DNA of 64,000 nucleotides from an uncultured bacterium (GTDB lineage Bacteria; Chloroflexota; Dehalococcoidia; Lucifugimonadales; Lucifugimonadaceae): the NCBI GenBank assembly GCA_963932695.1, contig CAWVRY010000004.1, positions 10,954 to 74,953 of the forward strand, read 5' to 3'. Under the pieces are notes generated by a model. The model was not told the origin of the DNA. It ran no database searches and worked only from the letters and a program-made list of their open reading frames with translations. A program made the translations under genes and the position numbers. This document shows, one piece after another, positions 1 to 64,000 of the stretch (positions within the stretch are counted from its first letter, which is position 1; the number at the start of each line of letters is the position of its first letter).

Positions 1-124
1 CTCGATCTGAGATGAAGAATGAGGTGGCAATTCCTACTACAAAAAGTGGAACTACCAGATTGTTCGGCAGGTACGTGGTTTCAAAGTCGATAAATGCAAG
101 AGCTATGAGCACCGCGATCATCAC
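1..124 (-). CDS. Partial CDS (N-terminus only, runs off the window start): polytopic membrane protein, possibly an A24 prepilin-peptidase-like protein
   Basis: The minus-strand frame from GTG 122-124 / ATG 119-121 (in-frame TAG upstream at 131-133) reads (V)MIAVLIALAFIDFETTYLPNNLVVPLFVVGIATSFFISDR. It is hydrophobic, and the ID..T..LP stretch resembles the first catalytic-Asp region of A24 peptidases. Only about 40 codons are visible. Confidence 0.3.
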   Translation of the reverse strand, partial: MMIAVLIALAFIDFETTYLPNNLVVPLFVVGIATSFFISDR

Positions 125-230
125 AGCGAGCTAGCTAGGAACCATGAGGGGTGGCCAGGCGAGACCGAACAGTCCGGCAGCGACCAGTTCAACTATCGGA
201 TATCGAAGCCACTCATGACCCTGTCCCTAC

Positions 231-1307
231 TCAAGCACCAACCTTCGGTAGCACCTCTTGCTTGAGTAAGCCCATAGAGGTCTTCCAGAATCCCTCAGGT
301 TCCCACTCGTGTCCCATAGCCATCAGTGTTCCAAATCCACCAACTGATTCTTCGAGTGAAGACAGCTTCTCAGTCACCTCTTCGGGCGATCCCACTATGA
401 ATATGTTGTCCACTAAATATTCGACAGTAACGTCGGAATCAGGCATGTTTGGATCGATCTTGAGGAGGCCCATCATCTTAGATCGTGGAAGCAACTTGAG
501 GAAGTAGCCCTCCATATCTCTTGCCAACGTCCCTGTCAGAGCCTGCTTACGTGCTTCGGCACTCGAATCTGCAACCATCACCTCTCGGGCGATTCTCCAG
601 TTAGAACGATCCGCTGTTTTCCCGGCCTTAGCTGCTCCAGCTTCAACTGCAGTCCAGTGAGAACGTAGCATCTGCTCAGGAACGAAGTTGATACTCATTG
701 GAAGCCAACCGCGCTCCCCTGCCAGTGTCAGCGTCTCGGAGTTCGGAGATACACCAGCCACACCAATTGGAGGATGGGGGTCTTGATAGGGACGTAAATG
801 AACTCTGAGAGCGATATCTTCTTCTGGCTCAGGGATATTGAATTCCCACCATTTGCTCTTGTAGTTCCCCGGTTTTGGATCCTTCCATAACTGCAGAACC
901 AAATCGACCGCCAGTCGGGTCATCTCTCGATTATCACCAGAACGCGGATCGAAGCCGTTTACGTGCAGATCGCCAGGGAAGCCACCTGAGCCGACGCCCC
1001 AGTTCAAACGCCCTTTCGACATTTGGTCGAGTTGAGCGATTCGGTGAGCGATGTAGAACGGATTGTGATTAGGCATACACGTAACGCCAGTTCCAAGCCG
1101 AATCTGCGATGTGACACCGAGAGCCTGTGCGATCAGTAGATCAGGTGCTGGAATATTCTCCCACTCAGCTGTGTAGTGTTCTCCGATCCACGCTTCGGAG
1201 TACTCCAGCTGATCGAGATAGATAAGTTGCTTTAGATCGGCCTCGAGCGTGTCTGCAATATTCGCACCAGGCGGGTGCAGTGGCATCGTGAAGAAACCAA
1301 GTTCCAT
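231..1307 (-). CDS. LLM-class (luciferase-like) flavin-dependent oxidoreductase/monooxygenase
   Basis: 358-aa ORF. MELGFF..MP..., EAWIGEHY, RLGTGV and RLNWGVGSGG blocks are typical of bacterial luciferase-like monooxygenase family proteins. Confidence 0.85.
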   Translation of the reverse strand: MELGFFTMPLHPPGANIADTLEADLKQLIYLDQLEYSEAWIGEHYTAEWENIPAPDLLIAQALGVTSQIRLGTGVTCMPNHNPFYIAHRIAQLDQMSKGRLNWGVGSGGFPGDLHVNGFDPRSGDNREMTRLAVDLVLQLWKDPKPGNYKSKWWEFNIPEPEEDIALRVHLRPYQDPHPPIGVAGVSPNSETLTLAGERGWLPMSINFVPEQMLRSHWTAVEAGAAKAGKTADRSNWRIAREVMVADSSAEARKQALTGTLARDMEGYFLKLLPRSKMMGLLKIDPNMPDSDVTVEYLVDNIFIVGSPEEVTEKLSSLEESVGGFGTLMAMGHEWEPEGFWKTSMGLLKQEVLPKVGA

Positions 1308-1462
1308 TCCAGCCTCCGAGCTGAGTTGGCGTAGTGCCCAAAAATATTGGGACGCGTGCGTATTCGGGGCATCCTACAACGAAATCGCTGTTACCTGCGC
1401 TGCCATCTCGACCTAAGTCGAAGCCCTATGCGATAAAACGAGTGATAAATGATACGTGACTA

Positions 1463-4162
1463 CTATTCGTCTTCTCCTTTGATCTGCGCTTGAAGCCTGA
1501 ACAACGTATTGATCGCCTCGATTGGCGTCATATTGGCTACATCAAGCTCTTTCAGTTCATCGACAAGTTCACTACTCACCTGTTGATCCCCGAGTGGCAT
1601 CTGTAGCTGGAACCCTGCTGGTCTTTGGATAGCTTTGGCACCGTTTTCCAATTCGTCGAGAAGATCCCATGCACGACTGACTACTGCCCCCGGCATTCCG
1701 GCCAATCTCGCAACGTGGACTCCGTACGAACGGTCGGCTCCCCCCGGAACTATCTGGTGCAGGAATACAACTTCGCCCGCCTCTTCGGCGACTGCAACTC
1801 GTAAGTTGTGCGCTCGTGGCAGTTGATCGGCTAACTCCGTCATCTCGTGATAATGAGTAGCAAATAGGGTTTTACAGCCCAATTTAGGCGAATTGTGAAT
1901 ATGCTCGGCGACAGAGCGAGCTATTGCCAATCCGTCGTAGGTAGACGTTCCACGACCGATTTCGTCGAGTACAGCTAAAGAACGACTCGTAGCCTGATTC
2001 AATATCGAAGCAGTTTCGACCATCTCGACCATGAAAGTCGATTGACCACCGGAAATATCGTCGGAGAGGCCAGCACGAGTGAATATGCGGTCCACAACAC
2101 CGATTCTTGCCTTCGTGGCTGGTATGTAGCTTCCAACCTGTGCCATGAGCACCAGCACCGCGGCTTGTCGAATGTAAGTCGACTTACCCGACATGTTGGG
2201 CCCGGTAATGATCATCACTTGCCGTTCATTGTTCGAAAGATCGAGATCGTTCGACACAAACCGACCAGGACCTAGCGATGATTCAACAACTGGATGACGT
2301 CCGCCCTCGATTTCGAGAGCCGTATCATCGTCGACGAGTGGCCGAACCCAACCGTTCTCGGCGGCAGCCTGCGACATTGAGACCAACGCATCGAGAACGC
2401 CAAGCGAACTGGCGGTCTCCATGATTCTGCCGCCATGAGCTGCGACTTCTCCGCAAACGCGTCGGAATATTTCACGTTCTAACTCGCTGATCCGATCACG
2501 GGCGTTAAGAATCTTTGACTCAAGCTCTTTGAGCTGTGGAGTGATGAACCGTTCTCCGTTCACAAGGGTCTGACGCCGTTCGAACGATTCTGGAACCAGA
2601 TGAACATTGTTCTTTGTGACTTCGAGGTAGTAACCGAACACGCGGTTGTAGCCGATTTTCAGGCTTTTGATTCCGGTGGTTTCTCGATGATCGGCTTCGA
2701 GAGCGGCAATACTCGACCGGGCGTCGCCCGAAAGCGACCTGACCTCGTCTAGATCGGAATGAAATCCTTCACGGATTGCCGATCCTTCCCCAACCGTGAC
2801 CGAAGGATCGTCTGGGATCGCAGCATTGAGCAGCTCAACGGCTTCAGATGACGAGTGAAGCCGCCCTATTACCGATCCGCCAGGAACAACACCATCTGGC
2901 AATGATGCGATCAGTTGAGGAATCACAACTAGCCCTGCTCGTAGAGAAGCTAGATCACGAGGTGTGGCCGTGTTGGTTCTCACACGGTTTGTTAGACGTT
3001 CGAGATCAGACACCTGACCCAGTAGACCCTGAACTCGCGAACGGGCGCTCTGGTCGCCAACAAAAGCAGCAATAACTTCTTGCCGCCGCTGTACGTCATC
3101 AGGTTTGAGCAGCGGGCGAGTCAACCAAGCCCGCAGAGTTCGGGCTCCCATGGCTGTTTTCGAGAAATTTAATGTTCGGTAGAGAGTAGGCGCAGAGGTC
3201 TTGCCGATCGACGAGGTGAAGACTTCAAGGTCTCTCAGCGCCTTCTGGTCGAGCTTCATATACGAATTGGTCGACTCTGTGCGCAGAGAAGTCAGTTGCG
3301 GAATCGCCCCGAATTGCGTGTCAGCTACGAAATCGAGGACCGATGAGGCTGCGATAATCGCCAGGGGCATGTTCTCGCACCCGAACGCTTCCAACGTTTT
3401 TACTTTGAAATGTTCGAGCAAGCGAGCCGCAGATAGATCGGTATCGAGTAGCGTTTCATCTAGTGGACGAAACACCATGCTGGATTCTTGATCGGAATTT
3501 ATTAGTTCGAGCGATTGCGAATCAGCGATCAATTCCGCTGGTGAAAGGCGAAATAGTTCATCTTTAAGATCGGCAACGGGAAATTCCCCAGTGACAAATT
3601 CGCTTGTCGAGATATCGACGTACGCCAGTCCCGCTCGTTCGCCATCGGACACGGCAGCTGCAAGATAGTTATTCGTCGATTGATCTAAAAGTGCCGGTTC
3701 GATCACGGTTCCAGGAGTGACGACCCGTACTACGGCACGTTCGACTAATCCTTTTGATTTCGCGGGGTCGCTTGTCTGCTCGGCAATCGCGATCTTGAGA
3801 CCAGCGGCAACGAGTGTTCCAAGATGGTTATCGAGCGAGTGATGCGGAATTCCAGCGAGTGGAGCTTTGCCGCCAGCGCCAGATTCCCGTGCTGTGAGCG
3901 TGATGCCAAGGACTTTAGACAGCGTGCGGGCGTCTTCATCAAAGGCTTCGTAAAAATCGCCCATCCTAATCAGCAATAGTGAATCAGGATAAGCCGTTTT
4001 GAATTCAAGAAACTGGCGTCGCCCCGGCGACAGTTTCTTTCCAGCCGCTACCTTCTTTTTAGGCACCGTTACACGAGACCCGACTTCACTAGTGGGTTCT
4101 ACCGTAACTTCGGACGGGACTGTTTTTTCTTCTGAACTGGCAGTGTCGGAATATGCTGACAT
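1463..4162 (-). CDS. mutS: DNA mismatch repair protein MutS
   Basis: 899 aa. N-terminal mismatch-binding block (FYEAFDEDA), Walker A GPNMSGKST, STFMVEM, and DEIGRGTSTYDG(L)AIA. Confidence 0.95.
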   Translation of the reverse strand: MSAYSDTASSEEKTVPSEVTVEPTSEVGSRVTVPKKKVAAGKKLSPGRRQFLEFKTAYPDSLLLIRMGDFYEAFDEDARTLSKVLGITLTARESGAGGKAPLAGIPHHSLDNHLGTLVAAGLKIAIAEQTSDPAKSKGLVERAVVRVVTPGTVIEPALLDQSTNNYLAAAVSDGERAGLAYVDISTSEFVTGEFPVADLKDELFRLSPAELIADSQSLELINSDQESSMVFRPLDETLLDTDLSAARLLEHFKVKTLEAFGCENMPLAIIAASSVLDFVADTQFGAIPQLTSLRTESTNSYMKLDQKALRDLEVFTSSIGKTSAPTLYRTLNFSKTAMGARTLRAWLTRPLLKPDDVQRRQEVIAAFVGDQSARSRVQGLLGQVSDLERLTNRVRTNTATPRDLASLRAGLVVIPQLIASLPDGVVPGGSVIGRLHSSSEAVELLNAAIPDDPSVTVGEGSAIREGFHSDLDEVRSLSGDARSSIAALEADHRETTGIKSLKIGYNRVFGYYLEVTKNNVHLVPESFERRQTLVNGERFITPQLKELESKILNARDRISELEREIFRRVCGEVAAHGGRIMETASSLGVLDALVSMSQAAAENGWVRPLVDDDTALEIEGGRHPVVESSLGPGRFVSNDLDLSNNERQVMIITGPNMSGKSTYIRQAAVLVLMAQVGSYIPATKARIGVVDRIFTRAGLSDDISGGQSTFMVEMVETASILNQATSRSLAVLDEIGRGTSTYDGLAIARSVAEHIHNSPKLGCKTLFATHYHEMTELADQLPRAHNLRVAVAEEAGEVVFLHQIVPGGADRSYGVHVARLAGMPGAVVSRAWDLLDELENGAKAIQRPAGFQLQMPLGDQQVSSELVDELKELDVANMTPIEAINTLFRLQAQIKGEDE

Positions 4163-4213
4163 CGTGTAGCGATTCTAGCGTGAATTCGAGACAGGTTTTC
4201 GACTGTACCGAGC

Positions 4214-5164
4214 TTACTGGTACCGAATAGTTACAGAATCGGACGCAGCCCATCGAAATTCTGAGAACGAGCTACCTCTTGGCATATCGAAAACCATCAT
4301 TCCGGTAACTTGCTCGCCAGAGTTCAGTTTCACTGTGCCCCAGATGGGAACAAACCCCGGCACTGCGTATCTAGGAGCTGGCTCTGATGTGTAAGCACGG
4401 CTGATCGTATCGACCGGGTCGTACGTTATCCGATTGCCGTCCATCAACGTAGATGAGGTTTCGTCCACAATTAGATTGACCGTTCCGGAAGTCTCGTTGT
4501 TCAGAGTTACTTTCACGTAAACGAGTTCGTTATTCGCCTCGTCTTTAGGCTTCATTGCCCAGTTGTAAACAGTCCCCATGGTATCGACACCCTGGTAACT
4601 GATGAATTGCTGTTGCTTCGGCTCTTCTGCTCGAATATAAAGCGTTCGACCGGCAACGTAGAGCGGATCTCCGACTTCGCTCTTGACCACCGTCATCAAG
4701 CTGATGACGACTACTGCCAAAATGACAGAGAACGCCGTGATGCCCATGAGCACGAACGGTTTGTTCTCTTTTGGAATACTGAGTTGTCGTCGGGCCAGAA
4801 CTGCTCCACCCGCGTCGATATCCATGTATTCCGACCCAGGATCGCCCCGGAAACCGGAAATTTGCATGAATTCGAGTCGGACTCTAACGATATCGCCGGC
4901 CATTCGTTCCGCCGAAACAACGTTCCAAGTCAGATCTGCGTTTCTTAGACGAGGACCGTACTCGTACTTGTTAGCTCGAGCGTACTCGAGGGCAGCAGAA
5001 ACCTGGCTTGGAAAGCTCTTTGTTGCTGCTTCGCCAAACTCAAAACTAGCCGATTCAGCGGCCGGCTCTGCGGTCGCTGATACGGATGCGTCTTCACTAG
5101 TTGCCTGAGGTTCTTCAGCCACGTTCTGTTCTGTTCGATTCTCTTCAGTCATCCATTGCTCCAC
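4214..5164 (-). CDS. Hypothetical single-pass membrane protein with a beta-rich C-terminal domain (DUF4352-like)
   Basis: 316-aa ORF. Acidic N-terminus, one clear TM helix (FVLMGITAFSVILAVVVISLMTVV), and a C-terminal pattern (VKVTLNNETSGTVNL...GEQVTGMMVFDMP) like Ig-fold DUF4352 domains. No catalytic motifs seen. Confidence 0.6.
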   Translation of the reverse strand: MEQWMTEENRTEQNVAEEPQATSEDASVSATAEPAAESASFEFGEAATKSFPSQVSAALEYARANKYEYGPRLRNADLTWNVVSAERMAGDIVRVRLEFMQISGFRGDPGSEYMDIDAGGAVLARRQLSIPKENKPFVLMGITAFSVILAVVVISLMTVVKSEVGDPLYVAGRTLYIRAEEPKQQQFISYQGVDTMGTVYNWAMKPKDEANNELVYVKVTLNNETSGTVNLIVDETSSTLMDGNRITYDPVDTISRAYTSEPAPRYAVPGFVPIWGTVKLNSGEQVTGMMVFDMPRGSSFSEFRWAASDSVTIRYQ

Positions 5165-5309
5165 TGTCCGGGACTACGCCGAACCGACAAGCGAGAGTAC
5201 ACGATCTACGGACGGTACCGCACAGTATTTTCACATTAGAGTAACTAATTATTGCCAAGACTAGGCGAATGAGCGAATTCTAGACCGATATTCGTCAAAT
5301 ATTGGATGC

Positions 5310-6500
5310 CTAGCTTCGCGCCGACGGAAACGTCGCCAGTTGGTCTAAAACGTCTTTCAATGCTTGAAGTACCTCATCTACATCGGTTTCGGTTGTGTCT
5401 CGACCAAAAGAGATTCGGACGCTGCCGACTGCCAGATCAGGTTCAACTTCCATAGCGATAAGCACGTGAGACGGTTCAAGCGATGCACTGCTGCAGGCAC
5501 TACCGCTCGAAGCTGCAATTCCTTTGAAATCCAACCCCAGAAGTACTGGTTCCCCTTCAACTCCGGGGAAAGAAAAATTCAATATTTCTGGAACTCGATC
5601 CGTCTTGCTGCCGTTGAACGATGATCCCGGAATTCGCTCGGCGACACCCTCGATTAGCTTGTTCGCAAGTCGCGTCATTCGCACTTGAGATTCGATTCGC
5701 TCAGACTCAGCCAGCGTTATCGCCTCTCCGAACCCGACGATATTGGCGACGTTCTCAGTTCCAGACCGACGCTGACGTTCTTGACCGCCGCCAGCAACAA
5801 GCGGTTCTAGTTCCACTCCTCGCTTCACGTATAGAGCGCCTACGCCCTTGGGTCCGTAAATCTTGTGCGCCGACAGGCTTAGCAGGTCGACTCCAAGATC
5901 TTTCACATTTAACGAAAGTTTCCCTGCACCTTGCACCGCATCGGTGTGAATAAGCACATCCCCGCCTAGCAACTCTGATGCCTCTCGGGTTTTCTCTGCA
6001 ATCGTTGCTACATCTTGAATCGTGCCGACTTCATTATTCACCATGATCACGCTCGCAAGGAACGTGTCAGATCTGATCGCGGCTGCAAATTCATCCGGGT
6101 CGACCTTGCCTGTCCTGTCGACACCTACATAGGTAACCTCATATCCCAGTTTTTCGAGTTGTTCAACGGGGTGAATGATGGCGTGATGCTCGATAGCCGT
6201 GGTGACGATGTGGCCCCCGCCTGGCGAGCGCATCGCTGCAGTCCCCTTGATAGCGAGGTTGTTCGATTCAGATCCGCCACCTGTGAAGACTATTTCCCCG
6301 GAACGGCATCCCAAGACTAAAGCTACTTGCTCCCGCGCTTCATCCAGTCCATATCGTGCTTCGCCTGCCAACGAGTACAGACTCGAAGGGTTACCGAACT
6401 TCTCTGTGAAGTATGGAAGCATTTTTTCGAGCACCTCAGGACGAACCGGAGTGGTCGCCGCGTGATCGAGGTAATTTATTCGTTCGTCACTAGATGTCAT
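5310..6500 (-). CDS. Cysteine desulfurase (NifS/IscS-type class V aminotransferase)
   Basis: 396 aa. YLDHAATTP start block, PLP-lysine motif SAHKIYGPKG, and catalytic Cys loop SSGSACSS. Confidence 0.9.
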   Translation of the reverse strand: MTSSDERINYLDHAATTPVRPEVLEKMLPYFTEKFGNPSSLYSLAGEARYGLDEAREQVALVLGCRSGEIVFTGGGSESNNLAIKGTAAMRSPGGGHIVTTAIEHHAIIHPVEQLEKLGYEVTYVGVDRTGKVDPDEFAAAIRSDTFLASVIMVNNEVGTIQDVATIAEKTREASELLGGDVLIHTDAVQGAGKLSLNVKDLGVDLLSLSAHKIYGPKGVGALYVKRGVELEPLVAGGGQERQRRSGTENVANIVGFGEAITLAESERIESQVRMTRLANKLIEGVAERIPGSSFNGSKTDRVPEILNFSFPGVEGEPVLLGLDFKGIAASSGSACSSASLEPSHVLIAMEVEPDLAVGSVRISFGRDTTETDVDEVLQALKDVLDQLATFPSARS

Positions 6501-6709
6501 CGTTCAAGTATTTGCTAATGAGTCGTTTGAAGCAACGAAACCGTGTAGCCGCCGCTATTTTGCTTGGATAAGCTTAGCCCGGTTTGAAATATGCGGGATA
6601 ATATGTGCCGTATCTATTTGCCGTAAGCCCCACGGCGCATTTAATTTTGGCAGAATAGTCACGTTGTGGCGCGAACAGTCGTAATTCAACCGAAAATCGG
6701 AGTGAGTAG

Positions 6710-7681
6710 TTGATCAAAATTGAGCACATGTCGAAAAGTTACGGACCCTACCCGGCCGTTATCGACATTTCGTTCGAAGTGCTCAAGGGCGAGATCGTCG
6801 GATTCCTAGGCCCGAACGGCGCAGGTAAGACGACAACCATGCGTGTTGTCACCGGCTTCACGCCTCCAACCGAGGGCGATGTAACCGTTGGCGGTTATGA
6901 CGTCGTATCCCACTCGCTAGACGTTCGCCGACACATCGGATACCTCCCGGAGACTGTTCCGCTCTACTTAGATATGACTGTTACGGACTACCTCACCTAC
7001 ATGGGTGAAATCCGTGGCATGAACAAATCCTGGGTGAAAGAACGTTTGCCTAAGGTCATCGACATGGTGAAACTTGGTGAATATAGGAACACGCTAGTAG
7101 GCAGGCTCTCTAAGGGCTACCGACAGCGTGTAGGTATCTCACAAGCGATATTGCACGAGCCTGATGTGCTTGTCATGGACGAACCAACTATTGGTATCGA
7201 CCCAATTCAGGTAGTCGAAACTCGAGAACTAATCAGTAATTTGGGTGAAGAACACACCATGCTTCTCAGTTCTCACATACTTCCTGAAGTAAGCGCCATA
7301 TGTAAACGAGTGCTTGTGATCAACGACGGTCGTATCGTTGCTGACGACAAGCCAGACGATCTTTCTGAGAAGCTCCAGCACGCTGAACGAATTGAAATCA
7401 GCGTGAGGGGAGCAGAAGTACCAGCATTCATCAATGCTATGCGAGACATCTCCGATGTAATCGATGCCCGCTCTGACAAGCGAGTGTCGATCGTACAACG
7501 TGCTGAACGAGAAGACTTTCTTCCGTTCATCGTGGATGCCCGACCTAACGCTCAGGCAACTGAAACTATTGCGAAGACCATCATCAACAACGGCTGGGGA
7601 CTGACTAATTTGACTCCTCTGCCGATGACCCTTGAAGAGATCTTCCTCGAATTGACAACCGAAGAGAATTTAGGCGAGTAG
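6710..7681 (+). CDS. ABC transporter ATP-binding protein (ABC-2 / GldA-like)
   Basis: TTG start. Walker A GPNGAGKTT, signature LSKGYRQR, Walker B VLVMDEPT, and an extra C-terminal domain. Confidence 0.88.
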   Translation: MIKIEHMSKSYGPYPAVIDISFEVLKGEIVGFLGPNGAGKTTTMRVVTGFTPPTEGDVTVGGYDVVSHSLDVRRHIGYLPETVPLYLDMTVTDYLTYMGEIRGMNKSWVKERLPKVIDMVKLGEYRNTLVGRLSKGYRQRVGISQAILHEPDVLVMDEPTIGIDPIQVVETRELISNLGEEHTMLLSSHILPEVSAICKRVLVINDGRIVADDKPDDLSEKLQHAERIEISVRGAEVPAFINAMRDISDVIDARSDKRVSIVQRAEREDFLPFIVDARPNAQATETIAKTIINNGWGLTNLTPLPMTLEEIFLELTTEENLGE

Positions 7682-7684
7682 GAA

Positions 7685-8446
7685 TTGCGTTTCATATCCG
7701 TCATAGCGATCAAAGAGATTCGCACATACTTCGCCTCGCCGATGGCCTACGTGGTCTCGGCGGCGTTCCTTGCCATCACAGGCTTCTTCTTCGTCGCATC
7801 GGTTTCCGATGCGTTCGCTGAAGCGAGTATCCGTGGTTACTTGGCCGGTGCAATCTTCTTCCTGATTTTCATGTCACCAGCCCTCACGATGCGTCTACTT
7901 GCTGAAGAGCAAAAACTGGGAACGCTCGAATTGTTGTTGACCTCACCCCTGCGTGAATTCGAGATTGTTTTCGGAAAATTCATCGCAGCCTTAGTTACTA
8001 CAATGGTGATGGTCGGGCTTTCGCTCTACTTCGTGGTTGTGCTGTTCGTCTATGGCGATCCAGACATCGGCCCGATGCTCAGCGGATTACTCGGACTTAC
8101 CTTGTACGCATCGGCAACTCTTGCGGTTGGACTGTTCGCCTCGGCATTGAGCAGTAACCAAATCGTGGGTCTCGTCGTTGGATCTGGAATTCTCACGGCT
8201 CTCACGATTATCGATTTTGTGAGCGCAAGACTTTCAGGAACGGCAGCTCAAGTTCTGGATGCATTCCAGCTTGGTGCTTCGTTCTCAGTGTTCGACCTTG
8301 ATAGCTTCGGAGTTGCCGAAGGCGGCCACTTCGCAGATTTCGCACGAGGCATTATCTCGCTAACGGATATTGCCTACTACTCATCAATAACAGCAGTGTT
8401 CTTGCTCCTCACAGTTCTTGTGTTGGAAGCAAGGCGATGGCGCTAG
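7685..8446 (+). CDS. ABC-2 type transporter permease (GldF-like)
   Basis: 253 aa with about 6 TM segments. Begins 4 nt after the ATPase gene. KEIRTYFASPMAYV and EEQKLGTLELLLTSP blocks are typical of ABC-2 / GldF-type permeases. Confidence 0.78.
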   Translation: MRFISVIAIKEIRTYFASPMAYVVSAAFLAITGFFFVASVSDAFAEASIRGYLAGAIFFLIFMSPALTMRLLAEEQKLGTLELLLTSPLREFEIVFGKFIAALVTTMVMVGLSLYFVVVLFVYGDPDIGPMLSGLLGLTLYASATLAVGLFASALSSNQIVGLVVGSGILTALTIIDFVSARLSGTAAQVLDAFQLGASFSVFDLDSFGVAEGGHFADFARGIISLTDIAYYSSITAVFLLLTVLVLEARRWR

Positions 8447-8461
8447 GCCAGTATTCCTTAG

Positions 8462-10219
8462 ATGTCTACAGATCAGCAGAACAATCCCGAAAGTCGGCCC
8501 ACCGCCGATTCCCTTCGTGAAAAGACTTCGATTTTCCAGAGTCTCAAAAACAACACGAAATCGATCAGGCAGGCGCTCGCGCTAGTCGGTGTCGGTGCCG
8601 TCGTTTTCGGAGTACTCATTTGGATATTCCTGCGCGGTCTTGAAGGTCCAGCCTTCATCGTCGCTGGGGTAGGTTTTATCCTTCTCCTAATCGATGCGAT
8701 TATTTCGCTAGCGACGGTTCGTCAGACGGTATTCGGTCGACGTGGCCGATACGGTCTCAACACCGCAATCGTGTTCATCGTCTTTGTGGCAATCGCCGTG
8801 GTGGTCAACTTCACTCTTCTCTGGGCAACTGACCGACCGAACCCCGAAGGTTGGCTACGTGTCGACACTACAGCTACCAAGCAGTTCTTACTTGAAGAAC
8901 AGGTAATAAACACTCTAGAAAATCTGAAAGAGCCAGTAAAGATCACAGCGTTCTTTACAACCGACACTGCGGCTGAAGCGGCTGCATGGCGGGACACCGA
9001 CGACATGCTCAGCGAGTTCCGTCGTCGATCTGGTGACTTCGACCTGACGTATGAGCGAGTCGACCCTGAATTGAACCCGAACGTTGCGACTGCTCTAGGC
9101 GTGAGCCAGTTCCCGGCTCTTGCCATCGAAGGTGTTGAGAGTCGTCGAACCGAAATTATCGTAGGTACCAATCCAACGGATGGCCCTAACGTATTTACTG
9201 AGCAACAGGTCGTGACCGGACTACTGGTAATCAACCAGATAGCCCAAAAGAAGGTTGTCTTCATCACAGGGCACTCCGAGCGTGATCTAACCGACGTATC
9301 GACCACGACAGCCATCGGGCTCGCAGGTCGTGCGTTGAACCGTGAGAACTACGTCATCCTGAACGAAACTCTTCAGGAACTTGGTACACGGATGTCATCA
9401 AGCGACCCGCAGGAAATTCCTGCTGCCATCGTGTTCGCAAACCCAACACAAGACTTACTTGCGATAGACCAGCAGGCTCTATTGAACTATGCGCGGTACG
9501 GCGGAAGCATCCTGTTCTTGTTTGAGCCTAACTCAACTCCAGAAACCTTCAAACAGTTCCTCTCTCGCTACGCAGTGGCAGTTGGCGATGGTGAAGCTGC
9601 AGATACCGCAAGCTTCGTCGCTCCAAGCCCTACGTTCATTCAGGTGAAGAAGAGCAACGGCCAGATTCCAGCGCACCCAGTAACTATTGGATTTGAAGTT
9701 CTTTACATGCCTGGAACAACCCACTTCGGCTGGGCGATTGACCCAGCTTCGATTCCTCTAGTCGACGAAAACACCCCACTTGTGAAGCAGGGAATTCTGG
9801 CTTCCACTACTCTCAGCAGTTGGTCGGAAACGGATCCAGACACACTCGCATACGATATTGGCACTGAAATTGCCGGACCACTGCCATTGGCGGTAGTCAT
9901 CGAGGCAGTTGGTGAAGTTTCTGGTGGTGTTTATTCAGATGGAGAACAGCTAGTTACGATGAACATGATCGTAATTGGTGACACCGATTTCGCTACCAAC
10001 AACTACTTTGGTTCAGCGAACAACTCCGATCTATTTGTAAATGCAGTCAACTATCTTGCGAAGGACTACGAGCTAATTTCGATTAGGGCGAAGACTGACG
10101 CGAACCGACAGCTGTTCTTAACCAAGAATGAACGTGACTTCGTTCGATGGTCTGGGTGGCTTCTCATGCCATCCTTGATCAGTTTGTTTGGGTTCTGGAC
10201 ATGGTGGAGAAGGCGCTAA
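8462..10219 (+). CDS. GldG-like ABC-transporter-associated protein
   Basis: 585 aa. N-terminal TM helices, a large extracytoplasmic domain, and a C-terminal TM anchor (WLLMPSLISLFGFWTWW). This architecture and the position after the A/F-like genes match GldG-family proteins. Confidence 0.7.
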   Translation: MSTDQQNNPESRPTADSLREKTSIFQSLKNNTKSIRQALALVGVGAVVFGVLIWIFLRGLEGPAFIVAGVGFILLLIDAIISLATVRQTVFGRRGRYGLNTAIVFIVFVAIAVVVNFTLLWATDRPNPEGWLRVDTTATKQFLLEEQVINTLENLKEPVKITAFFTTDTAAEAAAWRDTDDMLSEFRRRSGDFDLTYERVDPELNPNVATALGVSQFPALAIEGVESRRTEIIVGTNPTDGPNVFTEQQVVTGLLVINQIAQKKVVFITGHSERDLTDVSTTTAIGLAGRALNRENYVILNETLQELGTRMSSSDPQEIPAAIVFANPTQDLLAIDQQALLNYARYGGSILFLFEPNSTPETFKQFLSRYAVAVGDGEAADTASFVAPSPTFIQVKKSNGQIPAHPVTIGFEVLYMPGTTHFGWAIDPASIPLVDENTPLVKQGILASTTLSSWSETDPDTLAYDIGTEIAGPLPLAVVIEAVGEVSGGVYSDGEQLVTMNMIVIGDTDFATNNYFGSANNSDLFVNAVNYLAKDYELISIRAKTDANRQLFLTKNERDFVRWSGWLLMPSLISLFGFWTWWRRR

Positions 10220-10223
10220 AAAT

Positions 10224-11237
10224 ATGAATCTGCGTTTTCTGCTCGTCCTAGTAACCGTTCTCTCGTTTGTGTCAATTGGTGTCACTTGGTTCATTACGAA
10301 TCCGTCCGTAGTGATAAAAGAGCCAGACCCACCGTTCTTCTACACACTCGCACCTGATGATCTTCGAAACATCAGTATCGACACTGGCGAAAAAGTCTCC
10401 AGCTGGTCGCTACGTGAAGACGTTCGCAGGTGGTACTTTGACGGCCTCGAAAACATCCCCGCCGATCTCTTTCGCTGGGGTGGTATTACCCAACTGCTCG
10501 GTGGACCACGAACTCAGCGTGTCTTGGCTCAATCGATCGACGATATTTCGCTTTATGGTTTAGACGATCCATCTGCCGAGTTCGCTGTCACCTTGCGTGA
10601 CGGTTCTATTGTGAAACTCGTTCTTGGGAACCTAACGCCAGACGGAGAAAATAATTACGCTAGAGTCGAAGGGTTCCCGCAGCTCGTACTTGTCGACTCG
10701 TCTTGGGGCCAGGTTCTTGAGCGCTTGGTAAACGATCCGCCATACCCAGAGTGGTTCTTCTCTCTAACGGGCGATCCACGCGAACTAATCCTGTTCGACA
10801 ATAACGAAGTTCTGCGTGCGTACGGCTACGAGCGTGATACCGATACATGGACGATTTGCGATGTTCCGTTGACGACCGATCCATGCTCTGGCTCAGTTTT
10901 GGCTGATGGCGATGCCCTGATGACTGAATTAGAGTTCTTCGGCAACCCGCAGATTGGCGGAGCCGTGGCATTGAACCTCGAAAACGATGTCGACTACATC
11001 CCCTACGGAACAATTCTTGAATCACCGTACATTGCAGTTCGTATCGAAAATCGAAACCCGGAAACCAATGTTATCGAAGTGCGACGCCTGACAATGACCA
11101 TCGGTGACCTCACAGATAATGGGGCAAACCGTTTCGCTGTGGCAAACGAAACGTCGGACGTGATCAAGGTCGATGCAGAATGGGCAGATCGAATTCTCGA
11201 ACTGTTCTACGGCGACCTTCTAGTCGATAACGGCTAG
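10224..11237 (+). CDS. DUF4340-like protein (single N-terminal TM), fourth gene of the GldA/F/G-like locus
   Basis: I prefer ATG 10224 (MNLRFLLVLVTVLSFV...) over the track start at 10188, which overlaps the upstream gene. A signal-anchor is followed by a repetitive beta-rich domain. The assignment rests on architecture and context only. Confidence 0.55.
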   Translation: MNLRFLLVLVTVLSFVSIGVTWFITNPSVVIKEPDPPFFYTLAPDDLRNISIDTGEKVSSWSLREDVRRWYFDGLENIPADLFRWGGITQLLGGPRTQRVLAQSIDDISLYGLDDPSAEFAVTLRDGSIVKLVLGNLTPDGENNYARVEGFPQLVLVDSSWGQVLERLVNDPPYPEWFFSLTGDPRELILFDNNEVLRAYGYERDTDTWTICDVPLTTDPCSGSVLADGDALMTELEFFGNPQIGGAVALNLENDVDYIPYGTILESPYIAVRIENRNPETNVIEVRRLTMTIGDLTDNGANRFAVANETSDVIKVDAEWADRILELFYGDLLVDNG

Positions 11238-11418
11238 GACACCAGCTCGCTTCACCCGCTCGTTCCTAAGACAACATCCGTAAACTCGGATGCGTTATAG
11301 CCGCAAGATCGAACGTCGATCGTTAATTGGTGGCGCAGATGCATCTACATATGTGGACTCACTGCATCAAGTAACAGCGCACAGCTCACCCGCCCTCAGA
11401 CAGGGCGATGAGAGCGAA

Positions 11419-14400
11419 TTACGTAGTCAGGTTGCGGTATAGCTGCGGCAGGCGTTTCGGAAGAAGGCTGATATCCGGTAGAACTTCATAGCTGAAGTCT
11501 TCCATCATAGTCTTCATGTAATCGTGCCCAGCCTTATCGACGGTTAGACAGAACGGTGTAATTCCCATGTTGCGCGCTTCGATAAGTGATTGACGGGTGT
11601 CGTGCACCGCGTATTCCTTCTCGACGCCTTCACGAGAGTATCCACGGTCCTGTGGTCGCCCATCAGAGATGAGGAACAAGAATTTCGACCGTGCCTCTGC
11701 TTCTGCGAGTTTAGCGACTGTGTGGCGAATCGCAGGCCCCATACGCGTTGCGTGAAGAGGTGCGATCCGGTCGATACGTCGAGGAACCATGTCAGAGAAT
11801 TTCTCGTCCATATCCTTGATCGTGTAGAACTCCACGTTCTCTCGGCCGTAGCCGGAGAATCCGTAAATTCCGTACATATCACCAATCGCTTCGAGCGAAT
11901 TGACCAAAAGAGTAATTCCCTCTTTTTCAACATCGACGATTCGCTTATAAGTGCGACGAAGACCTTCAGATCGGCGTGAACGCAGCCAGACCATGTACTC
12001 AACAGGATCGTCAGGCGCACCCCAGTCATCGGACGGCTTCTTAGCTTCGTCAATCGCCTCTGCTGTAGACGCAGAGAGGTCCAACAAGAATGCAACGGCA
12101 ACGGACCGTTCGTTCTTGTTCCGACGCCAGTAGAGCTTCTCTTCTGGCGAAACACCGATTTTAAGATCGATCAGTGCTTCCAAAACGGAATCGAGATCAT
12201 ATTCTTCGCCATCTTCGAGTCGCTTCTGTTTGCGGTACATCTCAGGGATGACCAACTCAAACTGTCGCTTGATCTGAGCGACCAATCCTGAGTTCTCTGC
12301 GAGAGTCTCGCGGAAGAAATTAGGTTCGCCGTCGGCCATGATCTTCTCGTGAACCATGCACCAGTTTGGCTTGTATTCGTTCGCCCTGAAATCCCACTCG
12401 GGATACGTGAAGGTATCGGGTTCAGTGGCTGTAAGCGGACCACCATCTTCATCGACATGCTGCGAAGGTCCCGGCTGGAACTGCTGGTTCTCCGGATCGC
12501 GTTTCTGCAGCTCTTTCATCAGGTTTTCGATCATCTCGGAAACCTCTTGATCGCCACCCTCTTCGCCCTCGGTCTGCTCCATTTCCATTTCTGGAGCGTT
12601 CTTCATCATCTCTTCGAGCTGTTCCTGAGTGATTGGCTCCATCTCACCTGACTCCGACATTTCGCCGTTTTCCATCATCTGCATTTGGGAAAGCAGCTGT
12701 GAAAGCTCAGGTTTGAACTCGCCTCGGTAGTCGACTTCTTGAGGAGAAGAGTAGTCCTCTTCGCCCTCACCCTCACTATCCATATCTGGTTCGGATGAAT
12801 CGCCTTCTTCGGGCTCGCCTTCACCCTCGCCATCTGGAGAAGAATGACCCATAAATTGCTGAATCACTTCTTCTGGGTCGACTACATCGTCCTCATCTTC
12901 AGCGGACTCGTCTTCTTCCTCAGGTTCGAGCTGTTCAAAGTCGTCATCGTCGACTTCTTCGTTCTTCACGTCTATTAAGATCGAGTAGGCACGAATCGCT
13001 GCTTCAGCGGCGTCTTCTACCATTGCTTCTACGGAAGTGACTTGTCGGATCAACTTGCGCAACTTACGAGCAACGTCAAGGTGCTCCGATGGCACAAGCA
13101 TTTCGTCGACCTGACCAAGACTGACTCGAATCATGAATTCAACGAGTGCTTCACGTGCAGGTAGTTCCGTTACATCAGGTCGTGCTTCGAGCGAAGCAGT
13201 GCGAACCATGTCGTACATCGTCATTACACCCGGATAAAGCTCTTCGACATATCCGTCGATACGTGAGCTTTCAAGCACAGTGAATGCATCAAGAGCCAAT
13301 CGGCGTTCCTGGAAAAGATCGAAGAATCGACTCATGTCTGTTAGAAATTCTCGGGTCTCGACCTCAACTGGTTCGGCCGCAGCCTGTGCCGGTTCGGCAG
13401 GCGGCTCATGATCAAACACGACCACCTCTGGCGGTGTTGCCGCAGCCTTCTTTGCAACTTCGTCGGCGGCTTTGGCGGCTTTGAGTTCAGATGCTCCCGG
13501 GAGGCGCGGACGAAGATCATCAAACAAAGTCGACGGAATATTGAAATCGAATGCGAACGAACCAAATTCGATGTGCCCGATTTGATGCGTTGATATTACT
13601 TTGAAGAAGCCAAAGTTTTTGTCTTTGGTTTTGTATCGGTTTATTACCGACGGCATGTAGATCGTTGTGCCTTCGGTCGTCGGCAGTTCACCCTGGAACC
13701 AGCCGATATTCTTTTCTGCCAACGCAGCTGCTGCCTGAACGTCAATCGAGCGGCCTGTGAGTGCGAGACAGTACATCTGGATGACGTCTCGGACGCGGGA
13801 AAGTTCGATAGAAGATGAAAGTGAATCAAGCATCTCCTGCGACGCTGGCGATTCAAGCTTAAAGTAGGCAATAGCAGCTTCATCGCTCTCTCGAGCCGTG
13901 CGTAGACCTTCGGCCTGCCATTGCCCCATCTGCTCGAACGTCACTCGTTCGAGCACTTCTGGAACTATCTTAAGAAACGCAGGGGCAGCAGGAGCCGACA
14001 CGGCTGCGATGCCGTCGGTCATTTCGAGTAATCGATCTCGATTGTCGGCTGGGATCCTGTTAACCGTATTTGCACCGTCTCTCAGCACTCCAGCGGCGTC
14101 GCTGACACCAGTGATAGCGAGTCGACGAGCAAGTGAAATCAATGGTGCTCGGTGAGGTGTACCGAGCTCAACGAGCGAGGCGGTCGCAGAGTCGAACAGC
14201 ACAGCGGTTTCTCGCCAAGATTTCTCTGCAACGATTTGCGCAAGGTTGATAAATCGATCGACATCTCCGGTAATTTTCGGAAACAAGTCGATACCGGCAG
14301 CTAGAGCATCACCCGCCTGATCGTAGGATCGGCGCGAGAGAATTTCGAGGAACTCACCGAAATGACAGAACTCTTCGAAAGATAGCGTTTCCAGCAGATC

Positions 14401-14895
14401 GGGAGTCGCCTCGAACAGTCGGCAAGCAAGAGCTGAGGATTTCCAAGTGCCACGGTAGAGGGCTCGGCACACGTTGGCCCAATCGTCGATGTAGCGAGGG
14501 CGTAGGCGAAGCATCGCTTTAGGTGACGATTTGAAATATGCAACTGCCAATGATGGCGAGTCTTCACACAGCGACGTGCCAGTCTTTGCCCACTTCAGGA
14601 ATTGACCTGAAGGAAGCTGTCGTTGAACCGCTACTGAAGCATCAAAGAATTCGGCAGCTGCTTCCCACGACCTCACGGTCTTGCTGGCGATTTCGAGTCC
14701 CTCTTGCGCCCATAGCTGGCAGGTTTCGTCAGCTAATCGTCCGTTTAGCTTTTCGAGGGCAACTTCGTATCGTTCGAGAACCGGAGCCGGGAACTGATCC
14801 AGTTCCTTACGGGTGATCTCGATTGCGTTTTGCTTTGCGTCGTCGGAACTGGTCAACTCTGGTCTTGCCCTTTGTCTGACTGTTTCATGCTGCAT
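11419..14895 (-). CDS. Large NorD/CbbO-like protein with a C-terminal von Willebrand factor A domain
   Basis: 1158 aa. Helical N-terminal region containing a TIYMP...HQIGHIEFGSF block as in NorD/CbbO (COG4548-type) proteins. A roughly 165-aa extremely acidic segment follows. The C-terminal VWA has a MIDAS motif, LLDLSAST (DxSxS). Its start overlaps the upstream Nudix gene by 11 nt. Confidence 0.8.
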   Translation of the reverse strand: MQHETVRQRARPELTSSDDAKQNAIEITRKELDQFPAPVLERYEVALEKLNGRLADETCQLWAQEGLEIASKTVRSWEAAAEFFDASVAVQRQLPSGQFLKWAKTGTSLCEDSPSLAVAYFKSSPKAMLRLRPRYIDDWANVCRALYRGTWKSSALACRLFEATPDLLETLSFEEFCHFGEFLEILSRRSYDQAGDALAAGIDLFPKITGDVDRFINLAQIVAEKSWRETAVLFDSATASLVELGTPHRAPLISLARRLAITGVSDAAGVLRDGANTVNRIPADNRDRLLEMTDGIAAVSAPAAPAFLKIVPEVLERVTFEQMGQWQAEGLRTARESDEAAIAYFKLESPASQEMLDSLSSSIELSRVRDVIQMYCLALTGRSIDVQAAAALAEKNIGWFQGELPTTEGTTIYMPSVINRYKTKDKNFGFFKVISTHQIGHIEFGSFAFDFNIPSTLFDDLRPRLPGASELKAAKAADEVAKKAAATPPEVVVFDHEPPAEPAQAAAEPVEVETREFLTDMSRFFDLFQERRLALDAFTVLESSRIDGYVEELYPGVMTMYDMVRTASLEARPDVTELPAREALVEFMIRVSLGQVDEMLVPSEHLDVARKLRKLIRQVTSVEAMVEDAAEAAIRAYSILIDVKNEEVDDDDFEQLEPEEEDESAEDEDDVVDPEEVIQQFMGHSSPDGEGEGEPEEGDSSEPDMDSEGEGEEDYSSPQEVDYRGEFKPELSQLLSQMQMMENGEMSESGEMEPITQEQLEEMMKNAPEMEMEQTEGEEGGDQEVSEMIENLMKELQKRDPENQQFQPGPSQHVDEDGGPLTATEPDTFTYPEWDFRANEYKPNWCMVHEKIMADGEPNFFRETLAENSGLVAQIKRQFELVIPEMYRKQKRLEDGEEYDLDSVLEALIDLKIGVSPEEKLYWRRNKNERSVAVAFLLDLSASTAEAIDEAKKPSDDWGAPDDPVEYMVWLRSRRSEGLRRTYKRIVDVEKEGITLLVNSLEAIGDMYGIYGFSGYGRENVEFYTIKDMDEKFSDMVPRRIDRIAPLHATRMGPAIRHTVAKLAEAEARSKFLFLISDGRPQDRGYSREGVEKEYAVHDTRQSLIEARNMGITPFCLTVDKAGHDYMKTMMEDFSYEVLPDISLLPKRLPQLYRNLTT

Positions 14896-15466
14896 TCATC
14901 ACAATATTTATGGTGTTCGCAATAATCTGAGCAGATGCTCCCCAGATGATGCGATCCTCATAGGCGTATGCGGTTAGCTTGCGCACTCCGCTTTTCCTGA
15001 CGACTGTGATCGATCGTCGAGAACCTGCGTCCACAAATACCCGCACAGGTACGTTTACGACATCCGCAACTTCGGTTACTTCGGGCGTGATTTTCACGCC
15101 GTCCGTCACTCTGCCTGCGTATGGCCAAACTTCGTAACCTGTCGAGGTATCGATTGGTGGCATCTGACACCAGATATCGATATCACTCGACTTGATTCCA
15201 AGTTCTTCATCTGTCTCTCGCAGCGCCGCGTGCATTGGCGAATCGTCACACTGGTCGATCATTCCACCCGGGAACGCCCATTGACCGCTGTGGTTTCTGA
15301 GAGTTTCCGCTCGTCTAATCATCAACACGCACGGCTCACCGTTTGTAACGTTGAACAGCACGCTTACAGCCGCGGGAGGACCACTACCCAGTGCTTCATG
15401 CTTCTTGCCCGAATACTGCTTCAGGGTAGTTTCGAGCCGGTTAATGGTTAGATTGGTAGTGTTCAC
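14885..15466 (-). CDS. Nudix hydrolase, CoA pyrophosphatase type
   Basis: 193 aa. Nudix box GGMIDQCDDSPMHAALRETDEELGI, preceded by a NuCoA-type motif R-A-x3-R-x3-G-x3-FPGG (RRAETLRNHSGQWAFPGG). GTG start overlaps the upstream stop (GTGA). Confidence 0.85.
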   Translation of the reverse strand: MNTTNLTINRLETTLKQYSGKKHEALGSGPPAAVSVLFNVTNGEPCVLMIRRAETLRNHSGQWAFPGGMIDQCDDSPMHAALRETDEELGIKSSDIDIWCQMPPIDTSTGYEVWPYAGRVTDGVKITPEVTEVADVVNVPVRVFVDAGSRRSITVVRKSGVRKLTAYAYEDRIIWGASAQIIANTINIVMNAA

Positions 15467-16347
15467 GCGAAGATCGAAGTTACAACCTCATCGATGCTGC
15501 GTTGTACCTGAGGATCGTCAGTGATACCCCAAGTTACAGACACTTGGCATGCTCGTCGCTGCGATACGCCTTCTTTGATTAGGCGACCTGCGTAGATAAG
15601 CATTCGAGTGCTAGCACCTTCTTCAAGGCCGTGCTCACGGAGGTTTCGAATTTTGAGACCGAGTCGTGCCAATCGTTCAGCAGTGTCGGAATCACAACCC
15701 GATTCGTGGGCGATAATCTGTGCTTCTCGCTCTTCTTCTGGGAAGTCGAACTCAAGCGCAACGAAACGCTGACGTGTGCTGTGCTTCAAGTCCTTGAGAG
15801 CGTTCTGATATCCAGGGTTGTAAGAAACAACCAACAAGAAGCCATCAGCGGCTTCGATCGTCGACCCGAGCTTGTCGATGGTTAGTGAACGACGGTGGTC
15901 GGTTAGCGGGTGAATGATGACGGTGGTGTCTTTTCGTGCTTCGACTATTTCATCGAGGTAGCAAATTCCACCGGCTTTTACAGCACGGGTCAGCGGTCCA
16001 TCGATCCAACGTGTGCCATCGGCATCAAGCAGGTATCGACCGACGAGGTCGCTGGCGGTCAGGTCTTCGTGACAAGCAACTGTTATTAGTGGGAGCTTTT
16101 CCCCAGCACCGTTCGTAGCAGAAGTACCCGGGTTTCGTGCCGTAATACCTTCACTCAGGCGCCATGCCATGTGCTCCACGAAACGGGTTTTACCAGTTCC
16201 GGTCGGCCCCTTTAATAGGATCGGTACTCGCTGTCGGTAGGCTGATTCAAAAATGTTGATTTCATCAGATGTTGGTACGTAAAACGGCTCTTCCGTTACG
16301 TAATGATCTTCGATGTTCTGCTCGTGGTATTTCTGTTCTGTGGCCAT
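15463..16347 (-). CDS. CbbQ/NirQ/NorQ/GpvN-family (MoxR-like) AAA+ ATPase
   Basis: 294 aa. Walker A GPTGTGKT, Walker B ICYLDEI, and overall resemblance to CbbQ/NorQ (YVPT...ESAYRQR..., VVSYNPGYQ). Confidence 0.87.
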   Translation of the reverse strand: MATEQKYHEQNIEDHYVTEEPFYVPTSDEINIFESAYRQRVPILLKGPTGTGKTRFVEHMAWRLSEGITARNPGTSATNGAGEKLPLITVACHEDLTASDLVGRYLLDADGTRWIDGPLTRAVKAGGICYLDEIVEARKDTTVIIHPLTDHRRSLTIDKLGSTIEAADGFLLVVSYNPGYQNALKDLKHSTRQRFVALEFDFPEEEREAQIIAHESGCDSDTAERLARLGLKIRNLREHGLEEGASTRMLIYAGRLIKEGVSQRRACQVSVTWGITDDPQVQRSIDEVVTSIFA

Positions 16348-16422
16348 TAGTACTCACGCCCTGAAGGCATTTCCTCACCGATTAGCGGTGGACTATTTCG
16401 GATTCGCACCCGGATACATTCG

Positions 16423-17013
16423 TTAAGGGATAGATTCCCAGAGTTTCGATATTTGATTACGCAAATCTTCAAGCGTTGCGTCGTTTTCAATCACTATGTC
16501 AGCCCTATCGACACGCTCTTGCCTCGTGAACTGCGCAGCAATTCTGGCTTTCGTGTCTAACTCACTCATTCCCGATCGTCGCTCAACCCGCTGAATAACC
16601 ACGCTTTGCGGCGCTTCAACGGTCCACACGACATCGGCGACTTTGTCCCATCCTGATTCGTATAATTTTGGGACTTCAACCACAACGACTCTAGTTCCGC
16701 GTACTGTCTCTTTTTCCAAGAGTGCCAACGTCAGCTTTCGCGTGGCTGGCCAAACAATCTTCTCAAGCTCCAAACGCCGGGCGGTATCGGCGAAAACGAT
16801 TTTGCCCAGAGACTTCCGATCAATAAAACCGGAACCATCCAGAACATCTTCGCCAAACAGTTTTACGATCAACCCATGAGCCGTCGTTCCCGGCTCGTAA
16901 GACTGGTGCGCAACCTTGTCCGACTCGATCACCACTGCTCCCAGATCACGAAGAATGTGAGAAAGCTCGGATTTTCCGGTTCCAATACCGCCGGTGAGAC
17001 CGATGACTAACAC
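16423..17013 (-). CDS. coaE: Dephospho-CoA kinase
   Basis: 196 aa. MLVIGLTGGIGTGKS P-loop and typical CoaE length and layout. Confidence 0.9.
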   Translation of the reverse strand: MLVIGLTGGIGTGKSELSHILRDLGAVVIESDKVAHQSYEPGTTAHGLIVKLFGEDVLDGSGFIDRKSLGKIVFADTARRLELEKIVWPATRKLTLALLEKETVRGTRVVVVEVPKLYESGWDKVADVVWTVEAPQSVVIQRVERRSGMSELDTKARIAAQFTRQERVDRADIVIENDATLEDLRNQISKLWESIP

Positions 17014-17154
17014 TCGAACTCCAAGTAGAGCCAGTTACATAAGTGGCGAACCGACTAATCTTACGCCCGCACGAACCCCATCGCTGTGTTTTTCTCGACT
17101 AGATTCGAGTTCAAGAGTAGTAAACTTTTGTACTTGTAATCGCTAAATTACGTT

Positions 17155-18606
17155 TTGACTGTTCGACTGACTCGCTTATTGCCACGTACAGGCGAATTGC
17201 GTAAACGATCTGGGAGTGTCCATTTGACAGAGTCCGCATACCGATCACTTCCTTCGGTGGACGCGCTTCTTCAATCAGAAGAAGTCGCAGACCTTGTTCG
17301 AAATTTTTCCCACGATGCGGTTACTACGATCGCCCGTGAAGAACTGGGAAAAGCACGTGCGATTATCAAGAGTTCCGGGGCTGCTCCCGGCTTTAATTCG
17401 ATGGTTGCTCAAATCGTGAAACGCGCCGACAGCGCATGGGGCACTTGGCCTAAGCCGGTCGTCAACGCTACTGGGGTCGTCCTTCACACGAATCTTGGAC
17501 GTTCGCCGCTGAGCAATGATGCGGCTCGTTCGGCCGCCGAATCGGCATCGATCTACTCTGATCTGGAGTTTGATCTTGGCTCAGGTAAACGCGGCTCTAG
17601 AAATACCCATATCTCCGATCTCATTTCACAGACGACAGGGGCCGAATCTGGAATCGCCGTAAACAATAACGCCTCCGCTGTACTACTAACTTTGGCAGCC
17701 GTGGCGGGTGCAAACAATGAGAAAAACGAGGTCATCGTGTCTAGGGGGGAGGCTGTGGAAATCGGTGGTGGGTTTCGGATACCAGACGTGATGCGTCAGT
17801 CAGGCGCAACTCTCGTTGAAGTGGGTACGACGAATCGTACTTACGCAGCCGACTACGAAGCCGCTATCACCCCAAATACTGCAGCAATTCTCAAGGTTCA
17901 CCCAAGCAACTTTGTCGTTGAGGGCTTCACTCATGTTCCAGAACTGGCTGACATGGTCGGCGTCGGCAAGAAGCACGGAATCCCTGTAATCAATGATCTG
18001 GGATCGGGCTGTCTGGTCGACACTCGAAAATATGGACTCGATCAAGAGCCTAAAGCGCAAGATTCGGTGTCAGATGGCGCTGCACTAACGTTGTTCTCGG
18101 GCGACAAGCTGTTGGGTGGGCCGCAGGCTGGTCTTATAGCCGGTGAAAAGCAGTGGGTTAATCTGGTTTCGAAGCACCCACTTGCACGTGCAGTACGAAT
18201 CGACAAGATGACGCTTTCGGCAATCGCAGCCACCCTAGTTTCATATCTCAAAGGTGCGCACGAAGAAGATATTCCGATCTGGAACATGATTTCCATGAGC
18301 GAAGCATTGATCGCTAGCCGAGCAGAAAAGTGGAAATCGGAATCTGGTATCGGAGAGGTTCAGCGAGCCAAATCGGCAGTTGGCGGCGGTTCGCTACCGG
18401 GGCAAACCCTACCAACAACGGTATTGGCCATCGACCCAACCGGCAGCCCAGATGGTTTTGCGGCAAATCTTCGCAAAGCTCCCGTTGCCGTCATTGCCAG
18501 AATCGAAAACGACCGAATCATATTGGATCCTCGCACCGTACTTACTACTCAGGATCACGCTGTGGTCAAAGCGATCAAATTCGCTGTCAGTCAGTCGGCG
18601 CAATGA
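17155..18606 (+). CDS. selA: L-seryl-tRNA(Sec) selenium transferase (selenocysteine synthase)
   Basis: 483 aa, TTG start. Blocks nearly identical to E. coli SelA: VLHTNLGRS, VNNNASAVLL, SRGEAVEIGGGFRIPDVMRQSG, VGTTNRT, PLP-Lys FSGDKLLGGPQAG, and RIDKMTL. Confidence 0.93.
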   Translation: MTVRLTRLLPRTGELRKRSGSVHLTESAYRSLPSVDALLQSEEVADLVRNFSHDAVTTIAREELGKARAIIKSSGAAPGFNSMVAQIVKRADSAWGTWPKPVVNATGVVLHTNLGRSPLSNDAARSAAESASIYSDLEFDLGSGKRGSRNTHISDLISQTTGAESGIAVNNNASAVLLTLAAVAGANNEKNEVIVSRGEAVEIGGGFRIPDVMRQSGATLVEVGTTNRTYAADYEAAITPNTAAILKVHPSNFVVEGFTHVPELADMVGVGKKHGIPVINDLGSGCLVDTRKYGLDQEPKAQDSVSDGAALTLFSGDKLLGGPQAGLIAGEKQWVNLVSKHPLARAVRIDKMTLSAIAATLVSYLKGAHEEDIPIWNMISMSEALIASRAEKWKSESGIGEVQRAKSAVGGGSLPGQTLPTTVLAIDPTGSPDGFAANLRKAPVAVIARIENDRIILDPRTVLTTQDHAVVKAIKFAVSQSAQ

Positions 18607-19004
18607 GTCCTAAAAGACGCAGACGCCCAAACCCAACTTCAGAACAAGCATGGGAATCGAACTCCAACGCTTCTTCAAATGGCTACGATGCCGCAGAGAT
18701 CGAGATCGATCTTCACGGCATGAGGGCTCATGAAGCTGAAACTGCGATTTTGGTCCACCTTCAACACTGCCACAATTCCCGCTTACATATCGCTAAGATT
18801 AATCACGGTCATGGCACCGGCGTACTAAAGCAATTAAGCCGAGATATTTTGACTAAAAGCGACCTAGTTGTGCGCCATTACGCAGCCCCATATGGCGACG
18901 GCGGCGACGGAGTTACGATTGCCGAACTGAACTATGGTGGGCACAAAGCATTCAACCGCCGTGCAAACAATGAGATCGTTCCAAAAGCGTTACCTCGAAA
19001 GTAA
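18603..19004 (+). CDS. Smr (small MutS-related) domain protein
   Basis: ATG 18603 overlaps the selA stop (ATGA). The sequence MSPKRRRRP...IDLHGMRAHEA...INHGHGTGVLK matches the Smr-domain LDLHG / GxGxG pattern. The longer track ORF (18330..) lies inside selA and is not credible. Confidence 0.75.
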   Translation: MSPKRRRRPNPTSEQAWESNSNASSNGYDAAEIEIDLHGMRAHEAETAILVHLQHCHNSRLHIAKINHGHGTGVLKQLSRDILTKSDLVVRHYAAPYGDGGDGVTIAELNYGGHKAFNRRANNEIVPKALPRK

Positions 19005-19085
19005 TTTAAGGCACAGTTACCGACTTGATGACTGACCCTCAATTGCCATTCATCTCGACCCGTCGGCACATTCGTGGCGTAACCT

Positions 19086-20432
19086 GTGACTATGACTCTG
19101 TTCGACCATCGTAAACAAGAAATTCAAGATCGCATCGCTCCATTGGCGACTCGTATGCGTCCGCAAACTCTTGACGAATACGTCGGTCAAAAACACATCC
19201 TCACCCCCGGCAAAGTTCTGCGAAGAGCTATCGACGAAGACCGCCTACCTTCGATGATTCTTTGGGGACCACCCGGAAGTGGAAAAACAACACTTGCCCG
19301 CTTGATTGCCGGTGAGACCAATTCCCATTTCGAGCAGTTGAGCGCCGTAACCTCGGGCGTAAAAGACGTTCGAGCAGTGATGGCGTTGGCGGGCGAACGG
19401 CTGGGGCAAACGGGTCGAAAAACCATCCTTTTCATCGACGAAATTCACCGCTTCTCTAAATCGCAGCAAGATGGCCTGCTACCGCATGTCGAAGATGGCA
19501 TAGTCACGCTGATCGGTGCGACTACCGAGAATCCTTCATTTGAAGTCATATCTCCGCTTCTGTCGAGAACTCGGGTCTACACGCTCGAACCGCTACATGA
19601 CGAAGACATCACAGAAATCGTCGAACGGGCAATTGCTGACGAAGATCACGGGCTTGGTCGAGATGGTGTTTCACTTTCCGAAGACTCGATGCACTTTCTG
19701 CTCAGAGTTGCCAACGGCGACGCTCGTTCGGCTCTGAACACACTCGAACTAGCTGTCGAGTCGACCGAGAAGAATAAGTCAGGAAGCATCTCTGTTGAAG
19801 TCGAAACGATGGAAGAGTCGGTCCAGCGCCAGTCGCGTTACGACCGTCTGGGCGACATGCACTACGACACGATCTCGGCGTTCATCAAGACGATACGCGC
19901 CTCTGATCCCGACGCCGCATTGTACTATCTGGCCCGAATGATCGATGCCGGAGAAGATCCTGTTTTCATTGCGCGTAGATTGGTTATTTCTGCTGCCGAA
20001 GACATCGGACTCGCCAATCCCAACGGGCTTGCAGTCGCAATGGCGGCGCAACAGGCCGTCAGCTTTGTTGGCATGCCTGAAGGTAGAATTCCGCTGGCTG
20101 AAGCGACGATTTATCTGGCAACCGCCCCAAAATCGAACTCAGCGTACAAGGCGATCGACAAAGCGCTGGAATTCGTGAAGGCTTCGCGTGATGAACCCGT
20201 GCCGCAGCATCTTCGGAACGCCCCTACCCGCCTCATGAAAGATCTTGGCTACGGCGAGGGTTACGAATATCCACACGACAAACCAGGTCATTTTTCGCAG
20301 TCGGACAACTTACCCGACGCGATAAAGGATGAACGGTTCTACGATCCGGGCAATCTTGGAACCGAACACGGTATACGCGAGCGACTCATCGGCTGGTGGG
20401 GCGAACGATACGGAAAATCATCGGACGACTAG
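19086..20432 (+). CDS. rarA: Replication-associated recombination protein A (MgsA/RarA AAA+ ATPase)
   Basis: 448 aa. Walker A GPPGSGKTT, FIDEIHRFSKSQQD, GATTENPSFEV, and the C-terminal MgsA block (HYD.ISAFIKT.R.SDPDAALYYLARM). Confidence 0.93.
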   Translation: MTMTLFDHRKQEIQDRIAPLATRMRPQTLDEYVGQKHILTPGKVLRRAIDEDRLPSMILWGPPGSGKTTLARLIAGETNSHFEQLSAVTSGVKDVRAVMALAGERLGQTGRKTILFIDEIHRFSKSQQDGLLPHVEDGIVTLIGATTENPSFEVISPLLSRTRVYTLEPLHDEDITEIVERAIADEDHGLGRDGVSLSEDSMHFLLRVANGDARSALNTLELAVESTEKNKSGSISVEVETMEESVQRQSRYDRLGDMHYDTISAFIKTIRASDPDAALYYLARMIDAGEDPVFIARRLVISAAEDIGLANPNGLAVAMAAQQAVSFVGMPEGRIPLAEATIYLATAPKSNSAYKAIDKALEFVKASRDEPVPQHLRNAPTRLMKDLGYGEGYEYPHDKPGHFSQSDNLPDAIKDERFYDPGNLGTEHGIRERLIGWWGERYGKSSDD

Positions 20433-20551
20433 TCCGTTCAAACCCGTAAATTACCCAGACTGACGTAGAGCGCGCCAGACGGAGCGAATGCTCATTCGCT
20501 GTCCGTTCAGAAGCAGTGCGAAACAAACTGAGCTATAGAGGCAAGAAGTAA

Positions 20552-21589
20552 CTATGAAGCGATTTCTTTCATCACTTTGTCGAGAGCGATAATAGTAAAT
20601 TCGTAATCTGCTGCAGAAACTCCGTAGTGAGTGACGATACGAAGATCAGAATCCCCTCCGTTGATGTACACACCCTCTTCTTTCATCCGTGCGGCAATCT
20701 GATCGCCGGTGTGATCTGGAACACCAAACCTGATTATGTTCGTTTGGATGTGCTCAGGGTCGACCGAGATGCCCTTCATATCGGCCATTCGAGAAGCAAT
20801 ATGTCGAGCGGAATCGTGGTCTTCCTGCAAACGATCAATCATCGAGTCTAGCGCTACTAACCCAGCTGCTGCGACGATTCCAACCTGTCGCATACCTGAA
20901 CCTAGCATCTTGCGCCATCGATCGGCTTCCTCGATGAAATCCTTCGAACCAACCACAATTGAACCAATCGGGCAGGAAAGCCCCTTAGAAAGGCAGAACG
21001 TAGCCGTATCGACGTTCTCTGTAAGCTTCGACACTGGAACTCCAAGGGCAACGGCTGCATTGAAAATGCGTGCACCATCGACATGAACGTTCAGCCCTTT
21101 CTCGTGCCCAGCGTCGGCCATTGCCTTCATCTGTTCAGGACTCAGTGCCCGACCGCTTGAACCGTTATGAGTGTTCTCGATTGTCAGCAAGCGAGTCGGT
21201 GGCTTGTGATAGTCACGCGGCTTTACAGCTGCCTGAATCAACTCCGGCTCAAGAAATCCGAAATCGTCGGTTTTGATCGGATAAAGAACAACACTGCCCA
21301 AAACCATCGTTCCGCCGGCTTCGGAGTTCATGATGTGACACTGATCTCCGACTAGCACTTCGTCGCCACGCTGCGCCTGAGCCAGAACCGCTACCAAGTT
21401 TCCCTGCGTGCCTGAGGAAACGAATAGTCCAGCTTCCTTGCCAAGCATGTCGGCTGCGCGCTGCTGCAGTTCGTTTACAGTCGGGTCGTCGCCATAAACG
21501 TCGTCGCCGAGTTCAGCTTCGTACATTGCCTTACGCATTTCGGGGCTTGGGTGAGTAACGGTATCACTCCGTAAGTCGACTCGGATCAT
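20552..21589 (-). CDS. ltaE: Low-specificity L-threonine aldolase
   Basis: 345 aa. DLRSDTVT.P, GDDVYGDDPTVN, and PLP-Lys region FCLSKGL are typical of the beta-eliminating lyase / threonine aldolase family. Confidence 0.85.
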   Translation of the reverse strand: MIRVDLRSDTVTHPSPEMRKAMYEAELGDDVYGDDPTVNELQQRAADMLGKEAGLFVSSGTQGNLVAVLAQAQRGDEVLVGDQCHIMNSEAGGTMVLGSVVLYPIKTDDFGFLEPELIQAAVKPRDYHKPPTRLLTIENTHNGSSGRALSPEQMKAMADAGHEKGLNVHVDGARIFNAAVALGVPVSKLTENVDTATFCLSKGLSCPIGSIVVGSKDFIEEADRWRKMLGSGMRQVGIVAAAGLVALDSMIDRLQEDHDSARHIASRMADMKGISVDPEHIQTNIIRFGVPDHTGDQIAARMKEEGVYINGGDSDLRIVTHYGVSAADYEFTIIALDKVMKEIAS

Positions 21590-21787
21590 GTCGTTGGTTC
21601 TCCGCCGCTATGTATTGGGCCAAAGCTGAGTTTTGATAATCGATATCGACCGCAGATTCTATCTCTCGAATGACTCCACGCATACGGTCTGAACGTATAC
21701 TCAAATGGGACTTTCAGCGTTGTTGTAGCTCAAATCCAGTCCTCACAACGCCGCAATCATCCTCTAACGAGAGCCCGAACAATCAAT

Positions 21788-22363
21788 TTGACCAACAACC
21801 AAACTAGCAACCGCAACGAGACTTCCCGCTCGAAATTCGCTGATCCGCTGCCGTGGATCATGATGTTCGCCGCGCTCATTCTCGACCAATTCACGAAGTG
21901 GCTGACGATCGAAAACTTGGCAGTTGGCGAGTCATGGCCAGCGGAAGGTTTCTTCCGCTTCACCCACGCATGGAACACCGGCACAGCATTCTCGCTATTC
22001 CAAGGACAGGGCGACATTCTTACGTGGGTTTCACTTGGCGCAGTCGGCGTACTCACCTGGATTTACCGATCGATCGACAATCCCCATTGGGTTCTTAGAA
22101 TCGCATTTGGGATGCAGTTCGGTGGAGCGATCGGGAACATCATCGACCGCATCCGACTTGGGCACGTCACAGACTTCCTCGATGTCGGTCCGTGGCCTAT
22201 CTTCAACATCGCCGATTCCTCGATTGTTATCGGTATCGGTTTGATGATCTTCTACTTTTGGTTCCTCGACGATAGTGGAAAAACAAAAGAAGATTCCAGC
22301 CCAGACGCTGTCGGGCCATCCGAGCAGTCAACAGCGAACACAACCCTTGATTCTTCAGATTAG
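21788..22363 (+). CDS. lspA: Lipoprotein signal peptidase (signal peptidase II)
   Basis: DQFTKW, WNTGTAFSLF, GGAIGNIIDR and FNIADSSI motifs. Start is uncertain (TTG 21788 or an internal ATG near 21860). Confidence 0.85.
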   Translation: MTNNQTSNRNETSRSKFADPLPWIMMFAALILDQFTKWLTIENLAVGESWPAEGFFRFTHAWNTGTAFSLFQGQGDILTWVSLGAVGVLTWIYRSIDNPHWVLRIAFGMQFGGAIGNIIDRIRLGHVTDFLDVGPWPIFNIADSSIVIGIGLMIFYFWFLDDSGKTKEDSSPDAVGPSEQSTANTTLDSSD

Positions 22364-22380
22364 ATTTCGGTAGTTTTACT

Positions 22381-23289
22381 TTGACTGAGTTCGCAATTAC
22401 CGAAGAGCAATCGGGAAAACGTTTGGATGTGTTCCTGAGCGAGCACTGGGATGAAGCTGAATCGCGAGCAGTCGCTCAGCGCGCTATAAAAGCGGGCGAA
22501 GTTTCGATCGATGGAAAAGCAGTCTCACGGGTTTCGGCAAAACTCACCGAGGGACAAATCGTAAACGCTAGTCCCGATGGAACCGTAGCGCCAACTTCGA
22601 TCATCAAAAGCAATATCCCGCTAGACACTGCCTACGAAGACGAGCACATCGCCGTTATCAACAAAGTCGTAGGTATGACCGCTCATCCTGGTTCTGGGCA
22701 TATCGACGACACAGTCGCTAACGCAGCCGCGTACAAGTGGCCTCAAATCGTTGACATCGGTGAACCTGATCGCCCCGGAATAGTTCACAGGCTCGACAAA
22801 GACACAAGTGGCCTGATGGTCATTGCGCTCACCGAACCGGCGTACATCCGCCTTTCGGAGATGATCCGTAATCATGAGATTACGCGCATCTACTCCGCAC
22901 TAGTCCACGGCATTCCGAAATCGCAAAAAGGTGTTGTCGATGCACCAATTGGACGAAGTCCTTACTACCGAAAAAGACAGGCGATCGATGAAAATGGTCG
23001 ACCTTCGCGTACCCATTACAGAGTCGACTATGTATTCGGCGACTTCGCATTTCTCGAAATACGACTCGAAACGGGTCGAATGCACCAGATCAGGGTTCAC
23101 ATGGACGCTATTGGTCACCCGGTTATCGGCGATCAAACTTACGGGCGACAAAAAAATCTCCCAAACCTAAACCGTCAATTCCTCCATGCTTCTAAGCTAG
23201 AGTTCGATCATCCAGTCACTGGTAAACGACTATCGGTAACGTCCGAACTTCCGGCTGATCTGACACGCGCTCTCGAAGCACTGCAATAG
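22381..23289 (+). CDS. rluD: RluA-family 23S rRNA pseudouridine synthase (RluD-like)
   Basis: 302 aa. S4-like N-terminus, catalytic HRLDKDTSGLMV, and HQIRVH block. Confidence 0.88.
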   Translation: MTEFAITEEQSGKRLDVFLSEHWDEAESRAVAQRAIKAGEVSIDGKAVSRVSAKLTEGQIVNASPDGTVAPTSIIKSNIPLDTAYEDEHIAVINKVVGMTAHPGSGHIDDTVANAAAYKWPQIVDIGEPDRPGIVHRLDKDTSGLMVIALTEPAYIRLSEMIRNHEITRIYSALVHGIPKSQKGVVDAPIGRSPYYRKRQAIDENGRPSRTHYRVDYVFGDFAFLEIRLETGRMHQIRVHMDAIGHPVIGDQTYGRQKNLPNLNRQFLHASKLEFDHPVTGKRLSVTSELPADLTRALEALQ

Positions 23290-23359
23290 CTCGTCTTTCG
23301 CTCGTTCTACGTATTACCGTTTGTTCCTTCCAGCCTCAGGCGCTGCTAAAGTTTTCTGA

Positions 23360-24871
23360 ATGACTAACCCAACTTCTCCCGTCCGAGTTAGATACGCGCC
23401 CAGCCCCACCGGCATTCCCCATATCGGAAACATTCGTACCGCCCTTTTCTGTTGGGTGCTTGCTCAACAGACCAAAGGTGAGTTCATCGTTCGAATCGAA
23501 GACACCGACAGGTCTCGTTACGATGCCGACGCAGAGAAGGCGATATTTGAATCTTTAGATTGGTTGGGACTCACTTGGGACGAAGGTCCCGGCAAGGGCG
23601 GCCCGGTTGGTCCTTATGTGCAGTCCGAGCGTCAGCAGACGTATATCGAAGCGGCCCACCGTCTTGTCGAGTCAGGGCACGCCTACTTCGACGACACCAC
23701 TCCTGAGCAGCTTCACGCCTTACGAGAACGTCAGCGCGCTGCAAAGCAGCCACCAAGGTACGACGGTCGTGGACGGCACCGTAGCGCTGAGGAAATCGAA
23801 GAATCGCGACAGGCAGGATTGCCAATTACGATTCGACTAAAGGTTCCCGAGTTCGGATCTGTTTCGTTTAACGACGCTGTTCGTGGCAAGATCACGTTCG
23901 AGCTAAAAGAACTCGATGATTTCGTAATCTTGAAGTCTGACGAAATGCCGACTTACCACCTTGCCCACATCCTCGACGATAAAGCGATGGGAATCACACA
24001 CGTCATCCGTGGTGACGAGTGGATTTCAAGCACTCCGCGGCACCTACTGATTCATCAGGCGCTCGAAATCGAGCCGCCGGAATATGTTCACGTGCCGTTG
24101 ATTCTCGGCAAGGACAAATCGAAACTCAGTAAGCGCCACGGTGCTACTTCCGCTCTCGAATACCGTGACCAAGGGTTCTTGGCCGACGCGGTATTCAACT
24201 TTATGTGCTTGCTTGGCTGGTCGCCCGGCGACGATACCGAAGTAATGACACGCGAGGAGATCGTACGTCGATTCAGCATTGATCGGATCAACGATTCCCC
24301 TGCAACTTTCGACGTAGAAAAGCTCGAATGGATGAACGGCGTCTACATACGAAACATGTCTGAAGATGAACTAATAGAGCACTTGCTCCCATTCATGGAG
24401 CGATCTGAAGCTGATGCTGGCCTGCCCGACACCGTAGAACGGCCTATCGACCGGGTGTATTTGAAGAAACTTATCCCGCTCGTCCACGAGCGCCTAAAGC
24501 TGCTGACCGAAGGAACCGAAACTCTAGATTTCTTCTTTGCCGACAACGTCAACCCTGCTGCCGAAGACCTACCGGGTCGAAAGATGGACATGGCGATGAC
24601 AGAGACTGCTCTCGAAGCAGCACTCAGTCTGTGCAAATCAGTTACGTCGTTCGAGCCTGAGCATCTTGAAGCTGGGTACCGAGCACTAGCCGAGAAGATC
24701 AAGATGAAGCCAGGCCAGTTGTTCTCGCCGATACGAGTCGCAACTACAGGCAAAGCGTTCGCTCCGCCGTTGTTCGACACTATGGCTGCGATTGGGCAAG
24801 CGCGTTGTATCGAGAGAATCGGAAATGCGCTCTCAATTATCCGTTCCGCTGCGTCAACTAGCGCGGAGTAG
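23360..24871 (+). CDS. gltX: Glutamate--tRNA ligase
   Basis: 503 aa. RYAPSPTGIPHIGNIRTA (HIGH) and KLSKRHG (KMSKS). Confidence 0.95.
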   Translation: MTNPTSPVRVRYAPSPTGIPHIGNIRTALFCWVLAQQTKGEFIVRIEDTDRSRYDADAEKAIFESLDWLGLTWDEGPGKGGPVGPYVQSERQQTYIEAAHRLVESGHAYFDDTTPEQLHALRERQRAAKQPPRYDGRGRHRSAEEIEESRQAGLPITIRLKVPEFGSVSFNDAVRGKITFELKELDDFVILKSDEMPTYHLAHILDDKAMGITHVIRGDEWISSTPRHLLIHQALEIEPPEYVHVPLILGKDKSKLSKRHGATSALEYRDQGFLADAVFNFMCLLGWSPGDDTEVMTREEIVRRFSIDRINDSPATFDVEKLEWMNGVYIRNMSEDELIEHLLPFMERSEADAGLPDTVERPIDRVYLKKLIPLVHERLKLLTEGTETLDFFFADNVNPAAEDLPGRKMDMAMTETALEAALSLCKSVTSFEPEHLEAGYRALAEKIKMKPGQLFSPIRVATTGKAFAPPLFDTMAAIGQARCIERIGNALSIIRSAASTSAE

Positions 24872-24893
24872 CAGTTCAAGAGCAAAACTTAGA

Positions 24894-24923
24894 TTGACCT
24901 TGCGTTGGGCTACTACCTATACT
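24894..24923 (+). promoter_or_regulatory. Near-consensus sigma70-type promoter upstream of rpsU
   Basis: TTGACC (24894-24899), an 18-nt spacer, then TATACT (24918-24923), about 80 nt upstream of the rpsU start. Confidence 0.5.
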
Positions 24924-25004
24924 GGAAAGTAGCGCATCTGCTTTTCAGATGAATTTCGACCGGTCACGATTACTCGTGGCTCAAACTACGAATCAGGATT
25001 ACCG

Positions 25005-25199
25005 TTGGTAGAACTACGAATCAACGAAGGCGAGAGCTTCGAAGGCTTCCTCCGACGCTTCACCAAGCGAGTACAGCAGGAATCGATTATTTCAGAAGCC
25101 CGACGTCGTCAGCACTTCGAGCCACCTAGCATTACTCGCAAGAAGACTGCTGCTGCCAAACGCCGCAAGAGCGTCAAGGCAACTCTGAAAGCCATGTAA
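25005..25199 (+). CDS. rpsU: 30S ribosomal protein S21
   Basis: 64 aa, TTG start. (M)VELRINEGESFEGFLRRFTKRV...RRRQHFEPPS..RKK matches the S21 pattern. Confidence 0.9.
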   Translation: MVELRINEGESFEGFLRRFTKRVQQESIISEARRRQHFEPPSITRKKTAAAKRRKSVKATLKAM

Positions 25200-25243
25200 T
25201 CACCCTCCAAGATCTTTCAATAGATCTTGGTTCGATTGCTATA

Positions 25244-25279
25244 ACACCTCGGTAAATTGTTCCGAGGTGTTTTTGTTTG
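25244..25279 (+). terminator. Intrinsic terminator after rpsU
   Basis: 9-bp stem ACACCTCGG/CCGAGGTGT (25244-25252 / 25262-25270) followed by TTTTTGTTT. A second 9-bp hairpin CCAAGATCT/AGATCTTGG lies just upstream at 25207-25230. Confidence 0.7.
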
Positions 25280-25448
25280 TCTAAAAATAGTCGACGCTAC
25301 TCAACCATCTTCAAGCGACGACATTTCACATCCGGTTAACAAAAAGCCGGTTCTGTTCCGTGATTTTCTAGCCGGGAGAGGCGACAATAGATACTCGACT
25401 CGCTGAGCGAGTATTGGTTGGAACGAACGCCGCAAGGGAGCACCTAAA

Positions 25449-26150
25449 TTGAAGTTCGGGATTGTCGTTTTCCCCGGTACTTGGAGTGAGAAAGACACGC
25501 ACCACGCGGTGAACGGTGTTCTAGGTCAGGATGCAGAGTACATCTGGCACGGTGACGAAGCTCTCGGACAGTACGATGCGATCATTATCCCCGGCGGGTT
25601 CTCCTACGGCGATTACCTACGCTCAGGCGCAATTGCCCGCTTCTCACCGGTGATGGAAGCTGTCCAACAATTCGCCGACAAGGGCGGACCAGTTCTCGGC
25701 ATCTGTAACGGCTTCCAAGTTCTATGTGAATCAGGATTACTGCCCGGCGTTCTAATGCGCAACGATCACCTTGAGTTCCGCTGTATCTGGACCGACCTCA
25801 AGGTTGAAAACGACTCAACGATGTTTACGTCGAGAGCGACAGCTGGCGAAACTCTTCATATTCCGATGTCGCACGGCGAAGGTAACTACCAGGCCGACGA
25901 AGCGACGATAGATCGACTCGAAGGCAACGGCCAGATCGTTCTTCGTTATGCCGATTCCTCGGGCAACGTAACGCCAGACATCAACCCGAACGGATCGATC
26001 AACAACATCGCCGGAATCGTGAACGAACGCGGAAACGTGATGGGCATGATGCCGCACCCCGAAAAGGCGAGCGAGAAGCTCATTGGTGGCGACGACGGTA
26101 ATGTAATTTTTAGTTCGATGATCGAAAGTTTCGCAGCTTCTCTGGCTTAG
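25449..26150 (+). CDS. purQ: Phosphoribosylformylglycinamidine synthase, glutaminase subunit
   Basis: 233 aa, TTG start preceded by AGGGAG. MKFGIVVFPG, catalytic GICNGFQ, and the HPE triad region. Confidence 0.93.
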   Translation: MKFGIVVFPGTWSEKDTHHAVNGVLGQDAEYIWHGDEALGQYDAIIIPGGFSYGDYLRSGAIARFSPVMEAVQQFADKGGPVLGICNGFQVLCESGLLPGVLMRNDHLEFRCIWTDLKVENDSTMFTSRATAGETLHIPMSHGEGNYQADEATIDRLEGNGQIVLRYADSSGNVTPDINPNGSINNIAGIVNERGNVMGMMPHPEKASEKLIGGDDGNVIFSSMIESFAASLA

Positions 26151-26205
26151 TCCAAACCGATCACAATCTTTACAAGCACTTCAATAAACGAAACGAAAAC
26201 TCCAC

Positions 26206-28416
26206 ATGCCGGTTAGCCAGGAAACACTCGACGAAATCGCTCTCAGTCGAGACGAATACGAAGCGATTGTCGACCGACTTGGCAGAGAGCCGGAGCCACT
26301 TGAGCTAGGACTTTTCGGGGCGTTGTGGTCAGAGCACTGCGGCTACAAGCACACGAAAGCCCTGCTCCGCACCCTCCCATCGTCCTCCGAACGGTTATTG
26401 GTAGCTCCCGGTGCCGAAAACGCAGGAGTTGTTGACCTTGGCGACGGACTATCCGTTTGCTTCAAGATCGAATCGCACAACCACCCATCGGCAGTGGAGC
26501 CCTTTGAAGGTGCAGCCACAGGTGTTGGCGGCATCATTCGTGACATCTTCGCCATGGGTGCCCGCCCCATCGCATTGCTCAACTCTCTGAGATTCGGGCA
26601 GCCCGACAACGCCCGCACTCGTTACCTACTCAACGGTGTAATCGGCGGAATTTCCTCCTACGGAAACTGCATCGGCATTCCCGACGTGGGCGGCGAAATA
26701 TTTTTCTCAGACACCTACAAAGGCAACCCGCTAGTAAACGCAATGTGCATTGGACTGATCGAAAACGGCAAGATGGCAAGCGCATCGGCAAAAGAGCCCG
26801 GAGATCTGCTGCTTCTCGTTGGCGCCGATACTGGACGAGACGGCATTCACGGAGCGTCGGGCTTAGCTTCACGAGCGTTTGAAGAACAAGCCGAAATGCG
26901 TTCAGCTGTTCAGGTCGGAAACCCCTTCCTTGAAAAGGTGCTGATCGAAGCCTGTCTCGAAGCTCTCGAATTAACCGGTGTTGTAGGTCTACAAGACTGC
27001 GGAGCCGCTGGAATAACGTCGGCTGCTATCGAGATGGCCGAACGATCCGGAATGGGCTTGAAGCTTCTCATCGACGAAGTACCGCGGCGTGAAGAAGGCA
27101 TGACTCCGTATGAAGTGATGCTTTCTGAATCCCAAGAGCGAATGCTTCTTGCCGTAACGCCAGGACAAGAAGGTCCTGTATTTGACCTGTTCAAGAAATG
27201 GGACCTCGATGCAACGATCATCGGAAATTTTGAACTAGGTGAGAATGTTCGAATTTATGACGAGGGCGTGGAAATAACTTCTACCCCCGTAATTACTCTC
27301 ACCGACGCACCCGAGTACAAGTTCACCGGCGTGAAGCCTGAATGGCTAACCAAGCTCCAGAACGCTGATCTCTCTGCAAATCCGATTCCGTCCGAGTCCC
27401 CTGCCGATATGCTGCTGAAGATGCTTGCGTCTCCAAATATCGCATCGCGATTCCCTATCTACCGTCAGTACGACTACCACGTACAGACGAACACGGTCGT
27501 GGAACCGGGTGGCGACGCTGCTGTATTGCGACTCAAAGGCTCGAAGCGAGGAATCGCAGTATCAACAGACTGTAACGGCAGAATTTGCTACCTCGACCCA
27601 GAGATCGGCACGGCAATAGCCGTCGCAGAAGCTTGCCGCAACCTCTCCGTCACCGGCGCAACGCCCGTGGCTCTTACAGACGGCCTCAATTTCGGCAATC
27701 CGGAGACCGCCGACGTTCAGTTCCAGCTCACCGAGTCAATTGCAGGGATGAGCCGTGCAGCCGAAGCATTCGAAATTCCGATTGTTAGCGGCAACGCCAG
27801 CATGTACAACCAGTCGCAAGGCATAGACATATTCCCGACTCCCATCATCGGTTCGCTCGGACTTCTCGAAGATGTCGAAAAGCACTCAACTGCCGGATTC
27901 AAGTCGGATGGTGATGTGATCGTTCTAATGGGAACCGATTCCACTTGGGACGACATAGACGGTCTGGCAGGTAGTGAGTATCTCGACTATATTCACGGCA
28001 AAGTCGAGGGTCAGCCAAAGCTCGATATTGCTCTTGAAATCCGTACTCAAGCAGCTTGCCGAGAAGCAATAACCGACGAACTAATCGCTTCAGCTCATGA
28101 CGCATCGGACGGCGGAGTCGCCGTCGCTATCGCTGAGAGTGCGGTAATCGGAGAGATTGGCGCTTCGATCGATTTAGCGCCCGGAGAACGTTGGGATGCT
28201 GCAATGTTCGGTGAAACCCAGTCGAGGATTCTCGTCAGTGTGAAGCCCGAGAATCTTGCTGCACTTGAAGCAATCACTGCTGCAAACAACGTTCCAACGA
28301 TAACGATCGGCTCTGTAGGCGGCGACACGCTCTCGTTTGGCGACTTGATTTCGTTACCGTTAGCCGATGTCGATGACGCTTGGAAGAACGGTTTCAGCCG
28401 GGCTACATCCGACTAA
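26206..28416 (+). CDS. purL: Phosphoribosylformylglycinamidine synthase subunit PurL
   Basis: 736 aa. WSEHCGYKH, ESHNHPS, EGAATGVGGIIRD and LSESQERM blocks. Confidence 0.95.
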   Translation: MPVSQETLDEIALSRDEYEAIVDRLGREPEPLELGLFGALWSEHCGYKHTKALLRTLPSSSERLLVAPGAENAGVVDLGDGLSVCFKIESHNHPSAVEPFEGAATGVGGIIRDIFAMGARPIALLNSLRFGQPDNARTRYLLNGVIGGISSYGNCIGIPDVGGEIFFSDTYKGNPLVNAMCIGLIENGKMASASAKEPGDLLLLVGADTGRDGIHGASGLASRAFEEQAEMRSAVQVGNPFLEKVLIEACLEALELTGVVGLQDCGAAGITSAAIEMAERSGMGLKLLIDEVPRREEGMTPYEVMLSESQERMLLAVTPGQEGPVFDLFKKWDLDATIIGNFELGENVRIYDEGVEITSTPVITLTDAPEYKFTGVKPEWLTKLQNADLSANPIPSESPADMLLKMLASPNIASRFPIYRQYDYHVQTNTVVEPGGDAAVLRLKGSKRGIAVSTDCNGRICYLDPEIGTAIAVAEACRNLSVTGATPVALTDGLNFGNPETADVQFQLTESIAGMSRAAEAFEIPIVSGNASMYNQSQGIDIFPTPIIGSLGLLEDVEKHSTAGFKSDGDVIVLMGTDSTWDDIDGLAGSEYLDYIHGKVEGQPKLDIALEIRTQAACREAITDELIASAHDASDGGVAVAIAESAVIGEIGASIDLAPGERWDAAMFGETQSRILVSVKPENLAALEAITAANNVPTITIGSVGGDTLSFGDLISLPLADVDDAWKNGFSRATSD

Positions 28417-28438
28417 AAGACGATCCGATAATTAAGCA

Positions 28439-29299
28439 TTGACGACTCCAATTCAAACGACAATTCCAGCCCTTACAGAAGGCTATGAAGCGCTGTTCTT
28501 CGACTCGTTTGGGGTGCTCATCGACGGCGTAGACGGTTTGCCGCATGCGGTCGAATTAGTCGATCGGATGAATGCCGACCATACAAATTACTTCGTGGTC
28601 ACCAACGACGCATCGGCATCACTCGACTCTCGAGTTAAAACTTTCGCTTCAAAAGGATTCAGCATCCCGAAAGAACGAATCATCAACTCAGGTTCGCTAA
28701 TAGCTGGCTACATATTGGAGCATGAACTTCAGGGCGCTCCCACTCTCGTTCTCGGCACACAAGACGCCAAAGACTACGCGACTGATGCAGACGCAAGACT
28801 CGTGAGTCTTGATAGCGGAGAAGAGCCAGATATCGTGGTCATGGGGCACAGCCAGCCGTATGACTGGGAATCAACCCTGGAAGGATTATTGACGCTATTC
28901 AGTCGGCGATTCCAGCAGAACAATCCAGTTCGTCTCGTCCTGCCGAATCCAGATTTCATCTATCCAAACGGACCTGGCGTCTTCGGTTTTGGGGCAGCGG
29001 CATTCGTGAACGCGCTAGAGCAAGCGCTTGAACGACTTCATGGTTCGCATGATTCGCTGATCGCTACCAAACTCGGAAAACCGTACGCGCCTATTTTCAA
29101 AGCTGCGATCGATCAAGCCGGTACGAATAACGCAGTAATGATCGGCGACCAACTCGAAACCGACATTTCTGGAGCCAACTCAGCAGGCATCGATTCGGCA
29201 GTCGTAACGACAGGAATCAACCGTCGATCAACGCCAGACGAGTTCGAAGATGTACCGGATGAGCTAACTCCACGGTACATTCTTGCGTCTCTCGTATAA
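28439..29299 (+). CDS. HAD-superfamily hydrolase, subfamily IIA-like
   Basis: 286 aa. DSFGVL nucleophile motif (DxxG variant of DxD), VTND, and late GDQLETDI motif IV. Confidence 0.72.
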   Translation: MTTPIQTTIPALTEGYEALFFDSFGVLIDGVDGLPHAVELVDRMNADHTNYFVVTNDASASLDSRVKTFASKGFSIPKERIINSGSLIAGYILEHELQGAPTLVLGTQDAKDYATDADARLVSLDSGEEPDIVVMGHSQPYDWESTLEGLLTLFSRRFQQNNPVRLVLPNPDFIYPNGPGVFGFGAAAFVNALEQALERLHGSHDSLIATKLGKPYAPIFKAAIDQAGTNNAVMIGDQLETDISGANSAGIDSAVVTTGINRRSTPDEFEDVPDELTPRYILASLV

Positions 29300-29384
29300 A
29301 ATTAGAATATATATCGGTTACAAAACAATTTTGTGCGAGTGCCTAGGTGCTCGCGTTTGCATGTAGTTCCTACTCCAATAAAAG

Positions 29385-29756
29385 ATGCCAACTTACGTTT
29401 ATAAGTGTGTTGAAAACAAGCATGTTTTCGAATTAATCCAGAAGTTCAGCGATGAGCCAGGTGCCGACTGCCCAACCTGTGGTAGCGAGTCGAAGCGACA
29501 GATATCAGCGCCGACGGTTATCTATAAAGGTTCTGGCTTTTACACCACTGACTACGGTTCAGGATCTTCGCCGGGCACTAAGTCCAACGGCAGCTCTTCG
29601 AGCAGCGATAGCTCATCATCAGACTCTGACTCTTCGAGTTCGACCTCTTCGGAATCGAAATCATCCGACAGTAGCAGCAGTAGTTCGGACAGCAGTTCAA
29701 AATCCGGCGATGGTGGATCTAGTCACTCCCATGGCGCTGGCAGCCACACCCACTAG
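29385..29756 (+). CDS. FmdB-family zinc-ribbon protein with a Ser/Asp-rich, His-terminated tail
   Basis: MPTYVYKC...H.FE....(x)..CP.CG motif, KGSGFYTTDY, then about 60 aa of poly-Ser/Asp ending in SHSHGAGSHTH. Confidence 0.75.
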   Translation: MPTYVYKCVENKHVFELIQKFSDEPGADCPTCGSESKRQISAPTVIYKGSGFYTTDYGSGSSPGTKSNGSSSSSDSSSSDSDSSSSTSSESKSSDSSSSSSDSSSKSGDGGSSHSHGAGSHTH

Positions 29757-29770
29757 GCAGTACGGCCAAA

Positions 29771-30244
29771 ATGCGCGCTGTCATTCAACGAGTAAACCGA
29801 GCTTCAGTCAGCGTCGCTGGCGAAAAAACTGGTTCGATTAAACGTGGTCTTTGTTTACTGATAGGTATCACTCACGACGACACCCAAGACGATCTCAATT
29901 ACATCGTCGACAAGACGCTGAACATGCGAATCTTCCCTGAAGAATCTGGGGATTCAGGATTCGATCAGTCGGTGCAGGACGTAGCTGGCGGGATTCTTTT
30001 GGTCAGCCAGTTTACTCTTTACGCAAGCACCCGCAAAGGCCGACGCCCCGGTTTCATGGATGCAGCTCGTCCCGAGCAAGCAGAGCCGATGTTCAACGAT
30101 CTGGTCGAAGCATTCAAGCTGAACAGCGGCTTACGAGTGGAAACAGGGGTGTTCGGAGCCTCTATGCAGGTCGAAATTGAGAATGCGGGTCCTGTGACGA
30201 TCATCCTAGATTCTGAAGATCGCAACACGTCGCGCCGCAGCTAG
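29771..30244 (+). CDS. dtd: D-aminoacyl-tRNA deacylase
   Basis: 157 aa. MRAVIQRV, SQFTLYA, and GPVT near the C-terminus. Confidence 0.92.
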   Translation: MRAVIQRVNRASVSVAGEKTGSIKRGLCLLIGITHDDTQDDLNYIVDKTLNMRIFPEESGDSGFDQSVQDVAGGILLVSQFTLYASTRKGRRPGFMDAARPEQAEPMFNDLVEAFKLNSGLRVETGVFGASMQVEIENAGPVTIILDSEDRNTSRRS

Positions 30245-30322
30245 ATCTTATTGGGGCGACCAGCTAGCGATCGTGCCTTCACCGACGAAAGGATCTTCTA
30301 GATCGCTTGCGTCGAGCAAGTT

Positions 30323-31183
30323 TTAGGCGTTATTCGTTTCGTAATCGAGAGAAATATCTAACGCTTTCACCGAATGAGTCAGTGCGCCAACCGAAATAAT
30401 ATCAACACCGCTCTGTGCGACTTCTGCAACGTTTTCAAGCGTGACATTCCCTGACGCCTCAACGACGCACTCTGCAGCGATTTGATCAACTGCATTGCGC
30501 ATTTCGGCTGGTGACATGTTGTCGAGCATGACGATATCTGCACCGGCTGCGGCAGCTGCGAGCGCTGCCTCGATCGTTTCCACTTCGACCTCGATCTTCA
30601 CGGTGTGTGGAGCTCTTGCCTTCGCTCGCTTAATCGCTTGGCTTAGGCTCAATCCCTCACCCGACAAAGCAGCGAGGTGGTTGTCCTTTATCAGCACACC
30701 ATCGGTGAGGTTCATTCGGTGATTCCGGCCTCCACCTATTGAGACCGAGTACTTGTCGAGCAATCGCAATCCCGGAGCGGTCTTACGAGTGTCGGCGATA
30801 GACGCTGTGGTGCCATCGACAGCTTGGACGTACTGGTCAGTCAGCGTTGCGATTCCGCTCATGCGCTGTAAGAAGTTCAGGGCGGTCCGCTCGGCAGTAA
30901 GGATCGACGCCATCGAACCGGAAATTGTGGCTACTACTTCGCCATCTTCAACACGATCGCCGTCGAGCCGTTTTTTTGTAAAAACCAAGTCGGGGTTAAC
31001 TCGCTTGAAAGCAGCCGCAGCCACATCGAGTCCAGCGAGAATTCCCGGCTCTTTCGGAATGATCGTAGCACGAGCTTCGAGATGCGAAGGGATTAATGCA
31101 GACGTCGTTACGTCGGCACCAACAGAATCCTCTTCCAGCGCACGGTCAATAAAAATTTCTAGTTCACGTGGAGTTAAGAGCAT
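30323..31183 (-). CDS. nadC: Nicotinate-nucleotide diphosphorylase (carboxylating)
   Basis: 286 aa. TRKT.PGLR, KDNH, IMLDNM, ASG(N)VT and GALTHS blocks. Confidence 0.93.
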   Translation of the reverse strand: MLLTPRELEIFIDRALEEDSVGADVTTSALIPSHLEARATIIPKEPGILAGLDVAAAAFKRVNPDLVFTKKRLDGDRVEDGEVVATISGSMASILTAERTALNFLQRMSGIATLTDQYVQAVDGTTASIADTRKTAPGLRLLDKYSVSIGGGRNHRMNLTDGVLIKDNHLAALSGEGLSLSQAIKRAKARAPHTVKIEVEVETIEAALAAAAAGADIVMLDNMSPAEMRNAVDQIAAECVVEASGNVTLENVAEVAQSGVDIISVGALTHSVKALDISLDYETNNA

Positions 31184-31223
31184 TCTGATCTTCGAAAATT
31201 AGCCGTGATTATTTGATTGAAAA

Positions 31224-32438
31224 CTACCCAGCGACTTCGAGCATGCGCTCGAGTGCCACCAGAGCGTTGCGCCGAGTCTCAGGTTCAACCTCGATACGGT
31301 TGATTGCCAGACCAGCCATGATGCCTTCGAGCACCCACAGCACGTATGCCGGGTGGATTCGGTACATGGTTGCACATGGGCAAACTACCGGATCAAGACA
31401 GAAAATATCCTTATCGGGATTCTCAGCAGCCAATCGGCGAACCATGCTGATCTCGGTTCCAACTCCCCAAGACGAACCCGCAGGTGCATTTGAGATGGTT
31501 TCGAGAATTAGCTCAGTTGAGCCGTACATATCGGCTGCCGCAACGACTTCCTGAGTGCACTCGGGGTGAACGATAATCGTCGTATCCGAATTTCGTTCTT
31601 TAGCCGCCTTGATCTGGTCGACCGTAAAGCGGGTGTGAACTGAGCAGTGACCCTGCCAAAGCAGCACTTTGGCGTTCTTGATTTCGTCATCTGAAAGACC
31701 ACCCATCGGCAGGAACGGATTCCAGAGAGCCATCTCGTCTTCCGAAATGCCCTTTGCGATTGCGGTGTTCCGACCAAGATGCTGATCAGGAAGGAACAAT
31801 ATTTTTTCGCCTCGTTCCAGCGCCCAGTCGAATGCTTTATCGGCGTTCGAAGATGTGCAGACGAGTCCGCCGTTCTTGCCGCAGTGAGCTTTGATCGCTG
31901 CTGCAGAGTTCATATAAGTGATCGGGATTACGCTCTCGGTTGAACCGAGAACAGATTCGATGTCATCCCAGCAATCGGTGACGTCGGATGACTTTGCCAT
32001 GTCGGCCATCGAGCAACCCGCAGCCATGTTCGGCAATAGAACGTTCTGGTCAGGCGACGTCAGAATGTCGGCGGTCTCAGCCATGAAATGAACGCCACAG
32101 AAAATAATCCACTTGGCGTCTTTGGTCTCGGCAGCCATTTTCGACAGCTTGTAGGAGTCGCCAGTGAAGTCGGCGTACTTAATCACATCATCGCGCTGAT
32201 AGTGATGACCCAGAATAACTGCTTTGGTGCCGATTTCGTTTCGAGCGAATTCGATACCTTCGGCGATTTCCTCAGGAGTTAGTTTCAAGTAGCGAGTTGG
32301 TACTTTCTGCCAACGCACGCCAGCCTGAAATTCCTCTTCAAGGGTCTTTGTTCGCAGGTTGCCATCAGTCTGGCAAAAAGCCGACTGTTCCAATTCCGTA
32401 ATCGGAATCGTTGTCTGCCTTGTGAACGCAGTCGTCAT
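31224..32438 (-). CDS. nadA: Quinolinate synthase
   Basis: 404 aa. ILGHHYQ, FCGVHFMAE, SMADMA and IIVHPEC blocks of long-form NadA. Confidence 0.9.
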   Translation of the reverse strand: MTTAFTRQTTIPITELEQSAFCQTDGNLRTKTLEEEFQAGVRWQKVPTRYLKLTPEEIAEGIEFARNEIGTKAVILGHHYQRDDVIKYADFTGDSYKLSKMAAETKDAKWIIFCGVHFMAETADILTSPDQNVLLPNMAAGCSMADMAKSSDVTDCWDDIESVLGSTESVIPITYMNSAAAIKAHCGKNGGLVCTSSNADKAFDWALERGEKILFLPDQHLGRNTAIAKGISEDEMALWNPFLPMGGLSDDEIKNAKVLLWQGHCSVHTRFTVDQIKAAKERNSDTTIIVHPECTQEVVAAADMYGSTELILETISNAPAGSSWGVGTEISMVRRLAAENPDKDIFCLDPVVCPCATMYRIHPAYVLWVLEGIMAGLAINRIEVEPETRRNALVALERMLEVAG

Positions 32439-33775
32439 ACGACCGGTACCTTTTCCTTATTTGCCGTGGTGATGGCCGAAGATGAAACCAACTCCGACTC
32501 TAGAGACCACGGTGAACTATCAGTTATTTCAACTTGAACAGTTTGCCCTGGCTGAGGCTCGGGCATGCTGCCTTCGACTCGGGCGTTTAAGTAGATTAGT
32601 TTATCGCCTCTGCTACGACCGTGCACCCTGCCCCGCTTGCGACCTTCGATAAGTACATCGAACTGAGTTCCAACTAAAAGAGCGTTATTTCTGGCCTGAA
32701 CTACCTGTTGAAACTCGTCGACAACGACTTTTCTCGCCTTCTTCACTGACCTCGTAACGTCGTCGTTCATCTTACGAGATGCGAACGTACCTTCACGATA
32801 TGAGTATTCAGACGTGTGAACCTTCGAAAATTCAACGGATCGAAGAACATCCATTGAACCCTCAAACTGAGCATCAGTTTCGCCACTGAAGCCAACAATG
32901 AGATCGGTGGTTAATGTGACGTTGGGGATAATGTCTTTGATCTGGGCAATTTTGTCGAGGAACTGTCCGATCGTGTATCCCCTCCGCATGTTCGCCAGCA
33001 TCGTGTCGTCTCCTGCTTGGAACGGCAGGTTGACCATCTCGCAAACCTTTGGAAGATCTCGAATCGCTTCGATTATTCGCAACGACATATCGTTCGGGTG
33101 CGAAGTCATAAACCTGATTCGTTCGAGACCGTTGATTTCATGAACCTTCTCGAACAAATCGGCTAGATCGATTCGTGGCCGAATGTCGTGACCATACGAA
33201 TCAACGTTCTGGCCGAGCAGAGTGATGTCTTTTACGCCACGGTCAACCATCATCTCGGCGTCATGAACGATATCGGCAGCCGATCGACTGGTTTCTCGTC
33301 CTCGGCGATAAGGGATGATGCAGAAAGTACAGAATTTGTCGCAGCCGTGAACAATAGGGATGAAGGAAGCTACGTTAGGATTTTCAGGAATTGCTCCAGC
33401 AAGGCATCCTTCAGGATCTAGCCCGTGCTTCATGCCAGCAGTTTCGAGGATTGGCTCGAATTCCTGAGGTCGTGCCCAAACATCAACATACGGGAAGCGG
33501 CGCTTCAGTTCTGTTTGCTCTGGACCAACCATGCAACCCATCACAGCGATCATACGATCGTCGTTGCCCTTTGTTCGCTTACCGAGGCGCCCCAACACGC
33601 CTGTTGCAGAGTCTTCGGCAGACTGCCGAACTACACAAGTGTTCAACACAACCACATCGGCGTTCGCCATGTCGTCGGTCGAATCGAATCCCATATTTGA
33701 GAATCCGCTGGACAGACGATCAGAATCAGATGTATTCATCTGACAACCAACGGTCCATACGTGATAGCTAGGCAT
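32435..33775 (-). CDS. miaB: tRNA-2-methylthio-N6-dimethylallyladenosine synthase (radical SAM methylthiotransferase)
   Basis: 446 aa. N-terminal VWTVGCQMN, radical-SAM CDKFCTFCIIP, and a C-terminal TRAM-like region. Its stop overlaps the nadA start (ATGA). Confidence 0.9.
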   Translation of the reverse strand: MPSYHVWTVGCQMNTSDSDRLSSGFSNMGFDSTDDMANADVVVLNTCVVRQSAEDSATGVLGRLGKRTKGNDDRMIAVMGCMVGPEQTELKRRFPYVDVWARPQEFEPILETAGMKHGLDPEGCLAGAIPENPNVASFIPIVHGCDKFCTFCIIPYRRGRETSRSAADIVHDAEMMVDRGVKDITLLGQNVDSYGHDIRPRIDLADLFEKVHEINGLERIRFMTSHPNDMSLRIIEAIRDLPKVCEMVNLPFQAGDDTMLANMRRGYTIGQFLDKIAQIKDIIPNVTLTTDLIVGFSGETDAQFEGSMDVLRSVEFSKVHTSEYSYREGTFASRKMNDDVTRSVKKARKVVVDEFQQVVQARNNALLVGTQFDVLIEGRKRGRVHGRSRGDKLIYLNARVEGSMPEPQPGQTVQVEITDSSPWSLESELVSSSAITTANKEKVPVV

Positions 33776-34041
33776 TATTTAGGCTGTTAGGGTGGTCGAT
33801 ATTCTGACTATTGGCTTTTGTGCCCGACCAGCAAGAGTTCGACTTTGTGATTTATTAATTCAACGGTAGACGGATAAGGATATCTCTACTACCGACCACA
33901 CACAAAGCGCGAAGTTAAAATACCCGGTGGAGGGTATCATCTATTGGCGATATCGACCTAGCAGCGCGAGCGGTTTCTACTAGATATCACGAACGTAGCG
34001 AATAACTTCCAAACAGAGCAGCGAGAGGAGTAGCTGAACCA

Positions 34042-34881
34042 GTGCCAGAACAAGTAAATGTAGGACTGATCGGGTGCGGATCGATGGGATCCGAGCTAGC
34101 CAGAGCAGTTCATCGGGGTGAAGCAGGCTCGGCGCGAATCATCGGTCTGTTCGACGAATATCAACCCGGCAGACAAGCGCTTGCCAAAGAACTCAGCACC
34201 GGAAATGCTCATAAGCCAGCTCAAGTCGAAACAGTTGCAGAACTCGTAAATCTCCCGAATATCGATCTCGTCATCGAATGTGCGTCGCAAGCTGCCGTCG
34301 TCGCTCACGCCGAAACCGTGCTCAGTTCTGGTACTTCGATGCTCGTAATGAGCTCTGGAGCGATGATTTCGCCCGACTTCATGCGAACTGTATCTGCCGA
34401 CGCCGCGAAGTCAGGTGCATCTATCTACATTCCTTCTGGTGCGGTTGGAGGCATCGACGCGCTTCGAGCTTCAAAGTCATTACTCGAAGAAGTAACAATC
34501 GTTTCTACAAAGAAGCCGATCTCGCTGAGCGGAGCGCCCGGTTTCGCTGATTGGGAAGAGAAAAAAATCACCGAGGCAACAGTAATTTTCGAAGGATCAG
34601 CGGCTGATGCGGTTGGACTGTTCCCAGCGAACGTGAACGTCGCTGCAACCGTCAGCATGGCGGGAATCGGACCTGACGCAACGAAGGTTCGTATAGTCGC
34701 CGATCCTGACTCGCCGGGCAACGTCCACGAGATCAACGCCGTTAGCAAGGCAGGTAAGTTCTCGTTCCGCTTCGAAAATATGCCGCATGAGACGAATCCA
34801 AAAACCAGCTTCTTGGCGGTTCTGTCAGCCATCGAAACGTTACGTTCGATCTGCGAACCAGGTCTACGCATCGGAACTTAG
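34042..34881 (+). CDS. nadX: L-aspartate dehydrogenase
   Basis: 279 aa, GTG start. GLIGCGSMG Rossmann motif, FPANVNVAA, ADP..PGNVHEI and NPKTS blocks typical of NadX (DUF108 family). Confidence 0.87.
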   Translation: MPEQVNVGLIGCGSMGSELARAVHRGEAGSARIIGLFDEYQPGRQALAKELSTGNAHKPAQVETVAELVNLPNIDLVIECASQAAVVAHAETVLSSGTSMLVMSSGAMISPDFMRTVSADAAKSGASIYIPSGAVGGIDALRASKSLLEEVTIVSTKKPISLSGAPGFADWEEKKITEATVIFEGSAADAVGLFPANVNVAATVSMAGIGPDATKVRIVADPDSPGNVHEINAVSKAGKFSFRFENMPHETNPKTSFLAVLSAIETLRSICEPGLRIGT

Positions 34882-34945
34882 GGTTCCCCTGAACGCGCAC
34901 ATCTTCATCCCGAAAACGCACACCATCAGTCCGAATTCCCCCGCC

Positions 34946-34969
34946 GTCATCCTGAACTTGGTTCAGGAC
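34946..34969. repeat. Palindromic intergenic repeat module (GTCATCCTGAAC..GTTCAGGAC type)
   Basis: gtcatcctgaacttggttcaggac. An 8-bp inverted repeat TCCTGAAC/GTTCAGGA. A related GTCATCC(C/T)GA(A/C)C module occurs at 60132. Confidence 0.6.
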
Positions 34970-35023
34970 CTCGTGCAACCTGGATTAACGTTTTTAACGG
35001 GACATCCCAATTTTGCCACCAAA

Positions 35024-35055
35024 CGTGATTGCCACGGCGTCGGAAACCTCGCAAT
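35024..35055. repeat. Palindromic intergenic repeat module (GATTGC...GCAATGAC type)
   Basis: gattgccacggcgtcggaaacctcgcaatgac, with ATTGC/GCAAT arms. It lies in the same non-coding island as the other modules. Confidence 0.45.
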
Positions 35056-35140
35056 GACAGGCGTGGCTTCTCTCTCGGGAGGGACTGTGGGTCACATCGC
35101 AAACATGTGCGACAAAATGTGAAGTTAGCAGGGAGTTACC

Positions 35141-35206
35141 GGTCCTCCCCCGGACAGGGGGAGTTAGAGGGGGAGATTGCGACGAGCGACCAAGTCGTCC
35201 GACGAC
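35141..35206. repeat. Dispersed repeat copy A1 (G/C hairpin + TTAGAGGG + GCGACG tail)
   Basis: ggtcCTCCCCCggacaGGGGGAGttagagggggagattgcgacgagcgaccaagtcgtccgacgac. It aligns along its length with 47361-47440. Confidence 0.7.
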
Positions 35207-35230
35207 GCCCGAAGCACAACGAAGTTAAAA

Positions 35231-35321
35231 TGGCGGAGGGTGCGGGATTCGAACCCGCGAGAAGGTTTACCCCTCAACCCGCTTAGCAGGCGGGCGCACT
35301 AGGCCACTATGCGAACCCTCC
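35231..35321 (-). tRNA. tRNA-Ser (anticodon GCU), type II with a long variable arm, CCA encoded
   Basis: The reverse complement folds as a cloverleaf. Acceptor GGAGGGT/ACCCTCC; anticodon stem CCCGC/GCGGG with loop CUGCUAA (GCU); a 19-nt variable arm; T-arm GCGGG-TTCGAAT-CCCGC; discriminator G; CCA. Confidence 0.93.
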
Positions 35322-35445
35322 GCGGAAGATGTGCCAGTGCGAACTAATTCAATATATCTTCACACTCCTTGATCGGCAAAGGAGTTATGCATGAATCTTT
35401 TGATATATCGAACCAAATTATCAAGCGTTTCGACGAGCCGATTTC

Positions 35446-36231
35446 TTATTTGATCAGCCGACGCCTTAAAAGGTAGATCGCAACCGGCCAAATAACCGCC
35501 GTAAGGGCAATCATGTACAGCGCTGCCCAAAGGTGGGTGATGTTGAGATCTGCGAGTGCGAACCCTCGTGCAATATGCACTGCGGAGGTAAGCGGCATGA
35601 ACCATGCGACCGGCTCCACCCAATCGGGAAGTATCGATATTGGGAAGAATGAGCCTGAGAAGAAGAACATTGGCGATGCGACCAACGTGAAAACAAGAGT
35701 CAGGAACGTTGTGTGTGGTGCCACCGCAGAGAACAAGAATCCGAGTGCGCCGAACGTAATTCCAACCATTATCGCCGGAATAATTATTCCGATCGCTTCC
35801 CAATGATTCAGCCAACCGAACAACGCCGCGACTGTCGCTGTGCCTACCACGGTCATGATCGATCTGGTGACCGCCCACAAAATATCGCCCATAGTGATTT
35901 CGGTGATAGTAATAGGTGTTGTCAGCGCTGTTTCATATACGTCGTTGTCGATTCGGTTGTACGCGTTCCACGACGTCTCAAAGAGCGCATGAAACATCGC
36001 GTTTCCCATAATTAACCCAGGAGTTACGAACTCAGCGTAAGAAGGAGCACCATCGACTTCGTCGATAAGCTTGCCCACACCGAACCCGACGGCCACGAGA
36101 ATGATGACCGGTTCGATTAGAACCCATGTGATCACGAACTTCCAATATCGAACAAACGATACGGCGTGGCGAAGCCAAAGTCCGGTGACGCTCCTACGGC
36201 GAATACCAGGGGTTGGAATTGCGAGGCTCAC
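35446..36231 (-). CDS. ABC-2 type transporter permease (NodJ/DrrB-like)
   Basis: 261 aa with about 6 TM segments. Its start overlaps the stop of the upstream ATPase gene by 1 nt. Confidence 0.8.
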   Translation of the reverse strand: MSLAIPTPGIRRRSVTGLWLRHAVSFVRYWKFVITWVLIEPVIILVAVGFGVGKLIDEVDGAPSYAEFVTPGLIMGNAMFHALFETSWNAYNRIDNDVYETALTTPITITEITMGDILWAVTRSIMTVVGTATVAALFGWLNHWEAIGIIIPAIMVGITFGALGFLFSAVAPHTTFLTLVFTLVASPMFFFSGSFFPISILPDWVEPVAWFMPLTSAVHIARGFALADLNITHLWAALYMIALTAVIWPVAIYLLRRRLIK

Positions 36232-37199
36232 TATCCGTCTCTCAGTTCTCGTCCTGTTATCGCAAGGAACACATCTTCTAAATTGCCGGCACGATACGAA
36301 GTTCGTACGCCTTCAACTTCATTGAGACCAGAAAGATCGGGACGATGGCCGTTTACGCCCGTCACGCTGATCAAGGCTCCAACTTCTCTGAACGTAATAT
36401 TCTGTTCCGTCAGATATCCCCGAACCGTGCGTATAGAAACTGGGGATACTCGTAACTGCGCTACTTCTTTCGGTGCATGGCGTTCGATCATTTGATCAGG
36501 CGTGCCCTCATCGAGGATTTTTCCGTTGTCCATGATCGAAAGCCGATCGCACAGAATGGTCGCCTCTTCCATGTAGTGAGTCGACAAAAGCACAGTCACA
36601 CCGGCGTCCTTGAGAACAGCCAGCTCTTCCCAAACCCGGTTTCGACTCTGTGGATCGAGTCCGGTCGATGGTTCGTCCATCACGATCACGCTCGGACTCG
36701 TCATCATTGAACGCGCAATCGCTAATCGACGTTTCATGCCACCAGAAAGTTCGTAGACGTTTGCCTTAGACCTATCTCGTAGTCCGAAAAACTCAAGCAC
36801 TTCATGCGCTCGATTCTTTGAATCTTTTCTAGAAAGACCAGCTAGGAACCCGTGAAGAAAAAGATTTTGAAATACGGTTAGACCACCATCGAGTCCATCG
36901 TGCTGAGTCACAACGCCCATAACCTCACGAACCGCTCTGTTGTCTTTCACAACATCGATGCCAGACACGATGATCGCTCCCGAGTTCGCAGGAGACAGTC
37001 CGGCAAGCATGCGCATGGTGGTTGTTTTACCTGCTCCGTTCGGACCCAGAAGGCCGTAAGTTTCACCGGGTTCTACCGCGAATGAAATGCCATCGACTGC
37101 CGGAACATCGCCATAGAGCTTACGGATCTCATCAGCCTTAATCACCGAACCATCGGGATTTAGCGTGGCCTCTCTATTCTGTTGCGTTTCGTTGGTCAA
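36231..37199 (-). CDS. ABC transporter ATP-binding protein (NodI/DrrA-like)
   Basis: 322 aa. Walker A GPNGAGKTT, signature LSGGMKRR, Walker B VIVMDEPSTGLD. Confidence 0.9.
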   Translation of the reverse strand: MTNETQQNREATLNPDGSVIKADEIRKLYGDVPAVDGISFAVEPGETYGLLGPNGAGKTTTMRMLAGLSPANSGAIIVSGIDVVKDNRAVREVMGVVTQHDGLDGGLTVFQNLFLHGFLAGLSRKDSKNRAHEVLEFFGLRDRSKANVYELSGGMKRRLAIARSMMTSPSVIVMDEPSTGLDPQSRNRVWEELAVLKDAGVTVLLSTHYMEEATILCDRLSIMDNGKILDEGTPDQMIERHAPKEVAQLRVSPVSIRTVRGYLTEQNITFREVGALISVTGVNGHRPDLSGLNEVEGVRTSYRAGNLEDVFLAITGRELRDG

Positions 37200-37264
37200 A
37201 TTGCCTCTTCAAGCACGAGTCAGCGTAATGCAATCAAATTCGCACGGTTCATTACCAGAGTGAG

Positions 37265-37990
37265 CTAGTCGCCCGACTCCGCAGGATTTCCAGCACCCGG
37301 TGTCTCACCAATCCACACTTCTCCGCCTACAAAGAGTTCTTTCTTCCATACTGGAACGATCTCTTTTAGACGATCGACGAAGTACAAAGCCGATTCGAAA
37401 GCTGGCCGCCTATGAGCCGATCCAACGGCAACGACCATGCTCGTTTCGCCAATATCGACTCTGCCCGTGCGGTGGGCGATAGCGATTTTCCCCAATTCCC
37501 ACTTTGCGCGCATTTCGACAATGATCTCGGCGATCTTATTTTCGGCCATCGGCTGGTAAGCCTCGTAGTCGAGATACTCGACGTTCCTACCCTCGTTATG
37601 GTCGCGAGTGACTCCTAAGAAAGTAACAACAGCACCGTCGATGCCGGTTGTAACGAACTCCGTGAGTGGCTTTTCTTCAAGATTGTTGGGAGTGATGAAC
37701 ACCCAGTCTGAATCTGTCTTGATATCGCCTGTGCCACCACTTACAGGCGGAATAAGTGCGATCTCGTCTCCGGCGTTCACAAGCTTATCGCCGTTTACGT
37801 ACTCACTATTGAGCGCCAGCATCACACTAGTTCCCGGTTGAGGATCTTTCGGTGCCGCTTGTCGGGCCGCAATCACAGCGTCGTCGACGGTCATGCCCTC
37901 TGTCACCGGGATACTAACGATCCGAGTTCCGGCTCGTTCGCGCAGTACGGCGAAGAATAGAACTGATATTTGTTGGTCGGAATTAGTCAA
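37265..37990 (-). CDS. Molybdopterin synthase MoaD-MoaE fusion protein
   Basis: 241 aa. The N-terminal ~86 aa are ThiS/MoaD-like and end in IPPVSGG. The remainder is MoaE-like (GAVVTFLG.TR..., YEAY..MA, GE.S..VAV...HR..AF, IVPVWKKE). Confidence 0.85.
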   Translation of the reverse strand: MTNSDQQISVLFFAVLRERAGTRIVSIPVTEGMTVDDAVIAARQAAPKDPQPGTSVMLALNSEYVNGDKLVNAGDEIALIPPVSGGTGDIKTDSDWVFITPNNLEEKPLTEFVTTGIDGAVVTFLGVTRDHNEGRNVEYLDYEAYQPMAENKIAEIIVEMRAKWELGKIAIAHRTGRVDIGETSMVVAVGSAHRRPAFESALYFVDRLKEIVPVWKKELFVGGEVWIGETPGAGNPAESGD

Positions 37991-38179
37991 AGAAGTTCGC
38001 CAGAGAGTCGTTGCCTATTGATCGGCGGTAGATGCATCTCAGGTTACTGCCGAACACGCCCTACTGGGTACTAACCGCGCCACCAGAAGTAGTTAGGTTT
38101 AGCCGCAACTCAAATATGCGGCCTAGCATTTTGAGTATCTGATTCGAATCAGTATGAAGGATTAATATAAGGAAAAAAC

Positions 38180-38842
38180 ATGAGCGAGTCTGTCGATCCA
38201 TTGGTCAAAATCACAAGTATTCCCGAGCGGGGTTCTTACAACGCAGAATCGATTAACTCGACCTTCGACGATGGCTACTTACGCCACGTAGCTTACGAAT
38301 CTGGTCACGGACCCGTCGTTCTTCCGACACTTCACGGTCGACACGAAATTTTCGTCTATTTCCACGGTTCCCCATCGTCAGAGATGTTTCGTCGGGCAAA
38401 TTCCGACGTGAACATCAGTTTTGCCGTAACTCATGTTGATGGATTCATTCTCGCTCGCTCACTGTTCCATCACTCGATGAACTACCGATCTTTTGTGGCG
38501 ATCGGAAAGGCAGAAAAGGACACAGATCCCGAAGAAGCTATGCACGGGCTCGAAGTAATCACCGAGAACTGTTTACCGGGTCAATAAGAAGAAGCTCGCA
38601 AGCCTAACGACGTCGAGCTTCGACAAACGACAGTATTCCGACTTGAACTCACTGAGGCTTCAGTAAAGATAATAACTGCTGCTCCGGGAGACGACGAAGA
38701 AGATATCGATCTCGATATATGGGCAGGCGTATTTTCTGTAATCAGCGGGCTAAGCAACCCGGTTCCAGAGCCTGATTTCACGGATGGCACCGACCTACCA
38801 TCGGCTCTCAGAACGTTCCGTCAGATACCCGAAAATCCATGA
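38180..38842 (+). pseudogene. Pyridoxamine 5'-phosphate oxidase-related (Pyridox_ox_2-type) gene interrupted by one in-frame TAA
   Basis: The track ORF stops at TAA 38585-38587 (...ITENCLPGQ*). The same frame continues without a further stop to TGA 38840-38842: EEARKPNDVELRQTTVFRLELTEASVKIITAAPGDDEEDIDLDIWAGVFSV.... This is the conserved C-terminal half of the family. Confidence 0.65.
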
Positions 38843-38926
38843 ACGTCTCGCCGATAAACGACAAATATTTGTAAGCTAATTGCAGTCGAACGCTAAAACG
38901 AGTTCAAATTCCGCTTTCGAACCCCT

Positions 38927-38955
38927 TTGACCTTCAACGTAATGGGCAATACAAT
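38927..38955 (+). promoter_or_regulatory. Near-consensus sigma70-type promoter upstream of rpsP
   Basis: TTGACC (38927-38932), a 17-nt spacer, then TACAAT (38950-38955), about 95 nt upstream of the rpsP ATG. Confidence 0.5.
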
Positions 38956-39051
38956 TTTAGGTCGATTATGTTTGAACTCTCGCAATGGGCTGGAGTCTGA
39001 CAAATATCTTTTCCGCCGTCTCCTTAATTACGGCACGGAGTGATTTCACGA

Positions 39052-39330
39052 ATGGTTCGAATCCGTCTTAAACGCGTTGGTGGCAAGAAGCACCCTTTCT
39101 ACCGAGTAGTTGTCGCTGACCAGCGTGCGGCTCGCGATGGTGCATTCATCGAACAGATCGGCACGTACGATCCGTTCCCAAACCCACCCGAGATCAAGCT
39201 AAACGAAGAGAAGGTCAATGAGTGGATTGGTAAGGGTGCACAGCCATCTGAATCAGTTGTCTATCTTCTCCGATCCGCAGGAATACTTCCTAAGGTATCG
39301 ACTCCTAAGGTAGAAACTCCTAGTGGCTGA
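39052..39330 (+). CDS. rpsP: 30S ribosomal protein S16
   Basis: [34 protein letters not shown] is the S16 signature. I prefer ATG 39052 over the track's upstream GTG. Confidence 0.93.
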
Positions 39331-39373
39331 GCTTGACGACGACGTCCAATCTGAAGAGTCCGAAGGTGACGAC

Positions 39374-39619
39374 ATGTCGCCTATTGACTCGATGCGAGAG
39401 ATGATCGAGTACATCGCACGTGCGCTTGCCTCGAACCCGGATGCAGTATCTGTAACCGAAGAGGACGATGGCGAACGCACCTTCCTTCACCTTTCAGTAG
39501 ACGATCAGGACAAGGGCAAAGTAATCGGCCGTGACGGTCGAGTTGCCCAGTCGATGCGCTCGCTCTTGCGAGTTGCAGCAGTAAAGGCCGACACCCGTGT
39601 CAGCCTCGAAATCGACTAG
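39374..39619 (+). CDS. KH-domain RNA-binding protein (UPF0109/YlqC-like)
   Basis: MREMIEYIARALASNPDAVSV...DKGKVIGRDGRVAQSMRSLLRV contains the GxxG KH motif. Start is ambiguous (GTG 39323, ATG 39374 or ATG 39392). Confidence 0.8.
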   Translation: MSPIDSMREMIEYIARALASNPDAVSVTEEDDGERTFLHLSVDDQDKGKVIGRDGRVAQSMRSLLRVAAVKADTRVSLEID

Positions 39620-39644
39620 GACGTCTACACCCCCTGAAACTTCC

Positions 39645-40199
39645 ATGACCGATTCCAGCAGTCGACCCGACACCCCGGGCGAAGAACTGAACGAATTTGT
39701 TGTAGTTGGTCGCGTCCGACGCCCAACCGGAATCAAGGGCGCACTTCTCGTTGAGATCTACTCAGGGATTCCCGATCGATTCATTGTTGGCGACAGCGTT
39801 ATCGCTGACGGCAAAGAGTACGAAATAGTCGAAACCGGTAAATCTGGCGATTCAGCTAAGCTCCGTTTCGACGGGATCAACTCAATCGAAAAGGCAGATC
39901 GCTTTCGAGATATTGAACTTTCGGTTCCAGCCGAAGAACTTCCAGATAATCCTCCCGGTGTCTACTACCATTACGAAATTCTCGGTTCCGATGTAACGAC
40001 GCTTGATGGTCAACATCTAGGAACGCTAACCGAGATCCTCGAAACAGGCAGTAATGACGTCTTAATCATCACCGGCAAGCCTGCGCCTGATAAAAATAAG
40101 GGCGACGAAATTCTCGTTCCCGTTCTTGATGGCGTAATCGTCGATGTCGACAGAAAAGCCGGCACGATGAAGATAGACCCGCCCGACGGCATTCTCTAA
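39645..40199 (+). CDS. rimM: 16S rRNA processing protein RimM
   Basis: VVVGRVRRPTGIKGALLVEIYS, YYHYEILG and a PRC-barrel C-terminus. I prefer ATG 39645; the track start is 39597. Confidence 0.88.
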   Translation: MTDSSSRPDTPGEELNEFVVVGRVRRPTGIKGALLVEIYSGIPDRFIVGDSVIADGKEYEIVETGKSGDSAKLRFDGINSIEKADRFRDIELSVPAEELPDNPPGVYYHYEILGSDVTTLDGQHLGTLTEILETGSNDVLIITGKPAPDKNKGDEILVPVLDGVIVDVDRKAGTMKIDPPDGIL

Positions 40200-40292
40200 G
40201 CCCAGTATTTTCGGTAAACTGTGTGCTCAGTTCGTTTGGTTCGATCGGAACCAGTAGCAATCGCCACCTAGAGTCCAATAGGAAATATCTGA

Positions 40293-41054
40293 ATGTCAGG
40301 TCACTCTAAATGGAGCACGATCAAGCACAAAAAAGGTGCGGCCGACGCTAAGCGCGGTCAACTCTTCACAAAGCTTGCTCGAGAAATCATGGTCGCAGCT
40401 CGCGCAGGCGACCCAAACCCTGAGATGAACTTCCGTCTTCGACTTGCGGTGGATAACGCCAAGTCGCTGAACATGCCGAAAGACAACATCGACCGAGCGA
40501 TTGCCCGCGGATCCGGTGTCGGTGACGACACGGTCATCCTCGAAGAAATCAGCTACGAAGCGTATGGCCCCGGTGGCGCTGGCATCATCGTTCAAACGCT
40601 AACCGACAACAAGAACCGTACTGCTGCCGAAGTTCGAGCCAAAATCACTCGAGCCGGTGGAAATCTTGCGGGAGCTGGGGCTGTTTCATGGAATTTCGAA
40701 AACAAAGGTCTGATCACTGTCGAAGTAACCGACGGTGACCCTGACGACATAGCCCTGGAAATTGTTGATGCTGGAGCCGAAGATGTTGAAGTCGATGGCA
40801 ACGTGGTTCAGATCACTGCGCCATACGAAGAGTTCGCACAGGTGAAGACCAGTGTTGAAGCGCTCGCGGGCATCAAAGTCGAAAGCGGTGATGTTGCCCT
40901 CGTTCCGACCTCATTGGTCCCACTCGATGACAAGGGCGCAATGCAGACTCTAAGACTTTTGGATTCGCTTGAAGAACTCGATGATGTAGCGAAGGTCTAC
41001 TCAAACGGCGATTTCTCCGACGAAGTTCTAGAGAAGTACGCGGAAGCCGAGTAA
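40293..41054 (+). CDS. yebC: YebC/PmpR-family DNA-binding transcriptional regulator
   Basis: MSGHSKWSTIKHKKGAADAKRGQLFTKL is the family signature. 253 aa. Confidence 0.93.
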   Translation: MSGHSKWSTIKHKKGAADAKRGQLFTKLAREIMVAARAGDPNPEMNFRLRLAVDNAKSLNMPKDNIDRAIARGSGVGDDTVILEEISYEAYGPGGAGIIVQTLTDNKNRTAAEVRAKITRAGGNLAGAGAVSWNFENKGLITVEVTDGDPDDIALEIVDAGAEDVEVDGNVVQITAPYEEFAQVKTSVEALAGIKVESGDVALVPTSLVPLDDKGAMQTLRLLDSLEELDDVAKVYSNGDFSDEVLEKYAEAE

Positions 41055-41117
41055 CGAGGACGCGAACGGATAGATTCGTCTCTTTCGTCGCAGCAATTTA
41101 GTTTCGTATGAAATCAT

Positions 41118-41156
41118 GCGGCAGTACAATTTAATAGTTGTATTGCGGCTTTTTTA
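41118..41156 (+). terminator. Probable intrinsic terminator after yebC
   Basis: Imperfect 12-bp stem GCGGCAGTACAA / TTGTATTGCGGC (2 mismatches), an 8-nt loop, then TTTTTTA. Confidence 0.55.
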
Positions 41157-41182
41157 TGGGACAGATCGGACGCTGGAACTAG

Positions 41183-41392
41183 ATGTGTAGAATGACCGCC
41201 GGCCCGTTACTTGCGATAATGGGTGTGGCTGGAACTGCAGCAGGGGTCGGATTGGCCGTTGTTCGCGAACGACTCGATCGAAGGTCAGACGCCCGCGCCG
41301 CCAGAGAAGCAGCAGCCGACCAAGACGACAACGACTCTGAATCAACTCGCTCGACCGATTCAACTGACTCTGCTGGCTCAGATAAGTCCTAG
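41183..41392 (+). CDS. Possible small membrane protein (one TM plus an acidic/Ser-rich tail), weakly supported
   Basis: 69-aa [30 protein letters not shown]... followed by a charged tail. It overlaps the 3' end of the convergent gene by 15 nt. No recognisable family. Confidence 0.25.
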
Positions 41393-43444
41393 CTGTTCGA
41401 GCATCTCAGCCGTACTCGTAACGGGTAGTTTGCAAGCATAGTTTTCGCAAATATAAGCCGTTGCCTTGCCGTTCACCCGACTCCGACCCTCTAGCAATGG
41501 CGATCCGCCAGGTTCGCTAGAACCTTCAACAGCACCTGCCAATACCCGGTTCGGCTCGAACGAACTTCGTAGTTCACGTTTCATTTCTGAAATAACAGAA
41601 TCCGATTCGTCCCCAATCAGCACCACCTCTTGCGAATTCGATCGCAAGAAGTCGACAGCCGCTAGCCAGGATGTAACCGCGGACGGTGCCTGCTCCATGT
41701 GTGGAATCAACGCCTTCATCGACGTTTCGGCTTTCTCTGCGTACTCTGCAATCCCGGTGAATACGCTCAAACGTTGCAAAGCCATCGCAGCAATCGCTCC
41801 ACCCGACGGCACGGCGTTATCAAGTACATCACGTGGGCGAACCAATAACTTCGAGTGTTCGAGTGATGTGTCATAGAACACACTCCAGTCTTTGTCCCAG
41901 AAACGTTCGATCATCTGATCAGCAATAGCCTGCGCCTCGCGAACATACGAGAAGTCGAACGTCGCTTCGTACAGCGTCAGAAGAGCGTCGACCAAGTAAG
42001 CGTGGTCATCGAGGTACCCAAGGATTCGTGCATCGCCCTCCGACTCGCTGGTCGCCTTCCACGTATGAAGCAATAATCCATTCTCGTCACGCACTTGATC
42101 TAATAGCAATCGAGCGTTATTTTTTGCTGTGGCAATCCACTCATCGTTTTCAAATACAGCACCTGCTTCTGCAAACGCCTTGAGCATAAGTGCGTTCCAC
42201 GAAACGAGAATCTTGTCGTCGATTCCCGGCGCTATTCGTTTCGACCGCTCCTGATACAGAATCCCACGAACTCTCTCGATGTCGGCGATAAGGTCTGCGG
42301 GCTCCTGCGCAGTTCGGGACAGAAACTCTGGCAGTGACATTGGCATGTTAAGGATGTTCGATCCTTCGAAATTCCCTTCCTCCGATATCCCCCAATAAGC
42401 CTTGGCTAGCTCAGCGTCATATGAATCCAGTGCGGAATCTATCTCATGAGATTTCCAGACAAAGAATTTCCCTTCGACTCCCTCGGAATCGGCGTCAGAA
42501 GCTGAATAGAAACCTCCGGCAGCGTGAGTCATCTCTTTGGTCACATATTCGAGCGTTTCTTCAATGACCCGCTTGAACAACGGTTTTTTCGTGGCCTGAT
42601 ATGCATGTATATACAGCGATATGAGTTGGGCGTTGTCGTACAGCATCTTTTCGAAGTGAGGTACGAGCCAGCGATCATCTACCGAGTAACGAGCAAACCC
42701 ACCACCGATCTGATCGTAGATACCACCATGAGCCATTTTTTCGAGCGTAAGAGTCACTATGTCGAGCACTTGCGAGCTATTGGTCCGCTTCCAGTATCGG
42801 AGCAACAGTTCGTAGATCATCGGTTGCGGGAATTTTGGCGCACCCTGTGACCCGCCATGCTCCAGATCAGCATTACCGACCAGTTGTGTAAAACTTCCGA
42901 ATATCAGCGACTCATCAACTGATTCTTCGATTTTCTTCGGGGTTGCTTGTTCGCGAATAGCGTCCACAACCTGCTTCGAGTTGTCGAGAATTTCCTGGCG
43001 CTTGTTGGCGTACGCATCCGAGATCGCTGCAAGCACTCGCGGGAATCCTGCCATGTTAGGTCGATCTTCAGGCGGGAAGTATGTTCCACCAAAAAACGGT
43101 TGACCGTCTGGAGCAATAAATACGGTCAGAGGCCAACCGCCTGAACCGGTCATTGCTTGAACTGCGGTCATGTATATCGAGTCGACGTCGGGGAGTTCTT
43201 CTCGATCGACTTTAATGTTGATGAATCCATCGTTCATCACTGCTGCAATCGACTCATTTTCGAACGACTCGTGCGCCATTACGTGGCACCAGTGACACGA
43301 CGAGTATCCGATAGATAACAAAATGGGTCTGTCGAGCAATCTGGCCGCCGCCAATGCCTCTTCACCCCACGGATACCAATCGACTGGATTGTCCTTGTGT
43401 TGGAGCAAGTACGGGCTTGTTTCGTTGGCCAGTCGGTTGGGCAT
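41378..43444 (-). CDS. Thioredoxin-domain protein of the YyaL/DUF255 (SPATA20-like) family
   Basis: 688 aa. NRLA.E.SPYLLQH..NPVDW.PWG.EA, the thioredoxin-like SCHWCHVM motif, and a C-terminal six-hairpin glycosidase-like region. Confidence 0.88.
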
Positions 43445-43547
43445 GTTTTCCTGATTCTCTAAGTGCTCGCGCCATGTTGGGTTATGTGAGTTCGATGCGC
43501 TTTGATTAGTTGGCGGTACATCAAATTTAGGACGATCCGAACTGTTG

Positions 43548-45092
43548 CTACAGACCTATCAATTTCAATGTGCAAACCTCTTTGGTGTTTAATTCGATGA
43601 CTTTAATTTTGTGATTATTAGTATCGGCGATGTATATCCGATTTCCAGCGACCGCCACGCCAGCAGGTTCGCTAAATTGGGCAATGTTCGAGAAACCGTC
43701 CACGTCGCCTGCTTTCCCTGAGCCGGCAATAGTGCCGACCAGTAACGACCCAATGGCTACCGACTTAATTTTGTTGTTATACGAATCAGCAACGTAGATG
43801 ACATCTTTGCTGACAGCGAGTCCCTGCGGATGCTGGAACAGAGCATCTTTGCCAACCGCATCAACGTCGCCAAAATCGAACAATCCTTTGCCGATCAGTG
43901 TTACAACCCTACCCTCGTCTGCGATAGCTGAAACTCTGAGCGCGCTAGTTTCACTATCGATGAAAAATACTGCGTTGTTCGATACTTCGATTCCGAACGG
44001 CTGTGCAAGTCGCGCTTTCGATTTGAGATCGTCGTGTATATCTTCGCCGCCATCCCCCGCGAACGGACTCACTGTGCTTTCGGCTATGTTCATCGCCCAA
44101 AGCTGATGGAACCCTGCCATTGCCACATACAGAACTCCTTCATGAAGTGAGAGGTCGTATGGCGAGTTGAGTGGCGTGGTTAGAGCATCCCCACCCTGAT
44201 GTCGATACAAAGACCGCTCGCCAGTTCCGGCGATGGTCTCGGCAGTTCCAGCAACGAGACCGACTTTCACGATGGTATGCGTTCCAGCGTCGGATACATA
44301 CAAGGTTTCACCATCGATCACGACACCGTGTGGATTGTCGAACAATGGCTGATCGAAAGCTCGCTCGGAAAAGACACCGGAATGTTCAATTTCTGCAAGC
44401 GGAGATTCACCGTTGCCAATGACAGCTTCGACCTTACCATCGAGATCGCTGACGATAAGCCGGCGATGATTCGAGTCGGAAATCACCAAAATTTCCCGCT
44501 CGGAGTCGGCTGTAATTTTGCCGGGGAACGACAGCTGTGTCTCGGGTTTAGTCTCCGGAAGAAGATCCAACTTCCCATGCACAAAATTGCCCATCGGTTC
44601 GTGTTCTTCGATCATTCCAGCCAGCACCTGATCGAGTGCATCGACGGGGAACTCGCCTTCGTGTCGACCAATCACTTTGCCTGTTGGATCAAGGAACATT
44701 AGGGTTGGCCAGGCACGAGCTGCGTACGACTTCCATATCTCGAAGTCGGCATCGTTCACTACTGGGTGGCCAATTCCGTAACGACGCACTGCCTCTCGCA
44801 CGTTCTCTGACGACTTTTCTGCATTGAATTTCGCCGAGTGAACACCAACGACGGTCAGAATGTCGGCATACTTTTTTTCCAGCTTCCGCAACTGCGGAAG
44901 TACATGCATGCAGTTAATTCAGCAGTAGGTCCAAAAATGAAGAACGACGAGTCGACCTCGAAGGTCTTCCAGAGTTAGCGGGGCTTTGGTGTTGAACCAT
45001 TCAAGTCCTTCCGGAAACTCCGGAGCGTGGATCGTGCCTTCGTACCTTGTCGCCAACGGTGGCCCCCAACTAGCATCGTCCGAAAAATCATG
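43548..45092 (-). CDS. NHLRC2-like thioredoxin-fold / six-NHL-repeat protein, probable selenoprotein (in-frame UGA at 44919-44921)
   Basis: The track ORF (43548-44909) lacks the N-terminal half of the thioredoxin domain. The same frame continues through a single TGA to ATG 45090-45092, giving ...[53 protein letters not shown]...GVHSAKF. Six NHL repeats follow (e.g. [24 protein letters not shown]). Confidence 0.8.
44883..44900 (-). promoter_or_regulatory. Candidate bacterial SECIS hairpin
   Basis: On the mRNA, 18 nt downstream of UGA: CUUCCGCAGUUGCGGAAG. Self-complementary arms CUUCCG(CA)/(UG)CGGAAG with a G-U-containing apex. Located inside the coding sequence. Confidence 0.55.
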
Positions 45093-45167
45093 AGTGAACG
45101 ATTATTTCACGTCGCTTCGACCGTAACTCGTAGCCCAGTGCAGATTTAGATCAGCATATTGAACGAA

Positions 45168-46100
45168 CTACTCGGCAATGAACACCGGTTGCGACCATGC
45201 CCGCGTGCCACGCGACGAATAAACGGTCGCTCGCACGTAACCGTCGAGCCGAGTTGGCGAGTACGAAGGCGACAGACTCGTCGATTCGTACAGTAATCGA
45301 CCGTTCATCCCAGTGAATAGAGTCGTGTACTTGGCCTGAACGCCATCGCTTGGAGTCGTTTCGGGATCGATATCGAGTTTGATATGCCGCTCGTTCGCGA
45401 TCATGTCCCCAATAGTCACACCGGTCGATGCGTAGAACTCGCCATCCGACATCGCTTCGTAAATATCTTGCTGTGTCAGCTTGGCCGCCTTGACCTGCAC
45501 CCATCCCCTCCCGGGATTCGAGCGATTGGCGCTGAACTCGCCGGTGTAATGGTGCGAGTCATCGACTGCGATTCCCCATACTCGTCGATCATTGCTCAGC
45601 AGTCGATCCCAAATGCCATCGGTGCTTGCCTTACCTCCACCGCCAGCATTGTGGGTCTCAGGATGGCCATTGAAGACTTCCATGAACTTATAGCCTTCAA
45701 CCTGCATCATTGCGCCGTCATCGAACGCCCAGCGAAAGTTAGGATGATTTATCGACGCCATCCCGCCAGCCGCAATAATCCGGTCGACGTTCTCTCGCAT
45801 GGCGGTAACGATATCCGTTGAGTCAGAAGCCTCGACAACTTCGGTGACTCCATAGCCGTTTACGTGAACGGGACCATCGGAATTTCGAGAGGTCACTTCT
45901 TCGCCAGCTACTAGTAACGGCCACTTGGCTTTCTCGGCGTCGCTGCCTTCGAGGATTGTCAGGTGGTTGTGATCTGAAAGGCACAGCCAGTCGTAGCCCT
46001 GCTCGTGGTACCACTCGGCAACGTGTTCCGCCGATTCGTCGCCGTCGCTGTTGGTCGTGTGGGTGTGGAGATTGCCTTTGAGCCAGCTTTTTGTAGTCAT
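45168..46100 (-). CDS. PHP-domain (CehA/McbA-like) metallohydrolase
   Basis: 310 aa. GNLHTHTTNSDGD and CLSDHN metal-binding motifs at the N-terminus. Confidence 0.8.
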   Translation of the reverse strand: MTTKSWLKGNLHTHTTNSDGDESAEHVAEWYHEQGYDWLCLSDHNHLTILEGSDAEKAKWPLLVAGEEVTSRNSDGPVHVNGYGVTEVVEASDSTDIVTAMRENVDRIIAAGGMASINHPNFRWAFDDGAMMQVEGYKFMEVFNGHPETHNAGGGGKASTDGIWDRLLSNDRRVWGIAVDDSHHYTGEFSANRSNPGRGWVQVKAAKLTQQDIYEAMSDGEFYASTGVTIGDMIANERHIKLDIDPETTPSDGVQAKYTTLFTGMNGRLLYESTSLSPSYSPTRLDGYVRATVYSSRGTRAWSQPVFIAE

Positions 46101-46282
46101 ACCCAGATTTTACAGATCATTTGAAGCGACCGAGCAGTCGAACGTCGTTGACAGTGGGCAAACATGACGAGAGACTCCGCAAATGTCTCGATCCGTTTGC
46201 TCGAACCGAGCATAATTACGAACTTTATTTACCGGCTTATAGCTACAACTCGACGTCAATTCATTTCTAGGATTTTTTCGAT

Positions 46283-47197
46283 ATGGCAAAACTAAAGGTG
46301 CTAATGACAGGCGCAAGCGGATACATCGCTTCGTTGATGTTACCGACTATGCGGGATCATTTCGACATGGTTCTTGCCGACGTTTCGGACACCGACCGTG
46401 ATGGCAAAAAAATCGAAGGAGTTCAAATAGCCGATTTCATCGATACGGATCGATCGAAATATTCGCACCTTTTCGATGGTATCGATGCTGTAATTCACTT
46501 GGCGTTCAAGCCACATACCGCTCGTGGAGCCCAGTTCGAAAAGACACCAATCGATAGATTCGACAACGAACACGAAAACGTCCAGATGGCGAACAATATC
46601 TATCGCTCTGCCTACGATTCCGGGGTGCGACGTATTGCTGTGGCAAGTTCTAATCACGCCGCCGACTGGTACGAGCATTCGCTAATTCATGATCGCAAGA
46701 TGGACATGGTTCGTCCGACAGATTTTCCGATTTCCGATAATTTTTACGGCTGGGCGAAGGCTGCGTATGAGCTGCTGTCTTATCCGTATGCATGCGGCAT
46801 TTTTGGTCGAAAGCTCGAGACGGTAATGCTGAGAATCGGATTCACTCGCCCTATTCAAGCTGCTCAATATCTATCCGCCGATTCGATGTCGGAACAAACT
46901 CGGGGCGGCTTAGAGGAGTTCAAACGGAATCTTGGCGCCTACATCAGTCCACGGGATATAACGCAATTATTCACCAAAGCAGTCGAAGCACCGGACATCG
47001 AAAACGAACACGGCGTGCCGTTTGTTGTTGCGTACGGCTGTAGCGACAATACCCGACGCTTTTGGTCGTTAGAGACCGCTCGAAAGTATCTCGACTACCA
47101 ACCAGAGGACGACACCGAAGTGATCTACTCGCAGGAGATAGTCCAGCTAATCACCGGCGACCGCACAGATATCCGAGGCGGAAAAGTAGGGATTTAA
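46283..47197 (+). CDS. NAD-dependent epimerase/dehydratase-family (extended SDR) protein
   Basis: 304 aa. VLMTGASGYIAS Rossmann motif and a YGWAK (YxxxK) catalytic motif. Confidence 0.8.
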   Translation: MAKLKVLMTGASGYIASLMLPTMRDHFDMVLADVSDTDRDGKKIEGVQIADFIDTDRSKYSHLFDGIDAVIHLAFKPHTARGAQFEKTPIDRFDNEHENVQMANNIYRSAYDSGVRRIAVASSNHAADWYEHSLIHDRKMDMVRPTDFPISDNFYGWAKAAYELLSYPYACGIFGRKLETVMLRIGFTRPIQAAQYLSADSMSEQTRGGLEEFKRNLGAYISPRDITQLFTKAVEAPDIENEHGVPFVVAYGCSDNTRRFWSLETARKYLDYQPEDDTEVIYSQEIVQLITGDRTDIRGGKVGI

Positions 47198-47360
47198 CGA
47201 AAGTCGGACTTAGCGCTCATCATGAGTGGAGTCTGCTGGACCGGGAAGTTTGGTGCTGATTCACGGTGTGTCAGCGCGCCGGCCCAACACCACCGACCCG
47301 CCAAAGATCCCTCCACTCCACTTTACTTCGGTCGAGATATCCACATCAACTTGAACATTC

Positions 47361-47440
47361 GGTTCTCCCTCCCGAAGTGGGAGGGAGTTAGAGGGTGGGA
47401 GACTACGACGCGAGCCGAGTTATCCGATGACCACGGCGAC
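47361..47440. repeat. Dispersed repeat copy A2 (G/C hairpin + TTAGAGGG + GCGACG tail)
   Basis: ggttCTCCCTCCCgaagtGGGAGGGAGttagagggtgggagactacgacgcgagccgagttatccgatgaccacggcgac. It aligns with 35141-35206. Confidence 0.7.
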
Positions 47441-47451
47441 TAACGCAACGA

Positions 47452-48525
47452 CTAGTAAAACGAGAACTTCTTACGGATCATCTTGTCTTCACCGATCTTG
47501 GCGACGATCTGCTCGTGAAGTTCAAAGTCCCACTCACCGATGAAGCTGACCGCTGTTCCCCGTTTACCCATTCGGGCCGTACGACCGATTCGGTGAACGT
47601 ATTCCTCGATGTTCTCTGGCATGTCGTAGTTAATGACGTGAGATATCGTAGGGATATCAAGTCCACGTGCTGCGAGGTTGGTGGCAACCAACATCCTCAG
47701 ACTTCCATCTCGGAATGCGTTCATCACACGGTTACGCTCTGATTGGGACATTCCACCGTGGATGCCCTTGATTCCGAAACCTTCTCCGGCGAGTCCCTTA
47801 GAAAGTCGGTCAACTCCAACTTGCATTTTCCTGAAGATTAAAACCTGCGAACCTTCTGTTACGTCATCGAGAATTTCCAGGATTCCGTCGGCTTTGTCTT
47901 GCGACGCAACGTCGTAGAAAATCTGGTCGACTTCATCGACTGTTTCGATTCCTTTTGAATCGTTCACCAGCTGAATCCAGCGAGGATCGTCGAGATATCG
48001 GCGGATCAGTCCACGGATGAATCCGGGAATAGTTGCTGAGAACAGCGCAGTCTGGCGCGTGCTCGGCGTCCTCTTAAGAATGAACTCCATGTCGTCGGCG
48101 AATCCGATGTCGAGCATTTCGTCGGCTTCATCGAGCACTGCGTATCGCACATAGCCCAAATCGATAATCCGACGGTTCATTAGGTCTTTGAGTCGACCGG
48201 GCGTACCAACAACGATCGTAGCGCTCTTCTCTAGCGCTCGAATCTGCTTGGCGATCGGCTCACCACCGTACACGGCAACAACGCTGATTCCACGGTCACG
48301 ACCGATAAGCGCCAATTCTCGTTGCACTTGCTGCGCGAGTTCCCGAGTAGGAACAAGCACGAGACCCTGTACGTCCCGTGAGTTGGGGTCGACCTGGTTA
48401 CACATCGGAATTCCGAATGCAGCGGTTTTACCCGATCCAGTGACCGCCTGTGCGACCACATCGCGACCCTCAAGTTGCCAAGGAATAGAGACTTCTTGAA
48501 TTTCTGAAGGAGACTCGTATCCCAT
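47452..48525 (-). CDS. DEAD-box ATP-dependent RNA helicase (core; the true start lies upstream of 48525, see the next feature)
   Basis: Motifs: Q-region GYESPSEIQ, I AVTGSGKTAAF, Ia PTRELA, II DEAD, III SAT, V ARGLDIP, VI HRIGRTAR. ATG 48525 falls inside the Q-motif region, so it cannot be the real N-terminus. Confidence 0.9.
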   Translation of the reverse strand: MGYESPSEIQEVSIPWQLEGRDVVAQAVTGSGKTAAFGIPMCNQVDPNSRDVQGLVLVPTRELAQQVQRELALIGRDRGISVVAVYGGEPIAKQIRALEKSATIVVGTPGRLKDLMNRRIIDLGYVRYAVLDEADEMLDIGFADDMEFILKRTPSTRQTALFSATIPGFIRGLIRRYLDDPRWIQLVNDSKGIETVDEVDQIFYDVASQDKADGILEILDDVTEGSQVLIFRKMQVGVDRLSKGLAGEGFGIKGIHGGMSQSERNRVMNAFRDGSLRMLVATNLAARGLDIPTISHVINYDMPENIEEYVHRIGRTARMGKRGTAVSFIGEWDFELHEQIVAKIGEDKMIRKKFSFY

Positions 48526-49446
48526 GTTGGAAATCGAGTTGACGATGGTTTTTTCGAGTTTGAGTCCACCCCACTCTTCTGTACCGACCAGGTCGGTACG
48601 AACTTGAGTCAGAATTTCCTTGTCTGGTTGACGTTCTTCATCCCGTCTACGAACAGGCTTGCCACGAACCGGTGTGCGATCTGATCGCAGTGCAGCTGGT
48701 GCTTTAGCCTCTTCACGGGTTTCGCTGTACTCAGGTTTTGCGTAGCGATCTTCGTTCCTAGATCGTCGTGGTGTACGTTCTGATGCAAATGAATTTGGCG
48801 ACTCGCTTCTCGGCCGACGCGCTGGTCGGTCGTCACGTCTCTCACGGAATTCTTCCCGCGGCGACCTGTCGTCCTGACTTCGATCGCCACCACGGTTGTC
48901 TCGGCGGCTATCACTCTTAGAACGCGTTGGACGGGAGTCTGTATTACGATTTTGTCGCCCATCTATGACAGGACGTGAATCTACATTTCGGCCGAGGCGT
49001 GGAGCATCTGAACGTTGTTTATCGCGTTGCTCGGATGAATGTGATTCGGGTTCACCATTACGTCGAGCACGATTGCTTGGGCGTCTTCCGCCACGGCTGC
49101 TGTCTCGATCGTCACGATCGCGCCGATCGTTGTCACGCGAGTTGGCACGTCGAGGACCTCGGTCATCGTTGCGTGTTTCACTTCGACGGTCCGAGCTTTC
49201 GCCGGAGCTTCGATTCGATTTACGAGAGGGTTCTGATTCCCGGCGTGACCCTGATTGGGAGTCGACAGAGCGGGAGCGGGTAGATTCTTCGGAATTTGGA
49301 GTGCGGTTAGCGGCTGTACGATTGCTAGTTCGTGAGTTCGATTCAGCTGATGCCGAATCGTCGTTCTTGTTGCCGCCACCGATGAGACTTTTCAGTCGGC
49401 CTAGAGTGCCCAGTGTTCTGGTGCCCTTCTGATGGTAGGAGTGGTT
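48526..49446 (-). other. In-frame, stop-free 307-codon Arg/Asp/Ser/Asn-rich extension upstream of the helicase core, with no ATG/GTG/TTG
   Basis: My manual translation in the helicase frame from the TGA at 49447-49449 begins NHSYHQKGTRTLGTLGRLKSLIGGGNKNDDS. It continues through SRDNDRRDRDDRDSSRGGRR and RERRDDRPARRPRSES. It ends ...KEILTQVRTDLVGTEEWGGLKLEKTIVNSISN-MGYESPSEIQ. The last ~20 residues are the conserved aromatic/Q-motif lead-in. The coding strand is very T-poor. Confidence 0.5.
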
Positions 49447-49585
49447 TCAGTAAGTATTTTTGAATTGCTTACTTCTAGTGTACTTCTTGATTAAGCGTTT
49501 CTGACAATCAACTTCGATTCAGCTTTCGATTCGATCAAACTCCGTTCAGCCGCAAACAGGTTGTTAAGTCAGGTTTTTCTATAGT

Positions 49586-50788
49586 GTGGCTTTCATGAGC
49601 ACAGTCAACGCCAGCACTCCGGTCAACGATGCAACTTCGCCGCAGCGATCTTCGTTTAAGCAATGGATCGACGCCTATCGTGACAATTGGATCAAGTATT
49701 CAACAGCATCAGTTCTAGTATTGTTCGTTGTAATTGCGATTGGTTTACTTACCGGAAGCGCTCTGGGATTAATCGTTGTTTGTGCAATTATAACCGCCGG
49801 TTCTGTCGGCATTCATGTGTATTTGTCTAATCGGCTTCGAGTGGTCAGTAACGAACTCGATGAAGCCGAAGACCGACTGGCAAACGAGGCTAGTTCAAGC
49901 AGAATCCTTAATGGCATTCGCACGTTTCGGGCAAACAACTCACTCAGTCAGGATGCCCGACTTGCGACCGCGGCTCGCATGGCAACGGAGTATCCGGCTG
50001 CGATCGTGTTCAATTTACGAGACGCTCATGGAGTGCTTGCCCCTTCCAACTGGAGCTATGATGGCCAGCTATCACACATACGAGATCAGTTCGAGACGCT
50101 CGATGGTGATGATCCAGGAGCGATAGCGGCTCGACAGGGATCGGCGATCGTAATTTCAAATACCGACGCACGCGCCGAAACGCTGCCGGCTTGGGCAGAG
50201 CATGCCGGTTTCTCTCAAGGAATCGTGGCACCGATCAGCCGTGGGCTCGACACTATCGGCGTGATCTATGTGTTAAACAAGTCGGGCAAACTTCCCACGC
50301 TGAACGAAATTGAGCAGCTTGAGCTGATCGTCAGTTTTAATTCACATGGTGCTCTAGCATCCGGTCGTGAGACCGCACCCGGTCCAACTCAGCCGTTCCG
50401 AGTTGTAGAGAAACCTAGCACGTCGAGTCTGGGTGATTCACCTGCTGCCACTCATCCGATTCGCATGGAAGGGTTCGCACTGAATCCTGAGTCGGGAAGA
50501 ATGGAGATGGACGGCATCTTGATTTCCTTATCTCCAACCGAGTTCCTGTTGATGCACGCACTGGCTTCGTCACCCGATAAGCCGGTTTCGCCCGAAGTGC
50601 TTATGAGCAACTGCTGGTCGAAGAATTCTCGACCTGCCGACAACGCTGTCGATGTCGCTATATTCCGCTTACGCAAGAAGTTGAACAAGACGGCGTCAGG
50701 CGAAGGACTTATCAAGACGGTTCGAGGCAGCGGCTACATGTTCATCCCACCGGCTTCGACCACTGCATCGCCCGTAGTCGCCGACTAA
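49586..50788 (+). CDS. Membrane-anchored one-component regulator: 2 TM, a GAF-like domain, and a C-terminal OmpR/PhoB-type winged helix
   Basis: 400 aa (GTG 49586, or ATG 49595). TM helices around VLVLFVVIAIGLL / LIVVCAIITAGSVGI. GAF-like end block GVIYVLNKSG...LNEIEQLELIVSF. C-terminal trans_reg_C pattern LSPTEFLLMHALA...VDVAIFRLRKKL...IKTVRGSGYMF. Confidence 0.75.
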   Translation: MAFMSTVNASTPVNDATSPQRSSFKQWIDAYRDNWIKYSTASVLVLFVVIAIGLLTGSALGLIVVCAIITAGSVGIHVYLSNRLRVVSNELDEAEDRLANEASSSRILNGIRTFRANNSLSQDARLATAARMATEYPAAIVFNLRDAHGVLAPSNWSYDGQLSHIRDQFETLDGDDPGAIAARQGSAIVISNTDARAETLPAWAEHAGFSQGIVAPISRGLDTIGVIYVLNKSGKLPTLNEIEQLELIVSFNSHGALASGRETAPGPTQPFRVVEKPSTSSLGDSPAATHPIRMEGFALNPESGRMEMDGILISLSPTEFLLMHALASSPDKPVSPEVLMSNCWSKNSRPADNAVDVAIFRLRKKLNKTASGEGLIKTVRGSGYMFIPPASTTASPVVAD

Positions 50789-50827
50789 ATATTCAGGTCT
50801 TAACCCAAACTCTCATCGCTTAAAAGT

Positions 50828-50861
50828 TAACGCCGCACCGAAGGCGTTGGGTGCGACGTTA
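50828..50861. terminator. Hairpin between convergent genes (possible bidirectional terminator)
   Basis: TAACGCCGCACC-gaaggcgttg-GGTGCGACGTTA, a 12-bp stem with one mismatch. No clear U-tract on either side. Confidence 0.4.
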
Positions 50862-50927
50862 CGCCAACCGGCCTTACGACCGGGTCCGCTATATGTAGCC
50901 GTTGTGTGTGGCAACGACCATCAAAAA

Positions 50928-51989
50928 TTAACCGGTAGGTAGAAGAACCGGACCTCGTGTGCGACGAGGTGCTGGTGTATCGAAAACCGACACCACCGGA
51001 TCTATCGCCACTTCACGTCGTATTGGAATGATCGGAGTGAACATGTCTTCACTACTTTGCTCAGTACCGATTCCAGCCAGAACTATCGTCACATTGATCT
51101 CTTTGCCCATCCCGATCAAGCGTTCACTCGACACGTGAATAATCGCACTCATGCCTATTTCATCACGCACTTTGTCGACAGCATCAGCAACCTGCCCAAG
51201 CGACAGTCCAATGCCGCCCACGACGTGTGCAACAACTGATCGAGCACATACGAATTCTCTCGAAGTGGAAGCAAAGGCTTTATCGACAGCCCTGCTCCCT
51301 GCGTGAAGCCCAGTAGAAGCTCCCGAAATAACGGCTGACTCGCCAGCATTGGTTAGCGAATCCTGCACTGAGATAGCCCGCTCAGGTGAAAATTCGAGTG
51401 CGAGCGTAACTGCATTTACCGCGGCTGCGATATTCTTGTCGGCTTTCACAAAGGCATCGTTCAACGATCCACCCATCGCACCACCAGTCAGTAAATCATC
51501 GTTGCACATCATCATCACGGTATCAGCAGAGGATTTTAGAAGTTCATGTGCACGGGCGGCAGATTGGTTTCGAAAACGACCTTCAAACTCGAACGGCATG
51601 TTCACAGCCGCAATGGTCAACGCACCCGATTTTCGTGTGATTCGGGCAATCTCTGGTGCAAGCCCTGAGCCTGTGCCCCGGCCTAGACCAGCAAGTAGGA
51701 TCACCACGTCGGCGCCGTAGATGAAGTCGACCACCTTTGATTCATATTTGCTGAACAAATCAACTGCGGTTTCTGGATTACCACCGGTACCAAAGCCGTT
51801 TCCGATTGCCAAAGTTTCCACGCGCTCGTTTAGATGTCCTGCCGCAGATCCAGTGTCGATACCTAGCATGCGTACGTTATTCGAAACGGTATCGGTCAAT
51901 CGATTCAATGAGGAACATCCAGCTCCGCCGATACCGATAATTTTGACTTCAACGCTGGCTGCTCTGGGCAACTCTTTTAACTTCATCAT
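50928..51989 (-). CDS. Divergent FtsZ/tubulin-family GTPase (FtsZ paralog-like)
   Basis: 353 aa. KIIGIGGAGCSSLNRL, GFGTGGNPE, ILLAGLGRGTGSGLAPEIA (variant of GGGTGTG), LTIAAVNMPFEFEGRFR, and LNDAF.KAD. It aligns by eye along E. coli FtsZ residues ~10-320. Confidence 0.85.
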   Translation of the reverse strand: MMKLKELPRAASVEVKIIGIGGAGCSSLNRLTDTVSNNVRMLGIDTGSAAGHLNERVETLAIGNGFGTGGNPETAVDLFSKYESKVVDFIYGADVVILLAGLGRGTGSGLAPEIARITRKSGALTIAAVNMPFEFEGRFRNQSAARAHELLKSSADTVMMMCNDDLLTGGAMGGSLNDAFVKADKNIAAAVNAVTLALEFSPERAISVQDSLTNAGESAVISGASTGLHAGSRAVDKAFASTSREFVCARSVVAHVVGGIGLSLGQVADAVDKVRDEIGMSAIIHVSSERLIGMGKEINVTIVLAGIGTEQSSEDMFTPIIPIRREVAIDPVVSVFDTPAPRRTRGPVLLPTG

Positions 51990-52294
51990 CCGAACCCTGC
52001 CTTATCTGCATTTGGCAGAGATCAATTAGTTGTTCCCATCGCTGCCGTCAACACAAATTAGCACACTCGTTCTACTATTTGAAAGCCTTTCAGAACACTT
52101 ATTCGGAACACCCGTGCTAATTCACCTGTTTGCAGGTAAGAAAGCTGTTTGCATAGGGGTTCGAGTGGTTTTCGGTGATGATCTGATTTCAGCGAGAATC
52201 ACAGATTTCCATGCCCACTTCTATCGAACTTCCATTCAATTTATCAGCGTTCACAAGTTTCAAGAACGGAAACAAAACCGAGCTGACCTACTAA

Positions 52295-52932
52295 CTAAAA
52301 TGGGCAGCTTGGAAGTGGTTGCGGGAAGTCGCTGAGCACCAGATTATCGGATATGAAGTCCGACTTGAAGGTCTGTTCGGCAGAATTGCTTACGTGGTAA
52401 GTCTCGGGCCTGAAAACAGGGTGTTTCTTATCGAAGTGAAGTCAAGCCGTACTGATCTGAATCGTGATGACGACAACGAGCGTACCCACGAGAAATTGCG
52501 AAAAAAGAAAAGTCGCTGCACGCGGCGGCAGAACTAACGAACAGTGTTTTAGCAACTGCGAAAGCGTCGGTCAGGGCTAAACCCAACAGCGACTAGGATC
52601 GTGCGGTCGCAATTGCTGAATCGAATGCGACGAAAATCATGACCACGTCCGCATCAACTAAAAAGCGTATCGATACTCTGTCGACCAAGTTCCACGATCG
52701 GTCATATTTGATATGCGCCGACTATCACTACATCATGGCTCCACACCGGATGATCCGCACTACTGAGCTTCACGACCAATGGGGATTGCTTAATAAACGA
52801 GTCGAGGCGGTCGTAGAAGCGCCACTAAAGCAAGTGAAGCGAGTAACTCAACATGTGCGGCGAGCAATTTCTCGTGCGAACACACGTGAATTAATGAAGG
52901 CGTGCGAAGTCGACGTTCAGCGAACGAAATGA
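52295..52932 (+). pseudogene. Fragmented PD-(D/E)XK nuclease-like gene (MmcB/VRR-NUC-like), tentative
   Basis: Frame 1 reads ...GYEVRLEGLFGRIAYVVSLGPENRVFLIEVKSSRTDLNRD... to a stop at 52535-37. After a 1-nt shift near the A-run at 52500-52511, a second frame runs through an in-frame TAG (52594-96) into ...YLICADYHYIMAPHRMI...HDQWGLL... Confidence 0.35.
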
Positions 52933-52960
52933 TTTTCGAACCGGAGCGTAAAAGTGAAAA

Positions 52961-54124
52961 CTACAGAATCTTGCGGAGTCGCTCGATAGCCTCTTTGAGG
53001 TTAGCGCGTGAGTTCGCAAATGACACTCGAATGTAGCCATCGCCGAACACTCCGAATGCAGTTCCCGAAAGCAGCGCCACGCCACCCTCGTACATTGCCT
53101 TCTCGGCAAACTCCTGAGAGGTCAAACCTGTTCCCTTGATATTCGGGAACGCATAGAAAGCACCCTTAGGTGTCGGGCAGGTGACCCCAGGAAGTGAATT
53201 CAGTCCCTCGACGATGATGTCTCGTCGAACGGTGAACTCTTTCATCATTTCCTTCACCGATTCCTGAGAACCTTCAAGCGCAGCGATACCGGCCATCTGG
53301 GTGTGAACTGATGTGCAAGAAACACTGTTCGTCATGAGTCGAGTCACAGGTTCAACAAGGAACTCGGGGAATATTCCGTAGCCCAAGCGCCATCCGGTCA
53401 TCGCGTAGCTCTTAGAGAATCCATCAAGGATCACGGTGCGCTCGCGCATGCCGGGGAACTTCGTAATAGAAACGTGCTCCACGTCGTCGCCGTAGTACAT
53501 GTCTTTGTAAATTTCATCAGCCATGACCGTGATGTCATTTTCGACAGCCATCTGAGCGATCTTCTCGAGATCTGCTTCAGGAATAACACTTCCGCACGGG
53601 TTATTGGGTGAGTTGACAATCATCAACTTAGTGCGAGGCGTGATCAGCGATCGAAGCTTGTCGATATCGGCGTTGTAGCCGGTCTCTTCGTTCAACTGCA
53701 TTGGAACGGCAGTGCCGCCCATGTATTCGATCATCGACTCGTAGATCGGGAACCCGGGGTTCGGGTAGATAACCTCGTCACCCTCTTCGATCAACGCCAT
53801 GATCGTGAAGAACATAACCGGCTTGCCGCCGGGAGTAACGATCACGCTGTCTGGCGATACGTCGTAGCCCTGTCGTTCGGTCTGGTGCTTGGCGATTGCC
53901 TGACGAGTTTCGAGCTGGCCTGCGGATGCACCGTAGTGGGTGAACCCATCGTCGAGTGCTTTCTTGGCGGCGTCTCGAATGTGCACAGGGGTATCGAAAT
54001 CAGGTTCACCGATTTCGAGGTGAATGATCGATTTCCCCTGACGTTCCAGTTCTCTGGCCTTAGCGAGGGTTTCGAACGCGGTTTCGGTACCCAGATTTGC
54101 CTGTCGAGATGCGAGCTGTGTCAC
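52961..54124 (-). CDS. Class I pyridoxal-phosphate-dependent aminotransferase (aspartate aminotransferase-like)
   Basis: 387 aa. IHLEIGEPDF, NSPNNPCG, PLP-Lys region DGFSKSYAMTGWRLGY, and R..F near the C-terminus. Confidence 0.9.
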   Translation of the reverse strand: MTQLASRQANLGTETAFETLAKARELERQGKSIIHLEIGEPDFDTPVHIRDAAKKALDDGFTHYGASAGQLETRQAIAKHQTERQGYDVSPDSVIVTPGGKPVMFFTIMALIEEGDEVIYPNPGFPIYESMIEYMGGTAVPMQLNEETGYNADIDKLRSLITPRTKLMIVNSPNNPCGSVIPEADLEKIAQMAVENDITVMADEIYKDMYYGDDVEHVSITKFPGMRERTVILDGFSKSYAMTGWRLGYGIFPEFLVEPVTRLMTNSVSCTSVHTQMAGIAALEGSQESVKEMMKEFTVRRDIIVEGLNSLPGVTCPTPKGAFYAFPNIKGTGLTSQEFAEKAMYEGGVALLSGTAFGVFGDGYIRVSFANSRANLKEAIERLRKIL

Positions 54125-54410
54125 TGTGGAGCGGCCTATTCAACTATTGAAGATGTGAGAGCCAAAACGAATTCGCTTCCGATAGTCGCTCAAACGAGTC
54201 AACTTCTGACGTTACCGAATTCGCAGCAAGGTAAAAATGTTCTTCCAGCACAGTTGGCATGTCAACATCTGATGAGACAATAGCAGTACCAGTAAGTTAG
54301 GTAATTCGAAATCTTCATAACGATTTGTCAAATTATCGTCGTAAGACCACCAGTTCCAGGATCACCCCCCGGGCACGTAAACCGCAGTTATCACAGAGAC
54401 AGAAAACTCC

Positions 54411-55196
54411 ATGCCACATTCAGACACCAAACGAAATAGACAGAATCGAATGAAAAATCTCATAAAGTCGGGAAAACCGGCTTATGGGGTATCGGTCCAA
54501 TTCCCTTCCGCTGAAATCGTCGAAATGATCGGCGAACTCGATTTCGACTGGGTGATGCTCGATGCCGAACACGGGTCGATTACACCCGACAACATCGGCC
54601 CGATGATTATGGCCGCTGAGATTCGCGGGATAACACCAATCGTTCGACCTGAGAAAAACGACCCTGCCATCATCAATAAGTACCTCGACCGCGGTGCCAT
54701 GGGTGTTCAAGTTCCACACGTAAATACTGCCGACGAAGCCCGTGCCGTTGTCGAAGCATGCCTATATCACCCGAACGGCATGAGAGGTTTAGGTGGCGGT
54801 CGCATGGCAGATTTCGGTTGGGGCTCGCCAACTTCGGAATACGTCAAAGATTCCAACAAAGAAATGCTTGTGTGCATTCAGATCGAAGATATCGCAGCGG
54901 TCGAAAATCTCGACGAGATACTTGCCGTCCCCGACATCGATGTCTTCTTCATCGGCCCAACCGATCTGGCGCAGTCGATGGGTCATCCCGGCGACAACGG
55001 ACATCCCGACGTTCAAAAGGTCGTCAAAGAAACCTTCGACAGAATTCATGCAGCGGGCCACGCTTCAGGCACCCCGAGTGCAGCCGAGCAAGCGCTGAAG
55101 AACACCGAGGCCGGTATTCAATATCACTACACCCACATTCCAACATTCATGAGCAGCTACGGCAAGCACTTCATGGAAACCGTCGGACGGGCTTAG
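54411..55196 (+). CDS. HpcH/HpaI-family aldolase
   Basis: 261 aa. DWVMLDAEHG, IVRP, GVQVPHV and IQIED...N..EI..V.GIDVFFIGP.DL blocks. Confidence 0.88.
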   Translation: MPHSDTKRNRQNRMKNLIKSGKPAYGVSVQFPSAEIVEMIGELDFDWVMLDAEHGSITPDNIGPMIMAAEIRGITPIVRPEKNDPAIINKYLDRGAMGVQVPHVNTADEARAVVEACLYHPNGMRGLGGGRMADFGWGSPTSEYVKDSNKEMLVCIQIEDIAAVENLDEILAVPDIDVFFIGPTDLAQSMGHPGDNGHPDVQKVVKETFDRIHAAGHASGTPSAAEQALKNTEAGIQYHYTHIPTFMSSYGKHFMETVGRA

Positions 55197-55229
55197 AGGC
55201 TTTTTAGCCGGATACGGACTGAACACCAA

Positions 55230-56009
55230 GTGACGATGGACTACGTGGCGTGGGCCGAGTGGTACGACATTTTCTACGCGGCCGCCGATCCTGGAGATAT
55301 CGATTTTTATCACGGACTTTGCCAAGCTTCTGGCGGACCCGTTTTGGAGTTCGGTGTCGGTACAGGTCGAATCGCCCTACCGCTCGCCCAACAAGGCATG
55401 GAGATCGTTGGTATCGATTTATTTGAGCCGATGCTCAGGGTCGCCCACCAGAACGCTCTCGATGTAGCGCCACTTGATGGAAGCCTTCGCCTAATTCAAG
55501 CTGACATGCGCGATTTCGACCTGAAGCGACAGTTTCCGGTTGTGACTATTCCGGCGCGAACGCTTTTGCTCGCAACGACCGAGGCTGAACAGATCGACAC
55601 GCTTTGTTGCGCCGCAAAGCATCTGGCGCCAGATGGAACAATGGCTTTCAACCTGTTTTACCCAGACCCCGAAATGCTCGCCGATGATCCTGACGAAGAG
55701 TTCCTTCTGGAGGTTGTCGATAAGCCCGACGGCGGTCGATATGTGCTTACGGCGAAGAATCGTTTCGATCTAGAGACGCAACTTAACCACGGTGTTCAGA
55801 TTGCCGAAGAGCTTGATTCGAAAGGCGAAATTCTTCGACGACAAGAACTCGAAGTCGTCGTCCGTTTTTTGTACCCCGAGCAGATCATCGCTCTTTGCGA
55901 TCGAGTCGGATTAGAGGTGATTGAAATGTGGGGTGATTTCGAAGGTGGCGAACTAAACGAGGAAAGCGACGAGATCGTCGTGCTGGCCCGTCACAAGGAC
56001 TCTAACTAG
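55230..56009 (+). CDS. Class I SAM-dependent methyltransferase
   Basis: 259 aa (GTG 55230, or ATG 55236). Motif I VLEFGVGTGR, then IVGIDL. Confidence 0.8.
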   Translation: MTMDYVAWAEWYDIFYAAADPGDIDFYHGLCQASGGPVLEFGVGTGRIALPLAQQGMEIVGIDLFEPMLRVAHQNALDVAPLDGSLRLIQADMRDFDLKRQFPVVTIPARTLLLATTEAEQIDTLCCAAKHLAPDGTMAFNLFYPDPEMLADDPDEEFLLEVVDKPDGGRYVLTAKNRFDLETQLNHGVQIAEELDSKGEILRRQELEVVVRFLYPEQIIALCDRVGLEVIEMWGDFEGGELNEESDEIVVLARHKDSN

Positions 56010-56087
56010 ATTCGAGATAACGAGTAAGGCGACCAATCAACGGATCAGTCGTCTCAGTTCATTTTAAATCGGCCAATCAGTCAGAAC

Positions 56088-57053
56088 CTAGAATCCTGCC
56101 GTCTTGTTGCAGATATTCTCAAGCTCTTCGCCCGCAGCAAACCGGCGCAGGTTGGACTTGAACGTCTGTCGTCGCATTTCATATAACTCAGGCGTCAGAG
56201 CCGACGAGTGCGGGGTCAAAATTACGTTTGGCAGGGTCCACAATCGTGAGTCCTCAGCCAACGGCTCAACGGCAGTCGCATCAAGCGCTGCGCCTGCCAA
56301 ATGTCCCGATTCGAGAGCGTCACACATTGCATCTTCATCAACAATCTCACCACGTGATATCACGATAATGTAGCTGCCTTTGGGCATCATTGCGATTCGG
56401 CGAGCGTCGATGGAATTGCGGGTGGTGTCGAGCACTGGAGCTGCGATAACAAGGAAATCAGACACTTTCGCCAGATCATCCAGACGATCCAAATCCCAGC
56501 ACTCTTTAATGGTTCCCGGAACGTTCGATGGTGCCGGGTCGATTGCGTATGTCGTTGCACCGAAAGCTGATACCCGTTCAGCAACCGCCGTACCTATCGC
56601 ACCTAGTCCGAAAATACCCACGGTTGTGCCGGTAATTTCAGTAATGCGTGAAGCGTACTTCTCGGTATCCCACGTCTTATTCTGGCGATCTTCAAAAGCT
56701 TCCTGAAAGCGGTGAGTCAGACCCACCATAGCGCCGATAACGTGGTCGCCCATCGAGGTCACGTGCGTGCCGGGGGCGTTGGTGATCGGTACATCGGAAT
56801 CGACGATGTTCTGGTAAGCGACGATCTTGTCGATTCCCATGCCGGGGCAAGCGATCCATTTCAGCTGATCCGCTGCGGAGAACGCCTTATCATTTGGCCA
56901 GCCAAAAAAGGCATCGGCACCTTTGACTGCTTCGATATGACCAGCAGGGTCGTAGGCAACGACGAAATCGATATCAGGGAAGGAATCGATCAGTTCGTCG
57001 GCGTAGTGAGTGCCCACGTGGTCGGTCCCGATTACAACTTTTAGGTTCGTCAT
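56088..57053 (-). CDS. D-isomer-specific 2-hydroxyacid dehydrogenase family protein
   Basis: 321 aa. NAD motif GIFGLGAIGTAVA, RGEIVDE and LDATAVEP...TPH catalytic region. Confidence 0.88.
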   Translation of the reverse strand: MTNLKVVIGTDHVGTHYADELIDSFPDIDFVVAYDPAGHIEAVKGADAFFGWPNDKAFSAADQLKWIACPGMGIDKIVAYQNIVDSDVPITNAPGTHVTSMGDHVIGAMVGLTHRFQEAFEDRQNKTWDTEKYASRITEITGTTVGIFGLGAIGTAVAERVSAFGATTYAIDPAPSNVPGTIKECWDLDRLDDLAKVSDFLVIAAPVLDTTRNSIDARRIAMMPKGSYIIVISRGEIVDEDAMCDALESGHLAGAALDATAVEPLAEDSRLWTLPNVILTPHSSALTPELYEMRRQTFKSNLRRFAAGEELENICNKTAGF

Positions 57054-57157
57054 CTATAAACTCCGCTCAGTAATTTGCAGATGAGCATGTTGTCACAACA
57101 GGCATCATGCGCCAATGGTCTCCCTGATAGCGCAAAGATAGATATATTCAAGTACTC

Positions 57158-57808
57158 ATGATTCCTCCGACCCGATTCGAAACTGGAGATCACATTGTGG
57201 TTCGCAATGTGTTCAGAGGTCGCGTGCAGACCGTTTTCCCATCGATCACCGTGGTCGATTCTCCAGAACTGGTGGTCACATGGTTGCCGCTCGAAACGCC
57301 GGTACTTAACGGAGTGACCGACCCGTCCGCCGAACACGACGGTGGAAAGGGGCATCTGAGCGCCGAAACCATGGCCGCCAAAGAATGGACCATGGCAGAA
57401 CGAAATTGGCACACTTCAGGAACGCTCCGCATAAAGAATCCAAGATTGATGTGGTCGCTATGGGTGTTCTGGGAACCTGAGATGACCGAAGTACGAAGCT
57501 GGTACATCAATATCGATGCCCCCTATAAGCGAACGAGCATCGGATTCGACACGTGGGATATGTTCCTCGACGTCGTAGTCCAGCCCGATCGAAAGACGTG
57601 GCGATACAAAGATGAAAATGAATTCGCTGAGGCGATCAAAGCGGGATTTTTCACAGCGTTCGAGGCCCAGGAAGTCCGCGACACCGCCGCTCGTGCCCTG
57701 CAAACGATCGCGGAAAACCGCAAGCCGTTCAACAACATTTGGGGCGATTGGCGGCCCGACATTCTCTGGGAGATCCCACAGATCCCAGAGAACTGGGATG
57801 AGATTTAA
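57158..57808 (+). CDS. DUF402-domain protein (FomD/Ntdp-like nucleoside di/triphosphatase family)
   Basis: 216 aa. WYINI..P......F...DM.LDVVV.PD......KDE.EF pattern. Confidence 0.78.
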   Translation: MIPPTRFETGDHIVVRNVFRGRVQTVFPSITVVDSPELVVTWLPLETPVLNGVTDPSAEHDGGKGHLSAETMAAKEWTMAERNWHTSGTLRIKNPRLMWSLWVFWEPEMTEVRSWYINIDAPYKRTSIGFDTWDMFLDVVVQPDRKTWRYKDENEFAEAIKAGFFTAFEAQEVRDTAARALQTIAENRKPFNNIWGDWRPDILWEIPQIPENWDEI

Positions 57809-57900
57809 TCTCGTTCAACCCTGAGACTCCGCTGACCAATGGCACGCAGCGAATGACATTCACGATTCAACCTCGACAGTTCACGAGGTAGAATTCGGGA

Positions 57901-59991
57901 ATGCCTAACCCGAAAATCGAAGGCCGATTCGAGATCGAAGCCGACTTCCAGCCAACTGGCGATCAACCGACGGCGATTCGCGATCTAACAGCCGGTCTAA
58001 ACAACGATCTGAAACACCAGACCCTGCTCGGCGTTACTGGCTCCGGCAAGACCTTCACGATGGCAAAGATTGTCGAAGAAGTTCAGCGCCCTACCCTCGT
58101 TATTGCGCACAACAAAACGCTTGCCGCTCAACTATCGTCCGAGTTCCAAGATTTCTTCCCGAACAACTCGGTTCAGTACTTCGTCAGCTACTACGACTAC
58201 TACCAGCCCGAGGCGTATATTCCGCAGTCAGATACCTACATCGAAAAGGAATCCGATGTTAACGAAGAGATCGACCGCCTGAGGCACGCAGCAACAAGAG
58301 CGTTGCTCACTCGACGCGACACGCTCATCGTCGCCAGTGTTTCGTGCATATACGGTCTCGGATCTCCTGAGGAGTATCGTTCTGTCGTACTAAGCCTGCG
58401 GAAAGGCGAAGAGCCCGGACTTCGCAAAGTCGTACGCAAGCTCATCGACATGTACTACGAACGAAACGACATGGAAATGGTGCGAGGTCGCTTCCGTCTT
58501 AGAGGCGACACGCTCGAAATCATGCCGGCTTACGAAGAGCTAGCAATTCGGGTTCAGTTCTTCGGCGATGAGATCGAACGCATCATCGAGCTCGACCCGC
58601 TCACTGGCGAAATTCTTGCTGAACTCGATCACATCGATATCTTCCCCGGCAAACACTTCGTAACTCCTGAAGACGAGCTAAAAGAAGCTTTAAAGGACAT
58701 CGAAAACGAGCTTGGTGGGCGACTTGACGCACTGCGCTCGAACGGGAAACTCGTCGAAGCACAGCGTCTCGAACAGCGCACTAACTTCGACCTAGAAATG
58801 CTCAAGGAAACCGGTTCCTGCCCCGGAATCGAGAACTACTCACGTCCTCTTGGTCGACGTTCCCCAGGTTCGGCGCCGTGGACGTTGTTGGACTACTTCC
58901 CTGACGATTTCCTGATATTTATCGACGAATCTCATATCACGCTCCCGCAGATCAACGGCATGTACAAGGGAGACTTCGCCCGCAAGACGAGTCTTGTCGA
59001 ATACGGATTCCGATTACCTTCTGCGATGGATAATCGCCCACTGGCCTTCGAGGAATTTGAAGATCGAGTGAAGCAGATCGTTTATGTTTCAGCCACGCCG
59101 GGACCTTACGAAGCGGCACATGAAGAACGTCGTGTAGAACAGGTGATTCGTCCGACTGGATTGATCGATCCAGAGATCGTCTTGGAGCCGACCGAAGGCC
59201 AGATCGACAATCTCCTCGAACGAATTCAAGCCACAACGGCCAAGCACGAACGAGTACTTGTAACAACGCTTACAAAACGCATGGCGGAAGAGCTTACCGA
59301 CTATCTGCGCGAACTTGGAGTTCGGGTGCAGTATCTACATTCTGATATTCAGACTATGGAACGCACGGAGATTCTTCGAGACTTGCGGTTGGGCGTTTAC
59401 GACGTGGTAGTCGGAATCAACCTGCTTCGTGAGGGTCTCGACCTGCCAGAGGTATCGTTGGTAGCAATTCTAGATGCCGATAAAGAGGGCTACCTACGCT
59501 CAAGCACTTCGTTGGTTCAGACCATCGGTCGAGCAGCACGCCACGTCGAAGGCAAGGTCGTGATGTACGCCGACAAAATCACGAAGTCGATGAAGTTCGC
59601 TATGGACGAGACTGATCGACGTCGCGCTATTCAGCGGGCGCACAACGATGCCAACTCGATCACCCCTACTTCTATTGTTAAGGCAGTCAAAGACATTACG
59701 ACCTCGGTCAGACAGGTCGCCGAGACCAAGACTCCGTATGTCACGCCATCTGCACTGCCGAAGAACGATCTGCTCAGGCTCTTGAAAGATCTTGAAAAGC
59801 AGATGAAAAAAGCAGCCAGGGATCTCGAGTTCGAGAAGGCTGCATTACTTCGTGATCAGGTAGTCGACATACGCAAAGTGCTCGTCGATCTAGGCGACTC
59901 TAAATCGGTCGACCCCGAGCCAGAGAAAACCGTAGAACTAGCCCCCACAACAGCAGACGGCATCCCCGAAGAACTAGTCGGAGCCGACTAG
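57901..59991 (+). CDS. uvrB: Excinuclease ABC subunit B
   Basis: 696 aa. [27 protein letters not shown], a C-terminal helicase domain and the UVR motif ([13 protein letters not shown]). Confidence 0.96.
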
Positions 59992-59997
59992 CGTTTG

Positions 59998-60036
59998 CCG
60001 CTATCGCTGCCCTCGTCCCTACCGTAGCGATAGCGG
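59998..60036. repeat. Long hairpin immediately after uvrB, containing a CCGTAG...GGACGGATCT repeat unit
   Basis: 11-bp arms CCGCTATCGCT / AGCGATAGCGG around a 17-nt loop. The adjoining tccctaccgtag..ggacggatctcgg unit recurs at 60132-60163. Confidence 0.55.
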
Positions 60037-60131
60037 AGTGGACGGATCTCGGACAACCTCGTACCAACCCTAGAAGACGTCATCACCGAAATGCTGATCG
60101 GCACCAACCAACGTGTAGTGCACACCTCACC

Positions 60132-60163
60132 GTCATCCCGACCGTAGGGACGGATCTTCGGTC
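60132..60163. repeat. Intergenic repeat module (GTCATCCCGACCGTAGGGACGGATCT type)
   Basis: gtcatcccgaccgtagggacggatcttcggtc. It shares the GTCATCC head with 34946 and the CCGTAG..GGACGGATCT..CGG core with 60017-60053. Confidence 0.55.
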
Positions 60164-60426
60164 GTGGAAGGGTATCGGGCACACGCTACGAACCTACCAC
60201 ATCCCTCAACAGGCTCCATCAGTATTCTCGACAGCGATGTGACATCCGCCTAGGGAAGCGTTCAAGTCGGTCGAGAAGGTTCGCAACGAATGTCCAGTAT
60301 ATAAAATATCCTAATTTCCTCACACCAACAATTCCTTACCTCTCTGGTACACTAATGACTGTTCGATTTTGATCTTAATTTGGCTGCCGTGGCGAACTTG
60401 ATTTCGCATGGCTCACGGAGAGACTA

Positions 60427-60741
60427 ATGGCCGAAGTTGTAGCTCTACAGCAAGACACCGTTCTCGAGGCACTGCGCGACGTTTACGACCCGGAAATCCC
60501 GGTCAACGTCGTCGATCTCGGGCTTATCTACACAGTTGAAGTCGCTGATGGCGATGTTCACGTCGAGATGACGCTGACAGCCCCGGGTTGTGGCATGGGT
60601 CCTTACATCGCTCAGCAGGCCGAATGGCGAATTGCTGAGATCGACGATGTCGAGGATGTGCAGGTCGACGTTGTGTTCGACCCGCCTTGGACTCCCGACA
60701 TGATTACCGAAGACGGCAAGCGTCTTCTGGGCATCGACTAA
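60427..60741 (+). CDS. DUF59-domain Fe-S cluster assembly factor (SufT/PaaD-like)
   Basis: 104 aa. L..V.DPE.P.N.VDLGL.Y......V.V.MTLT.PGCPM-like pattern (here TAPGCGMG). Confidence 0.85.
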   Translation: MAEVVALQQDTVLEALRDVYDPEIPVNVVDLGLIYTVEVADGDVHVEMTLTAPGCGMGPYIAQQAEWRIAEIDDVEDVQVDVVFDPPWTPDMITEDGKRLLGID

Positions 60742-60810
60742 ACCAGCTCTCTCAATACGTATCTACTAATCTGCGGTTCGCCGCGACCAAAAGTTTCCCG
60801 ACCCTACAAT

Positions 60811-61626
60811 ATGTCGTCACCTCGAAAACTTACCCCACAAGAAGAAGCTCGTCTTGCACAGGTGCGTGCAAATTTTCAGGAGCGACGAAAAGTATCTGAA
60901 TCGCTCGAAGGAATCGGCGTTCGAGTTGGGGTCTACTCAGGCAAAGGTGGAGTCGGCAAAACGACCGTTGCCACCAACCTCGCGGTGACACTTGCTGCAC
61001 AAGATAACGACGTTGCGCTGTTTGACACCGATATCGATTGCCCGAACGTGACTCGTGTCCTACGGATTTCCGAAGGTCCGGTTCAGAACGGTGAAAAGCT
61101 CGTTCCGCCTTCTCGCTTTGGTGTGAAAGTCATGTCGATGGCGTTCTTCCAGGACAACGAAGACGAAGCAATCGTCTGGCGGGGTCCGATGATTCACAAC
61201 GCCATTAACCAGTTCCTTCACTCGACCGAGTGGGGTGATCCTGACTATATGGTCGTTGATCTTCCCCCCGGAACGTCTGACGCTCCGCTCACGGTCATGC
61301 AGACTCTAAACCTCGACGGATTTGTGATCGTCACTACTCCACACGAGCTTGCCGTTCTCGATGCTAAACGCTCTATCAATATGATCAAGAAGATGAATCT
61401 GAAGGTCTTCGGAGTGGTCGAAAATCTCTCAGGCGGTGTGTTCGGAACTGGCGGCGGTCAGGCTCTCGCCGAAGAGATGGAGCTTCCGTTCTTGGGAGCT
61501 CTCACGATGAGTGCCGACTACACGAACTCACAGGGACCAGCTTCACTTGAATCAGACGAAGTCGGTGCAGAGTTCAAAGTGATTACCGACAATCTGAGGG
61601 CTCAGATCGAAGCTAGCAAGAAGTAG
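60811..61626 (+). CDS. Mrp/NBP35-family Fe-S cluster carrier ATPase (ApbC-like)
   Basis: 271 aa. Deviant Walker A SGKGGVGKTT, VVDLPPGT(S)D and WRGPM blocks. Confidence 0.9.
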   Translation: MSSPRKLTPQEEARLAQVRANFQERRKVSESLEGIGVRVGVYSGKGGVGKTTVATNLAVTLAAQDNDVALFDTDIDCPNVTRVLRISEGPVQNGEKLVPPSRFGVKVMSMAFFQDNEDEAIVWRGPMIHNAINQFLHSTEWGDPDYMVVDLPPGTSDAPLTVMQTLNLDGFVIVTTPHELAVLDAKRSINMIKKMNLKVFGVVENLSGGVFGTGGGQALAEEMELPFLGALTMSADYTNSQGPASLESDEVGAEFKVITDNLRAQIEASKK

Positions 61627-61679
61627 TATTTACGTTCGGTTTGGGCATCACTGCTGTTCGCTTTTGCTAGCTAAATAAC

Positions 61680-62294
61680 TTAGATGAAAACTGGCGCACT
61701 TACCCGGGCATTTCGACCTGAAACCGAGCGTCGCACGACTCCCATTCGTAAGTGCCGTTGTCGGCCAGATCGATTCCACCGTCTCCACAGTTCAGGCAAA
61801 TCGAGTACAGAGCGGTTTAGTCTGTGAAGCACCGGTATAGACACAGTTACCGCAGCCAGCAGTATTGAACTAATTTTCATCGGGCGAATCAAAAGCTGTT
61901 GAAGAATAATGCCACCTCTGGGGTTACCCCAAATAGCTACAACGATCAGCACCGAAAGCACCGCTGCCAATATGAAAGCCACGTTGACGTTGTTGCGAAA
62001 TCTTGAGTGAACAACGGCCAATACTATTAGCGATGCATAGCCAGCCGCCACTGCAAACTTAAGCACACTCGCTACAAGTCGCCCAAAGTCGTCTGCGTTG
62101 AAACCAGTCCATGAAAGCACCACGAGCATTCCGAATCCAAGTACGGATAGTGCGATACCAACCGTCGGAACCGGCCCGAGCAACGCTCGTCCCTTTGCGG
62201 GGAACATCACTAGTGACAGCACGTTTGCAGCCGAAACGCTAAGCGATATCATTTGAACTTTGCGTTGGAGATCGCCAAATTCTCCGGCGAACAA
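61680..62294 (-). CDS. Hypothetical polytopic membrane protein (start uncertain)
   Basis: 204 aa from TTG 62294, with about 5 TM segments and no family motif recognised. The frame stays open and hydrophobic (GLFASVVINAALGIFS) up to 62390 without a canonical start. Confidence 0.5.
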   Translation of the reverse strand: MFAGEFGDLQRKVQMISLSVSAANVLSLVMFPAKGRALLGPVPTVGIALSVLGFGMLVVLSWTGFNADDFGRLVASVLKFAVAAGYASLIVLAVVHSRFRNNVNVAFILAAVLSVLIVVAIWGNPRGGIILQQLLIRPMKISSILLAAVTVSIPVLHRLNRSVLDLPELWRRWNRSGRQRHLRMGVVRRSVSGRNARVSAPVFI

Positions 62295-62377
62295 CGAGAA
62301 TATCCCGAGTGCAGCATTGATTACAACCGACGCGAAAAGACCGTGAGGTAAAGTTTTAGGGATGACACATTTTCCAA

Positions 62378-63253
62378 TTAATCGGCCATCTTAAGCATCG
62401 CTGCGATCGAATCTTCTAGCGAACGTGTTTTGTCGACTGAATCGACCCGTTCATGGCCAATCGATGAATCAGCGATTGTCTGGAACGTTTCCGAAGCTCC
62501 CTCGTGGATCTTGGACGTAGTCCCTGCATCTCCAAAAGTCGCAGCTATCTCGTCCATCTCACCGATCCACCTAAAGGCCTTAGTAGAAACCGTCTTCAAG
62601 TTATCCATTCCGGCAAGCGTACCTGGCTGACTATGCTCCAACTCGCTAATCAGATCTTCGTACAGATCAAGCGACTTCGCTGTCATCAGCGTCGATGCGT
62701 AAAGAGCAGCGGTGCCCTTGGTAAGCGCGGCGTAGACCATTTTGAGTGCCGAAGCATTACCGATTGGCCCGCCCATTATTGGCACGGAAATTCCCTTGCC
62801 GTCTAGTTCACCAAGAATCCTAGCGTGCTCACCAGAGGCGTAAAAACGAGGCACTGCTCCGCTACGTGGTGATCCGCCAATAATCCCGGCATCTATAAAT
62901 TTACCGCCGGCAGCAGTTATTACTTTGCCTATATTCATGCCGGTCGCCGGCGAAACAGCGTTGCAGTCGGCAACTGCGACTTTAGCGTCGGTGCGAACAA
63001 TTGCTTCGGAAATATTGTGAGCGAACGACAGCGCTTCAGATGGCACGAGTATCGACAGTACGAGATCGGATTGGATTACCAGTTCATCAAGCGCGCCGAT
63101 ATCCTCGAATCCCTGTTCAGATGCGCGGTGCTTAGAGTCATCACTTCGACCGTTGAGGGCAGTAATAACCCTCAGGCCGTTCTTCTTTAGAACTCCACCT
63201 ACGCCACTCCCCATGTCTCCAGGGCTCATCACTCCAACGGTTTCTACTGCCAC
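62378..63253 (-). CDS. NAD(P)-binding dehydrogenase of the 6-phosphogluconate/3-hydroxyisobutyrate dehydrogenase-like family (DUF1932-type C-terminus)
   Basis: I prefer GTG 63251-63253, which has a GGAGA 7 nt upstream. This gives (M)AVETVGVMSPGDMGSGVG as the Rossmann motif. The track start at 63298 adds 15 residues. Confidence 0.78.
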   Translation of the reverse strand: MAVETVGVMSPGDMGSGVGGVLKKNGLRVITALNGRSDDSKHRASEQGFEDIGALDELVIQSDLVLSILVPSEALSFAHNISEAIVRTDAKVAVADCNAVSPATGMNIGKVITAAGGKFIDAGIIGGSPRSGAVPRFYASGEHARILGELDGKGISVPIMGGPIGNASALKMVYAALTKGTAALYASTLMTAKSLDLYEDLISELEHSQPGTLAGMDNLKTVSTKAFRWIGEMDEIAATFGDAGTTSKIHEGASETFQTIADSSIGHERVDSVDKTRSLEDSIAAMLKMAD

Positions 63254-63385
63254 TGAATAATCTCCTATTACTGCTTGTATACAACGACAGTCTGCCAACT
63301 GGTGTCGTAATTGTCATCCTGATAAACGAAAAAACGCCCAGCCGAACCGACTGAGCGAATTATTCGAAAGTGATCGAAACTATCG

Positions 63386-64000
63386 CTAGCCCTTCACGGC
63401 GCTGGCGATTGCGTTGCCGACCAGTTCAGGCTGACCATCGCTCATGCCAAACACATGAATTTCAATCTGCGGTGCGTCCACCGAAACACGCATCCAGATG
63501 GAAGGATCGCCATTTTGAAGCTTCTCGACTAGGTCGTCATTGGTGAACCCAACAATCGCAGGATCGAGGCTCAGAATCACACCGAATGGTTGGTGCCCCA
63601 TGATGTTGGTGTTGAGCTTTGCACTTACTCCAGGAATACCCTCAAGCGGCTTCAATATTGCTTGAGACTGACTCTCGGCAAATGCCAATCGATCTTCGTG
63701 ATTTATGGTGAGCCAACGATCTACGGCGGCGACGACACCCATGATTTCCTGTCGGTCGATCTTCTGCGGACGACCGATTCCGCGAACTCGTCTGCCTTCG
63801 TAGCCCACGAACGAATGTCGACTAATTGCGTCGATAACTTCCTTGGTACCGAGAGCAAATCCCGTTGAATGCGGTGCGCCCATGTACTTCGCAGCGATGC
63901 ACTGGAAGTCGGCGCCCATCTTCACGTACTTACCAAAATTTTCCAGAGGATAGATTTGGCCTGCCGCATCAACAGAAACAGGCTTGCCCGCCGCGTGCGT
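63386..64000 (-). CDS. Partial CDS (C-terminal part; N-terminus beyond the window end): SelA/DgaE-like (COG1921-type) PLP-dependent enzyme, tentative
   Basis: The frame stays open to the window edge. An A(A)KYMGAPHSTG region resembles the PLP-Lys loop (SGDKLLGGP..G) of SelA-fold enzymes. The C-terminal domain is of similar size. Confidence 0.5.
   Translation of the reverse strand, partial: THAAGKPVSVDAAGQIYPLENFGKYVKMGADFQCIAAKYMGAPHSTGFALGTKEVIDAISRHSFVGYEGRRVRGIGRPQKIDRQEIMGVVAAVDRWLTINHEDRLAFAESQSQAILKPLEGIPGVSAKLNTNIMGHQPFGVILSLDPAIVGFTNDDLVEKLQNGDPSIWMRVSVDAPQIEIHVFGMSDGQPELVGNAIASAVKG

What the first reader, a model, noticed from the sequence alone, without database searches (positions are those of the whole stretch)
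43548..45092. Probable selenoprotein: NHLRC2-like thioredoxin/NHL-repeat protein with a C-U-I-N-C redox motif and a SECIS-like hairpin
The ORF track starts this gene at ATG 44907-44909 ([14 protein letters not shown]...). That start would remove the first half of its thioredoxin fold, including the redox motif.

Reading the same minus-strand frame upstream, I find one TGA (44919-44921) and then 57 more sense codons back to ATG 45090-45092. The resulting N-terminus is [57 protein letters not shown]-[TGA][10 protein letters not shown]....

The blocks PEFPEGLEW and F(F/W)TYCCINC..LP are, to my recollection, the hallmark N-terminus of NHLRC2-type proteins, whose motif is CCINC. Here the TGA sits exactly where the first Cys of the CxxC pair would be, giving UxxC. 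That is the typical position of Sec in redox selenoproteins.

Eighteen nt downstream of the UGA, the mRNA forms CUUCCGCAGUUGCGGAAG (44883-44900). This is a strong hairpin with G and U at its apex, in the distance range used by bacterial SECIS elements. Selenocysteine synthase selA is encoded in the same window (17155-18606).
Basis: partly seen in the sequence, partly recalled or inferred. Interest (0 to 1): 0.8.

Follow-up and report, generated by a model that had tools for sequence, protein, structure and literature searches.

The report
Selenocysteine form of NHLRC2/SOQ1-type protein
This gene almost certainly encodes a selenium-containing bacterial relative of the human disease protein NHLRC2 and the plant protein SOQ1, with selenocysteine replacing a cysteine in the CCINC motif whose redox role in NHLRC2 has been questioned, although selenium insertion has not been shown experimentally.

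Summary
The finding holds, with one correction. The proposed ATG start is out of frame. The real start is TTG 45056-45054, which gives a 502-aa protein, not 514.

Full-length Cys homologs begin at that same position and read FWT[YF]CCINCMH. The TGA replaces the second Cys, which is the first Cys of the CxxC.

In 80 species-level genomes, 44 have TGA at this codon and 35 have Cys. The peptide is conserved on both sides of the codon, and selection upstream is purifying.

The 7-bp hairpin with its AGUU loop meets all four published bacterial SECIS criteria. RNAalifold predicts it independently. Four of its 7 pairs show compensatory changes, and Cys forms lack it.

selA is in the window. selB, selC and selD are not, so they are untested. 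Three independent assemblies carry the TGA.

The protein matches SOQ1 and NHLRC2 at E of about 1e-100.

Public gene calls truncate it to 453 aa. I found no publication or NCBIfam model describing a Sec form, though generic "Trx-like UxxC" bins may hide it.

It is a new member of a known kind. Its value is as natural evidence that this CCINC cysteine is a catalytic redox residue.

The parts
43548..45056 (-). Complete selenoprotein gene of 502 codons plus stop: Trx-like domain, then an NHL beta-propeller. It is an NHLRC2/SOQ1-type protein without the C-terminal domain.
   Evidence: Pfam gives Thioredoxin_8 at residues 34-128 plus NHL repeats. PDB sequence search gives SOQ1 7djj at E=1e-101 and NHLRC2 6gc1 at E=7e-98, covering residues 5-501. 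Full-length Cys homologs align end to end.
45054..45056 (-).
   Evidence: It is the only ATG/GTG/TTG between the in-frame TAA (45104-45102) and the TGA. Cys homologs start at the aligned residue. L002 has ATG and L001/L003 have TTG at the same -45 codon. Most Sec loci have a start 45-47 codons before the TGA, typically ATG preceded by a GGAG-like element. The window has GGGGG 6 nt upstream.
44919..44921 (-). In-frame UGA read as selenocysteine (U46). It corresponds to Cys90 of human NHLRC2 and Cys431 of Arabidopsis SOQ1, the N-terminal residue of the CxxC within C-U-I-N-C.
   Evidence: It aligns to the second Cys of CCINC. TGA sits at this codon in 44 of 80 genomes. Three independent assemblies carry it.
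44883..44900 (-). SECIS hairpin within the coding sequence: 7-bp stem CUUCCGC/GCGGAAG and loop AGUU. It encodes part of L-P-Q-L-R-K.
   Evidence: Hairpin-only MFE is -10.4 kcal/mol. RNAalifold predicts the same helix. Cells are 98% paired, 4 of 7 pairs show compensatory change, and the covariation score is 0.287 against 0.128 shuffled (0/500) and at most 0.121 when slid. Cys forms average 2.6 of 7 pairs.
44907..44909 (-). Internal Met50 codon, which gene callers mistake for the start.
   Evidence: the ORF listing returns 43548..44909. More than 100 database clusters are called at 449-461 aa starting MH[VI][LF]PQL. Met50 is conserved within FWTYCCINCMH in full-length homologs.
17155..18606 (+). 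selA, the L-seryl-tRNA(Sec) selenium transferase. It is the only part of the Sec machinery found in the window.
   Evidence: TIGR00474 equivalog at 516.2 bits against a cutoff of 267.9, covering 1-453 of 455. Pfam SelA at 430.9 bits plus Se-cys_synth_N.
41378..43444 (-). Downstream neighbour: a DUF255/Thioredox_DsbH protein (YyaL/SPATA20-type) with an SCHWCH motif. It is a possible functional partner, inferred only from conserved adjacency.
   Evidence: Pfam PF03190 at 255 bits. The motif is visible in the translation. The gene lies directly downstream in 13 of 44 Sec loci, down to about 47-50% identity, and in 0 of 35 Cys loci. The same arrangement is seen in L081-L083.

Best explanation
The gene at 45056..43548 (minus strand) encodes a 502-residue cytoplasmic selenoprotein.

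How translation is proposed to work:
- Translation starts at TTG 45056.
- At UGA 44921-44919, the downstream mRNA hairpin (44900-44883; 7-bp stem, AGUU loop, 25 nt between the UGA and the loop) acts as a bacterial SECIS.
- The SECIS recruits SelB-GTP-Sec-tRNA(Sec), so selenocysteine is inserted instead of translation terminating. This step is inferred from the canonical bacterial mechanism.
- Sec-tRNA(Sec) is made by the SelA encoded in the same window.

The product:
- Its active-site motif is C45-U46-I-N-C49 in place of CCINC.
- Sec46 occupies the exposed N-terminal nucleophile position of the CxxC. I infer that it attacks an oxidised substrate held in the Trx/NHL cleft and is resolved by Cys49 as a selenenylsulfide.
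- By analogy with SOQ1, the likely chemistry is protein disulfide or sulfoxide reduction.

What is shown: the gene structure, the Sec/Cys pairing, the SECIS conservation and covariation, family membership, and selA.

What is inferred: actual Se incorporation, the substrate, and any partnership with the neighbouring DUF255 thioredoxin-domain protein.
For: - Frame, stop and start.
- Full-length Cys homologs start at the aligned position and read FWT[YF]CCINCMH across the TGA.
- Of 80 species-level genomes, 44 have TGA, 35 have TGC/TGT and 1 has TAA at this codon. The peptide is conserved on both sides.
- Purifying selection acts upstream of the TGA: 21 synonymous against 6 nonsynonymous differences over 42 codons versus L001.
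- The hairpin forms 7/7 bp in 38 of 45 Sec forms, against a mean of 2.6/7 in Cys forms.
- RNAalifold independently returns the same helix.
- The covariation score is 0.287. No shuffle out of 500 reaches it and every slid control is far lower.
- All four published bSECIS criteria are met: loop of 3-9 nt, stem of 4-16 bp, G in the first two loop positions followed by U, 16-37 nt spacing, and MFE of -7.5 or lower (criteria from PMC13188914; values).
- selA is an equivalog-level match.
- The TGA is present in 3 independent metagenome assemblies, two of which differ from the window by one upstream base (E13K).
- TGA also ends 5 of 38 long ORFs in the window, so it has not been reassigned globally.
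- SOQ1 and NHLRC2 match at E=1e-101 and 7e-98. U46 maps to NHLRC2 C90, P117 to the cis-Pro P163, and D102 to the FINCA residue D148 (with residue numbering from PMC6107167).
- The SOQ1 C431-C434 pair is redox-active and required for function (bioRxiv 10.1101/2024.11.01.621559).
Against: - There is no direct evidence of selenium incorporation, such as proteomics or 75Se labelling.
- selB, selD and tRNA-Sec are not in the window, and the rest of the genome is not available.
- The hairpin overlaps a conserved peptide, LPQLRK. Part of its sequence conservation could therefore be protein-level, although the Leu/Phe-Lys(AAG/AAA) covariation and the contrast with Cys forms argue for RNA-level selection.
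- Most Sec forms come from one clade, so cell counts overstate the number of independent events.
- One Sec form (L005) has an AUUU loop with no G.
- NHLRC2 showed no activity in the insulin reduction assay (PMC6107167), so the specific chemistry is uncertain.
Confidence: 0.92

Rival explanations
1. The gene is as annotated: translation starts at ATG 44909 and gives a 453-aa protein without the CxxC. The upstream 45 codons are an untranslated leader or a decayed remnant, that is, a 5'-truncated gene or pseudogene.
For: Every public gene call makes this choice. An ATG lies 4 codons after the TGA. L057 and L069 show that members of the family can decay.
Against: - The upstream 45 codons are under purifying selection.
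- They align residue for residue with the N-terminal half of the Trx fold in full-length homologs and in the SOQ1/NHLRC2 crystal structures.
- A start codon, mostly preceded by an SD-like element, sits 45-47 codons upstream of the TGA in most of the 33 Sec loci checked.
- The truncated product would begin inside helix alpha-1 of the Trx fold.
- The same 'truncation' at one exact codon in 44 species cannot be explained by decay.
Confidence: 0.03
2. The UGA is read through without selenocysteine, for example by near-cognate Trp or Cys insertion. Alternatively, it is a programmed stop that yields a 45-aa peptide plus a reinitiated 453-aa protein.
For: selB, selC and selD have not been seen. Low-level UGA read-through is known in bacteria (general knowledge).
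Against: - The aligned residue is a catalytic-type Cys, which is the classic Sec/Cys pair.
- A structured element meeting the bSECIS criteria is conserved, with compensatory changes, only in the TGA forms.
- selA, whose only known role is Sec-tRNA synthesis, is present.
- A related genome, UBA1141 (= L009), is reported to hold 49 selenoproteins (PMC13326102).
Confidence: 0.04
3. The TGA is a sequencing or assembly error for TGC/TGT.
For: None beyond the single-base distance between the codons.
Against: TGA is present in 3 independent JGI assemblies of the same population. Two of them differ from the window by one nearby base, which shows they are independent. TGA is also present in 44 other species.
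Confidence: 0.005

Closest known systems
Human NHLRC2 (PDB 6GC1; FINCA disease protein)
   Same: - The Trx-like (Trx_8-type) domain and NHL beta-propeller match at E=7e-98 over residues 5-498.
- The motif context F[FW]TYC-C/U-INC-[MI]H is the same.
- The cis-Pro (P163 = P117) and D148 (= D102) are conserved.
- Neither protein has a signal peptide.
   Different: - The window protein has Sec where NHLRC2 has Cys90.
[quoted passage not shown]
- It lacks the roughly 50-residue N-terminal extension.
- It is bacterial.
Arabidopsis SOQ1 lumenal Trx-like/NHL/CTD region (PDB 7DJJ)
   Same: - It is the best PDB match, at E=1e-101 over residues 11-501.
- It has the identical [14 protein letters not shown] block.
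- The C431-C434 pair, which equals U46-C49 here, is redox-active (Em -274 mV) and required for function.
   Different: - SOQ1 is membrane-anchored, with a stromal HAD domain and lumenal domains.
- It has a CTD with a second Cys pair, which receives electrons and is reported to carry methionine sulfoxide reductase activity. The window protein has no CTD, HAD domain or TM segment.
- SOQ1 has Cys, not Sec.
Known bacterial thioredoxin-fold UxxC selenoproteins (Sec-Trx, Prx-like thiol:disulfide oxidoreductase, 'Redoxin family protein', 'Thiol-disulfide isomerase-like protein')
   Same: - Sec is at the N-terminal position of a CxxC in a Trx fold.
- An in-ORF bacterial SECIS follows the UGA.
- Cys homologs are abundant, and Sec/Cys exchange is dynamic (PMC2398784, PMC13188914, PMC1794560).
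   Different: - The catalogued families are listed as single-domain Trx/Prx-like bins. None is described with an NHL propeller or as an NHLRC2/SOQ1 ortholog.
- The CUINC motif is absent from the held GOS selenoprotein sequences, and GOS 'Prx-like 3' reads YUGLC.
- No NCBIfam selenoprotein model hits this protein.
Mycobacterium tuberculosis DipZ C-terminal Trx-like domain (PDB 2HYX)
   Same: The Trx-like domain matches at E=2e-21, with a related SCINC active-site motif (PMC6107167).
   Different: DipZ is fused to a CcdA/DsbD-type membrane domain, has no NHL propeller, and has Cys rather than Sec.

Membership tests
Bacterial selenoprotein gene (Sec-UGA plus bSECIS) | An in-frame UGA that aligns with Cys in homologs (a Sec/Cys pair) | tested here: met
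   TGA 44921-44919 aligns with the second Cys of CCINC in 9 full-length proteins and in 35 Cys-form genomes.
Bacterial selenoprotein gene (Sec-UGA plus bSECIS) | Coding conservation on both sides of the UGA | tested here: met
   Upstream 42 codons versus L001: 15 identical, 21 synonymous, 6 nonsynonymous. Downstream 42 codons: 25, 14, 3. The peptide alignment agrees.
Bacterial selenoprotein gene (Sec-UGA plus bSECIS) | bSECIS model: apical loop of 3-9 nt, upper stem of 4-16 bp, G in the first two loop positions, 16-37 nt from UGA to loop, MFE of -7.5 kcal/mol or lower (PMC13188914) | tested here: met
   The loop is AGUU (4 nt, G at position 2 followed by U). The stem is 7 bp. The spacing is 25 nt. 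The MFE is -10.4 kcal/mol.
Bacterial selenoprotein gene (Sec-UGA plus bSECIS) | The RNA structure is maintained by compensatory change and is specific to UGA-containing forms | tested here: met
   Four of 7 pairs show changes on both sides, 98% of cells are paired, and the covariation score of 0.287 is reached by 0 of 500 shuffles. RNAalifold gives the same helix. Cys forms average 2.6 of 7 pairs.
Bacterial selenoprotein gene (Sec-UGA plus bSECIS) | Sec machinery in the genome: selA, selB, selC (tRNA-Sec) and selD | tested here: inconclusive
   selA is present at equivalog level. There is no tRNA-Sec in the window, and selB and selD are not among the large ORFs scanned. The rest of the genome is unavailable.
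Bacterial selenoprotein gene (Sec-UGA plus bSECIS) | Demonstrated selenium incorporation | not testable with these tools
   This needs 75Se labelling or mass spectrometry.
NHLRC2/SOQ1 family (Trx-like plus NHL propeller) | An N-terminal Trx-like (Thioredoxin_8-type) domain with a CC(I/V)NC motif at the start of helix alpha-1 | tested here: met
   PF13905 covers residues 34-128. C45-U46-I-N-C49 aligns with CCINC of 6gc1 (chain 96-100 = residues 89-93) and of 7djj. Sec replaces the second Cys.
NHLRC2/SOQ1 family (Trx-like plus NHL propeller) | A conserved cis-Pro next to the active site (NHLRC2 P163) and conserved D148 | tested here: met
   W116-P117-T aligns with NHLRC2 W-P163-T, and D102 aligns with D148. 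Both are invariant in alignment A1.
NHLRC2/SOQ1 family (Trx-like plus NHL propeller) | A six-bladed NHL beta-propeller directly after the Trx-like domain | tested here: met
   Residues 174-501 align with the isolated propeller structures 6g7w (10-358) and 7djm (8-344) at E=3e-50 and 4e-53. Pfam NHL scores 84.9 bits. The blades were not counted on a 3D model.
NHLRC2/SOQ1 family (Trx-like plus NHL propeller) | [quoted passage not shown] | tested here: not met
   The protein ends at the last propeller blade, and the alignment to SOQ1 stops at chain residue 513 of 667. Some Cys homologs (P0107, P0109, P0111, P0118) do carry a C-terminal extension. [quoted passage not shown]

The most novel reading that the evidence does not exclude
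This is a previously undescribed selenoprotein family that is widespread in Chloroflexota and also found in Fervidibacter, Dormiibacterota and NC10. It is orthologous to human NHLRC2 and plant SOQ1, and is systematically mis-annotated as a 453-aa protein.

The recurrent Sec/Cys exchange at NHLRC2-C90/SOQ1-C431 includes an apparently independent gain in NC10 with a different SECIS. That exchange is natural genetic evidence that this residue is a catalytic redox nucleophile. [quoted passage not shown]

The conserved DUF255 (SPATA20-like) neighbour may be its redox partner or substrate.
Probability: 0.45. Interest if true: 0.6.

Novelty: new member of a known kind. Interest (0 to 1): 0.5.

Why it matters
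**Annotation.** More than 100 database clusters of this protein are called 5'-truncated, without their active site. NCBIfam has no selenoprotein model for the family, so the error propagates.

**Function of NHLRC2 and SOQ1.** Sec/Cys pairs are an accepted signature of catalytic redox cysteines. NHLRC2 is essential in mammals and is mutated in FINCA disease, yet its biochemistry is unknown. Its CCINC motif was argued not to act in thiol-disulfide exchange (PMC6107167), whereas SOQ1 work argues the opposite (10.1101/2024.11.01.621559). Selenocysteine at exactly this position in dozens of bacterial lineages supports a catalytic redox role. It also offers a naturally more reactive enzyme form for biochemical assays.

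**RNA constraint on protein sequence.** The family shows clearly how an in-ORF SECIS constrains the encoded peptide: PQLRKLE in Sec forms against PDLK[KR]LE in Cys forms.

**Sec/Cys turnover.** It also illustrates Sec/Cys gain and loss, with a relic hairpin in Cys revertants and a separate SECIS in NC10.

Tried and rejected
Rejected because it is out of frame.
- **Rfam and ARAGORN on the window.** They found only tRNA-Ser(GCU). There was no tRNA-Sec and no SECIS family hit. I saw no Rfam family for this bacterial SECIS, so the negative says little.
- **selB and selD among the window's large ORFs.** Not found. The ORFs scanned were an ABC auxiliary protein, PurL-like, UvrB, a beta-eliminating lyase, DUF4340, FtsZ-like, a DEAD helicase, a luciferase-like protein, MutS and a VWA protein.
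- **Scan for further TGA-interrupted genes with redox-like motifs.** Of 46 mechanical candidates, only the target looks genuine. The rest are short shadow or antisense frames. None was followed up with homology searches.
- **An extended lower stem.** It appears in the single-sequence MFE fold but is not supported by the alignment fold, so I dropped it.
- **Promoter and terminator scan of 41200-46400.** Nothing on the minus strand exceeded chance, so operon status is unresolved.
- **Literature searches.** Searches for NHL, NHLRC2, SOQ1 or CUINC together with selenoprotein terms found nothing relevant. The BSepDB supplements are not held, and Haft & Tolstoy 2025 is not held. I therefore cannot exclude that the family is already catalogued under a generic Trx-like name.
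- **Structure prediction.** Not run. The sequence match to two crystal structures at E of about 1e-100 made it redundant.
Full report
**1. Observation**

- The minus-strand ORF called mechanically is 43548..44909, 453 aa, starting MHVLPQL.
- Reading the same frame upstream gives a single TGA at 44921-44919, followed by sense codons up to an in-frame TAA at 45104-45102.
In frame the sequence reads CAT GAT TTT (HDF).
- The only canonical start between the TAA and the TGA is TTG 45056-45054, 45 codons before the TGA.
- The corrected product is 502 aa: (M)[55 protein letters not shown]...
- selA at 17155-18606 is confirmed at equivalog level: 516 bits against TIGR00474, cutoff 267.9.

**2. What the gene is**

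- Pfam finds a Thioredoxin_8/AhpC-TSA/Redoxin-type domain at residues 25-145 and NHL repeats.
- Against PDB sequences the best matches are Arabidopsis SOQ1 (7djj, E=1e-101, residues 11-501) and human NHLRC2 (6gc1, E=7e-98, residues 5-498). Both contain F[FW]TYCCINC[MI]H.
- Residue mapping on the 6gc1 chain, which is offset +7 from UniProt numbering, gives three correspondences:
  - U46 = NHLRC2 Cys90 (= SOQ1 Cys431)
  - P117 = the active-site cis-Pro163
  - D102 = Asp148, the FINCA mutation site
- The protein stops at the end of the propeller, so it lacks the C-terminal domain of NHLRC2 and SOQ1. It has no signal peptide or TM segment.

**3. Is the TGA a Sec codon? Comparative evidence**

- A protein database search with U replaced by C returned more than 100 clusters, down to about 53% identity. 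All were called at 449-461 aa and covered only 90% of the query, so all are truncated at the same Met. A minority were full-length.
- The full-length proteins start at the residue aligned with the window's TTG and read FWT[YF]CCINCMH across the TGA position.
- I fetched the genomic DNA for 80 species-representative genomes and read the codon directly. The counts were 44 TGA, 35 TGC/TGT and 1 TAA (L057, which also has a second stop and looks like a pseudogene).
- In every TGA locus the upstream frame encodes the conserved APEFPxGLxWxNT...LRGKxVxLDFWTYC block.
- In most of the 33 Sec loci checked (the window plus L001-L032) a start codon lies 45-47 codons upstream of the TGA, typically an ATG preceded by a GGAG-like element. 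L002 has ATG, and L001 and L003 have TTG, exactly where the window has TTG.
- Against L001, the 42 codons upstream of the TGA differ by 21 synonymous and 6 nonsynonymous changes, so that segment is translated and under purifying selection.
- The identical gene, with its TGA, occurs in three independent JGI metagenome assemblies. Two of them differ from the window by one nearby SNP, which excludes an assembly artefact.
- TGA also terminates 5 of 38 long ORFs in the window, so it has not been reassigned globally.

**4. The SECIS**

Numbering takes the U of the UGA as position 1. Positions 22-28 pair with 39-33, and the loop at 29-32 is AGUU.

Comparison of Sec and Cys forms:

| Measure | Sec forms | Cys forms |
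|---|---|---|
| Hairpin pairs formed | 7/7 in 38 of 45 | mean 2.6 of 7 |
| Mean MFE of the 60 nt downstream | -15.4 kcal/mol | -8.2 kcal/mol |

- On an alignment of 35 Sec forms, RNAalifold returns exactly this helix and nothing else.
- The pair count shows 98% of cells paired and 4 of 7 pairs with compensatory changes. The variants are U-A/C-G at 22-39, U-A/C-G/G-C at 24-37, G-C/C-G/U-A at 27-34, and C-G/G-U at 25-36.
- The covariation score is 0.287, against 0.128 ± 0.015 in shuffles (0 of 500 reach it) and at most 0.121 with slid partners.
- The 22-39 covariation couples the first base of a Leu/Phe codon to the third base of a Lys codon. That is hard to explain by protein-level selection alone.
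- The published bacterial SECIS constraints are a 3-9 nt loop, a 4-16 bp stem, G in the first two loop positions (usually followed by G or U), 16-37 nt from UGA to loop, and MFE of -7.5 or lower (PMC13188914). All are met: a 4-nt loop AGUU, a 7-bp stem, 25 nt spacing and -10.4 kcal/mol.
- The RNA constraint shows in the protein. Sec forms read PQLRKLE where Cys forms read PDLK[KR]LE.

**5. Evolutionary pattern**

This rests on a rough NJ tree.

- Sec forms make up a large clade centred on Chloroflexota. It is mostly Dehalococcoidia, with Thermomicrobiales, Ardenticatenia and Chloroflexia, and with Ca. Fervidibacter sacchari and a Dormiibacterota MAG inside it.
- A small Cys subclade (L033, L042, L055) is nested within the Sec clade. 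L042 still forms 6 of the 7 hairpin pairs, which is consistent with Sec-to-Cys reversion.
- Two NC10-type loci (L061, L066) carry TGA but sit among Cys forms. They have a different hairpin, CCAGAGC-UGGAC-GCUCUGG, which suggests an independent Cys-to-Sec event.
- This matches the dynamic Sec/Cys exchange described for bacterial selenoproteins (PMC1794560).
- Dehalococcoidia bacterium UBA1141, which is my locus L009, is listed among the most selenoprotein-rich bacteria, with 49 selenoproteins (PMC13326102).

**6. Context**

- On the minus strand the gene order is a PHP/CehA-family metallohydrolase (46100-45168), the selenoprotein (45056-43548), and a DUF255/Thioredox_DsbH protein (43444-41378) with an SCHWCH motif.
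- The DUF255 gene lies directly downstream in 13 of 44 Sec loci, down to about 47-50% identity, and in none of the 35 Cys loci.
- This is confounded by phylogeny, but it contrasts with an earlier report of no conserved neighbours for bacterial NHLRC2 homologs (PMC6107167).
- No terminator or promoter signal above chance separates the genes.
- selA stands alone between coaE and an MgsA-type ATPase. No selB, selD or tRNA-Sec is in the window.

**7. Mechanism**

- Shown: the gene model, the Sec/Cys pair, the SECIS, family membership and selA.
- Inferred from the canonical bacterial pathway: SelB binds the hairpin and delivers Sec-tRNA(Sec) to the UGA.
- Inferred from thioredoxin-fold chemistry and from SOQ1 (C431-C434 redox-active, Em -274 mV, required in vivo; Trx-like domain passes electrons onward; methionine sulfoxide reductase activity reported): Sec46 is the attacking nucleophile, it is resolved by Cys49 as a selenenylsulfide, and the NHL propeller cleft holds the substrate.
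- Because the CTD is absent, the electron acceptor or substrate must be a separate molecule. The DUF255 neighbour is a candidate, but nothing more than that.

**8. Known or new?**

- Trx-fold UxxC selenoproteins with in-ORF SECIS elements are a well-known kind.
- I found no paper connecting NHL, NHLRC2 or SOQ1 with selenocysteine.
- The 2026 review's family table does not mention NHL and lists only generic Trx/Prx/Redoxin bins.
- The held GOS selenoprotein sequences lack the UINC motif.
- NCBIfam has no selenoprotein model that hits this protein.
- All public gene calls I saw are truncated.
- The BSepDB family lists and some subscription papers could not be read, so prior cataloguing under a generic label cannot be excluded.
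- I rate it a new member of a known kind.

**9. Verdict**

- Confidence that this is a genuine Sec-decoded selenoprotein gene is about 0.92.
- Interest is moderate. The mechanism is routine for selenoprotein specialists.
- The finding is still useful, because it places selenocysteine at the contested CCINC residue of a human disease protein family and exposes a systematic annotation error across many genomes.

Noticed in passing
L057:1471-1545 (JBPCRG010000234.1, Thermomicrobiales MAG): The Sec codon position holds TAA instead of TGA, while the 7/7 SECIS hairpin is intact. A second in-frame stop lies upstream (GLD*SNT). This is probably a recently inactivated copy or a low-quality contig.
   Followed up: partly
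L061:4112-4171 and L066:4112-4171 (NC10-type MAGs): These Sec forms are nested among Cys forms on the NJ tree. They carry a different hairpin (CCAGAGC-UGGAC-GCUCUGG, starting 24 nt after the UGA) and the peptide LPELDALE instead of LPQLRKLE. This suggests an independent Cys-to-Sec conversion with a SECIS that evolved on its own.
   Followed up: partly
L042:4118-4195, L033, L055 (Chloroflexota/Dehalococcoidia Cys forms): A Cys-containing subclade is nested inside the Sec clade. L042 still forms 6 of the 7 hairpin pairs (UUGCCGA-CGCU-GCGGCGG), which looks like a relic SECIS left after Sec-to-Cys reversion.
   Followed up: partly
L005:4115-4201 (OZ220681.1): This Sec form has a fully paired stem, including a compensatory C-G, but its loop is AUUU. 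There is no G in the first two loop positions, so it fails one published bSECIS rule.
   Followed up: no
window 41378-43444 (-): A DUF255/Thioredox_DsbH (YyaL/SPATA20-type) gene with an SCHWCH motif lies immediately downstream of the selenoprotein gene. The adjacency is conserved in 13 of 44 Sec loci and in 0 of 35 Cys loci. An earlier paper reported no conserved neighbours for bacterial NHLRC2 homologs.
   Followed up: partly
window 44883-44906 and the homologous positions in L001-L080: The SECIS imposes a peptide signature: PQLRKLE in Sec forms against PDLK[KR]LE in Cys forms. Base pair 22-39 couples the Leu/Phe first codon base (C/U) to the Lys third codon base (G/A).
   Followed up: yes
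window 1-64000: TGA is the rarest stop codon among long stop-to-stop ORFs, with 5 TGA against 21 TAG and 12 TAA. The window's GC content is 51.7%.
   Followed up: no
window 16423-20432: selA (17155-18606) is not clustered with selB, selC or selD. It sits between coaE (16423-17013, minus strand) and an MgsA-type AAA+ ATPase (19086-20432).
   Followed up: partly
window 11419-14895 (-): A 1158-aa ORF has only a weak C-terminal VWA domain hit (E=2.7e-5). It is otherwise uncharacterised.
   Followed up: no
L032 (NZ_CP130454.1, Candidatus Fervidibacter sacchari strain PD1, 638386-647834): A named strain with a complete genome, outside Chloroflexota, carries a Sec form with a compensated hairpin (CUGCCGC-AGUU-GCGGCAG). 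It could serve as an experimental system and may reflect horizontal transfer.
   Followed up: no
L069:4001-4200 (CAVSAD010000008.1): This locus has the TGA, but the upstream reading frame is broken by a frameshift and stops, and the 3' arm of the hairpin has a one-base insertion. It is a likely pseudogene or assembly error.
   Followed up: no

Follow-up and report, generated by a model that had tools for sequence, protein, structure and literature searches.

A third FtsZ paralog without a T7 loop, preceded by a predicted LexA box in a wall-less marine Dehalococcoidia bacterium: a possible damage-controlled inhibitor of division

Using a combination of sequence alignment, structure prediction and comparative genomics, our analysis of a 64,000-nucleotide stretch of DNA (hereafter the window) and of related genomes reveals that a marine, wall-less Dehalococcoidia bacterium carries, beside two canonical FtsZ genes, a third FtsZ paralog, here called FtsZl. 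The gene (50928..51989, minus strand; a 353-aa ORF with an ATG start) was characterized through its ORF, its Pfam and NCBIfam scores, an AF2 model, Foldseek and dN/dS. Its product has lost the T7 loop and retains most of the GTP pocket; the gene evolves fast under purifying selection, and its promoter carries a conserved operator motif that recurs upstream of recA and lexA. We propose, at a probability of roughly 0.45, that FtsZl is a LexA-controlled, non-hydrolysing FtsZ derivative that would block division after DNA damage by capping FtsZ filaments and/or by competing for the receptor of the FtsZ tail.

An FtsZ paralog without the T7 loop

Three genes with a Tubulin domain are present in the genome. 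The canonical pair, ZA and ZB (Tubulin scores 161 and 158 bits, FtsZ_C scores 110 and 116 bits), are 73% identical to each other, and in each the T7 loop is intact (NLDFAD) and the tail reads PPFLRHH; ZA immediately follows ftsA, which the FtsZl gene does not adjoin. An earlier note on this DNA had proposed that the gene is either an FtsZ-like paralog with a non-canonical role or a highly derived sole FtsZ, and had suggested a genome search for a canonical ftsZ. That search, now run, returned two copies, one of them right after ftsA, which agrees with the first proposal and excludes the second. The note would have given up its reading if the T7 loop were intact and the gene the single copy in the genome, and neither is the case.

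FtsZl itself matches the Pfam Tubulin/FtsZ GTPase domain over residues 14-167 with 81.2 bits (cut-off 33), FtsZ_C with 22.1 bits, under the cut-off of 27, and a single NCBIfam model, the ftsZ equivalog TIGR00065, with 149 bits, half of the cut-off of 295.2. In a PDB sequence search, all 49 matches were named FtsZ by their depositors, the best being S. aureus FtsZ (133 bits), and the likeness that the earlier note had seen through the nucleotide-binding domain, with the strings GIGGAG (residues 19-24), GTGGNPE and LTIAAVNMPFEFEG, is there in full. The AF2 model (pLDDT 79, pTM 0.76) shows the FtsZ C-domain fold and aligns with FtsZ structures over about 308 columns. Every match listed by Foldseek for this model is an FtsZ, with a TM to target of about 0.85. 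The two best are structures of S. aureus FtsZ engineered to lack T7 (delta-T7; 3wgk and 3wgl).

The T7 synergy loop of one FtsZ subunit switches on GTP hydrolysis in the subunit next to it. At the position of T7 (NxDxxD), the MAFFT alignment with canonical FtsZ places the string AISVQDSL together with a 3-residue deletion; the HMMER alignment with S. aureus FtsZ gives the same placement and the same loss, and in the AF2 model H7 (176-199) is joined to H8 (202-212) by a turn of 2 residues. All three thus agree with the note, which had put AISVQDSL in place of T7, and the Asn and both Asp are missing. The T7 remnant and the start of H8 (residues 200-213, SPERAISVQDSLTN) occupy 51351..51392 on the minus strand. 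When the columns that are at least 90% conserved in canonical FtsZ are counted, FtsZl retains 37 of 54 in the GTPase domain, 4 of 6 in H7 and 7 of 20 in the C-domain, and none of the 6 in T7, three of which (I-N-L) are deleted. The T1, T3, T5 and T6 loops and the guanine contacts of H7 are largely retained.

The T4 segment reads GLGRGTGSG in the alignments (residues 101-109; 51663..51689, minus strand) where canonical FtsZ has GMGGGTGTG. The tubulin signature GGGTG(T/S)G is therefore unmatched: as the earlier note had read it, the string is GRGTGSG (residues 103-109), and its Arg is kept across the FtsZl family, R104 being invariant in 20 sequences of the genus and nearly so in 69 metagenome sequences. 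In the FtsZl proteins of G417 and G424 the T1 GTP loop is gone as well, which weakens the case for nucleotide-dependent capping in those species.

Beyond the two domains, a disordered linker leads to a conserved C-terminal peptide (residues 336-353, FDTPAPRRTRGPVLLPTG; 50931..50984, minus strand), in which RGPVLLPTG aligns with the C-terminal peptide of canonical FtsZ (GPVLLP against PPFLR). Its dN/dS of 0.12 is the minimum over the regions of the protein, and in G410, where the gene has shrunk to a 42-aa ORF about 89 nt behind the promoter box described below (box 1), the tail peptide alone is kept. A search for short, C-terminal-only forms returned just 3 fragments; they measure 60-74 aa, match the query at 87-91% identity and include at least one marked partial, and they give no evidence that a tail-only form like that of G410 recurs. 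Judged by its alignment, the peptide is a derived homologue of the C-terminal partner-binding peptide of FtsZ, with a putative partner. The terminal string ..TPAPRRTRGPVLLPTG given in the earlier note is present, but in seeing no obvious partner-binding peptide at the C-terminus the note went too far, since a constrained, derived one exists.

Selection and origin

Mapped by protein search of genomes, recognisable FtsZl orthologs (35-86% identity) are confined to the host's own genus, where 27 of 28 genus-mates carry an intact ORF (25 found by direct search and 2 hyper-divergent forms at the same locus). Selection on the gene is purifying, with dN/dS of 0.16-0.34 against 0.02-0.09 in the flanks; regional values reach 0.40 in T7 and 0.42 in the linker, and the G417/G424 pair shows 0.08-0.14 in both domains. 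FtsZl evolves at about 10 times the rate of its flanks, and judged by tree path lengths it outpaces the canonical copies roughly 20- to 90-fold, the path between G000 and G397 being 1.07 substitutions per site for FtsZl versus 0.012 for ZA. An exchange of old alleles as a cassette was considered as a source of this divergence and rejected: in unsaturated pairs, the dS of FtsZl and of the convergent regulator described below equals that of the flanks (0.14-0.9), so the excess divergence of both genes lies in dN.

The loss of motifs is progressive inside this one genus. In a sister genus, the ortholog (G396) keeps both T7 and GGGTGTG intact and has a similar box upstream, which implies that a dead T7 would have been unnecessary for an ancestral SOS-linked role. 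The positional ortholog in genus g203 is a bona fide FtsZ (FtsZ_C 63.7 bits) that has the derived strings VNMPFEFEG and LSLGQV.DAV in common with FtsZl. In our FtsZ tree, which contained no bona fide CetZ, TubZ or FtsZl-1/2 sequences, the family's canonical FtsZ sequences form a clade to which the third-copy lineage does not belong. An AU test in which all family sequences, including P0129, were constrained together did not reject that grouping (p-AU 0.36); an earlier run (p = 0.0003) was discarded because P0129, likely a member of the third-copy lineage, sat outside the constrained group.

Promoter boxes and neighbouring genes

Two predicted LexA (SOS) boxes lie upstream of FtsZl. Box 1 (GAACGAGTGTGCTAA; 52058..52072, minus strand) faces FtsZl, reads GAAC-N4-GTGCTAA, a motif common to recA and lexA, and lies 69 nt upstream of the ATG. 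Box 2 (GAACACCCGTGCTAA; 52106..52120, plus strand), identified as a motif match, faces a divergent MmcB-like gene and has a weaker GAAC-N4-ATTC box beside it (52093-52104). On both strands of 2.17 Mb, the strict motif GAAC-N4-GTGC[TG]AA occurs at 8 sites, where by our estimate about 0.5 would arise by chance. Two of the eight are at the FtsZl locus, one each precedes the recA ORF (by 70 nt), the lexA ORF (by 55 nt) and a TatD DNase, and three are internal to ORFs; a palindromic variant of the motif lies upstream of an IMS/ImuB-type polymerase gene. A control restricted to the window gave 2 occurrences observed versus 0.12 expected.

The pattern recurs among relatives. G397 and G417 again carry the motif upstream of recA, lexA and the FtsZl locus, which makes three genomes together with G000. 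Within the genus, all 22 loci retain box 1 and 16 of the 22, by regular expression, have box 2, and four genomes of the genus that lack the MmcB-like gene still have box 1, which can serve FtsZl alone there. Orthologs in two sister genera are preceded by similar boxes, and in genus g5 a regular expression found none. The Gram-positive LexA box is given in PMC3323433 as GAAC-N4-GTTC, and the core LexA regulon described there consists of recA, lexA and TLS polymerases. Because the operator in the FtsZl promoter also stands upstream of recA and lexA, we predict that LexA represses FtsZl and that DNA damage induces it; that LexA binds the operator is suggested by this sharing of the motif.

A consensus scan of 49300-52500 for promoters and terminators gave 2 sites resembling promoters and 3 resembling terminators, neither count exceeding that expected from shuffled sequence. 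No Rfam family matched 50700-52400, which means that the conserved intergenic element does not correspond to any known RNA. Parts of FtsZl are covered by contigs from 4 RNA libraries, each of a different study, with DNA carry-over as a possible source. Other parts of the region go uncovered, and one such contig stops at 52049, a little downstream of box 1, although contigs can show neither where transcripts end nor that they are absent.

Convergent with FtsZl, at 49586..50788 on the plus strand, lies the gene for a membrane-anchored regulator of 400 aa that combines a hydrophobic hairpin (about residues 38-80) with GAF and OmpR-type wHTH domains (Pfam GAF_2 29.2 bits, Trans_reg_C 73.5 bits). 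On the other side and divergent from FtsZl (52211..52932, plus strand) is an MmcB-like PD-(D/E)XK nuclease gene, here a pseudogene with 2 in-frame stops and 1 frameshift where relatives have an intact ORF of about 230 aa; its match to the Pfam MmcB-like family is weak (17-21 bits, cut-off 22). Both neighbours are as the earlier note had described them, a convergent membrane-anchored regulator and a degraded nuclease-like remnant. The regulator adjoins FtsZl convergently in 19 of 19 genus loci and also in g203; genus g5 has the paralog without such a regulator, g202 has a regulator homolog about 790 kb off, and in g198 the regulator is present but the paralog is not. Adjacency of the MmcB-like gene is kept in four genera and, where present, this divergent repair gene could be the main client of the boxes. 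A predicted complex of FtsZl with the cytoplasmic part of the regulator (residues 90-400) scored 0.01 against a mark of 0.32, which leaves binding neither favoured nor disfavoured. The fast evolution also prompted a phage-defence or decoy reading, which is unsupported: PADLOC returned 0 families for FtsZl, the regulator and the MmcB-like protein alike.

Possible function and relation to known systems

The division machinery of the host narrows the range of candidate targets. Neither a SEDS FtsW/RodA gene nor a SulA gene occurs in any of the 29 genus genomes (FtsZl itself has no match to Pfam SulA, PF03846), searches of this 91%-complete genome for SepF and MinC found neither, and FtsA is the sole known FtsZ-tail receptor found. 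FtsZ or FtsA would thus be the only target available. SOS inhibitors other than those of the SulA type act on late, wall-synthesis proteins of the divisome, targets that are missing in this genus given the absence of SEDS genes. YneA is reported to target FtsW (PMC13396833).

We hypothesize that DNA damage would lift LexA repression and allow FtsZl to accumulate. Its intact top face might then join the growing, T7-exposing end of ZA/ZB filaments, and the added subunit, now showing a dead bottom face, would serve as a sub-stoichiometric cap; FtsZ subunits are described as adding where the C-terminal interface is exposed, with capping there being inhibitory (PMC9897490). The tail peptide could in addition compete for the membrane-tethering receptor of FtsZ, with FtsA as the candidate, and division would be stopped by the cap, by the tail competition, or by both. 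In function, FtsZl would then correspond to SulA, YneA or SidA, yet be made from FtsZ itself. As to its origin, we consider possible, at somewhat under even odds, a history in which wall loss removed the usual checkpoint targets and a duplicate of FtsZ became a LexA-repressed, T7-less "poison subunit" whose tail competes for the anchor. A damage-induced block of division leaves the tight co-evolution of FtsZl and the regulator unexplained.

An SOS-controlled FtsZl might also be something other than an inhibitor, namely a damage-specific, non-hydrolysing isoform that co-assembles with ZA/ZB or forms stable GTP-locked filaments, which may lend stability to the division site, the membrane or the nucleoid while repair proceeds, perhaps together with the MmcB-like nuclease. 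The operator fits such an isoform as well as it fits an inhibitor, and the complete FtsZ with intact T7 in the sister genus, the adjacency to the MmcB-like gene across four genera and the GTP pocket retained in most members all point in its direction. We consider it somewhat unlikely, however, in view of the dispensability of the MmcB-like gene (a pseudogene here, absent in 4 genus genomes) while FtsZl persists, of the bottom face, which a homopolymer needs and which is the least conserved domain (7 of 20 columns), of the T1 loop lost in some members, and of the survival of the tail alone in G410. We regard as unlikely a reading without any SOS link, in which the boxes belong to the MmcB-like gene or form a shared promoter element, and FtsZl and the regulator co-evolve in signalling or membrane remodelling. 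The regulator is adjacent and convergent throughout the genus and in g203, dN/dS is raised in both genes (0.13-0.34), and their pairwise distances correlate with r = 0.96 (partial r given flank distance 0.91; 0 of 2000 permutations as high; control flank gene 0.56), a correlation that overstates their independence because neighbouring genes share a recombination history and the genomes are kin. Yet box 1 persists in genomes devoid of the MmcB-like gene, and the pairing of FtsZl with the regulator is not universal, as g5, g202 and g198 show.

Two further explanations fare worse. The very fast divergence (a G000-G397 path of 1.07 against 0.012 for ZA), the stepwise loss of motifs within one genus and the near-deletion in G410 could suggest a decaying, functionless duplicate heading for loss, but this is very improbable with an ORF intact in 27 of 28 genus-mates, dN/dS far under 1 in all pairs, including the 0.08-0.14 of G417/G424, a tail peptide constrained at 0.12 and an operator kept in 22 of 22 loci. 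We give still less credence to a horizontally acquired CetZ-like or other non-FtsZ tubulin-superfamily protein with a role in cell shape. Sparse CetZ-like sequences from Chloroflexota-Dehalococcoidia appear in the survey in PMC9871819, and the third-copy lineage does branch outside the family's canonical FtsZ clade; against this stand ftsZ as the sole NCBIfam match, the 49 of 49 PDB matches named FtsZ, the bona fide FtsZ that is the positional ortholog in g203 with its derived strings in common with FtsZl, and the p-AU of 0.36 for family sequences held together.

If FtsZl does act as a LexA-controlled inhibitor of division, a natural, damage-controlled, hydrolysis-dead FtsZ would constitute a new class of checkpoint effector, a natural probe for filament-end capping and tail-peptide competition, and a first handle on cell-cycle control in abundant, hardly cultivable ocean bacteria. 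The FtsZl family offers a graded natural series from enzyme to pseudoenzyme regulator, and one family would then display the whole path, from a complete SOS-linked FtsZ through dead forms and forms without a GTP site to a 42-residue tail. To our knowledge, bacterial FtsZ paralogs are rare and mostly unexplained, and we know of no SOS division inhibitors other than SulA or unrelated small proteins. Our literature search returned nothing on FtsZ paralogs in SAR202 or Chloroflexi and, among the matches listed, no SOS-induced or LexA-box FtsZ homolog.

FtsZl shares with canonical FtsZ the two-domain fold and a linker followed by a terminal peptide, in FtsZl a derived one, and differs from it in having no T7 catalytic loop, an Arg in the tubulin signature and a remodelled C-domain. 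It resembles the engineered delta-T7 and bottom-face mutants (3wgk/3wgl), with the top face intact and the bottom defective, and bottom-face mutants of FtsZ are toxic at low dose. Unlike these constructs, FtsZl occurs naturally, is under selection and has a promoter and a tail peptide of its own, and it would be a candidate capping protein. SulA, YneA, SidA, SosA and DdrR are described as delaying division during repair, and FtsZl is like them in its predicted LexA control, its restriction to one lineage and its fast evolution. In sequence and in fold it is unrelated to all of them, however, and as an inhibitor it would, unlike them, be a copy of its own target. In plants, the degenerate FtsZ-like domain of ARC3 makes that protein a negative regulator of chloroplast FtsZ ring assembly; ARC3 differs from FtsZl in being eukaryotic, fused to other domains and otherwise regulated. 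Another parallel is Nmar_1262 of Nitrosopumilus maritimus, a T7-less FtsZ homolog with an altered GTP signature, for which PMC3684127 describes no conserved T7 and no polymerisation. In contrast to FtsZl, Nmar_1262 is archaeal, is the sole FtsZ-like gene of a host that divides by Cdv and has no known SOS link, whereas FtsZl coexists with two working FtsZ genes.

FtsZ paralogs of the genome and the T7 loop of FtsZl

The genome that carries FtsZl, an assembly of 113 contigs totalling 2.17 Mb at 91% completeness and 1.2% contamination, contains three Tubulin-domain genes, of which two encode canonical FtsZ proteins. ZA (370 aa; contig C3, locus L001, 1450–2562, plus strand) directly follows a gene whose product has the FtsA and SHS2_FTSA domains, and ZB (379 aa; contig C7, locus L002, 892–2031, minus strand) stands alone, away from ZA. 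They score 161 and 158 bits against Tubulin and 110 and 116 bits against FtsZ_C, share GMGGGTGTG, NLDFADV and a PPFLRHH tail, and are 73% identical, and are therefore paralogs rather than strain variants. Since both canonical copies occur in the same genome, the possibility raised in the earlier note that FtsZl is a highly derived sole FtsZ is excluded, and its other suggestion, an FtsZ-like paralog with a non-canonical role, proves right. The ZA and ZB sub-clades both recur in genera g1, g198, g202 and g203; two FtsZ copies are also found in g2 and g5, and one copy in the other genera of the family.

FtsZl itself (50928–51989, minus strand, 353 aa) has the reading frame that was originally described, and every string quoted from it was recovered. 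It scores 81.2 bits against the Pfam Tubulin/FtsZ GTPase family (cut-off 33), 22.1 bits against FtsZ_C (cut-off 27) and 149 bits against the NCBIfam ftsZ equivalog (cut-off 295.2). In a MAFFT alignment with canonical FtsZ, a HMMER alignment with S. aureus FtsZ and an AlphaFold2 model (69-sequence alignment; pLDDT 79.0, pTM 0.76), SPERAISVQDSL occupies the position of the canonical PGxINLDFADV; all three agree that the Asn and both Asp of T7 are gone, with a three-residue deletion. The model places H7 at 176–199, followed by two residues and then H8 at 202–212, with a disordered segment at 311–334. FtsZ alone appears among the Foldseek matches listed from the PDB, led by the engineered S. aureus T7-loop mutants 3wgk and 3wgl (E ~4e-31, target-normalised TM ~0.85), whose lead over other FtsZ entries is small.

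We compared 17 FtsZl sequences of the genus, leaving out the G417 and G424 copies, with 29 canonical FtsZ, counting the columns with 90% or more conservation among the latter in which FtsZl has the same majority residue. Such columns are kept at 37 of 54 positions in the GTPase domain, 4 of 6 in H7, 0 of 6 in T7 (with 3 deleted) and 7 of 20 in the C-domain. The nucleotide-binding "top" half is therefore best preserved, the "bottom" half has been remodelled and the catalytic loop is lost. At the C-terminus, the tail peptide lines up with the peptide by which canonical FtsZ binds FtsA. Some of the ORF starts used for G400, G401, G403, G417 and G419 are over-extended upstream, which affects unaligned N-termini alone.

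Distribution, ancestry and tempo of change

A collection of 5.8 billion proteins yields distinct relatives P0001–P0073 at 741 to 157 bits and 99% to 35% identity, from marine Chloroflexi/Dehalococcoidia MAGs where the source is named; matches below these score at most 132 bits and are ordinary FtsZ. Likewise, an exhaustive search of 1.84 billion representatives gives about a dozen above 190 bits, then generic FtsZ. A search of GTDB species genomes gives matches of 190–624 bits, free of internal stops, in 25 of 28 genus-mates. G417 and G424, two of the three apparent negatives, do have a hyper-divergent version of the gene at this locus (Pfam Tubulin 37.7 bits, T1 loop lost), and the third, G410, retains a remnant only. 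No genome exceeds 126 bits among 123 from the family's remaining 18 genera, or 125 bits among 300 sampled across the class; the latter sample includes G244 (flagged unpublished), which adds one canonical-level match and underlies no further result. The stretch itself recurs in DNA labelled as seawater metagenome, with at least 92% of sampled words present in 13 runs.

All 19 genus loci that were compared have the same gene order (two of the contigs stop just past the paralog): epimerase, DEAD-box helicase (minus), membrane GAF/wHTH regulator (plus), FtsZl (minus), MmcB-like nuclease (plus), aminotransferase (minus), aldolase and methyltransferase. The MmcB-like PD-(D/E)XK gene (52211–52932, plus) is a pseudogene here, with two stops and one frameshift at an A-run; it is also frameshifted in G423. 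Most relatives have it intact, and four genus genomes lack it. Of the sister genera, g203 (G396) repeats the order from epimerase through helicase, regulator and FtsZ copy to MmcB-like gene; g5 and g202 have the MmcB-like gene beside a very divergent third FtsZ copy, without the regulator; and g198 has the regulator without either. The g203 positional ortholog, named "cell division protein FtsZ" at NCBI and 47% identical to its next relative, resembles normal FtsZ (Tubulin 149 bits, FtsZ_C 64 bits; GMGGGTGTG, NLDFADL, terminal GGVLMSMG) and shares the derived strings VNMPFEFEG and L(S/T)LGQV.DAV with FtsZl. In a quick IQ-TREE analysis of 58 rows, the canonical FtsZ of the family form one clade (SH-aLRT 99) with sub-clades ZA and ZB, and the genus FtsZl form a separate clade (SH-aLRT 99), whose stem measures 1.75 substitutions per site. 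This second clade joins the remaining third copies and falls outside that of the canonical FtsZ, a placement that involves long branches. With four long-branch rows omitted, the data do not reject a tree uniting all family sequences and P0129, a likely member of the third-copy lineage (p-AU 0.36).

Between this genome and G397 the path length is 1.07 for FtsZl vs 0.012 for ZA. Nei–Gojobori dN/dS over unsaturated pairs (dS 0.14–0.9) is 0.16–0.34 for FtsZl, 0.13–0.28 for the regulator and 0.02–0.09 for five flanking genes; dS of FtsZl and the regulator resembles that of the flanks, so the excess reflects non-synonymous change rather than alleles of greater age. In five non-overlapping pairs taken together, the tail peptide (residues 336–353) is the most constrained part at 0.12, followed by the GTPase domain and C-domain (0.19 each), H7 (0.25), the T7 remnant (0.40) and the linker (0.42). 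Even the most divergent pair, G417/G424, gives 0.08–0.14 in the two domains; the T1 GGxG loop (AVGSP..ANR) is gone from these copies (L091 in G417, 8650–9717; L093 in G424, 2680–3765), together with much of T3, and they are still subject to purifying selection. We conclude that FtsZl is almost certainly a third, T7-less FtsZ paralog under selection.

FtsZl distances correlate with those of the convergent regulator (49586–50788, plus) at r 0.96, and at a partial r of 0.91 given flank distance, which 0 of 2000 permutations reach (control flank gene 0.56). This covers 18 of 20 genomes with sequence data, two without the aminotransferase on the contig being left out and helicase distances above 0.5 dropped as wrong paralogs; given the non-independence of neighbouring genes and related genomes, it is suggestive of tight co-evolution. 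Alignment of the regulator with its orthologs shows a well-conserved wHTH (DVAIFRLRKKL..IKTVRGSGYMF), GAF core and terminal ..AD, while the N-terminal membrane hairpin and GAF–wHTH linker vary freely. An SOS-linked membrane-bound transcription factor, HigX, is described in Caulobacter (PMC13384398); we draw no homology to it.

A predicted LexA operator

Across 10 genus genomes (the 1,425-nt G397 region left out), the otherwise diverged FtsZl/MmcB intergenic sequence contains a conserved element of ~110 nt with two GAAC-N4-GTGCTAA boxes in inverted orientation: box 1 (52058–52072, minus), 69 nt before the FtsZl ATG, and box 2 (52106–52120, plus), ~91 nt upstream of the MmcB-like start codon. 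No Rfam family was found in this region. The same motif lies 70 nt upstream of the recA ORF (TAGAACACTTGTGCTAAT) and 55 nt upstream of the lexA ORF (CAGAACATTAGTGCGAA), the latter identified by LexA_DNA_bind and Peptidase_S24 domains. The published LexA box of Gram-positive bacteria in general, and of Bacillus and Mycobacterium, is GAAC-N4-GTTC; lexA, recA and the TLS polymerases form the conserved core regulon (PMC3323433). On both strands of the 2.17 Mb, the strict pattern GAAC-N4-GTGC[TG]AA occurs 8 times vs ~0.5 expected (estimated at base frequencies of 0.25): two at the FtsZl locus, one each at recA and lexA, three inside ORFs and one 103 nt upstream of the gene for a TatD DNase (C29:3943). 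The window has 2 matches vs 0.12 expected, a count reached in 1 of 100 shuffles. In G397 and G417 the strict pattern likewise stands just upstream of recA, lexA and the FtsZl locus, with totals of 10 and 5 vs 4 and 2 for a reversed-pattern control; G396 shows no enrichment (1 vs 2).

Box 1, which faces FtsZl, is kept in 22 of 22 genus loci examined, including G417, G424 and the G410 remnant (14 of 19 at first, the other 5 when over-called ORF starts were searched too, and 3 additional loci). It is also present in G402, G403, G404 and G419, which have no MmcB-like gene and where FtsZl is the sole gene downstream of the boxes. With the same expression, box 2 is found in 16 of 22 loci, and upstream of the third copy g203 has one similar box and g202 has two, with none found in g5. 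Taken together, we put the probability that FtsZl belongs to the SOS regulon, under predicted LexA control, at about three in four.

A palindromic AGAAC-N4-GTTC[TG]A lies upstream of an IMS (ImuB/Y-family polymerase type) gene (C18:32253; gene 32461–33888), a HAD hydrolase gene (C12:20588) and, as two overlapping boxes (C11:13785–13817), 37–55 nt before a 240-aa protein without Pfam match (C11:13854–14576, plus). The last is a candidate new SOS gene; the IMS, HAD hydrolase and TatD DNase genes are further predicted regulon members. The lineage's own box, AGAAC-N4-GTGCTAA, lacks this symmetry, and a -10-like TAAT may overlap with it. Four RNA libraries, each from a different study, yield contigs that match FtsZl in part at 95–100% identity, one covering 51506–52049 without mismatch; these contigs give neither strand nor ends and may stem from library DNA, and thus hint only weakly at transcription.

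Division targets and possible modes of inhibition

FtsZ filaments are reported to grow at the end exposing the C-terminal, T7-bearing interface, whose blocking is an established way of inhibiting FtsZ (PMC9897490). An FtsZl subunit, with its top face good and its bottom face remodelled and dead, would add once to a filament, whereupon growth would stop, a behaviour that matches the pattern of column conservation. In a second, possibly sufficient mode, its tail peptide could compete for the receptor of the FtsZ tail. In G410 (L092, contig C57, ~2940–3175, minus), a 42-aa ORF ending ..LDTPWPVRRRGPMLLPVS lies ~89 nt behind box 1 with the tail peptide as the only part left, in a single MAG where an assembly artefact is possible; this sole survival, the alignment of the peptide and its top constraint point to such competition. 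Both modes presuppose predicted binding to FtsZ or FtsA, and three observations fit them or the SOS model poorly: a similar box precedes a catalytically complete ortholog in g203, the G417 and G424 copies are without the T1 loop, and SOS control leaves the co-evolution with the regulator unexplained. We therefore regard inhibition of division, by capping and/or tail competition, as a tentative reading, with odds slightly short of even.

No SEDS protein (FtsW/RodA/SpoVE) and no SulA was found in 29 genus genomes, nor SepF or MinC in the 91% complete genome, which fits published accounts of SAR202 and Dehalococcoidales as lacking dcw wall-synthesis genes and ftsW/ftsI while keeping ftsA and ftsZ (PMC10608941, PMC11994032). 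Habitat and gene content suggest that the genus belongs to the SAR202 group. What is new here is the predicted LexA control, which makes an orphan oddity a testable candidate for an FtsZ-derived effector of a DNA-damage checkpoint. Known SOS division inhibitors are described as SulA or unrelated, lineage-specific small proteins. For YneA, the reported target is FtsW (PMC13396833); FtsW-like targets for YneA-type inhibitors do not exist in this genus, where FtsZ and FtsA remain as division targets. The dual FtsZ, ZA and ZB, of this wall-less bacterial lineage recalls the FtsZ1 and FtsZ2 of archaea.
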